Source: Haloferax volcanii DS2
Lineage (GTDB): Archaea; Halobacteriota; Halobacteria; Halobacteriales; Haloferacaceae
Assembly: GCF_000025685.1 (NCBI RefSeq)
Contig: NC_013966.1
Location: 600,001 to 632,000, forward strand
Length of the DNA stretch: 32,000 nucleotides
Reading direction: 5' to 3'
Shown here: in pieces, positions 1 through 32,000 of the stretch
Layout: each line of letters begins with the position of its first letter
Position numbering within the stretch: position 1 is the stretch's first letter
Program-made: the position numbers and the translations under genes
Notes under the pieces: generated by a model
Seen by the model: only the letters and a program-made list of their open reading frames with translations
Told to the model about the DNA's origin: nothing
The model's database searches: none

Positions 1-440
1 ACGCCGTACTCCTCGGGCGTGTCGGACTCGGCGACCGCGATGGTCGCCACCGAGTCGGTCGTCGAGAAGCGTTCGAGCGCCTTCAAGACGATGTCGGCGT
101 CGACGACGTTGTCGCCGTTGCAGACGACGAACGGGCCGGTGACGAGCTCCTCGGCGAGGAGGAGCGCATGCCCGCTTCCGAGCCGGGTGTCCTGGTGGAC
201 GAACTCGATGTCCGCGTCGGGGTACGTCGCAGAGAGGTGCGACTGGATGCGGTCGGCGCGGTGGCCGACGACGACGACGACGCGCTCGATGCCCGACTCG
301 AACAGCGCGTCGAGGACGTACTCGACGACCGGCCGGTTTGCGACCGGGAGCATCGGCTTCGGCTGGAAGGTGGTGAGCGGACGGAGCCGCCGCCCCTCGC
401 CGGCCGCGAGGACGACCGCCTCGGTGAGACGGCCGTTCAT
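1..440 (-). CDS. sugar-phosphate nucleotidyltransferase (NTP_transferase family, GlmU/RmlA-like); 3' end runs off the window
   Basis: I translated the minus strand from the ATG at c438-440: MNGRLTEAVVLAAGEGRRLRPLTTFQPKPMLPVANRPVVEYVLDALFESGIERVVVVVGH... It has the GxGxRLxPLT pyrophosphorylase loop. It is absent from the ORF track because no stop lies inside the window. Confidence 0.85.
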   Translation of the reverse strand, partial: MNGRLTEAVVLAAGEGRRLRPLTTFQPKPMLPVANRPVVEYVLDALFESGIERVVVVVGHRADRIQSHLSATYPDADIEFVHQDTRLGSGHALLLAEELVTGPFVVCNGDNVVDADIVLKALERFSTTDSVATIAVAESDTPEEYG

Positions 441-913
441 GCGTGACCTCCCGCGAGCGACGGGCGTTCAGAACGTGACCGTGACGGTGTGCGAGTCATG
501 AAAGCAACAGGGACCGCGACGGGGATTGTTATACAGCGAGTTCCCCGAACCGGTCTCGCGTTAGGGTCGCGTGTGAGACTGTTGCAAGCGGAGGCCACAG
601 TCCGAAATCGGCAGGGCAGACGGTTCGGACGCGCCTAATCGGAGGGTGTCCCACCGACAGTGTCGCGTCGCGACGAAGCCGCCGCGTCGGTCGCATGGAC
701 TGCGAATCGCACCCGCGGAGTGAGAGCTGACAGCGGTGGGGGAGCCGGGGAGAGCTGATTCGGCGGGAGGAGGAAAAAGGAGGGCAGACAGCGGGGAGGG
801 AAACGGAAAGAGGCGGGCCGAGCGCCGCGGCTGTTCGAAAGCGGAGCGAAGTAAAATCCGGGTGCAGTCGTTCGAAATCGGTATCGTCGCGGACGCGATG
901 AGGACTGACCCAC

Positions 914-1564
914 TCAGAGGTCGAGGCGGTCCTTGTACGACTCCATCGCGGTGACGGCCATGAGCGTCGCGGTGCTCAACACGGCCCAGCCGGCGGCCGG
1001 GACCTGTTCGAGTCCGGGGACGCCGAGCAGTCCGCCGGAGACGGTCGCGGCCACGCCGGCGGCGATAGCGAGGTTCCGCTTGGGCGACGCGGCGAGCGAC
1101 GCCGACTGCTCGTCGTCGGCGTCGGTGCTGACGATGTCGCCGTCGAGGTACTGGTCGAGCTGTTTCGCGGTGTCGAGAAGCGTGATGTCACCGCGGTTCT
1201 TCTCGAAGTCGACGATGCCCGCCGAGTCCATCTTCGGCAGGTGACACTGGTACAGACCGATGTACACGCGCTTGCGTTGGCTCGACGACAGCGCCTTTAT
1301 CTCGATGCCGTTTTCCTTCGCGGCGATGAACTCGGCCATGTCGCCGAGCTTCGCTTCGCCGTCGTTTTCCTTGAGGTACCGGAGCGCGTCGCGCCGGCGC
1401 TGGTTCTTCAGAATCTCGAAGACGATATCCTTCGAGAGCGCTTCGATTTCGGGTTGTTGCTGCTGTGCTGCGGCCGCGTGAGACCCACCAGTCGTCTCCG
1501 CGAGTCGTTCGTTCGCCGTCTGGTCAACAACGTCGGTGTCGGCTTGCAGTGAATCGGTAACCAT
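914..1564 (-). CDS. membrane-anchored winged-HTH protein (haloarchaeal ArsR-like HTH family), paralog 1
   Basis: Part of ORF 914..1654. I prefer the internal start MVTDSLQ at c1564, which is preceded by GGAGG. The core ILKNQRRRDALRYL...RVYIGLYQCHLPKMDSAGIVDF matches the paralog at 2036-2569. The C-terminus has two hydrophobic segments (LAIAAGVAATVSGGLLGV and AAGWAVLSTATLMAVTAM). Confidence 0.8.
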   Translation of the reverse strand: MVTDSLQADTDVVDQTANERLAETTGGSHAAAAQQQQPEIEALSKDIVFEILKNQRRRDALRYLKENDGEAKLGDMAEFIAAKENGIEIKALSSSQRKRVYIGLYQCHLPKMDSAGIVDFEKNRGDITLLDTAKQLDQYLDGDIVSTDADDEQSASLAASPKRNLAIAAGVAATVSGGLLGVPGLEQVPAAGWAVLSTATLMAVTAMESYKDRLDL

Positions 1565-1654
1565 TGTTCCTTCCTCCCCCACTGTGTAGTCGGGTGCTAC
1601 CGTGTGTCGTGGTCGGTCGAGAGGGGGTGACCACGAGACGTTAGCACAGACCAC

Positions 1655-2035
1655 AACCTTTGGATGCGCCCCACCAAGCGCGCCCCAGATACAGAGGGTC
1701 AGTGAACTAATAGGTTAAACGAGCATATATACTTGTCTGACAATCCCACACTCTGATTTCTCCGACTGTTAGGGTTCAAAATCTGCAAGTAAAGTGGTTG
1801 TAACAATCTATACCAACTCAGACTTTCAATACATCCAACAGTAATAGAATCCGACCAGAAGACGACCGCGTATCCCGTTTTTGGATGGCGAGCGTCGTTT
1901 CTAGATGAGGAAATAGATTCGTACTGTCAGTTAGTCACACGAGCACGACGGTTCGGCAGTAGCATCGACTGAGAATACGTGTGCGGTTGGCGACGGCCCT
2001 CTCGGGAGCCGCGACAAGACAGGTTTATTCGACGG
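1655..2035. other. conspicuously AT-rich, ORF-free spacer between the two wHTH paralogs
   Basis: Base composition is visibly AT-rich compared with the flanks (for example taataggttaaacgagcatatatacttgtctgacaatccc). The track shows no ORF of 60 aa or more here. The spacer must contain the paralog-1 promoter and the paralog-2 terminator. Confidence 0.7.
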
Positions 2036-2569
2036 TTATTCCACGAGCGCCTCGAAGGCGTCGGCCGAAGTTCCCCCGTTCCGTTCCGAGAGATAGTGCG
2101 CGAGCACCAACACGAGGAGCGCCGCGGAGACGAACACCGCGACGGCGCTCCACGAGACGAGCGCGAATCCGGGGAGCCCCGCCCACAGACCGAGAATGAG
2201 CGCCCAACTGAGCGCGCCGAGCAGCGCGTAGTACCGACTCCACGACTCGCTCACGCCGGACTGCATCCAGAAGAACCCCCGCTTGGCGACGTTCGGAACG
2301 AGTTCGACAGAGCGCTCCTCCTCGTCGTAATCGACCAGACCGGCGCTCTCGAGTTTCGGGAGATGCGTCTGGTACAGCGAGATATACACGCGCTGTCGCT
2401 CTTCGTCGGTCACGTCTTCGATCGCCGTTCCGTTCTCCCGAGCAGCGACCATCGCTGCGAGTTCCTTCAGCGAAATCGCCTCGCCCGCCCGATGGAGGAA
2501 GTGGAGAATCTGCCTCCGCCGGGAGTTGCTGAGGATGCGGAATAGCTCGTCTTTTGATAGTGTTGTCAT
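2036..2569 (-). CDS. membrane-anchored winged-HTH protein, paralog 2
   Basis: The 177-aa ORF reads MTTLSKDELFRILSNSRRRQILHFL...RVYISLYQTHLPKLESAGLVDYD. Two or three hydrophobic helices follow (YYALLGALSWALILGLWAGLPGFALVSWSAVAVFVSAALLVLVLAHYL). Confidence 0.85.
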   Translation of the reverse strand: MTTLSKDELFRILSNSRRRQILHFLHRAGEAISLKELAAMVAARENGTAIEDVTDEERQRVYISLYQTHLPKLESAGLVDYDEEERSVELVPNVAKRGFFWMQSGVSESWSRYYALLGALSWALILGLWAGLPGFALVSWSAVAVFVSAALLVLVLAHYLSERNGGTSADAFEALVE

Positions 2570-2916
2570 CGTCGTGTGCGGGGGTGGTCCCGCACGCGGT
2601 GCGAAAGGGGGACCCGACCCGGTTGGGTCGTACTACACCACACCCGACCTTTGTTATCGTGACGTTTCCGGGAGGCACCGAGTCGGTCCCTCCCGCGTAT
2701 TAAGCTCATCTTCACGCGATTGTTATCGGGGCGCAGACCGTCAGCGAGAGGGAGTAATTGCGGTCTCAGAGACGAGTACACACCTCGCGGATTCAGAGAA
2801 AAAACCTCGCGCCGAAACGGGAGCAAACTCGCGACAACGGCGGTAAGGAACCCAATTGTCCAGTATAGAGGTGGCTAACAATACCCGATGGCGGCGATAC
2901 TTAGATTCGAGACTAC

Positions 2917-3195
2917 ATGTTCGAACTGACTGGCTTCCAGCGCGACCTGCTGTACGTGATCGCCGGCGCAGAGCGCCCGTCCGGGCAGGAGATTAAAGAG
3001 ATGATCAGCAAGGACGTCGGGGAGGTGAATCACGGTCGGCTCTACCCGAACCTCGACGCCCTCGTCGAACAGGGGTACGTCAACAAGGGACAACACGACC
3101 GTCGGACGAACTTCTACGAGATGTCCGAGAAAGGACGCGAGTCCATCGTCCAACGCCGAGACTGGGAAAACCGACGCGTCGGGTTCCTCGGATAG
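2917..3195 (+). CDS. PadR family transcriptional regulator
   Basis: The 92-aa ORF contains GQEIKEMISKDVGEVNHGRLYPNLDALVEQGYV, the typical PadR wHTH signature (G-x-EI ... G-x-LYP-x-L-x-x-L-x-x-G). Confidence 0.85.
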   Translation: MFELTGFQRDLLYVIAGAERPSGQEIKEMISKDVGEVNHGRLYPNLDALVEQGYVNKGQHDRRTNFYEMSEKGRESIVQRRDWENRRVGFLG

Positions 3196-3786
3196 CGCAC
3201 GCTCGTAGACAGAAGAACCGTCCGTTCGAGCGCCCGTGGGCGCGAGTGGGACGCTCGCCCCGGAAGAAACCGAAGACGAGAACGGCTCGTCGCTGGTGGC
3301 CGTATCGGTCCTCGCGGTCTCGTTTGGCCCCCACCTCCTTTCGCCGCCGGTTCGACTCGAGCGACCGCACCGAGCGCTGACTCCGTCCGACCGCACCGAA
3401 CCCACACCGAGCGCGACCGCATCCGACGATGCTCGACGCCGAGCCGCCCCGGCCGACCCGACCGGAGTCTGAGCGGAGAACGAGACGTGGCGCGGCGTGA
3501 TATCCGCGGGCAGCGGACTGCGGTGCACCGCACCGAGTGTTCGTGTCAGAAGTTAGTACACTCAGGGAGCGCCAAAAATATCAGAACTCGGATAGTCGAA
3601 TCGGCGTCCCGAATCCGGGATTAATGCAGCCATAAGAAACGGATTAATTCGAGAATAAAAGAGCGCAGTCAAGCGTTTTCGTCCCTCGAACGAATCGACA
3701 GGACTTGTCGTCAAATCGAACAGTAACACCGCCAATAATATCATCGATAGACATTCATGTATTCCTACTAATATAATTATCGCAAC

Positions 3787-3794
3787 ATTTATGG
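3787..3794 (+). promoter_or_regulatory. TATA-like box for the (near) leaderless gene starting at 3818
   Basis: The sequence atttatgg lies about 25-30 nt upstream of the ATG at 3818, inside an AT-rich islet. Confidence 0.4.
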
Positions 3795-3817
3795 ATGTAA
3801 TCCGCAACCCCTGAGAC

Positions 3818-4237
3818 ATGGTAAGAGAACGGTCCACCGGGCAGGACCCAGAGACGACGACTGACGACGACGTCGGTAGACGCAAATACCTCGCGCTGTG
3901 CGGGTCGGTATCGGCCGCCGGCGCGCTCGCGGGCTTCTCTGGGCTCGGCTCGGCGACGGAACAGACAGGCGAGTCGGCCGACGGCGACGGGCACACGCTC
4001 GTCGTCGCCGGCACCGGCTCCGTCTCGTCGTTCGAAGTGACGGTCAGCGGGTCCATCTCACCGCTCCAGTCGAACGGCGCGCTCAGCACGACCGGAACGG
4101 TCGGGCCCGCCGCCGAGGGAACCGTCAGCGACGACTCGCGGCGCTACCAGTTCGCGGGCGACATCACCGACTTCCGGTCGACCGACGCGGTGTCGGTCTA
4201 CGTCGACGGCGTCCGCGTCCCCGAACACTCCTTCTGA
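3818..4237 (+). CDS. Tat-secreted small protein of unknown function
   Basis: The 139-aa ORF has a twin-arginine signal (GRRKYLALCGSVSAAGALAGFSGLGSA). The mature part is acidic and rich in Ser/Thr/Gly/Val, suggesting a beta-rich fold. A TATA-like box lies upstream. Confidence 0.7.
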   Translation: MVRERSTGQDPETTTDDDVGRRKYLALCGSVSAAGALAGFSGLGSATEQTGESADGDGHTLVVAGTGSVSSFEVTVSGSISPLQSNGALSTTGTVGPAAEGTVSDDSRRYQFAGDITDFRSTDAVSVYVDGVRVPEHSF

Positions 4238-4290
4238 GCGCCGCCGAGCTGCTCGTTGTTTTCACCCGACGACAGCGGCGGCGCGAGGCG

Positions 4291-4902
4291 CTACGACCGC
4301 ATGTAGCCGCGGAGCCACTCGGGCGTCACGTCGTCGAAGACCACGGTCTTCCCGCCGTGTTCGGCGACGAACCCGTCGGCGTCGGACTCCGACGAAAAGG
4401 GAATCAGGTCTTTACCCATTCCTCCGAGCACCTCGCTTTCGACGACGTAGGTCATCTCGGTGGCGTCACCGAACGTATCCGCGCCGGTGGGCGTCGAGAT
4501 GAACGTGTCGCCGCCCTCGGTCGAGAGTTCGTAGTCGACCGTCGAGTAGTCCGTGACGTACACCGCCGTCGCCTCCCAACCCCGCTCCCGGTGTTCGAAG
4601 TAGTACGGGAACAGCCCCATGCTGAGGGTGTGGAACCACGCCGGGTTGTCGTGGCCCTCGGGCGCATTGTCGCGGTAGAAAATCTGTCCGTTCGGGCCGG
4701 CGTGGAGGCCGATGACCATCCCGCCTTGGTCGTCTTCCTTCCCGCCCGAGAGGTCGACCGGTTCGGGCGTCGGCCCCGCGTTCGAACCGCCGCCGAGACA
4801 GCCCGCGAGGGCCGCGAGCGCGCCGAGAGAGACGGCTTTCGTCGCGGCGCGGCGCGTGAGCGAACCCGTCGAACCGTCGCGCGGCGGAGAGTCGTGATGC
4901 AT
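4291..4902 (-). CDS. nosL: NosL-family (copper-chaperone-like) Tat lipoprotein
   Basis: The 203-aa ORF has a signal with lipobox (TRRAATKAVSLGALAALAGC). The body aligns by eye to NosL (GGMVIGLHAGPNGQIFY..., YVTDY..., YVVESEVLGGMGKDLIPFSSESDADGFVAEHGGKTVVFDDV). Confidence 0.6.
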   Translation of the reverse strand: MHHDSPPRDGSTGSLTRRAATKAVSLGALAALAGCLGGGSNAGPTPEPVDLSGGKEDDQGGMVIGLHAGPNGQIFYRDNAPEGHDNPAWFHTLSMGLFPYYFEHRERGWEATAVYVTDYSTVDYELSTEGGDTFISTPTGADTFGDATEMTYVVESEVLGGMGKDLIPFSSESDADGFVAEHGGKTVVFDDVTPEWLRGYMRS

Positions 4903-5018
4903 CGTCGCTTGCGCGGAGGTCGGGCGTCACGGTACATAAACCGTGAGAACGGTCGCTCGCGTGCGCGAACTGAACTACCCTCGGGCGAGGAGGCGGACGG
5001 GTCACAAAATCGAGGGCT

Positions 5019-6344
5019 TCAGGCGACGATGCGCGCGCCCTCGACGAGCGAGCGAACGTCCTCGAACAGGCGGTCGGCGTCGTCCTCGTCGCGGGCCTCC
5101 GCCGTGATGCGGACCAGCGGTTCGGTCCCGCTGGCGCGGACGAGGAACCAGCCGTCGTCGGTGTCGACGCGGATGCCGTCGATGGTGTCGACCTCGTCGT
5201 AGGTCGCGTGGATGTCGCGGGCGATGCGGTCCACCGCCTGGTGTTTGTCGTCGAACGAGAGGCTCGCGCGACGGGTGGCGTACCCCGCGCCGCCGAGGTC
5301 GGCGACCTGTTCGGACAGCGGCGCGCCCCGGGCCACGAGGTCAGCGAGTGTGAGCGCCGCGTAGTGGCCGTCGGGGGCGAGCGTCTCGTCGGGCCAAATC
5401 CACGCGCCGGAGGGCTCGCCGCCGAAGACGTAGCCGGGTTCGGCGACCGCCTCGGCGACGTGGACGTCACCGACCGGGGTGTAGGTGACGCGCCCGCCGG
5501 CGGCCTCGACCACGTCCTGCACGAGGAGGCTCGTATCGACGGGGACGGCGACGGCGTCGCCCGGAGAAACGGCGTCCCGCGCGAACAGCGCGAGCAGCGC
5601 GTCGCCGGGGACGTACGTGCCGGTCTCGTCGACCGCGACGAGTCGGTCGGCGTCGCCGTCGTGGGCGAGGCCAACATCCGCGCCGAGCGCGGGGACGGTT
5701 CGGCGGAGCGCCGTGAGCGTCTCGGCGTTCGGCTCGCTCTTTCGGGCGGGGAACCGACCGTCCTGCTGGGCGTCGATGGTGTTGACCGTCGCGCCGAGTT
5801 CGTAGAGCGCGTCGACCGAGACGCGGCCCGTGCCGTTGCCGAGGTCGAACGCGACGGACACGTCGTCGAGGTCGTCGAACGACGAGACGAGGTGGCTCAC
5901 GTGGCGGGTCGCGGCCTCGGGCCACGCGCGCTCTTCGCCGTGTTCGTCCCACGCGGCGAGCGACACCTCGTCGCGGTTGAGCCGGTGGACGATATCGCGC
6001 GTCTGGGCCTTGTCGAAGGCGCGGCCGCTGGGCGTCCAGAGCTTCAGGCCGTTGTCGGCGGCGGGGTTGTGGGACGCGGTGATTCCGATGCCGGCGTCCG
6101 CGCCGGCCCAGCCGACCGCGCGGGCGACCGTCGGAGTCGAGGCGACGCCGAGTCGGACCACGTTCGCGCCGCACTCGCGGACCCCGGCGCTCACGGCGTC
6201 AGCGAGGACATCGCCGCTGAGCCGAGCGTCCTGGCCGACGACGACGGTGCAGGCGTCGCAGCCGACCGCGCGGCCGATTCGAAGGGCGAGTTCGGCGGTC
6301 ACGGTTCGGCCAACCGGACCTCTGATTCCACTCGTTCCGAACAT
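5019..6344 (-). CDS. glmM: phosphohexomutase (phosphoglucosamine mutase / phosphomannomutase)
   Basis: The 441-aa ORF starts MFGTSGIRG. It carries the active-site loop GITASHNPAADNGLKLW and the Mg-binding loop AHDGDADR. Confidence 0.9.
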   Translation of the reverse strand: MFGTSGIRGPVGRTVTAELALRIGRAVGCDACTVVVGQDARLSGDVLADAVSAGVRECGANVVRLGVASTPTVARAVGWAGADAGIGITASHNPAADNGLKLWTPSGRAFDKAQTRDIVHRLNRDEVSLAAWDEHGEERAWPEAATRHVSHLVSSFDDLDDVSVAFDLGNGTGRVSVDALYELGATVNTIDAQQDGRFPARKSEPNAETLTALRRTVPALGADVGLAHDGDADRLVAVDETGTYVPGDALLALFARDAVSPGDAVAVPVDTSLLVQDVVEAAGGRVTYTPVGDVHVAEAVAEPGYVFGGEPSGAWIWPDETLAPDGHYAALTLADLVARGAPLSEQVADLGGAGYATRRASLSFDDKHQAVDRIARDIHATYDEVDTIDGIRVDTDDGWFLVRASGTEPLVRITAEARDEDDADRLFEDVRSLVEGARIVA

Positions 6345-6527
6345 ACCGTGGGAGACGGTGACAGGACGTTTTGGTATGTTTCGCCTACTGTCACGACCGG
6401 TCGGTCAGGCGGCACCTACCGCGAACGCTGACGAGTCTCGCGGGGTCGGCGCACCGAATCGGGGCCGCGTCGCCGCTCGTCGGGGCGAGTGAGCGGTGAG
6501 TGGTCGGCGGTTAGGCGGCGAGTCGCC

Positions 6528-6842
6528 TCACTGGAGGGGCTGGGAGTCGCCGATGGGGACCACTTCGATAGAACCGAGCGCGTCGAGCGTCACGCGGTAG
6601 CCCGCGTAAGAAAACGAGAGAATCGCGTCTTCGGAACAGCCGAACACCGTTTCGAGGGCGTCGGGGTCGATAGTCCGTGCGAGCGGCGGAAGCTGCGTGG
6701 GGCGGACGCCCTCGATTGCCGCAATACTCAATACAACGTTCGTGCTGAGGAGTTCGGAAGAATCGCGGTCGACCCGGTATGAGCCGGTCGACTCGTCGTA
6801 CGTCACGCGCGAGTCCTTCCAGTCGTTCGTCTGTGCCATCAT
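6528..6842 (-). CDS. HalOD1 (halobacterial output domain 1) protein
   Basis: The 104-aa ORF contains LSTNVVLSIAAIEGVRPTQLPPLARTIDPDALETVF...SFSYAGYRVTLDALGSIEVV, the characteristic HalOD1 pattern. Confidence 0.8.
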   Translation of the reverse strand: MMAQTNDWKDSRVTYDESTGSYRVDRDSSELLSTNVVLSIAAIEGVRPTQLPPLARTIDPDALETVFGCSEDAILSFSYAGYRVTLDALGSIEVVPIGDSQPLQ

Positions 6843-7018
6843 GGGTGCCTTAACAGGCGTCTGTGTGCGACGGTGACCCTTAAATCCATGCTATTTGTGA
6901 ACAGTTGTAATTCGTGACTGTCACGGAATCGAACGGATACAGGAGTGGTACTCGACGCGGGGAATCTGGTGCCGAGCATACACAATCAAAAACCATGATA
7001 GTTTTGCGGTGACGACGG

Positions 7019-7666
7019 TCAGCCCTGTCGGGCACGAAGGGTTTGGACGGTGTCTTGCGCCTCTTCGACCGTGATTTCGCGCTTGTAGAGCGCCGAGCCG
7101 GGCTCCAGCAGTTCGCCGCCGGAGACGAGACCGCCGACGTCGACGGGGCCGAATCCGATGTCACGGATGAGGCCGGCGACGCGCGCTTTGGCGTCCGAGT
7201 CGTCACCGGCGAGGAAGACCGCGAGGCGCTCGGATTCGGGGAGGTCCGGGTGGCCGAGGTCCCGGAGCGTCTCCCAGTGGATGGTGTTGAACGACTTGAC
7301 CAGCCTCGCGTCCGGGAGTTGAGACGCGACGAGCTCCGAGGAGGTGTCGTCGCCGAGGTCGATGACGTGGAAGTTCTCCGTGTAGGGGTTCATCGCGTCG
7401 ACCACGATTTTCTCCGCGAACCGGGCCGCGTCGGGCAGCGAGTCGCGCTCGCGGAACGGAATCGCGAGAAAGACCACGTCACCGAACCGAACGGCTTGCT
7501 TCGGTTCCACCGGGCGCAGTTGCGGGCCGAGCGTCTCCGAGAGGTCTTCGAGCGACTCGACTCCGCTGTCGTTGGCTATCGCCACCTCGTGGTTCGACTC
7601 CACCAAAAGCTGGGCCAACGTCCCACCGAGTCGACCAGCACCGAGGATTCCTATATCCATGAACAA
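7019..7666 (-). CDS. NADP-dependent oxidoreductase, F420-oxidoreductase/COG2085-like dinucleotide-binding enzyme
   Basis: The 215-aa ORF has a Rossmann motif (IGILGAGRLGGTLA). It also carries VVFLAIPF, KIVVDAMNPY, LVKSFNTI and FLAGDDSDAKARVAGLIRDIGFGPVDVGGL. Confidence 0.8.
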   Translation of the reverse strand: MFMDIGILGAGRLGGTLAQLLVESNHEVAIANDSGVESLEDLSETLGPQLRPVEPKQAVRFGDVVFLAIPFRERDSLPDAARFAEKIVVDAMNPYTENFHVIDLGDDTSSELVASQLPDARLVKSFNTIHWETLRDLGHPDLPESERLAVFLAGDDSDAKARVAGLIRDIGFGPVDVGGLVSGGELLEPGSALYKREITVEEAQDTVQTLRARQG

Positions 7667-7808
7667 AGATGTATGTTAACGAAGTTCAATCTTTGTGTGG
7701 TCGGGGGCGGAGCGACCGGTCACCAGCCGAACTGGTTATACTGCCGTTAAAATGCCGTATCGGCGGCTCAGACCGTCTCTATCGCGGGGCGCTCCCGGTG
7801 GCTGAGCG

Positions 7809-9122
7809 TCAGGCCCCGCCGGCGTACGCCGCGAACTCCTCGCCGCGGAGGGCGAAGTAGACCACGCCGACCGCGCCGACGAGCGACGCGACCGAGAACG
7901 CGAGGGTCGGGTCGCGCGCGTAGAGCCAGCCGCCGAGCGCCGCGCTCGGGATGACGATGGTGTTTCGCAGGAGGTAGTACGCGCCCGTCACCCGCCCGCC
8001 GGCGTTTCGCTCCGCCGGGCCGACGATGAGCGCCTTGTGCGCGGGGAGGCCGGCGAACCGGAGCCCGGAGAACGCAAAGAGGGCGACGACGACCCACTGG
8101 TCCGCCGGCGCGAAGATGAGGAGGACCGGGAACATCGCGTACACCGAAAATCCGAGGGCGACGACCGGCTTGAGCCCGGTCCGCTCGGCGAGCTTCGAGA
8201 CGGGGAGCTTCGTCAGGAGCGCGACCACCATCTCCACGCCGAGGAGGACGCCGAAGAAGGCGTCCGGGCGGAGCGAGACGCCGAAGCCGGTGAAGCCGAC
8301 TTCGAGGAACTCCGTGACGACGATGACGAAGAAGACGTACACCATCCCGTTGGCGAACCGGATGAGCGTGTCCGCGACGAGGAGCGGCCGGAGCGTCTCG
8401 GGGAGCGACCGGAGGTCGTCGCGGAGCTGTGCGAGCCCCTCGAACGACCTGCCCAGCGAGTCCTCGCCCGCGTCGTAGAGGAGGTGCTGGGCGACGGTGG
8501 CGACGATGCCGAACGCCGCGGCGACGATGAGAACGTACCGAAAACCCTCGACGAACGTCGCCGTCGCCGCCAGCAGCGCGGCCGCGATGAGCGGCCCGAG
8601 GAGGAAGCCGATGCGGCGGAAAATCTCGGTGCTGGCGAACCCCATCGCCAGCCGCTCCGGCGGGACGCTCTGTTTGACGATGGCGAACGTCGCGCCGAGG
8701 CCGAACGACTTCCACGCCTGCGTGAGAAACAGGCCGACGAAAATCCAGAGCCACGGTTCGAGCGAGACGCCCGCGAGCGTCACCTCGGGGACCTGCGGGG
8801 CGACGAACCAGAAGAGAAAGCCGGCCGACGAGAGTGTGCCGAACAGCGTGAGCGAGAGGCGAGACCCGAGTCGGTCGGAGAGCGCGCCCCCCGGATACGG
8901 GTACAGCGCCCCGATGAGGTTGCCGACGCTCCCGTAGAGACCGACGACGGTCGCGCCGGCTCCGAGCACTCGGAGGTACTCGGGGACGTATCGGCCGGTC
9001 ATCTGAAACGAGAGACTGAACGCGAACATCGCCACCGAGAGGACGAGCACGTCGCGTTCGAGCCCGATGAACTGCCGAAAGGAATCGAAGCTATCGACGG
9101 CGGCGTCCCGACGCGTATTCAT
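7809..9122 (-). CDS. MFS transporter
   Basis: The 437-aa ORF has about 12 hydrophobic segments. It contains an MFS motif-A-like loop, GGALSDRLGSRL. Confidence 0.85.
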   Translation of the reverse strand: MNTRRDAAVDSFDSFRQFIGLERDVLVLSVAMFAFSLSFQMTGRYVPEYLRVLGAGATVVGLYGSVGNLIGALYPYPGGALSDRLGSRLSLTLFGTLSSAGFLFWFVAPQVPEVTLAGVSLEPWLWIFVGLFLTQAWKSFGLGATFAIVKQSVPPERLAMGFASTEIFRRIGFLLGPLIAAALLAATATFVEGFRYVLIVAAAFGIVATVAQHLLYDAGEDSLGRSFEGLAQLRDDLRSLPETLRPLLVADTLIRFANGMVYVFFVIVVTEFLEVGFTGFGVSLRPDAFFGVLLGVEMVVALLTKLPVSKLAERTGLKPVVALGFSVYAMFPVLLIFAPADQWVVVALFAFSGLRFAGLPAHKALIVGPAERNAGGRVTGAYYLLRNTIVIPSAALGGWLYARDPTLAFSVASLVGAVGVVYFALRGEEFAAYAGGA

Positions 9123-9364
9123 CGTCCGAGTGGTTCGCGGGAGCGTTCAAGAAAGTACGGTGCGGTCGGCTCAGTCGTCGCGCCCCGGTAGTCCATCGCG
9201 CCGACGACGTGCGGCGGCGAGTCCGGCAGCGAGCGCGCCGATGTGCGGTCGATGATTTCGGTGACGGCGTCGAGGACGACGCAGTACCGTTCTTCACCGA
9301 GTTCGAATTCGAGGACCTGCGTCGGCTCCGCGAGCGCGCCGTCGGGCGCGTCGGTGAGCGACAT
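9119..9364 (-). pseudogene. CheW-like domain fragment (N-terminal half only)
   Basis: The 81-aa ORF reads QVLEFELGEERYCVVLDAVTEII...LPDSPPHVVGAMDYRG, which matches the first strands of a CheW domain. After that the similarity is lost. Its stop overlaps the MFS start (ATGA at 9119-9122). Confidence 0.55.
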
Positions 9365-9547
9365 CTACGCACCCCGGGCGGTCTCGTCGACGAGGCTCGC
9401 CACCTCCCCGGTGCTCGCGGCCTGCTGGTCGGTCGCGCGGGCGACCTCCTCCGCGCCGGCGGCACCGGGGCCGGAATACGCGTCGTGCTGTCGGGAGGCG
9501 GGACCGTCTCCGGCGGCCGGCTCCCGGTCGTTTCGCTCGAGTTCCAT
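9365..9547 (-). pseudogene. C-terminal fragment of a methyl-accepting chemotaxis transducer (Htr/MCP)
   Basis: This is a 60-codon ORF from the ATG at c9547. AEEVARATDQQAASTGEVASLVDETARGA resembles the conserved ...ATxEQAASTEEVxxMVDE... end of the MCP signalling domain. Its TAG stop directly abuts the CheW-fragment ATG, and an AT-rich stretch lies immediately upstream. Confidence 0.5.
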
Positions 9548-9847
9548 ACGAACGAGTGTGAGAGTAAAGTGATAAGTATTCGCGAGCAGTATCAAACGAG
9601 ATAACCTCATATTGCCGCTAATTGCCTCGAGGCGGCCTGAGAGGACAGATACGGGAAGGATATTGCGATATAGATACCAGACTACCGGCGCTGATAGAAC
9701 CGGAAATCGTCGGGTCGTGGTGAAATCAGTTGTGCCGTCAAGGTCGGCGTCGCGGCGGGGGCTCTCCGGAGTCGCAGCCGGGCTCTCCGGAATCACCCCG
9801 GAGTCGGCGCGACCGGGGTTCGGTGGGAGGGCCGAAGCGAGGCGCGT

Positions 9848-10687
9848 TCAGGTCAGTCGACGGCCGACGGCGACGGCGACGAAGCCCGCGAGCGCGACGA
9901 GGACGATGGAGCCGCCGGCGGCGAGCCCGTAGAGGTACGCGACGGTGACGCCGGCGAGGCCGGCGAGTTCGCCCGCGAGAACGCCGTACAGGAGCGACTG
10001 CTTGAAGCTCCGACCGATCCGGGAGGCGGTGACGACGGGGATGACGAGCAGCGCCGCGACGAGGATGACGCCCATGATTCGCATCGCGCTGACGACGACG
10101 AACGCGGTGAGAATCGACAGGAGCGTGTTGACGGCGCGGACGTGGAGCCGCGAGGCGCGGGCGGCCGTCTCGTCGAACGTGACGTAGACGAGCGGCCGGT
10201 AGGCGACCGCGACCGAGCCGACGACGACGAGCCCCATCGAGACGAGGAGGCCCACGTCGGCCCGCGAGACGGTCGCCAGCGAGCCGAACAGATACTGGTT
10301 GATGCCGACCGAGATGCCGCCGCCGGTCAGCGAGATGAGCACGCTCCCGAGGGCGAAGCCGCCGGTCAGAACCATCGCCAGCGCGGCGTCGCTCCGGGCG
10401 TCGGTGTACTCGATGAGCGCCTGCACGACGAGCGCCGCGACGACGGCGACGACGAGCGCGCCGAGGAGCGGCGGGACCGCGAGGCCGAGCGTCGCGTCGA
10501 GAAAGAGCGCGAGCGCGACCCCCGCGAAGGCGGTGTGGGCGAGCGTGTCCCCGACCATCGAGAGGTCGCGATAGACGAGGAACGACCCGACGAGCGGGCC
10601 GACGACGCCGATGCAGAGCACCGAGAGGTACGCCCGCTGCATGTAGGGATAGCCGAGGAAGTGAGGCCGGTGACGCCGGCGAGCCAC
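9848..10687 (-). CDS. znuB: metal (Zn/Mn) ABC transporter permease, ABC-3/ZnuB family
   Basis: The 279-aa ORF starts with GTG. YPYMQRAYLSVLCIGVVGPLVGSFLVYRDLSMVGDTLAHTAFAGVA aligns with the E. coli ZnuB N-terminus as I recall it. The protein is multi-pass. See the finding about upstream coding sequence in another frame. Confidence 0.85.
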   Translation of the reverse strand: MARRRHRPHFLGYPYMQRAYLSVLCIGVVGPLVGSFLVYRDLSMVGDTLAHTAFAGVALALFLDATLGLAVPPLLGALVVAVVAALVVQALIEYTDARSDAALAMVLTGGFALGSVLISLTGGGISVGINQYLFGSLATVSRADVGLLVSMGLVVVGSVAVAYRPLVYVTFDETAARASRLHVRAVNTLLSILTAFVVVSAMRIMGVILVAALLVIPVVTASRIGRSFKQSLLYGVLAGELAGLAGVTVAYLYGLAAGGSIVLVALAGFVAVAVGRRLT

Positions 10688-10829
10688 GAGAACGCGCCGC
10701 CGACGACCGCCGTCAGGAACCAGTCGAAGAGTCCCGTGAGCGCGTCGGTCACGAGGAGCGGCGCGAGGGAGTCGGCCGCGGAGAACTCGACCGCGAGGAG
10801 GTCGGTCGCCGCGAGCGCGACGGGGCCGG

Positions 10830-11606
10830 TCACGACTCGTCCTCCGGTTCGGCGTGGGCGTGGCCGTGACCGTGGTCGTGGTCGAGCACGCGCTGGTTCG
10901 CGCCGTAGGCCGCGGCGAGGGCGTCGCTGTCGGCGAAGTCGTCGGGGTCGCCGTGGAAGTACAGCCGCTTGTTGAGACAGGCGATTCGGGACGCGCGGGT
11001 CGTGACGACGCCGATGTCGTGTTCGACGAGGACGACCGTCATCCCCTGTTCGTTCAGGTCGCCGAGGAGGTCGTAGAACGCCTCGCGGGACTCGGCGTCG
11101 AGGGCGACCGTCGGCTCGTCGAGCGCGAGCAGGTCGGCTTCGGCCGCGAGCGCCCGGGCGACGAAGACCCGCTGGCGCTGGCCGCCGGAGAGCGCTCCGA
11201 CCCGGCGGTCAGCGAGGTCCGCGATATCGACGCGGTCGAGCGCCGCGGCGACCACCTCGCGGTCGGCGGCCGAGAAGCGGCCGAACAGGTTCCGCGGGTA
11301 GCGCCCCATCCGAACGACTTCGCGGACGGTGACGGGCATGTCGCGGGCCGCGTCCGTCGCGTCCTGTGCGACGTAGGCGACGCGCTCGCCGTCGGAGAAC
11401 TCGTGGGCGGGGCGGTCGAACAGCCGCACCTCGCCTCGGGTCGGGCGTTGGAGGCCGAGCATCAGCGTCAGGAGCGTGCTCTTTCCCGACCCGTTCGGGC
11501 CGACGAGCCCGAGGAACTCGCCTTCGGGCACGTCGAGCGAAACCCCGTCCACGACCGGGACGTCGCCGTACGAAAAGGTCACGTCGCTGAGCGAGACGGC
11601 CGTCAT
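10830..11606 (-). CDS. znuC: metal ABC transporter ATP-binding protein
   Basis: It has Walker A (GPNGSGKST), the ABC signature (LSGGQRQR) and Walker B (LLALDEP), plus a His-rich tail (DHDHGHGHAHAE). I chose the start MTAVSL at c11606 because it overlaps the znuA stop (ATGA). Confidence 0.9.
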   Translation of the reverse strand: MTAVSLSDVTFSYGDVPVVDGVSLDVPEGEFLGLVGPNGSGKSTLLTLMLGLQRPTRGEVRLFDRPAHEFSDGERVAYVAQDATDAARDMPVTVREVVRMGRYPRNLFGRFSAADREVVAAALDRVDIADLADRRVGALSGGQRQRVFVARALAAEADLLALDEPTVALDAESREAFYDLLGDLNEQGMTVVLVEHDIGVVTTRASRIACLNKRLYFHGDPDDFADSDALAAAYGANQRVLDHDHGHGHAHAEPEDES

Positions 11607-12610
11607 TGCGCGCCGAGCGCCGTCCGGAGCGACGGGAGGTTCACCTCGCGCATGATGTCCACGTACCCCCAGTCGTTTTCCTCCCACTCAGTCATTACGC
11701 CGGGAAGCGGCGTGAGCGGGAGCACGTTTTCGGCGTCCGTCTCGGAGACGAGTTGTTGCGCGGCGCGGTCGGACTCCAGCGGGTCGACGAGGACGTGTCG
11801 GATACCGTGTTCCTCGATGGTCGCCTGCGCCCGCTCGATGTCCCGCGGCGACGGCTCCTCGTCGGGCGAGATGCCGGTGAGCGCGACGATGTCGAGGTCG
11901 TAGCGGTCGGCCAAGTAGCCGTAGGCGTCGTGGCCGGCGACGAGAAGCACGTCGCGCTCGCGGTCCGCGAGGCCGTCTTCGAATGCGGCGTCGAGTTCCG
12001 AGAGCGTCTCGCGGTAGGCGTCGGCGTTGGCGGCGTAGGCGTCGGCGTTCGCGGCATCGACCGACTGGAAGGCGTCGCGGAGCGTCTCGGTCGCGGTGGC
12101 GACCCGCGTGGGGTCCAGCCAGAAGTGCGGGTCGAGTTCGCCGTGGTCGTGCGTCTCCGACTCCTCGGCGTGCTCGTCGTCGTGGACGTGCCCGTCCGCG
12201 CCGATTTCGTGGAGTTCCACGTCGGCGGAAGCGTCGACTTCGGAGACACCCGAGTCGTCGGCTTCGAGCGAGGTGCGGATGTCGTCGGCCCACGGCTGAA
12301 AACCGGGCATTCCGTGGACGAACAGGTCGGATTCGAGCACCCGACCCTGCACGTCCGGGCCGGGCTCCCAGCCGTGGCCGTGCTGGCCGATGGGGACGAG
12401 CGTCTCGACGGACGCGGCGTCGCCAGCGACGTGGCGCGCCACGTCCCCGAAGACGAAAAAGGAAGCCGTCGCCGTCGTCTCCGGGGCGGCGGGTGAGTCG
12501 GTCGAACCAGCCGAATCGGACGAGTCATCACCGCCGAGACAACCCGCGAGGCCGACGGCGGCGCTTCCGGCGACTGTCGCGAGGAACCTGCGTCGGGTCT
12601 TCGTTCGCAT
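11603..12610 (-). CDS. znuA: zinc ABC transporter substrate-binding lipoprotein (ZnuA/TroA cluster-9 family)
   Basis: The 335-aa ORF has a Tat signal with lipobox (RRRFLATVAGSAAVGLAGC). It carries a DPHFWLDP motif and a His/acidic loop (GHVHDDEHAEESETHDHGE) typical of Zn-specific ZnuA. Confidence 0.9.
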   Translation of the reverse strand: MRTKTRRRFLATVAGSAAVGLAGCLGGDDSSDSAGSTDSPAAPETTATASFFVFGDVARHVAGDAASVETLVPIGQHGHGWEPGPDVQGRVLESDLFVHGMPGFQPWADDIRTSLEADDSGVSEVDASADVELHEIGADGHVHDDEHAEESETHDHGELDPHFWLDPTRVATATETLRDAFQSVDAANADAYAANADAYRETLSELDAAFEDGLADRERDVLLVAGHDAYGYLADRYDLDIVALTGISPDEEPSPRDIERAQATIEEHGIRHVLVDPLESDRAAQQLVSETDAENVLPLTPLPGVMTEWEENDWGYVDIMREVNLPSLRTALGAQ

Positions 12611-12680
12611 GTTATTAGAAATCTTCTTAGAGATAATAAGTTCTGCTATTCTATATTACTATGTTATTATTTTGTGCTGG
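12611..12680 (-). promoter_or_regulatory. AT-rich promoter/operator region of the znuACB operon
   Basis: About 70 nt of AT-rich sequence lies directly upstream of the znuA ATG. It contains three TTATTA/TAATAA hexamers (12612-12617, 12634-12639, 12664-12669). One of them sits about 25 nt upstream of the start, in a TATA-like position. Confidence 0.45.
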
Positions 12681-12782
12681 TGACGGAGTCGCCGGTGAGC
12701 GCCGCTGTTCGTGGTGGTGAGCGGAACGTCGATAAGAGAGAATGCGCAGACTGCGAGGCGAGCGACCACCCGCGGACCGGCG

Positions 12783-13457
12783 TCAATCCGCGGTCGAGGC
12801 GGCCCCACTAGACGGCCCGCGTCTGTACTTCCGGATGGCCGCGACGATGAGCGGCGTGCCGACGACGGTCGGCCAGAGCCACGCGGCGACGGTCGGGAGG
12901 AAGTCGAAGTTGACCGACGAGAAGGCGGTGACGGTGGCGATGTAGCCGCCGCCCATGCGGCCGATGTGCTCGAAGAACCACTCGCGCGACGCGGCGCGCT
13001 CGCGGCGGAAGGTGACGAGGTCGCGGACGCCGAAGCCGGTACCCGCCGCGCCGAACACGAGCATCACGGCGGCGAAACCGTCACCGGCGAGAAACCGGAG
13101 CGCGCCCATGGCGAGGAGACCGACGCCGGCGGCGGTGAGCAGGCCGACCGCGACCCAGTCGAGCGGTTCCGGCCCGTCGGTCGGGCGCTTCCGCGAGAGG
13201 ACGCGGTCGCCCGAGAAGACGAAGTAGTAGCTGAACACGGCGACGAGCGCGAGGAACGTCCGCCCGCGGGTCGGCGCGAGGGCGAACAACGCGAGCGACG
13301 TGACCGCGACGACGGTCATCCCCGCGACGTAAATCCGCCCCGCTCGCCGGTGGCGACGACCGCCTTTCGTCGTGACTATCGCGCCGAAGCCGGCGAACAG
13401 CGCCGCGAACCCCGCGAGGATGTGGACGCCGAGCGTCGCGTCCTCGACGAGCGTCAT
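12783..13457 (-). CDS. integral membrane protein (DUF2306-like)
   Basis: The 224-aa ORF has about 6 hydrophobic helices. The N-terminal pattern HILAGFAALFAGFGAIVTTKGGRRHRRAGRIYV resembles the DUF2306 H...HRxxGRxY motif. Confidence 0.65.
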   Translation of the reverse strand: MTLVEDATLGVHILAGFAALFAGFGAIVTTKGGRRHRRAGRIYVAGMTVVAVTSLALFALAPTRGRTFLALVAVFSYYFVFSGDRVLSRKRPTDGPEPLDWVAVGLLTAAGVGLLAMGALRFLAGDGFAAVMLVFGAAGTGFGVRDLVTFRRERAASREWFFEHIGRMGGGYIATVTAFSSVNFDFLPTVAAWLWPTVVGTPLIVAAIRKYRRGPSSGAASTAD

Positions 13458-13710
13458 CGGGGAACTCCGAGAGCTGTGGCCGGGCGCGGATGCTGGGTGC
13501 GATGTGACGGGACGCGGACGCTGAACGGGTTCGGCATGGAATCGAGTCGTTCGGGAAGCGATATAAATCTACTGAGTGAGTACTTACTTGGAGACGGGTG
13601 GGAGTGCGACGGGGCGAAACCGTCGTGTCGAGCGCGTCTGCTCGGGGCGTAGTCGTCTGAAAAATCGAGGTCGGCGTCTGCCAGCTGTGACCGGCAGTCG
13701 CGTCTCGGTG

Positions 13711-13917
13711 TTACTGCCGGACGACGTTCGCCGCGCGGGGGCCCTTGGGCGAGGACTCGATGTCGAACTCGACTTCGGTGCCTTCGGTGAGGTCGTCGCC
13801 GCCGACGTCTTCCATGTGGAAGAACACGTCTTCGTCGTCGTCGAGGTCGCCGTCGTCAGTAGAGATGAAACCGTAGCCGCCAGTGTCGTTGAAGAAATCA
13901 ACTTTGCCGTGTGCCAT
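13711..13917 (-). CDS. cold-shock protein (CspA family)
   Basis: This 68-aa protein uses the internal ATG at c13917 of ORF 13711..14160. It reads MAHGKVDFFNDTGGYGFISTDDG...DVFFHMEDV, with RNP1/RNP2-like motifs and an acidic haloarchaeal insertion. Confidence 0.9.
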   Translation of the reverse strand: MAHGKVDFFNDTGGYGFISTDDGDLDDDEDVFFHMEDVGGDDLTEGTEVEFDIESSPKGPRAANVVRQ

Positions 13918-14071
13918 TACGTACAAATCGAGGGTCGTCCGACGGATAACACTTCTGAGAGTCAAGGTACCACGACCCTTCGACAGGCGTTCGTCCACTC
14001 CATACGGCCGATTCGGCGGAGATGCGCCGGACCGAAAGGTGGTCGGCGGAAGTAGACGGTCGGGGGCGCGC

Positions 14072-14668
14072 TCACGCGACGACCAACAGCGAGTCGATGT
14101 ACGCCGACAGCGACGCCCGGAGGTCGTCCCCGACGCCCTCCATCCCGAGCGCGAGGGCAAAGCCGGTGTAACCGTCGGTCGCCGAGAGGACGAACGCGGC
14201 CGTTCCTTCGGGGTCGACCTCGCGGAAGACGCCCTGTTCGACGCCGTCGCGGACGATGTCGGCGATGACGCCGAGGGTGTGGCGCTCCATCCTGAGCAGG
14301 GGTTCGCGGAGCGTCTCGTTGTGCGGCGCGTGCGAGAGGAGTTCCATGACGGCGATGTTGACGCCGGCGGCGGCCGCGTCGCCCTCGTCGACGAGGAGGA
14401 TGTCGCAGACCGCTCGCAGTCGCGCTTCGGGGCCCTCGGCGTCGATGTCGTGGAGGCTCCGCGCGAGGTAGTCCTCGGAGGTTTCGAGGAACGCGACTAT
14501 CATCTCGTCTTTCGAGTCGTAGTAGTAGTACAGTCCCGCCTCGCTCTTGTCGCTCTCCGCGGCCACCTTCTTTGTCGTCAGCCGAGCGTAGCCGTGCTCG
14601 GCGAGCGCCGCGCGGACCGCGTTCGCAATCTGTGCTTTCTGCTCGGGCGGCACGGAGTCGACGGGCAT
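14072..14668 (-). CDS. TetR/AcrR family transcriptional regulator
   Basis: The start is MPVDSVPPEQK at c14668. The HTH is ARLTTKKVAAESDKSEAGLYYYYDSKDEM. It lies 82 nt downstream of the EamA gene on the same strand. Confidence 0.85.
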   Translation of the reverse strand: MPVDSVPPEQKAQIANAVRAALAEHGYARLTTKKVAAESDKSEAGLYYYYDSKDEMIVAFLETSEDYLARSLHDIDAEGPEARLRAVCDILLVDEGDAAAAGVNIAVMELLSHAPHNETLREPLLRMERHTLGVIADIVRDGVEQGVFREVDPEGTAAFVLSATDGYTGFALALGMEGVGDDLRASLSAYIDSLLVVA

Positions 14669-14750
14669 GGTGAGTGAGTGTTCGCTCGCTCGACTACTTG
14701 TGCCCGTTGCTCCGGGGGTGAAACGCGGGACGCGGGACGCGACCGCGGAC

Positions 14751-15857
14751 TCACTCCGCCGACCCGTCGCGTGCACCCGCGACCAACTCCCCGAGCGCCC
14801 GGCGCTTGATGAGCGCGAAGCCGGCGAAGATGGAGACGAAGCCGAGCGCGGTTACGGCGTCGATGAGCTGGCCGAGGAAGGCCCAACTGAGGAGCGTCGC
14901 GGAGACGGGTTCGAGGTAGCCGATGAGGTTTATCTGCGTCGGACCGAAGCAGCCGAGCAGTTCGAAGTAGATGAGGAACGCGCCCGCGCCGCTGACGACG
15001 GCAAGGTAGAGCAGGGAGCCGACGGCGACGCCGGACCACTCGATGGTCGCGAGCGACTCGCCGGTGGCGACGCCCGCGACGGACAGGAGCGCGGCCCCGA
15101 ACAGCATCGCCCACGCCTGAAGGGTCCGCGCGGGGATGTCCGAGGAGAAGGGGCGCGTCAGGACGGCACCGAGGGCGAAACACGCCGAGGCGACGAGGAC
15201 GGTGGCGACGCCGACCACGTCGCTGGAGAGGAGCGCGCTCGGGTCCGGTCGGGCGACGAGGCCGACACCCAGAAAGCCGAAGCCGAAGCCGAGGACGCCG
15301 AGCGGGGAGATGCGGTCACCGAGGATACCCGTCGCGAACAGCGCGGTCAGGACCGGCCCGAGGCTGATGACGATGGCCGCCACCGCCCCGGGGACGTGCT
15401 CCTGTCCGAGGTAGAGAAACGCGTGGTGCGCGCCGATGAGGAGGCCGCCGGAGACGCCGACGAGCGTCCAGTCGGTCCGGCTGTGCGGCCGCCAGTAGTC
15501 GGTCGAGACGGCGGCGTAGCCGAGGACGATGAGCCCCGCGAGGAAGAACCGAAGCGCCGCGAACTGGAGCGGCGGGAAGTACGCGAGGCCGACTTCGATT
15601 GCGACGAACGAACTCCCCCAGAGCAGTCCCAGAAGCACGAACAGCCCGGCGGCGACCCGGCCGTTCACCGACACCACGCTCCGCTCGACGGGCGGCGGCG
15701 CGGTTCCGGCGAACTCGGCCGCTCGGTCGGTTCCGCCGACCGTTGCGGCCCCGCCGACCGTTTCAGCCGCGTCGACCGTTCCGTCTCCGCCGACCCGGAT
15801 TCGAGACGCCTGCGTTCGGTTGCAGTAATATTCAGCACGTGAGCGTATCGTTACCAC
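14751..15857 (-). CDS. EamA/DMT family transporter (start uncertain)
   Basis: About 10 TM segments begin at AAGLFVLLGLLWGSSFVAIEVGL. The longest ORF starts with GTG at c15857 and includes a 60-aa non-hydrophobic leader. Alternative GTG starts lie at c15677, c15674 and c15668, just before TM1. Confidence 0.75.
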   Translation of the reverse strand: MVTIRSRAEYYCNRTQASRIRVGGDGTVDAAETVGGAATVGGTDRAAEFAGTAPPPVERSVVSVNGRVAAGLFVLLGLLWGSSFVAIEVGLAYFPPLQFAALRFFLAGLIVLGYAAVSTDYWRPHSRTDWTLVGVSGGLLIGAHHAFLYLGQEHVPGAVAAIVISLGPVLTALFATGILGDRISPLGVLGFGFGFLGVGLVARPDPSALLSSDVVGVATVLVASACFALGAVLTRPFSSDIPARTLQAWAMLFGAALLSVAGVATGESLATIEWSGVAVGSLLYLAVVSGAGAFLIYFELLGCFGPTQINLIGYLEPVSATLLSWAFLGQLIDAVTALGFVSIFAGFALIKRRALGELVAGARDGSAE

Positions 15858-15908
15858 ACAATCGATGATAGTCGTTTTGTTCGGTTCGAATTTCGAACCG
15901 CTCGCAGC

Positions 15909-17336
15909 TCACAGCGAGCCGCGGAGGACCTTCGCCGCGGTCAGAATCGGGTCCCAGACGGGGCTGAACGGCGGCGCGTAGCCGAGGTCGAGACGCTCCA
16001 CCTCGGCGACGGTCAACTCGGCGGCGAGCGCGGTCGCCACGGTGTCGATTCTGACGGCGGCGCGGTCGGCCCCGACGATGGTCCCGCCGAGCAGTCTGCC
16101 GGTGTCGCGGTCGGCGACGAGCGTGACGGTCGTCTCGGCGGAGCCGGGGTAGTAGCCTGACCGCGAGCCGGCGGTGATGGTCTCCGAGACGGGGTCGAAG
16201 CCCGCATCGCGCGCCTCGTCGAAGTCGGTCACGCCGGCGCGGCCGCATTCGAGGTCGAACGCCTTCACGACCGAGGTGTTCGCGACGGTCCCGATGGGTT
16301 CGGGGTCGCCGGCGACGGTCTGACCGATGGCGCGCCCGGCGCGGTTCGCGGGCAGGCCGAGCGTGTTCCACGTCGGCTCGCCGGTGACGACGTGGTCGAT
16401 TTCGGCGCAGTCGCCCGCGGCGTAGACGCTTTCGGCGCTCGTCCGCCCGTGGTCGTCGACCGCGATAGCGCCCGTCTCACCGAGGTCGACCGCGTCCGCG
16501 ACGAGGTCCACGTTGGGGCGGAGGCCGATGCCGACCATCGCCGCGTCGACCGCGAGGTCGCCGTCCTCGCAGACGACGGCCTCGATTCGGTCCGCGTCGT
16601 CGCCGCGGAGTCGCTCGACCGACGCGCCGAGGTGGAGCGTGACGCCGTGGGCTTCGAGATGTTCCTCGACCCGCTCGCCCACGGCGTCACCGAACGTGCC
16701 GAGGACGTGGCCGGAGCGCTGGAACAGATGTACGTCGAGGTCGTGGGCGGTGAACGCCTCCGCCATCTCGACGCCGACGAAGCCGCCGCCGACGATGGCG
16801 ACCGAGTCGGGCGGGTCCATCGCGCCGAAGCGGGCCGCGCGCGCCTCGTCGACGGAGCCGCCGCCGCCGAGGTCGGCCACCGAGGCCTCGTCCGGGTCGG
16901 TGAGGAACGACCGAATGGCCGCCGCGTCGTCCAGTCCGTGGAGCGTGAACGCGCCGTCGAGGTCGATGCCGTCTATCGGTTCGCGGAGCGCCCGCGCGCC
17001 GGTGGCGACGAGCAGGTCGCCGTAGGGCTGTTCGAACGTCCCGTCCGGTCCCTCGACCGTGACGACTCGCTCGTCGGTGTCGACGGCGACGACCTCGTGT
17101 TCGCGCCGGAGGTCGATGCCGCGGTCGGCGGCCGCCTCGGGCGACAGCGAGAGCATGTCGGTGAGCGTGTCGACCTCGCCTTTGACGAAGTAGGGCGTGC
17201 CGCAGTGGGCGTAGGAGACCCAGCGGCCCTTCTCGAAGACGACGACCTCGCGGTCGGTGTCGGCGCGGGCGAACTTGCTCGCGGCGGAGAGTCCGGCGGC
17301 GTCGCCGCCGACGACGACGAATGGTTCGGCAGGCAT
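15909..17336 (-). CDS. FAD-dependent pyridine nucleotide-disulfide oxidoreductase (CoA-disulfide reductase / NADH oxidase family)
   Basis: The start is MPAEPFVVVGGDAAGLSAA at c17336. It has a single redox Cys motif (SYAHCGTPYF), a second dinucleotide fold (VAIVGGGFVGVEMAE) and GDCA. Confidence 0.85.
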   Translation of the reverse strand: MPAEPFVVVGGDAAGLSAASKFARADTDREVVVFEKGRWVSYAHCGTPYFVKGEVDTLTDMLSLSPEAAADRGIDLRREHEVVAVDTDERVVTVEGPDGTFEQPYGDLLVATGARALREPIDGIDLDGAFTLHGLDDAAAIRSFLTDPDEASVADLGGGGSVDEARAARFGAMDPPDSVAIVGGGFVGVEMAEAFTAHDLDVHLFQRSGHVLGTFGDAVGERVEEHLEAHGVTLHLGASVERLRGDDADRIEAVVCEDGDLAVDAAMVGIGLRPNVDLVADAVDLGETGAIAVDDHGRTSAESVYAAGDCAEIDHVVTGEPTWNTLGLPANRAGRAIGQTVAGDPEPIGTVANTSVVKAFDLECGRAGVTDFDEARDAGFDPVSETITAGSRSGYYPGSAETTVTLVADRDTGRLLGGTIVGADRAAVRIDTVATALAAELTVAEVERLDLGYAPPFSPVWDPILTAAKVLRGSL

Positions 17337-17446
17337 CGTGAGAGAGTGGTACGCCCGCCGACACGTAACTTCCTCGGCCGGGCGAGGCGGGCGCACGGAC
17401 GCGCCGGCGACGGTCGAGAACGAGGGGAAACGAGAGGGCCGGCCCG

Positions 17447-18805
17447 TCAGCGACCGACGCCGCCGCGTTCGGCCGCGAGCGTCCCGAGCACCCACGCGCT
17501 CACGCCGGGTGTCTCACGCGCGGCGAACTCGGCGGTCGCGTACTGCGCGAGCGCGTTTCGCGCGGCCCGAGGGTCGCCGTCCTCGTAGTAGTCGTCGCGG
17601 AAGTAGCCGTCTCCGCGGGCGACCATGTGGGCGATATCGACCAACGCGCGCCGCGTCAGGTGCGGGTTCGACCCGTCCGAACGGGCGGCTTCGAGGGCTT
17701 CGAGCGCGCCGAGTTTCGCGTCCCTGACCGCGGCCGCGGACTCGGCCGACTCGTACCGGCCTCGCTTGACCGCCGTGACGGCGTCCTCGAACGCCCGGCG
17801 GTGCGTCTCAGCGGTATGAGCGCCCACGAGCGCGGTGGCGAAGCGGTCGCTTCGGAGGCCCTCACGGGCGTCTCGAAGCCCGCGTTCGACTTCGACGAAC
17901 GTCTCCACCAGCAGGTCCTTGGCCGGCGTGGATTCGAGTTGTTCGAGGTCGAACCCCTCGCCCGCGACGACGGCTTCGAGCCCTCTCTCCTCGGGATACT
18001 CGGCCCGGCGGTCCTCGGTGACGCCGCCGAGCGAGGACGCGGTCGACGCGAACGCGTCGGTGAAGTCTATCGGGTCGGCAATCGACGCCAGATAGCGGTC
18101 GCGGACGTGGTGCGCGCCGTCGAGCGACGCTCGCGCCGACTCGACCGCGTCGAGCAGTTCACCGACTCGCGGGGCGCTGTCGGCGTAGCGGCCGTACTCG
18201 TCGGCGTTGTCGAGAGACCGGGCCGCCCCCGCGACGAGGTTCTCGACGGCCTCGTACACGACGAGCGCCCGGTCGGGGTCGTTACCGAGGTAGCGCGTGG
18301 CGCGCTGGAACGACTCGATATCCGCGCGGACCGATTCGGCCTCGTCGCGCACGTCGGCCTCGGTGAGGTCACCGACTGCGGCGTCGTAGGTTCCCTTCGC
18401 CATCGCCGCGGCCCCGCGAGCGTAGCGCAGTCCCTGAAGCGTCTCGAAGGGCGACTCGTCGGTGTCCGAGGGGGCGAGGGCCGCGGTAGCGTCTGCGTAC
18501 GCCTCGGCGTAGACGTTCCGAACGGCCTCGTTCGGAACCTCCTCCGGGGACATCGTCTCGGGGCAGGAATCGAGGAGCTCGCGGGCGCGGCCGCGGCTCT
18601 GTTCGAGGAACGAATCAGCAATCGGAGCCGGAACGCGGGCCGGGAACGCCGGCGACCCGAGTTCCATGACCTCCCGGAGCGCCGCCGGGTCGAGCGTCGG
18701 GTCATCGGAGTCAGATTCGCCCGCGTCGAGGGCGGTACAGCCCGCGAGTCCGGCGACCCCGACTCCGGCGAGCGAGGCGAGCACGTCGCGTCGCGTTCGG
18801 GACAT
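17447..18805 (-). CDS. Tat lipoprotein of unknown function (452 aa, Ala/Glu/Asp/Arg-rich, probably helical)
   Basis: The signal is MSRTRRDVLASLAGVGVAGLAGC. Composition is acidic with high GC3. I recognise no family motif. Confidence 0.75.
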   Translation of the reverse strand: MSRTRRDVLASLAGVGVAGLAGCTALDAGESDSDDPTLDPAALREVMELGSPAFPARVPAPIADSFLEQSRGRARELLDSCPETMSPEEVPNEAVRNVYAEAYADATAALAPSDTDESPFETLQGLRYARGAAAMAKGTYDAAVGDLTEADVRDEAESVRADIESFQRATRYLGNDPDRALVVYEAVENLVAGAARSLDNADEYGRYADSAPRVGELLDAVESARASLDGAHHVRDRYLASIADPIDFTDAFASTASSLGGVTEDRRAEYPEERGLEAVVAGEGFDLEQLESTPAKDLLVETFVEVERGLRDAREGLRSDRFATALVGAHTAETHRRAFEDAVTAVKRGRYESAESAAAVRDAKLGALEALEAARSDGSNPHLTRRALVDIAHMVARGDGYFRDDYYEDGDPRAARNALAQYATAEFAARETPGVSAWVLGTLAAERGGVGR

Positions 18806-18806
18806 C

Positions 18807-19418
18807 TCAGGCGTCCTCCGTCTCGGTTCGGAGCGACGACGGGATGCGGCAACTGCTTCCGCCGCCGTGGCCCCAACTCGACTCGCCCTGCGACGAGTAG
18901 GGCAGTCGGACCAGCGAGGCGACGACGTGGCGGTCGTCCACGGAGCACTCGACCGACGCAGGCCGGAGCGGGCGACAGAAGTCGAGGTCGACGACGCTGT
19001 CCGGCGGGTGCGTGACGTACAGCAGTTTCACGCGGTGGCAGGCGTCCGTCCGGTGCTGGGTGATGACGAGCGTCTGTTCGTCGAAATCCGTCTCGTCGAT
19101 GAACGCGCGGGCCTCGTCGATACCGTCGGTTTCGGCCGCGAGCGCGACGTTTTCGCGTTCCTCGTCGGTGGTGACGAGGAAGTCGTCGAGGTACAACGAC
19201 TCCGTGTCCTCGTCGTCGCGGGCGGCGTCCCGGAAGACGGCGGCCTCGGCGTCGTTGCGGAGTTGGAGGTGGTCGTAGTCGGTGACGAGCGTGTCCGGGG
19301 AGGGACCGGACGGCACGTCCGAACTGGAACTGGACCCCTCGCCGGAACACCCGGCGAGCGCGGCGACGAGCGACGCGCCGCCGGCGCGGAGGACCTGTCT
19401 GCGGGTCGGCAGGGACAT
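18807..19418 (-). CDS. Tat lipoprotein of unknown function (203 aa, 4 Cys in the mature part)
   Basis: The signal is MSLPTRRQVLRAGGASLVAALAGC. Its stop lies 1 nt from the start of the next lipoprotein gene. Confidence 0.75.
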   Translation of the reverse strand: MSLPTRRQVLRAGGASLVAALAGCSGEGSSSSSDVPSGPSPDTLVTDYDHLQLRNDAEAAVFRDAARDDEDTESLYLDDFLVTTDEERENVALAAETDGIDEARAFIDETDFDEQTLVITQHRTDACHRVKLLYVTHPPDSVVDLDFCRPLRPASVECSVDDRHVVASLVRLPYSSQGESSWGHGGGSSCRIPSSLRTETEDA

Positions 19419-19528
19419 CTATCGGTTCCCCAACCGAACGCCGGCGGTATGTGTTTTCCGATGCACTGGGTCGCCGCCGGCCGAACCGCGGGACATTTCC
19501 CCGACGGTCGCCTCGTCTCGACCGACAG

Positions 19529-20101
19529 ATGCGCGAGGACGAGTTGGCGACGCGGGTGGTCGAGCACTTCCGGGCGGCCTTCGACGACGTGGAGATTCAC
19601 CTCGAAGAGCCGTACGACCACTACGGGAACCGCGGCGTCGCCGACGTGTACGTCCGGGTGCGGACGCCCGAGCCGGTGGACTACCTCATCGAACTCAAGG
19701 CCGACGCCGCCGTCCGCCACGCCACCGGCGCGAACGAGATACTCCGCCAGTACCGCCGCATGGAGCGCTACTTCTACAAGGACGACGAGCACGCCATCCG
19801 GACGAAACTCGGCCGCGAGGGGCCGGGCGTCCACGCGCTGTTGCTGTTCGCGCCGACGAAACGCTGCGTCGAACACGTCCGGGAACACGCCGCCCTGTAC
19901 GAGTCGGTCGACCCCGACGCGACCGTCGAAGGCGTCGAGGCCGCCCGCAAAGTGGCCTTTCTGACGAACCTCGACCGCGCGCCCGAAGGCGAACTCGGTT
20001 TTCTGTCGCTCAACGGGCCGCTCGCGTTCGACTCGGTCGCCTTCCGCGAGGCCGTCCCGTCGGGGTCGCGGCTCGCGGACGCCCTCTGGGGCGACGACTA
20101 G
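19529..20101 (+). CDS. hypothetical protein with a PD-(D/E)xK nuclease-like motif arrangement
   Basis: I chose the internal ATG at 19529 (MREDELATRVVEHF...). The order is helix with Glu, then GVADVYVRV (Asp strand), then YLIELKAD (E-x-K strand), then ANEILRQYRRMERYF. This is the canonical restriction-endonuclease-fold order. Confidence 0.6.
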   Translation: MREDELATRVVEHFRAAFDDVEIHLEEPYDHYGNRGVADVYVRVRTPEPVDYLIELKADAAVRHATGANEILRQYRRMERYFYKDDEHAIRTKLGREGPGVHALLLFAPTKRCVEHVREHAALYESVDPDATVEGVEAARKVAFLTNLDRAPEGELGFLSLNGPLAFDSVAFREAVPSGSRLADALWGDD

Positions 20102-20139
20102 CGGACACGCTCATACACCCCCCGTTCGTAGGGGCTGGC

Positions 20140-20598
20140 ATGGGAACGATTCGAGAGTCGGTTCGAATCCCGTTGGGGGACCTCCGTCAGCAGGTCGCTG
20201 ACAGCTTCGGCGTCGCGGCGTCGCTCGTCGAGATACACGGCATCCGGCTCGAGGACGGGGCAATCGAAGTCGACGCGAGCTATCCCGACGGCGAGGACGT
20301 GCCGGTCGTCGAACTGTTCGTCACCGACCCCGCCGGGAACACCGAGTCCTACGTCACCGAGTTGGACGGCGCGAAGAACCTCCTCATCGCCGGCGAGGAC
20401 GTGCTCGTCGAACTCGTGGACTACGACCCCGAGCGCGGCGAGGTGTTCGTCTCGGTGAAACACCGACAGGACGGCGAGCTGGTGACCGTCCTCGGCTGCG
20501 GCGAGAAGTGGGTGATTCCGGTCGGGCGCGACGGCGTCGAGGAGTCCATCCGCTGTCGGATTCAGAGCGCCGTCGGGCCGACGGGCGACGACTCCTGA
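20140..20598 (+). CDS. hypothetical acidic protein (152 aa)
   Basis: This is the C-terminal part of track ORF 19282..20598, from the ATG at 20140 (MGTIRESVRIPLGDLRQQV...). It has high GC3 and acidic composition. It begins 38 nt after the preceding gene, and I recognise no domain. Confidence 0.6.
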   Translation: MGTIRESVRIPLGDLRQQVADSFGVAASLVEIHGIRLEDGAIEVDASYPDGEDVPVVELFVTDPAGNTESYVTELDGAKNLLIAGEDVLVELVDYDPERGEVFVSVKHRQDGELVTVLGCGEKWVIPVGRDGVEESIRCRIQSAVGPTGDDS

Positions 20599-20615
20599 CG
20601 GCGAAGCCGCCCAAG

Positions 20616-21083
20616 CTACCCCTCGTATTCGACGTAGGAGACGCAGTACCCCTCGGGATCGACTTCGCCCGCGACGATGGCGCACGCGCCCACGCCGTCC
20701 CCGTTTTTGTCCTCGATGTAGTACCGACAGGTCGAACACTGCCGGCCCTCGCTCGGTTCGTCCTGATACGAGACGGCCTCCTGCGACGAGAGGCTGTCGG
20801 GGTTGCGCTGGGTGCCGTCGAGGGACGTGGCCGTCGCGTACGCCTCGGGGACGCCCCCGGTCGAACCCGACGACTGCGTCGTCGTCGCGGTCGTCTCGGA
20901 CGGCTCGGCCCCGCCGCCGCCGGAACAGCCGGCCAATCCCGCCATCGCGGCGGTCCCGGCGAGCCAGATGAACCGTCGTCGGGTGCGGTCGGAATCGCCG
21001 GCGTCGCGGGCGTCTCGGCTCCGCATCGGTCGGGTCGCTCGCTCGCTCGCGTCTCTGCGTGGCGTCCGCTCGTCGTCTCCCAT
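20616..21083 (-). CDS. HiPIP-like (high-potential iron-sulfur protein) Tat lipoprotein
   Basis: The C-terminal four-Cys pattern is QCSTCRYY...GACAIVAGEVDPEGYCVSY. The Tat signal with lipobox is RTRRRFIWLAGTAAMAGLAGC. The start is ambiguous (ATG at c21083 or c21026). Confidence 0.65.
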   Translation of the reverse strand: MGDDERTPRRDASERATRPMRSRDARDAGDSDRTRRRFIWLAGTAAMAGLAGCSGGGGAEPSETTATTTQSSGSTGGVPEAYATATSLDGTQRNPDSLSSQEAVSYQDEPSEGRQCSTCRYYIEDKNGDGVGACAIVAGEVDPEGYCVSYVEYEG

Positions 21084-21242
21084 GCCAATCTCTGACGCGC
21101 GGCGTCGGCAAAACCCAGCCAGCCGTTTCTCGTGTGGCAAGAATTGCGGACGCGTTGATACTGTCACGCCACTAAGTGGCACGGATGCGCGAATCTGGCA
21201 GGCACGGACCGGAAAAGACGGAGACGGTCAGCCTCCCGCGTC

Positions 21243-23930
21243 TCACTCGTCGGGCCGAATCCGGGCGAGTCGCATCGCGTTGCCCGTCACGCCCATGGTC
21301 ATCCCGGCGTCGCCCGCGAGGACCGCGAGCGCGACCGAGACGTAGCCGAAGGGGACGCCGACCGCGAGGACGGCCTTGATGGCGAGCGACGCCCAGATGT
21401 TCTGCCGGATGACGCCGTTGGCCCGGTGGGACAGTTCGTAGAGGTACGGGAGCTTCGAGAGGTCGTCAGCCATGAGGGCGATATCGGCCGTTTCGAGGGC
21501 GGTGTCGGTTCCGGCCGCGCCCATGGCGACGCCGACCGTGGCAGTGGCGAGCGCCGGGGCGTCGTTGATGCCGTCACCGACCATGGCGACCGAGCCATAC
21601 TCGTCGAGCAGTCCCTCGACGGCGGCGGCCTTGTCCTCCGGGAGGAGGCCCGCGCGGAAGTCGTCGACGCCGACCTGCTCGGCGATGGCGCGGGCGGTCC
21701 CCTCGTTGTCGCCGGTGAGCATGACGACCGAGAGGCCGGCCTCGCGGAGCTTTGCGACCGTCTCGCGGGCGTCGGGCCGGACCTCGTCAGCGACGGCGAC
21801 GACGCCTTCGAGGTCGTCTTCGGTCCCGACGACGACGACCGTCTTGCCCTCGGACTGGAGGCGCGGAATCGTGTCCTCGACGAGGTTGAGACAGCCGTGG
21901 CGGTCACAGAGCTGTCGGACCTCCGCGGAGAGCGCCTCGCCGGGGCCGGTGACGTGGACGTGTTCGAGGTCGAAGCCGAGTTCCTCGAAGAAGCCGGGTT
22001 TGCCGGCGAAGTGCGGGACGCCGTCGAGGTCGGCGCGGACGCCCTTGCCGGTGACGCTCTCGAAGTCGTCGACCTCGCGGGCGGCGACGCCCGTGCCCTC
22101 GGCGTGGGAGACGATGGCCTCGCCGATGGGGTGTTCGCTCCGGGCTTCGAGGCCGCGGGCGCACCGAAGCACGTCCTCTTCGGAGTTCCCGTTGAGCGGG
22201 ACCACGTCGGTGACGGTGAGTTCGCCCTTCGTGAGCGTGCCCGTCTTGTCCACGGCGACGGCCTCGACCGAGCCCATCGCTTCGAGGTGCGTGCCGCCCT
22301 TGATGAGCACGCCGTTTTTCGCGGCCGACGTGATGCCCGAGACGACAGAGACGGGCGTCGAGATGACGAACGCGCAGGGGCAGGCGAGCACGAGCATCGT
22401 GATGCCGTAGACGAACCACGTCACCCAGTCGAGGCCGAACGCGATGGGCGGAATCGCCGCGACCGCGACCGCGACGACGACCATGAGGGGCGTGTAGTAC
22501 GACGAGAAGCGCTCGACGAACTGCTCGCGTTCGGTCTTGTTGGCCTGCGCGTCTTCGACCATCGAGACGATGCGCGAGAGGGTGTCGTCGCCCGCGGCGG
22601 AGTCGACGCGGACTTCGAGGTAGCCCGCCTCGTTGACGGTGCCCGCGAACACCTCGTCGCCCTCGGCCTTGTCGACCGGGACGGACTCGCCGGTGATGGG
22701 GGCCTGATTGACCGCGCTGTCGCCTTCGACTACCGTCCCGTCGACGGGAATCTTCTCGCCGGGTTTGACGGCGACCACGTCGCCGACGACGAGTTCCTCG
22801 ACGGGGACGACCGTCTCGACGCCGTCTCGGAGGACCGTCGCCTCGTCGGGCGAGAGGTCCATCAGCTCTCGGAGGGAGTCGCGCGTGCGGTCCATCGAGT
22901 AGCGTTCGAGCAGTTCGGAGACGCTAAAGAGGAACGCGAGCGTCGCCGCCTCGAAGTAGAGGCTCGTCGGCCCGGAGATGAGGCTGGCGGCCACGGCGCT
23001 GAGAATCGCCGTCGACATCAGGAAGTCGATGTCGAGACTGCGGTTCTTCGCGGAGTAGTAGCCGTTGCGGAGGATGGCCTGCCCGCCGACCGCGGCCCCG
23101 AGGACGTACAGCAGTTCGGCGGCCGTGAACGAGACGCCGAGGACGCTGGCGACGACGAGTTCCAGCCCGAGTAGGTACTCCGCGGCGATGCCCGCCGCGA
23201 GGAAGCCGCCGCTTATCCACGTTTTCACCGCGCGCGTACTGCGCCAGACGCTCCCGCGGTCCGCGCCGGTGGTCCCGCCGTGGGAGTGAGAGTGGCCGTG
23301 GCCGTCGTCGCCGTCGACGGCGTCAGCGGCGTCGGTTCCGGTGACCTCGTAGCCGGCGGCTTCGATGGCCGAGACGACCGAATCGAGGTCCGCGTCGGCC
23401 GCGAGCGTGACGACAGCGGTTCCGGTCGTCGGGCGCGTCTCGTACGACAGCACGCCCGGCGCACCGTTGAGCGCGTTTTCGACCTTTCCGGCGCAGGAGG
23501 CGCAGTCCATGTCCGGAACGGTGAACGAGACCTCGCGGGTCGAGGGGCCGTCTTCGACGGCGTAGCCCGCGCCCTCGATGTTGCCCCGGATGTCGTCGGG
23601 CGTGGTCCGGTCGGCGTCGTACTCGACGACGAGTCGGCCGGTCGTCGCCCGCGGGTCGATGTCGCCGACGCCGTCGAGTTTCCGGACGCTGGACTCGACC
23701 TTGTTCGCACAGGAGGCGCAGTCCATATCCGGCACGGAGAACTCCGCGCGGGTCGAATCAGCGGGCCCACCGGCGGAGTCGTCGCCCCCGGTCTCGCCGG
23801 CCGCCCCCGACTCCGACGCACCCTCGACCCCGCAGGCGTCGTCGCACCCGCACCCGTCGTCATCTGGCGGGTTAGTGGACGCGTCCGCCTCGTCGTCGGG
23901 GGCGGGCTTGCGTCCGTCGTGTTCGCTCAT
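21243..23930 (-). CDS. zntA: heavy-metal P1B-type ATPase, Zn2+/Cd2+/Pb2+ (P1B-2, ZntA/CadA-like) subtype
   Basis: The 895-aa ORF has two HMA domains (MDCASCANKVE, MDCASCAGKVE), an N-terminal CGCDDACG cluster and a His-rich linker (GHGHSHSHGG). TM6 reads CPCAFVISTP, and DKTGTLT, SEHPIG and GDGINDAP are present. TM7 has a Lys (SLAIKAV) and TM8 reads LAGDAGMTMGVTGNAMRL, an Asp type like ZntA rather than the MxxSS type of CopA. Confidence 0.9.
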   Translation of the reverse strand: MSEHDGRKPAPDDEADASTNPPDDDGCGCDDACGVEGASESGAAGETGGDDSAGGPADSTRAEFSVPDMDCASCANKVESSVRKLDGVGDIDPRATTGRLVVEYDADRTTPDDIRGNIEGAGYAVEDGPSTREVSFTVPDMDCASCAGKVENALNGAPGVLSYETRPTTGTAVVTLAADADLDSVVSAIEAAGYEVTGTDAADAVDGDDGHGHSHSHGGTTGADRGSVWRSTRAVKTWISGGFLAAGIAAEYLLGLELVVASVLGVSFTAAELLYVLGAAVGGQAILRNGYYSAKNRSLDIDFLMSTAILSAVAASLISGPTSLYFEAATLAFLFSVSELLERYSMDRTRDSLRELMDLSPDEATVLRDGVETVVPVEELVVGDVVAVKPGEKIPVDGTVVEGDSAVNQAPITGESVPVDKAEGDEVFAGTVNEAGYLEVRVDSAAGDDTLSRIVSMVEDAQANKTEREQFVERFSSYYTPLMVVVAVAVAAIPPIAFGLDWVTWFVYGITMLVLACPCAFVISTPVSVVSGITSAAKNGVLIKGGTHLEAMGSVEAVAVDKTGTLTKGELTVTDVVPLNGNSEEDVLRCARGLEARSEHPIGEAIVSHAEGTGVAAREVDDFESVTGKGVRADLDGVPHFAGKPGFFEELGFDLEHVHVTGPGEALSAEVRQLCDRHGCLNLVEDTIPRLQSEGKTVVVVGTEDDLEGVVAVADEVRPDARETVAKLREAGLSVVMLTGDNEGTARAIAEQVGVDDFRAGLLPEDKAAAVEGLLDEYGSVAMVGDGINDAPALATATVGVAMGAAGTDTALETADIALMADDLSKLPYLYELSHRANGVIRQNIWASLAIKAVLAVGVPFGYVSVALAVLAGDAGMTMGVTGNAMRLARIRPDE

Positions 23931-23948
23931 ACTCGGCAGTAGTCAGGG

Positions 23949-23969
23949 ACAGGTTAATAATTCACCTGT
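23949..23969 (-). promoter_or_regulatory. 21-bp near-palindrome overlapping the putative TATA box of the P-type ATPase gene
   Basis: The sequence is ACAGGTtaataattcACCTGT, with perfect 6-bp arms. The TTATTAA core lies about 25-31 nt upstream of the ATG at c23930. Confidence 0.5.
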
Positions 23970-24025
23970 TAGAAAACGGGGTTTAGATATTGTAACTTCA
24001 CAAATTGAAGCCAGTTAGTTAATAA

Positions 24026-25435
24026 TCAGAGGAACGGCGGGTTCGCGGTCGGCAGCGAGATGAGCCACAGGCTGAGAATCGTGTAGAGAATCATCACCGC
24101 GACGAAGGGGAACTGGCTCCGGACGGCTTGCAGTCTGCTGGGGAAGGTTCGGTAGGCCTGCGAGTGCGCCACCCACACCGCGAGCAGGTGGCCGAGGAGG
24201 ACGAACGCGACGTTCAGGCCGCCGAACCACGCGGGGAGCGTGAGCACGACCGGGTTCGCCGGCGACGACAGCGGCGACGACAACGCGTGGACGAGCATCG
24301 GTGACAGCGAGACGAAGAAGCCGACGTAGTGCGCGAGGTGGTAGCCCGCGGCGATAGCGAGCAACGAGGGCGCGAATGTGACCGCGAGGTCGAGCGGCGT
24401 CTCGAAGGTGTCGATGCGGCGGGCGGTCACCCGCGCGGCGAGGACGTAGAGACCGAGGAAGACCCCGAAGCCGCCGAGGTAGAGCAGTCCGTAGACGAAA
24501 AGCGGCGGGAGGCCGACGCCCGCGAGCCACCGGACGGCCGCCGCGCCCTGTTCGGTCGTGACGAAACCGCTGAAGGTGAGTTCCCAGACGAGGACGACCG
24601 CGACGGCCACGTCACCGAGGTCGGTCAGGTCGTCGTCGGTGACGAGTCGCATCCCCGGCAGGCGGAACGAGAGGCCGTCGTCGTCGAGGCGAACCGGCGC
24701 GACCCGGCCGTAGAACTGGAGGAAGACGGAGACGGGGTCGACCTTGTCGAACCACGCGTCCGCGCCGACGGCGACCGCGCCGGCGAGCGTGACGACCGAG
24801 TAGGCGACGAGCGCGGTCGCGAGGACCGAGGGCCGGGTCGTGACGGCGGTCGCGGTCTCGACCCAGACGAGCGCGAGAATCCCCGCGACCGCGGGCCAGC
24901 GGCCGAGTCGCTCGGGGTACGAGACGAAGCCGTTCGGAACCGCCGAGACGAGGGTCCGCCACGGGTTCAGCGCGCGCCACGTATCAGCGACGAGATACGA
25001 GAGCATCGTGTAGCCGGCGCGGAGCCCCGCGAAGACGACGATGACGGCGAAGTTGACGGTCGGGACCTGCGGGCCGGTGTAGCCGAGGGAGACCGCGAGC
25101 GCGAGGACCGCGAGGCCGAGGACGCCGCCCGCGACTCGGAGCGCGCGCAGGAGTCCGTCCGAGACGCCCGCATCGGGACCGGTCTGCCACAGGTGGACGC
25201 GCTCGATGAATCGGCGGTCGGTGACGAAACTGGCGAGGAGCGCGGAGGCTCCGACGGTCGCGCCGCCGGTGGCGAGATAGAGCCACCGCGGGACCGCGAG
25301 GTTGTCCTGCGACGCGCCCGCGAGTCCGACCGCGGCGTTGCTCGCGGCCGCCGGGTCCGCGAGGAGCGACAGAAGACTCGCCAGCAGGAGACCGAGACCG
25401 AATCGTCTGAGGGAGATGGGTCGGAGTCGGGTCAT
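24026..25435 (-). CDS. polytopic membrane protein of unknown function (469 aa, about 12 hydrophobic segments)
   Basis: The start is MTRLRPISLRRFGLGLLLASLL at c25435, overlapping the stop of the upstream zinc-finger gene (ATGA). His-containing TM segments include AGYHLAHYVGFF and LGHLLAVWVAHSQ. Confidence 0.8.
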   Translation of the reverse strand: MTRLRPISLRRFGLGLLLASLLSLLADPAAASNAAVGLAGASQDNLAVPRWLYLATGGATVGASALLASFVTDRRFIERVHLWQTGPDAGVSDGLLRALRVAGGVLGLAVLALAVSLGYTGPQVPTVNFAVIVVFAGLRAGYTMLSYLVADTWRALNPWRTLVSAVPNGFVSYPERLGRWPAVAGILALVWVETATAVTTRPSVLATALVAYSVVTLAGAVAVGADAWFDKVDPVSVFLQFYGRVAPVRLDDDGLSFRLPGMRLVTDDDLTDLGDVAVAVVLVWELTFSGFVTTEQGAAAVRWLAGVGLPPLFVYGLLYLGGFGVFLGLYVLAARVTARRIDTFETPLDLAVTFAPSLLAIAAGYHLAHYVGFFVSLSPMLVHALSSPLSSPANPVVLTLPAWFGGLNVAFVLLGHLLAVWVAHSQAYRTFPSRLQAVRSQFPFVAVMILYTILSLWLISLPTANPPFL

Positions 25436-25689
25436 GATGCGAAGACGATGAACAGCATGAGGAAGCCGAAGTACAGCAGCACGATGACGCCGAGCGCACG
25501 GACGCGGAACGACTTGAGTTCCGCTTCCTCCTCGTGGTACGCCTCGCGGTACGCCTCGACTTCTTCGTCGTCGAGGTCGTCGGGGTGTCTCGCACCCCGG
25601 TGGAGGACCAGTAGTCGCTCGGTCGGGTACGCCTCGCCGCACGCTGTGCAGGTGTGGCGGTCGCGCGTCGCGTCTGTGTCCGTGGTCAT
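25432..25689 (-). CDS. membrane-anchored C2H2-type zinc-finger micro-protein (85 aa)
   Basis: It reads MTTDTDATRDRHTCTACGEAYPTERLLVLHRGARHP, giving C-x2-C-x12-H-x4-H. An acidic linker and a C-terminal TM (ALGVIVLLYFGFLMLFIVFA) follow. The longer track start at c25737 runs through lower-GC sequence. Confidence 0.7.
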   Translation of the reverse strand: MTTDTDATRDRHTCTACGEAYPTERLLVLHRGARHPDDLDDEEVEAYREAYHEEEAELKSFRVRALGVIVLLYFGFLMLFIVFAS

Positions 25690-25802
25690 CCGAGAGTCAC
25701 CGAGAGTTCGGGGTTGTTGGCTTCTGAACGTTTCCATCGCGCCGTCCGCGTCGGGGTGCCCGGGTCGCCCGACGGGGGGTGAGGCGGCGACAAAGCGACA
25801 CC

Positions 25803-26867
25803 TCAGACCTCGAACCGCATCGGCTCGAACGCCATGAACGCCGTCTCGTAGCCGTCGTGGCGGGCGACCTGCGGCGGCACGTCAACCGAGAGCGTCAGCG
25901 TATCGCCGGATTCGACGCCCTCGACGCCCGTGCCGTAGTGGTAGCTGAGGTCGGGGTCGAGCGTCCGGGCGAGTCGCGCGCCGTCGAGGGTCGTCGTCCC
26001 GTCGCGTTCGAGCGTGGCCCGAACGCCCATCATCGGCAGGACGAACTCGTTGTGCGGCGTCCGCGCCGAGACGTAGAGGTACGCACCGTCGACGCCGAAG
26101 CGGGAGCCGTCGTCGACGACGAAGGCGTCGAACAGGGCGTCGGCGCTCGTCTGCCGGCCGAGGTGGCGACCGGGGAGGTCGCTGACGGCGGGGGCTTTGC
26201 CGGTCGGAACGCCCATCATCTCCATCGCCGGGACCGCGCCGCGCGACCCGGCCTCGTCGCCGAGGCGGCGCAGTTCCACGTCGTAGAGGTCGTCCGTGTC
26301 GAACGCGAACTCGAACGTCGCCGTCTCGGCCGACTCGAACCGCCCGGCGAACGAGCCGGTTCGGGAAAGCGAGGTGCCGCCGACGTGCACGCGGGCCTCG
26401 TAGTCGCCCTCGCCGTCGAGGACGTAGTTCGAGCCGTAGTGCATCCCCATCTGCTGGGAGAGCATCGGGTAGGCGACCTCCTCGCTCACGAGGTCGCCGT
26501 CGCGGAGAATCTCGATGGAGACGCCGGCGTCCAGCGGGAGGACGGTCCCCGTCTCGGCGTCCCACAGCGACGCCATGAGGTGAATCGAGTCGTCGGCCTC
26601 GACGACGGTCTTCCCGAGGTCGGAGCCGGCGGCGGTCCAGAAGCGATGAGGGTACGAGTAGGTGAGCGCGACGCCGTACGGGCCGGCGGTCGTCTTCCCG
26701 TACATCTTCATCCCTTCGGTGACGGCGGGGAGGTAGACCGCGTCCGGGCGGTCGTCGACGAGCGGCGGGTCGCGCCACGCCGACTGCTGTTCGAAGCCGC
26801 CGAGACAGCCCGCGGTGGCGGCGAGTGCGCCGATGCCGAGTGTCTTGAGTGCGTCTCGTCGTTTCAT
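25803..26867 (-). CDS. Tat lipoprotein with two tandem FetP/P19/Tp34-like periplasmic metal-binding modules
   Basis: The signal is MKRRDALKTLGIGALAATAGC. Module 1 reads IHLMASLWDAETG...AYPMLSQQMGMHYGSNYVLDGEGDYEARVHV. Module 2 reads FVLPMMGVRATL...LSYHYGTGV. A Met-rich string (AMEMMGVP) is also present. Confidence 0.65.
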   Translation of the reverse strand: MKRRDALKTLGIGALAATAGCLGGFEQQSAWRDPPLVDDRPDAVYLPAVTEGMKMYGKTTAGPYGVALTYSYPHRFWTAAGSDLGKTVVEADDSIHLMASLWDAETGTVLPLDAGVSIEILRDGDLVSEEVAYPMLSQQMGMHYGSNYVLDGEGDYEARVHVGGTSLSRTGSFAGRFESAETATFEFAFDTDDLYDVELRRLGDEAGSRGAVPAMEMMGVPTGKAPAVSDLPGRHLGRQTSADALFDAFVVDDGSRFGVDGAYLYVSARTPHNEFVLPMMGVRATLERDGTTTLDGARLARTLDPDLSYHYGTGVEGVESGDTLTLSVDVPPQVARHDGYETAFMAFEPMRFEV

Positions 26868-27039
26868 GGTGTCTCGATGGCGTCTCGCCGGCTCGTGGTG
26901 GGCATGGGTACGATGTCGTGCGTCTCGGGAAGCGGGGAGTCACCCGTGCTAGCGGCCCGGTGGCAATGTCGGTTGCGCTTCCGCGTCGGGTTTCGAGGGG
27001 TGGTGCCGTCGTTATCAACTCCCGGATTACCGCACCACG

Positions 27040-27049
27040 TTTATATTTT
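27040..27049 (+). promoter_or_regulatory. TATA-like box for the histidine kinase gene
   Basis: The sequence tttatatttt lies 19-28 nt upstream of the ATG at 27068. Confidence 0.45.
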
Positions 27050-27067
27050 CGCTCGCGCTCCGTTCGG

Positions 27068-28717
27068 ATGATGAACGACTCGCCGCTCGACGGTCTCGAC
27101 GCCCGCGCCATCGCGCTGGCGTATCTCGGCTTCGGGACCGCGGGCATCCTCGGCGGCGAGCTACTCCTGTCGGCCACGCTGGGTGCGCCCCCGGCCCCCG
27201 AGGCCGAACTCGTCAAGGGACTCGCGTTCGTCGCCGTCTCCACCGCGTTCGTCTGGGCGCTCGTCTCCCGAAAGAACCGTCGTATCGAGCGCCAGCAGGC
27301 GTCGGTTCGGTCGTCGCTGGACCAGCTTCGGACCGTGGTCGCCGCGTCGCCGGTGCCGATTATCGCGGTCACGCCCGAGGGGCGCGTGACGAGGTGGAAC
27401 GACGCCGCCACGGAGACGTTCGGCTGGGGGCGCGAGGAGGTGCTCGGCGGACCGCTCCCCTACGACGCGGGCGCGGACAGCGAGGATAGCGAGGAGATTA
27501 TCCGGCGAACCATCGCAGAAAACGGCCTCTCGGACGTTCAAGTCGAGCGACAGCCGGCGGACGGCGACCTCCGCGAGTTTCGGCTTTCGACGGCGGTCGT
27601 CCGCGACGCCGACGGCGAGGTGGCCGAAATCGTCGGCGTCTTCGTCGACGTGACAGAACAGCAGCGGCGGGAGCGCCGCCTCCGCGAGTTCGAGCAGGCC
27701 GTCGAGCAGGCGGGCCACGCGATTTACCTCACCACGCCGGACGGGGAGATTACGTACGTCAACCCGGCGTTCGAGGAGACGACGGGCTACGACGCCGCGG
27801 AGGTCATCGGTGAACCGGCGTCGATACTCAGTTCGGGCGAGATGCCGGAGACGTACTACGAGCGACTGTGGCGCGCCCTCCAGTCCGGCGAGACGTGGCA
27901 AGAGCGAATCATCGACCGACGGAAGAGCGGCGAGCTCTACACCGCGATACAGACCATCGCGCCCATCGAGAGCAACGGCGACATCGACGGCTACGTCGCC
28001 ATCCAGTCCGACGTCACCGAGTCGGAGGTGACCAGACAGCGACTCGGGGTCCTCAACCGGATGTTCCGGCACAACCTCCGAAACCGGATGAACGTCATCG
28101 AGGGCTACGCGGAGCTGATTCGCCAGAACGAGGCCACGGACACCGACGAAGAACTCGCCGAGGCTGCCGAGGCCATCGTCGAGGCGGCGGACGACCTCGC
28201 GTCGCTCTCCGAGAAGGCGCAGACGGTCTCGGACGCCCTCGAATCCGAGGGAACGCCGCGGCGCGTCTCGGCGCTCGTCGAAGACGCCGTGTCGAGGGCC
28301 GAATCGACGTACCCGGAGGCGGCGGTGCGGACGGACATCGAGACGGGGCTCTACGCGCGAGTCGACAGCCGCGTCGGCGCGGCGCTCGACGAGCTAATCG
28401 CGAACGCGCTCAAACACGGCGGCGAAACGGTCCGTATCGACGTGCGCCGAACCGAAGCCGACGACTCGAAACTCGTCGTGCGCGTCGACGACGACGGGCC
28501 GGGAATCCCCGACGAGGAGTGGCGAGTCATCAAGCGCGGCGAGGAGACGCCGCTCGAACACGGGACCGGGATGGGCCTGTGGCTGGTCCACTGGGTCGTC
28601 AAGAAAGCGGGCGGGAGCATGGAGTTGGAACCGTCTTCCCTCGGGGGGACGGCCGTGACGCTGAAGCTTCCAATCGGGTCAGAGCGGCCGCGGACGTGGT
28701 TTTCGACCGACGAGTGA
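27068..28717 (+). CDS. membrane-bound PAS-PAS sensor histidine kinase
   Basis: The start is MMNDSPLDG at 27068, an internal Met of track ORF 26849..28717. There are two N-terminal TM segments and two PAS modules (PIIAVTPEGRVTRWNDAATETFGW; AIYLTTPDGEITYVNPAFEETTGY). The phospho-acceptor region is FRHNLRNRMNVIEGYAELI, and the HATPase_c motifs are NALKHGG, DDGPGIP and GTGMGLWLV. Confidence 0.9.
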   Translation: MMNDSPLDGLDARAIALAYLGFGTAGILGGELLLSATLGAPPAPEAELVKGLAFVAVSTAFVWALVSRKNRRIERQQASVRSSLDQLRTVVAASPVPIIAVTPEGRVTRWNDAATETFGWGREEVLGGPLPYDAGADSEDSEEIIRRTIAENGLSDVQVERQPADGDLREFRLSTAVVRDADGEVAEIVGVFVDVTEQQRRERRLREFEQAVEQAGHAIYLTTPDGEITYVNPAFEETTGYDAAEVIGEPASILSSGEMPETYYERLWRALQSGETWQERIIDRRKSGELYTAIQTIAPIESNGDIDGYVAIQSDVTESEVTRQRLGVLNRMFRHNLRNRMNVIEGYAELIRQNEATDTDEELAEAAEAIVEAADDLASLSEKAQTVSDALESEGTPRRVSALVEDAVSRAESTYPEAAVRTDIETGLYARVDSRVGAALDELIANALKHGGETVRIDVRRTEADDSKLVVRVDDDGPGIPDEEWRVIKRGEETPLEHGTGMGLWLVHWVVKKAGGSMELEPSSLGGTAVTLKLPIGSERPRTWFSTDE

Positions 28718-28801
28718 CCACACCAGCGCCCTGGTATTGCAGTTCGAGAACAATTCAACGGCGAGTTTCGAGCGGCGAACCCGTCGAACGAAGCGGCCGG
28801 G

Positions 28802-29218
28802 TCAGGCGTCGAGGAGTTCGACGAGGTTCCCCTCGGGGTCGCGGACGAACGCGATTCGCGTGCCGGTTTCGGTCGTCTGCGGTTCGCTGAGCGTCTCGGC
28901 GTCGGCCGGGAGTTGAGCGACCGCGGCGTCGACGTCCTCGACCGAGAGCCCGAGGTGGGTCGCACCGGGACGGTTGAGCGTCGGTTCGTCGGTGTCGGTG
29001 CCGACCGGGTCGTACTCGACGAGTTCGACGCGCACGTCGCCGCCGTCGAGGTGGGCGAAGCGCGCCGACGCGCCGTCGACGGAGACGGCGGTGGCGAACT
29101 CCTCGCCGCCGACTTCGAAGCGAGAGACGACCGGCAGGTCGAGCGCGTCGCGGTAGAATTCGAGCGTCGAATCGAGGTCGCGGACGGTGAGACCGACGTG
29201 GTGTGCGCTGGAGTTCAC
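28802..29218 (-). CDS. VOC family protein (glyoxalase/dioxygenase fold)
   Basis: This is the C-terminal 138 codons of track ORF 28802..29854, from the GTG at c29218. It reads VNSSAHHVGLTVRDLDSTLEFYRDALDL...ATHLGLSVEDVDAAV...IAFVRDPEGNLVELLDA. The upstream part of the track ORF is Arg-rich and looks non-coding. Confidence 0.8.
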   Translation of the reverse strand: MNSSAHHVGLTVRDLDSTLEFYRDALDLPVVSRFEVGGEEFATAVSVDGASARFAHLDGGDVRVELVEYDPVGTDTDEPTLNRPGATHLGLSVEDVDAAVAQLPADAETLSEPQTTETGTRIAFVRDPEGNLVELLDA

Positions 29219-29389
29219 GGTTCGTCTGCGCGCGCAGAGCCTCAAAGGCGCTTCGCTCGGAACGCGGGGCGACGCGAGTCGGTCGGTGTCCGGACCCGCG
29301 CCGGCGAAGACCGTATCGCATATACCCGCTCGGCCGCCAACAGAGGATACGATGGAACCGAGAGGTGCGCGACGCGAGGTGGTGCGACC

Positions 29390-29758
29390 GTGAGCGAACC
29401 GTTCGTCGAGTCGCTCCCCGGACGGGCCGTCCCCAAATCGTTCGTCGCCGAACTCGAGACGAAGGAGGCGATTCAGCAGGCCGTCGCCGTCCGCGGCTAC
29501 AACATCGAACGCGACGGCGAGACGGTCCAGCACGCCTACCAACTGGTCGTGAACGTCCGCGGGAAGTATATCCTCGGACTGCACCTCACGAACGGGACGT
29601 GGCGCGTCGTCTTCGACACCCGCGACCACCCGAAACTCGCACAGGAAGGCCCGCGCGCGGCCTACGAGGCCGTCCACGACGCGCTCTACGAGCGCGCGCC
29701 CTCCGACGCGAAGATAGATTTCGAGTCGACGCCGCGCTTCTGGAACGCCTCCCAGTAG
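29390..29758 (+). CDS. hypothetical protein (122 aa)
   Basis: A GTG at 29390 gives VSEPFVESLPGRAVPKSFVAELETKEAIQQAVAVRGYNIERDGETVQHAYQLVVNVRGKYILGLHL... Composition is coding-like from here to the stop. It is divergent from the VOC gene, and I recognise no domain. Confidence 0.55.
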   Translation: MSEPFVESLPGRAVPKSFVAELETKEAIQQAVAVRGYNIERDGETVQHAYQLVVNVRGKYILGLHLTNGTWRVVFDTRDHPKLAQEGPRAAYEAVHDALYERAPSDAKIDFESTPRFWNASQ

Positions 29759-30180
29759 GCCGTTTTCCCGACGTTTTCGACCGCCCCCGCGTTTCGAGTC
29801 GCGTGAGCGACGCGTATGGGACGCGCGCCGCGGCCGACACCCTCCCGAACCCACACCACCATGTCCGCAGAAATCGGGAGCGCAGCAGTTCGAGCGAGTG
29901 CGTCGCGCGAGCGGGAGAGTCGGATTCGCGTGTGTAGCGCGTCAGGTCGGCGGTTCAGCACCGACCTCCCCTGCGGATGGTACGCAGGTGGGATGGAACA
30001 GCTTAAATCCCGAATTCGACGGTTAGGAGCGCCCTAACCCCTCGAATAGACCGGTAAGTCGCTGCGAAATTAAATATATCCGGAACATACGGAAGGCCAA
30101 CAGGAGCCGGAACATGTGGCCGCTCGCGGTCCCGTGCAGGTGGGCACGAGGTGGGTCAGAGGCCGGTCCTGGGTAGAACA

Positions 30181-30612
30181 ATGGATATCAAGAAATTCCT
30201 TAGCGAATCACGCGCAGTCTCGCCGGTCATCGGCGTCATCCTCATGGTCGCGATTACCGTCATCCTCGCGGCCGTCATCGGAACCTTCGTCCTCGGTCTC
30301 GGTGACCAGGTCGGTGACACCGCCCCGCAGGCGAGTTTCAGCTTCGACTACGACGGTGCACAGGAAATCACGATCACGCACGAGAGTGGTGATTCCATCG
30401 CCAGCGACGAGCTGAGCGTCGTCATCCCGTCGGGCCTAACCGCGGATACTGTGTCGAAGAAGACCGGCTCCGACGACAGCATGAACGCCGGTGACACCAT
30501 CGTCGTTGAACTTGCAGCCGGCGACGAACTTGAGGACGGCGACCAAGTGCGCCTCGTCTGGACCTCCGAATCCGGTTCCAACTCCGCGACCCTGCAAACG
30601 TACACGCACTAA
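30181..30612 (+). CDS. pilA: archaeal type IV pilin (class III signal peptide, DUF1628/PilA-like)
   Basis: It reads [43 protein letters not shown]. This is the conserved pilin H-domain known from Haloferax PilA1-6. Confidence 0.9.
30211..30281 (+). repeat. 71-nt block identical to 30881-30951 (pilin H-domain coding repeat, copy 1)
   Basis: By direct comparison, cgcgcagtctcgccggtcatcggcgtcatcctcatggtcgcgattaccgtcatcctcgcggccgtcatcgg is identical in both genes. Confidence 0.9.
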
Positions 30613-30850
30613 ACGGTCCGCGGCGACACAGTCAACCGAACCTCGATTTTTTCGAACGTTACACCGTGAGCGACAGCACCAGCCGATTCTGGTACGAATC
30701 ACGCATGAGACGTGAAACGCCTTCTCAATACTAGTTTATATCATCGGAGAACGTCAGACAATCTGTTAGGTTAGAACGCAGGCGTTCGAGGACCGATTCG
30801 TATTTTTCTCAACGGTCGCCTCTCGTCCGGCACACCTAGGAGAAACAACT

Positions 30851-31291
30851 ATGCAAATCAAGACAATGTTCACGGAGTCCCGCGCAGTCTCGCCGGTCAT
30901 CGGCGTCATCCTCATGGTCGCGATTACCGTCATCCTCGCGGCCGTCATCGGCACCTTCGTTCTCGGTCTCGGCGACCAGGTCGGTGACACCGCTCCCCAA
31001 GCGAGTTTCACGTTCGACTACGACGGAACGGAACTGACCATCACGCACGAAAGCGGCGCGCAGATTGACGGCGATTTAGTCACTATCGCTGGCGATGTCA
31101 ACGTCACCGATTCGAGTGACGCAAACAAGTGGTCGACCCTCGGCTCAGACACCATCAGCGCGGGTGAGTCCGTCGTCGTCCAAGACACTGACGAGGACGG
31201 CTTTGCCAACGGCGACACAGTCCGCGTCGTCTGGACCTCCGAATCCGGCTCCAACTCCGCGACGCTCCAGCGGTGGACCTACAACGCCTGA
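30851..31291 (+). CDS. pilA: archaeal type IV pilin paralog
   Basis: It reads [43 protein letters not shown]... It shares the C-terminal VR(L/V)[14 protein letters not shown] with the first pilin. The alternative start is M6 at 30866. Confidence 0.9.
   Translation: MQIKTMFTESRAVSPVIGVILMVAITVILAAVIGTFVLGLGDQVGDTAPQASFTFDYDGTELTITHESGAQIDGDLVTIAGDVNVTDSSDANKWSTLGSDTISAGESVVVQDTDEDGFANGDTVRVVWTSESGSNSATLQRWTYNA
30881..30951 (+). repeat. 71-nt block identical to 30211-30281 (copy 2)
   Basis: Same evidence as for copy 1. Confidence 0.9.
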
Positions 31292-31455
31292 TACCGGAAT
31301 CAGCACCGCATCCCATCCCACCCCACCCTCCACCACTCGGAGTGACGATTTCTTTCGGACCCGTCCCACAGAGGCACCCGTATCTCGCTCCATCAATATT
31401 GTATTTTTAGCACAAACTTATTCGTCGTCAGTACGTACATCCGGACAGAGAGTTC

Positions 31456-32000
31456 ATGTCCAGCGACCCACCCGCCGTCGTCGCCTCCCTCCGCGAGCAC
31501 CGCGAGGACGTCGTCGACCTCGCGGCGACGCTCGTCGGCCACGACACGCAGAACCCGCCGGGAGACACGCGGGACCTCGCGTCGTGGGTCGAATCGTTCT
31601 TTTCCGGCCTCGGTATCGACGCCGAGCTCGTCGCCTCGGACCCCGAGAAACCGAATCTCGTGGCGACGCTCCCGGGCGCGACAGACCGGACGCTCGTCCT
31701 GCTGGGGCACCTCGATACGGTCCCGTTCGATGCTGGCGAGTGGACGCGCGACCCGCTCGGCGAGCGGGCGGGAAACCGGCTCTACGGGCGCGGCGCGACC
31801 GACATGAAGGGAGCGGTCGCCGCGATGCTCGCGGTGGCGAACGCGTACGTCGAAACCGACACGACGCCGGCGACGACCCTCGTGTTCGCGTTCGTCAGCG
31901 ACGAGGAAGTCGCCGGGAGCGCGGGGCTGCCGACGCTGCTCGACCGGCGCGGGCTCGCCGCGGACGCCTGCGTCATCGGCGAGACGACCTGCGAGAGCGA
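31456..32000 (+). CDS. M20 family metallopeptidase (ArgE/DapE/acetylornithine deacetylase-like); 3' end runs off the window
   Basis: I translated from the ATG at 31456: MSSDPPAVVASLREHREDVVDLAATLVGHDTQNPPG...LLGHLDTVPF...GRGATDMKGAVAAML...FVSDEEV. These are M20 signature motifs. It is not in the ORF track because it has no stop in the window. Confidence 0.85.
   Translation, partial: MSSDPPAVVASLREHREDVVDLAATLVGHDTQNPPGDTRDLASWVESFFSGLGIDAELVASDPEKPNLVATLPGATDRTLVLLGHLDTVPFDAGEWTRDPLGERAGNRLYGRGATDMKGAVAAMLAVANAYVETDTTPATTLVFAFVSDEEVAGSAGLPTLLDRRGLAADACVIGETTCES

Follow-up and report, generated by a model that had tools for sequence, protein, structure and literature searches.

The window analyzed here, i.e., the whole stretch of 32,000 nucleotides, contains three genes on the minus strand that encode a Tat-exported lipoprotein (26867-25803), a protein with a C2H2 zinc finger (25689-25432), and a polytopic membrane protein (25435-24026); all of the features described below lie on that same strand. 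The compact, same-strand layout described in the initial annotation was borne out, with all of the sequence facts claimed for it. The minus strand from 25435 to 25432 reads ATGA, so that the stop codon of the finger gene overlaps the start codon of the membrane protein gene, as had been claimed, coupling the two; at orthologous loci these genes are also overlapping or tightly spaced. Homologue searches returned hundreds of sequences for each of the three genes, and the order of the trio is repeated in many genomes. These are real genes, not chance open reading frames, and the trio is a predicted co-transcribed unit.

The next gene downstream (23930-21243), as the initial annotation had it, encodes a P1B ATPase. 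It contains two HMA domains (both with a CASC motif), CPC and DKTGT motifs, and a K...GDAG (DxG) pattern, and was assigned to the Zn/Cd type (P1B-2) with TIGR01512 (498 bits; cut-off 313.5). It also passes the copper subfamily model TIGR01511 (430 versus 397), so that the call of Zn/Cd specificity rests on the motifs. The 95 bp gap between the membrane protein gene and the ATPase gene is AT-rich and holds, at 23953-23971 just upstream of the ATPase start, a promoter- or operator-like element (TAACAGGTGnATTATTAAC) that is conserved in an alignment of eight Haloferax intergenic regions. Judged from its sequence, this element may act as a promoter, and the ATPase is therefore probably its own transcription unit.

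One explanation for this arrangement is that the trio is an accessory to metal resistance which, together with the Zn/Cd ATPase (or with a CDF transporter elsewhere), would sequester or export Cu, Zn, or Cd at the cell surface, where the lipoprotein would soak up metal outside the cell. The ATPase is directly downstream of the trio in all Haloferax loci, and in a mobile island with near-identical copies in many genera the trio lies beside genes for an ATPase and a CDF transporter as well as for a multicopper oxidase and a copper protein, a set resembling the cop/pco resistance operons. However, among 70 non-redundant haloarchaeal loci the ATPase was within 3.5 kb of the membrane protein gene in only 19, and in many cases the surroundings are housekeeping genes such as GatD. 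The linkage to P1B ATPases anticipated in the initial annotation thus holds within Haloferax but is lineage-specific rather than general, and the ATPase is not a conserved part of the module. In addition, the ATPase comes with a conserved promoter-like element of its own, and metal export from a single-membrane archaeon would hardly call for a binding protein outside the cell. CopC and CopD, too, are regarded as copper importers despite their position in resistance operons. We therefore regard a resistance function as quite unlikely.

The lipoprotein (354 residues; 25803-26867) begins with a twin-arginine signal peptide and lipobox (residues 1-21, KRRDALK...TAGC; 26805-26867), in which the arginine pair occupies residues 3-4 and the lipobox AGC residues 19-21, with G20 and C21 invariant in 50 homologues. 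Although the match to TIGR01409 was below threshold (13.7 versus 16.7), the twin-arginine motif and the lipobox cysteine bear out its description as a Tat lipoprotein. The family is already catalogued, though uncharacterized, as Pfam DUF7350 (PF24041), which matched in two stretches (8.5e-53, 178 bits against a cut-off of 27); NCBI names for its members include "iron transporter" and "Fe2+ transport protein". The relation to P19 and FetP proposed in the initial annotation was upheld by three lines of evidence, i.e., the profile search suggested there, in which PF10634 (Iron_transport) matched marginally and over residues 116-165 only (22.4 bits, cut-off 21); a comparison of the family profile with the PDB, which found FtrA (8vv5, E = 2.6e-6) and FetP (3nrp, E = 0.006) as well as P19 and Tp34; and Foldseek with an AF2 model (pLDDT 89.2), where the best 36 PDB matches were all P19, FetP, FtrA, Tp34, or HftA, with a probability of 1.0.

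Two tandem modules had been claimed, and by hhalign the N- and C-terminal halves are indeed related (probability 95%, E = 6e-9). The N-terminal P19-like module (about residues 36-205; 26253-26762) aligns with genuine Escherichia coli FetP (E = 6e-6) such that H96 corresponds to H44, M98 to E46, M135 to M90, M140 to the Asp of DGPH, and H143 to H97; its invariant residues are H74, H96-L-M98, M135, M140, and H143-Y-G-x-N147. A linker (26172-26252) follows, with a Met motif, P-x-M-E/D-M(-M), that reads AVPAMEMMGVP here; M215 and M217 show at least 90% conservation, and the motif is exchanged for a His-rich insertion in some lineages (L057, L069). Both of the Met-rich strings pointed out earlier, AMEMMGVP and PMMGV, are present. 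The C-terminal module (residues 233-354; 25806-26171), which is the core of DUF7350, is degenerate and when used alone matched no PDB sequence. It has the invariant motif PPQxARH337DGYET, of which ARHDGYET lines up with HRHTDSET of FetP, the segment that holds the inter-subunit His, so that H337 aligns with the "RH" histidine of FetP and FtrA.

The losses in the two modules are complementary: the His-Met-His triad is kept only in the N-terminal module, the C-terminal module having Tyr for His and Thr for Met, whereas the "RH" histidine is kept only in the C-terminal module. The motif H-L-x-A...P-M...G-x-H-Y-G-x-N ascribed to both modules is thus complete in the first but degenerate in the second. 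The different motif variants of haloarchaeal DUF7350 that were inspected, among them those of paralogues, all retain H-L-M, PMxSxxMGxH, and ARH[DE]GYET. Where HLEAD...DGPH of FetP and P19 has its three acidic positions, the lipoprotein family invariantly has Met, Ser, and Met, and the acidic iron-site residues, i.e., the Glu of HLE and the Asp of DGPH, are replaced throughout by M98 and M140. The ligands mapped in this way are the residues mutated in PDB entries (E46Q and M90I in FetP; E44Q, M88I, and D92H in P19; H151A in FtrA). From the complementary losses and the Met residues at acidic positions we predict that the lipoprotein forms one composite Met/His site of copper type; because these Met residues replace the acidic iron-site residues of P19 and FetP, they strengthen the hint of copper that the initial annotation had drawn from the Met-rich strings.

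The second gene (25432-25689) encodes a tail-anchored micro-protein. Its longest open reading frame has 101 codons from 25737, and since the orthologues start at MTTD, the 85-residue form was used. It contains a cytoplasmic C2H2 finger at residues 14-35 (25585-25650; C14-x2-C17-x12-H30-x4-H35), an acidic helix, and a C-terminal transmembrane helix at about residues 63-83 (25441-25503), in agreement with the earlier description. The finger sequence (CTACGEAYPTERLLVLHRGARH) is kept in about 60 orthologues, and about 60 distinct orthologues, whose genes adjoin the membrane protein gene, retain both the motif and the transmembrane helix. The finger conforms to the C2H2 consensus (C-x2-4-C-x12-H-x3-5-H) with its conserved hydrophobic positions. 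There was no match to zf-C2H2 of Pfam at E values up to 1; DUF7410 matched weakly (13.6 bits versus 27.5) and is listed, again marked as weak, in the precomputed annotation of one orthologue.

The NCBI name for this protein is "DNA-binding protein", consistent with the idea that the trio is a transmembrane metal sensor, in which the membrane protein and lipoprotein would detect metal outside the cell and regulate the C2H2 protein as a releasable or membrane-bound transcription regulator. The classical C2H2 consensus, with its conserved aromatic and Leu positions, would suit such a role, as would the strict adjacency of the finger and membrane protein genes and the PAS histidine kinase gene that is divergently adjacent in Haloferax. 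However, with only one finger, a strongly acidic helix behind it, and an N-terminal segment that is not basic, the protein is poorly equipped for sequence-specific DNA binding; there is no sign of a protease or of a release signal; and bacterial relatives of the membrane protein lack the finger and are paired with periplasmic proteins instead. A sensor is thus very unlikely, and the finger protein is probably a subunit of a membrane complex rather than a DNA-binding factor.

The membrane protein (469 residues; 24026-25435) belongs to an uncatalogued family. Twelve transmembrane segments had been claimed for it, but AF2 secondary structure, hydropathy, and the positive-inside rule gave a signal peptide or anchor and 10 transmembrane helices (model pLDDT 91.2, pTM 0.88). 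W228, H369, and H416 are invariant, and E193, Y212, D289, Y365, H424, and M448 are at least 90% conserved; conserved His, His, and Met residues fall inside predicted transmembrane helices, in mid-membrane. There are at least 899 close homologues, all called "hypothetical", and the family as a whole, which spans both Bacteria and Archaea, forms 1,793 clusters at 50% identity. The novelty claimed for this protein held up, as neither it nor 79 diverse relatives matched Pfam or NCBIfam, it had no sequence match in the PDB, and the Foldseek search of its model that had been proposed found no PDB structure (best E 0.017, TM 0.18), and thus no characterized transporter family. As had been noted, it has no REXXE, nor even an ExxE; Ftr1 (PF03239) was not detected in it at E values up to 1 or in the 79 relatives at up to 0.01, which rules out membership of the Ftr1/EfeU/FetM group. 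With the same E value limits, neither CopD (PF05425) nor Caa3_CtaG (PF09678) was found in the protein or its relatives, which speaks against CopD/CtaG membership.

About 90% of the wider family has a signal peptide ending in AxA followed by His, possibly the position of an N-terminal histidine brace. In membrane copper enzymes such as PmoB/PmoC, copper is bound by a His cluster and an N-terminal His. The parallel raises the question of whether the protein might be a membrane-embedded metalloenzyme, i.e., a hydrolase or oxidoreductase, rather than a transporter, and a UniRef record does name a homologue "fenitrothion hydrolase", after FedA, which exists as an annotated Burkholderia gene. That name, however, is an unverified automatic transfer, and nothing in the gene neighborhoods points to organophosphate or other catabolism, making an enzyme extremely improbable.

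Co-occurrence, which the initial annotation had put forward as a check, was counted in the 70 haloarchaeal loci. The finger gene adjoins the membrane protein gene in 55 and the lipoprotein gene lies within 2 kb of it in 49; both are present in 34, and no locus lacks both. Other haloarchaeal neighbors include cytochrome-oxidase subunit III-like genes (11/70), a multicopper oxidase, and a plastocyanin-type copper protein, and no Ftr1-family permease gene was seen in a neighborhood census of 80 loci. Among 68 metagenomic loci with an upstream neighbor, 31 had a small secreted His-rich cupredoxin-like protein encoded immediately upstream of the membrane protein gene, the cupredoxin matches being below Pfam thresholds (about 22 bits versus 27). 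Bacterial relatives also include one with translational coupling to a CopC-CopD fusion and one that adjoins PCuAC. In Halobacteria, the lipoprotein is linked to 48 of 58 membrane proteins that have lost the N-terminal His and to one of 12 that retain it (Fisher p = 1.7e-6, ignoring kinship, with the His-retaining loci drawn from only one or two clades). This concentration suggests that in Halobacteria the lipoprotein replaces the built-in extracellular metal site of the membrane protein.

A serious rival is oxidase-dependent iron uptake, in which the lipoprotein would use a copper cofactor on Fe(II)/Fe(III), as do P19, FetP, and FtrA, and the membrane protein would be a non-homologous stand-in for Ftr1, EfeU, FetM, or FtrC. 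The extracytoplasmic partners of the membrane protein family are those familiar from Ftr1-type systems: P19-like and cupredoxin-like proteins recur with it, and a paralogue of the lipoprotein on the mobile island is coupled to a DyP/EfeB-like protein, beside a multicopper oxidase and a DtxR-family regulator. A ferritin-like gene also occurs near one Halococcus locus, and both the above-threshold match to PF10634 and the NCBI names of the lipoprotein family speak for iron. On the other hand, the three acidic HLEAD...DGPH positions are invariant Met, Ser, and Met; the membrane protein is without REXXE or ExxE, its conserved intramembrane residues being His and Met rather than carboxylates; and the locus in the window has no siderophore or iron-regulon genes. 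We judge iron uptake to be unlikely, while taking it seriously.

The trio looks like a previously undescribed metal acquisition module, with copper the most likely metal; a literature search found neither an experiment nor a paper on it. The reading that we prefer, to which we assign a probability of roughly 0.4, is that it is a copper capture-and-transfer module that resembles CopC/CopD (YcnJ/YcnI) in function but is built from unrelated parts; the analysis itself shows the folds, the substitutions in the motifs, the linkage of the genes, and the lack of known relatives, while we infer copper as the metal, import as the direction, a physical complex, and the role of the finger. The lipoprotein, exported by Tat to the outer face of the membrane, would be a single-chain P19 pseudo-dimer with one composite metal site, made up of H96, M135, and H143 from the N-terminal module and H337 from the C-terminal module. 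With M98 and M140 in place of the iron-binding Glu and Asp, and the Met-rich linker close by, such a His/Met site would fit Cu(I)/Cu(II), not Fe(III). Metal would then pass to the 10-helix protein, where conserved residues would form a ladder across the membrane resembling a permease pathway, from E193 and D289 at the outer surface through H369, H416, M448, and Y212 in mid-membrane to H366, H424, and Y365 towards the cytoplasm. The C2H2 micro-protein, translationally coupled to this putative permease, would present a Cys2His2 site on the cytoplasmic side of the membrane, either to accept metal or to act as a feedback sensor. Counting against copper, characterized P19-family systems take up iron; the island context (DyP/EfeB-like protein, DtxR-family regulator) is iron-like; His, Met, Glu, and Asp ligands could serve just as well for Fe(II), Mn, Zn, or Cd; and copper import leaves the Zn/Cd exporter next door in Haloferax unexplained.

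A further reading, about as probable as the preferred one, is that the 469-residue protein founds an unrecognized family of transition-metal permeases with interchangeable extracytoplasmic donors and, in Halobacteria, a dedicated C2H2 finger. The donor would be the permease's own N-terminal histidine, the His-rich cupredoxin-like protein of bacteria, or the Met-substituted P19 pseudo-dimer of haloarchaea, where the tail-anchored finger might serve as a cytoplasmic metal acceptor or gate. If so, this protein would supply the copper importer still missing from haloarchaea and many bacteria, from a family that is large yet described in no database.

Comparison with known systems places the lipoprotein closest to P19, FetP, FtrA, Tp34, and HftA, whose fold it shares (Foldseek target-normalized TM 0.57-0.67), along with the His-Met-His triad, the PMxxxxGxHYGxN motif, a fourth His that again comes from a second P19 unit (by alignment only for the lipoprotein), and an extracytoplasmic location with its gene adjoining that of a polytopic membrane protein. 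Whereas P19 proteins are single-domain homodimers of ~160 residues per subunit, the lipoprotein is a tandem fusion of 354 residues that retains only one of the two sites, has Met in place of the Glu and Asp iron ligands, and is lipid-anchored and Tat-exported. P19 systems have Ftr1-type permeases (cFtr1, FetM, FtrC), to which the partner here is unrelated, and the zinc-finger subunit is additional. With respect to EfeUOB and FtrABCD, the bacterial relatives have a cupredoxin-like periplasmic protein and the haloarchaeal island has a DyP/EfeB-like protein and a multicopper oxidase, but the permease is neither EfeU nor FtrC, and the locus in the window has no M75 (EfeO/EfeM) domain and no polyferredoxin. 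The finger shares the pattern C-x2-C-x3-[FY]-x5-L-x2-H-x4-H with classical C2H2 fingers and DUF7410, but unlike classical fingers it is single, lies on an 85-residue tail-anchored protein, and is followed by an acidic helix. Finally, profile searches detected no sequence similarity in the trio to CopC (PF04234) or CopD (PF05425), and the folds differ, with 10 transmembrane helices in the membrane protein and a P19 fold in the binding protein. Nevertheless, the trio has in common with CopC/CopD and YcnJ/YcnI (E. coli YobA-YebZ, Bacillus subtilis YcnJ) an extracytoplasmic β-sandwich with a predicted His/Met copper site, a polytopic partner with conserved His residues in its helices, and, as in CopC and YcnI, an N-terminal His after signal cleavage in most relatives of the membrane protein.

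The three genes of the trio lie on the minus strand and encode a 354-residue lipoprotein (26867-25803), an 85-residue finger protein (25689-25432) and a 469-residue membrane protein (25435-24026), the start ATG of the last overlapping the TGA of the finger gene as ATGA. After a 95-bp AT-rich gap there follows, on the same strand, the gene for an 895-residue P1B ATPase (23930-21243), and in a public H. volcanii assembly the four genes are called in identical order. As the initial annotation had proposed, the ATPase belongs to the Zn/Cd group (CPC, K...GDAG; TIGR01512, 498 bits), and the motifs listed there were all found in the sequence. The window DNA is high-GC and haloarchaeal, its protein is 99% identical to records of the Haloferax volcanii group, and a 297-kb plasmid of Haloferax alexandrinus shows 99.2% DNA identity to the window; large plasmids of H. 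mediterranei, H. gibbonsii and H. larsenii carry orthologous loci. Among the H. volcanii records of the plasmid collection searched, none contained the locus. Searches of the window for Rfam matches, tRNAs, terminator-like sites and meaningful DNA repeats found none. GC content was 0.58-0.61 at 1001-4000 and 30001-31000, compared with about 0.69 elsewhere, the second of these regions coinciding with type IV pilin-like genes (Pilin_N) of the orthologous annotated locus.

The lipoprotein had been described as two tandem modules of P19/FetP type, and both parts of this description held. Pfam DUF7350 matched it at 178 bits, in two stretches, and PF10634 ('Fe2+ transport protein') barely passed its cut-off over residues 116-165 (22.4 bits vs 21). 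A profile built from 50 homologues matched solved FtrA (E = 2.6e-6), FetP, the P19-like HftA and Tp34. When an AF2 model (pLDDT 89.2, pTM 0.85) was compared with the PDB using Foldseek, the first 36 matches were all P19-family proteins (probability 1.0; target-normalised TM 0.57-0.67), and we conclude that the lipoprotein has the P19 fold. Its halves, the N-module and the C-module, are homologous by hhalign (probability 95%, E = 6e-9). It is on this alignment with the N-module that the homology of the C-module rests; the C-module profile alone found no match in the PDB, and its candidacy as an independent P19 match was dropped for that reason.

We aligned the N-module profile with a genuine E. 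coli FetP, from plasmid pUM146 (hhalign E = 6e-6). H96, M135 and H143 of the N-module correspond to H44, M90 and H97 of FetP, while M98 falls at E46 and M140 at the Asp of DGPH. The mapped residues coincide with those mutated by crystallographers, i.e., E46Q and M90I in FetP, and E44Q, M88I and D92H in P19 (PDB entries). Both acidic iron ligands are replaced by Met in all distinct haloarchaeal motif variants examined, paralogues included. The fourth copper ligand of P19-family dimers, the His of G-R-H-x-D-x-E-T, comes from the partner subunit; the PDB entry for FtrA H151A agrees with this. In the N-module that His is gone (S-R-T-G) and in the C-module it is retained, within an invariant A-R-H-D-G-Y-E-T; of the triad, the C-module has in turn lost the Met and the first His. 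Such reciprocal decay would be expected if a symmetric homodimer with two sites had been fused into one chain and one site kept. The linker carries a conserved P-x-M-E/D-M motif. Judged from its sequence, the chemistry of the lipoprotein site points to copper. Iron uptake is the strongest competing explanation, a new permease then standing in for Ftr1. It is favoured by the accessory proteins, which overlap strikingly with those of the FetMP, FtrABCD and EfeUOB systems, but every acidic ligand has been lost, from lipoprotein and membrane protein alike, and we rank iron uptake below copper import; were iron the substrate, the membrane protein would add a fourth type to the permeases of oxidase-dependent iron uptake.

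In two lipoprotein orthologues (L057:2037-3116 and L069:9367-10497), a long insertion rich in His, Gly and Asp (e.g., MDHfghaegghgspgghadqdhdvgggH) replaces the Met-rich linker (MEMM). It would be an alternative metal-scavenging tail, sharing its position with the Met linker.

About 60 distinct orthologues of the finger protein have the pattern C-x2-C-x3-[FY]-x5-L-x2-H-x4-H, and also share an acidic helix (EAYREAY..EE), a basic juxtamembrane FR[IL][RK]A and a C-terminal TM helix. Because basic residues precede the TM helix, the finger would face the cytoplasm. The protein is assigned at best to Pfam DUF7410, and the NCBI name 'DNA-binding protein' is doubtful, since the protein is membrane-anchored and has just one finger, with an acidic helix after it. 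We propose that it is a rare prokaryotic example of a classical C2H2 finger serving as a subunit of a membrane complex. Among 269 homologues, no fusion of finger and membrane protein was found.

Neither the membrane protein nor 79 diverse relatives matched any Pfam or NCBIfam model, the only exception being a TPR extension in one relative, and a profile of the family found no match in the PDB. With the AF2 model (pLDDT 91.2, pTM 0.88), the best Foldseek match had E = 0.017 and TM 0.18. The family, comprising 1,793 clusters at 50% identity (E <= 1e-3), is new and widespread, with a confident model and obvious candidate ligand residues. AF2 secondary structure, hydropathy and the positive-inside rule gave a signal peptide or anchor plus 10 TM helices, rather than the 12 counted previously, with the mature N-terminus and the C-terminus both outside. 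W228, H369 and H416 are invariant, and six further residues (E193, Y212, D289, Y365, H424 and M448) are conserved in at least 90% of sequences. E193 and D289 are predicted to lie at outer helix ends, H369, H416, M448 and Y212 in mid-membrane, and H366, H424 and Y365 closer to the cytoplasm. The predicted cytoplasmic loops include residues 150-180 and 224-272. About 90% of family members have a signal peptide that terminates in A-x-A and precedes a His; in CopC and YcnI, cleavage at such a site leaves histidine as the first residue. The window protein and near relatives have A-S-N where most have A-x-A-His, so that its mature N-terminus would be Ser32. Neither hhalign of the halves nor self-alignment revealed an internal duplication. 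In UniRef, P0076, the homologue from Halomarina halobia, is named 'Fenitrothion hydrolase', after FedA of Burkholderia.

A genome scan, for which narrower alignments were used as queries because the broad family alignment was too divergent, yielded 456 loci. The best 80 were analysed, all from Halobacteria, and 70 were left without near-identical copies. Among these 70 of the best 80, the finger gene adjoined the membrane gene in 55 (upstream, or downstream in one clade), a DUF7350 lipoprotein gene lay within 2 kb of it in 49, both were present in 34, and no locus had neither. P1B ATPase genes within 3.5 kb were found at 19 of the 70, cytochrome-oxidase subunit III-like neighbours at 11 and DyP-like neighbours at 10. 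In the window, the gap between the membrane and ATPase genes (23931-24025) contains a promoter-like element, TAACAGGTGnATTATTAAC (23953-23971), conserved across eight Haloferax species, two copies of the octamer TTATTAAC, one of them at 24018-24025, and a short inverted repeat, ACAGGT...ACCTGT. On sequence grounds the gap element resembles a TATA box combined with an operator through which a metal-responsive regulator could control the ATPase. Because of this conserved element and the low linkage rate, a strict four-gene operon including the ATPase was rejected; the ATPase seems to lie outside the module, as a neighbour that has a promoter-like element to itself.

A lipoprotein gene was nearby for 1 of 12 membrane proteins that retain the N-terminal His, compared with 48 of 58 that have lost it (Fisher p = 1.7e-6, with no correction for phylogeny). 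Halobellus has its lipoprotein gene at another location, and there the finger and membrane genes are surrounded by housekeeping genes. A metal island of about 15 kb occurs in near-identical form in at least six genera, i.e., Haloarcula, Halobaculum, Halorussus, Natronomonas, Halosegnis and Haloparvum (L048 and L050-L055, also L044-L047 and L049; annotated copy, L089). It encodes a CDF protein, DUF7996, a P1B ATPase, DUF7541, the finger and membrane proteins, two P19-like lipoprotein paralogues, a DyP-like protein, a DtxR-family regulator, a multicopper oxidase and a plastocyanin-type, halocyanin-like protein. The near-identity of the copies implies that the island spread horizontally, and recently.

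Two other neighbours recur. A small 3-TM protein (Pfam DUF7471) with a conserved HHxxEHGLD is found beside modules, usually with a winged-helix regulator (L090:324-671; L053:13958-14296, beside a 172-aa HTH gene; L093:9739-10613); the 3-TM protein may sense metal at the membrane, with the winged-helix protein as its regulator. Stand-alone cytochrome-c-oxidase subunit III-like genes adjoin the membrane-finger pair at L072, L073, L075, L076, L078 (6778-7635), L080, L081 and L083. Most of these loci, with L083 as an exception, belong to the clade in which the N-terminal His is retained, and the association may point to a connection with the biogenesis of haem-copper oxidases.

Of 80 metagenomic bacterial loci (L095-L174), 68 had an upstream neighbour, and in 31 of the 68 this neighbour, in tight linkage, encodes a secreted protein of about 130 residues, His-rich and cysteine-free (consensus ...LHLHGYD...GRFxxxxH...(His-rich)...EVxP; e.g., L123:1972-2367). 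It fell just below the Cupredoxin_1 threshold in all cases tried (about 22 bits vs 27), and this cupredoxin-like protein itself seems to be uncharacterised. One relative of the membrane protein is translationally coupled to a CopC-CopD fusion, and single relatives adjoin PCuAC, a ZIP transporter or CobW. A secreted beta-propeller of about 390 residues, with a weak match to SBP56, is often encoded on the opposite strand, two genes upstream of the bacterial membrane gene (L097:2350-3528, with nine similar cases among L095-L174); the SBP56 family includes copper-dependent methanethiol oxidase.

The conserved core consists of the membrane protein plus a small partner, and the identity of the partner differs: the protein's own N-terminal His, a cupredoxin-like protein or a P19-like lipoprotein. 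Copper capture and import is the best-supported reading, at a probability of about 0.4, because it accounts for an extracytoplasmic His/Met donor, a predicted His/Met ladder spanning the membrane, a cytoplasmic Cys2His2 element and copper-linked neighbours. Set beside copper import and iron uptake, a role in metal resistance is unlikely, one in metal sensing more so, and a membrane enzyme would be the most surprising outcome. The literature searched contained nothing on this system, expression and genetic data included. Three database names are probably misapplied: the lipoprotein is called 'iron transporter', the finger protein 'DNA-binding protein' and the membrane protein 'fenitrothion hydrolase'.

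Haloarchaea use copper in halocyanins, haem-copper oxidases, laccase and, for denitrification, NirK and NosZ, and we know of no established route by which archaea acquire it; import by bacterial CopD-type proteins is still debated. Three features that define the P19 family are missing from the lipoprotein: acidic residues at the iron site, a homodimeric architecture and a partner of the Ftr1 type. It would be a naturally occurring P19 with one chain, one site and no iron ligands, in which the copper role of the fold could be told apart from its iron role. Compared with CopC/CopD, the module would be an analogue built from non-homologous parts.
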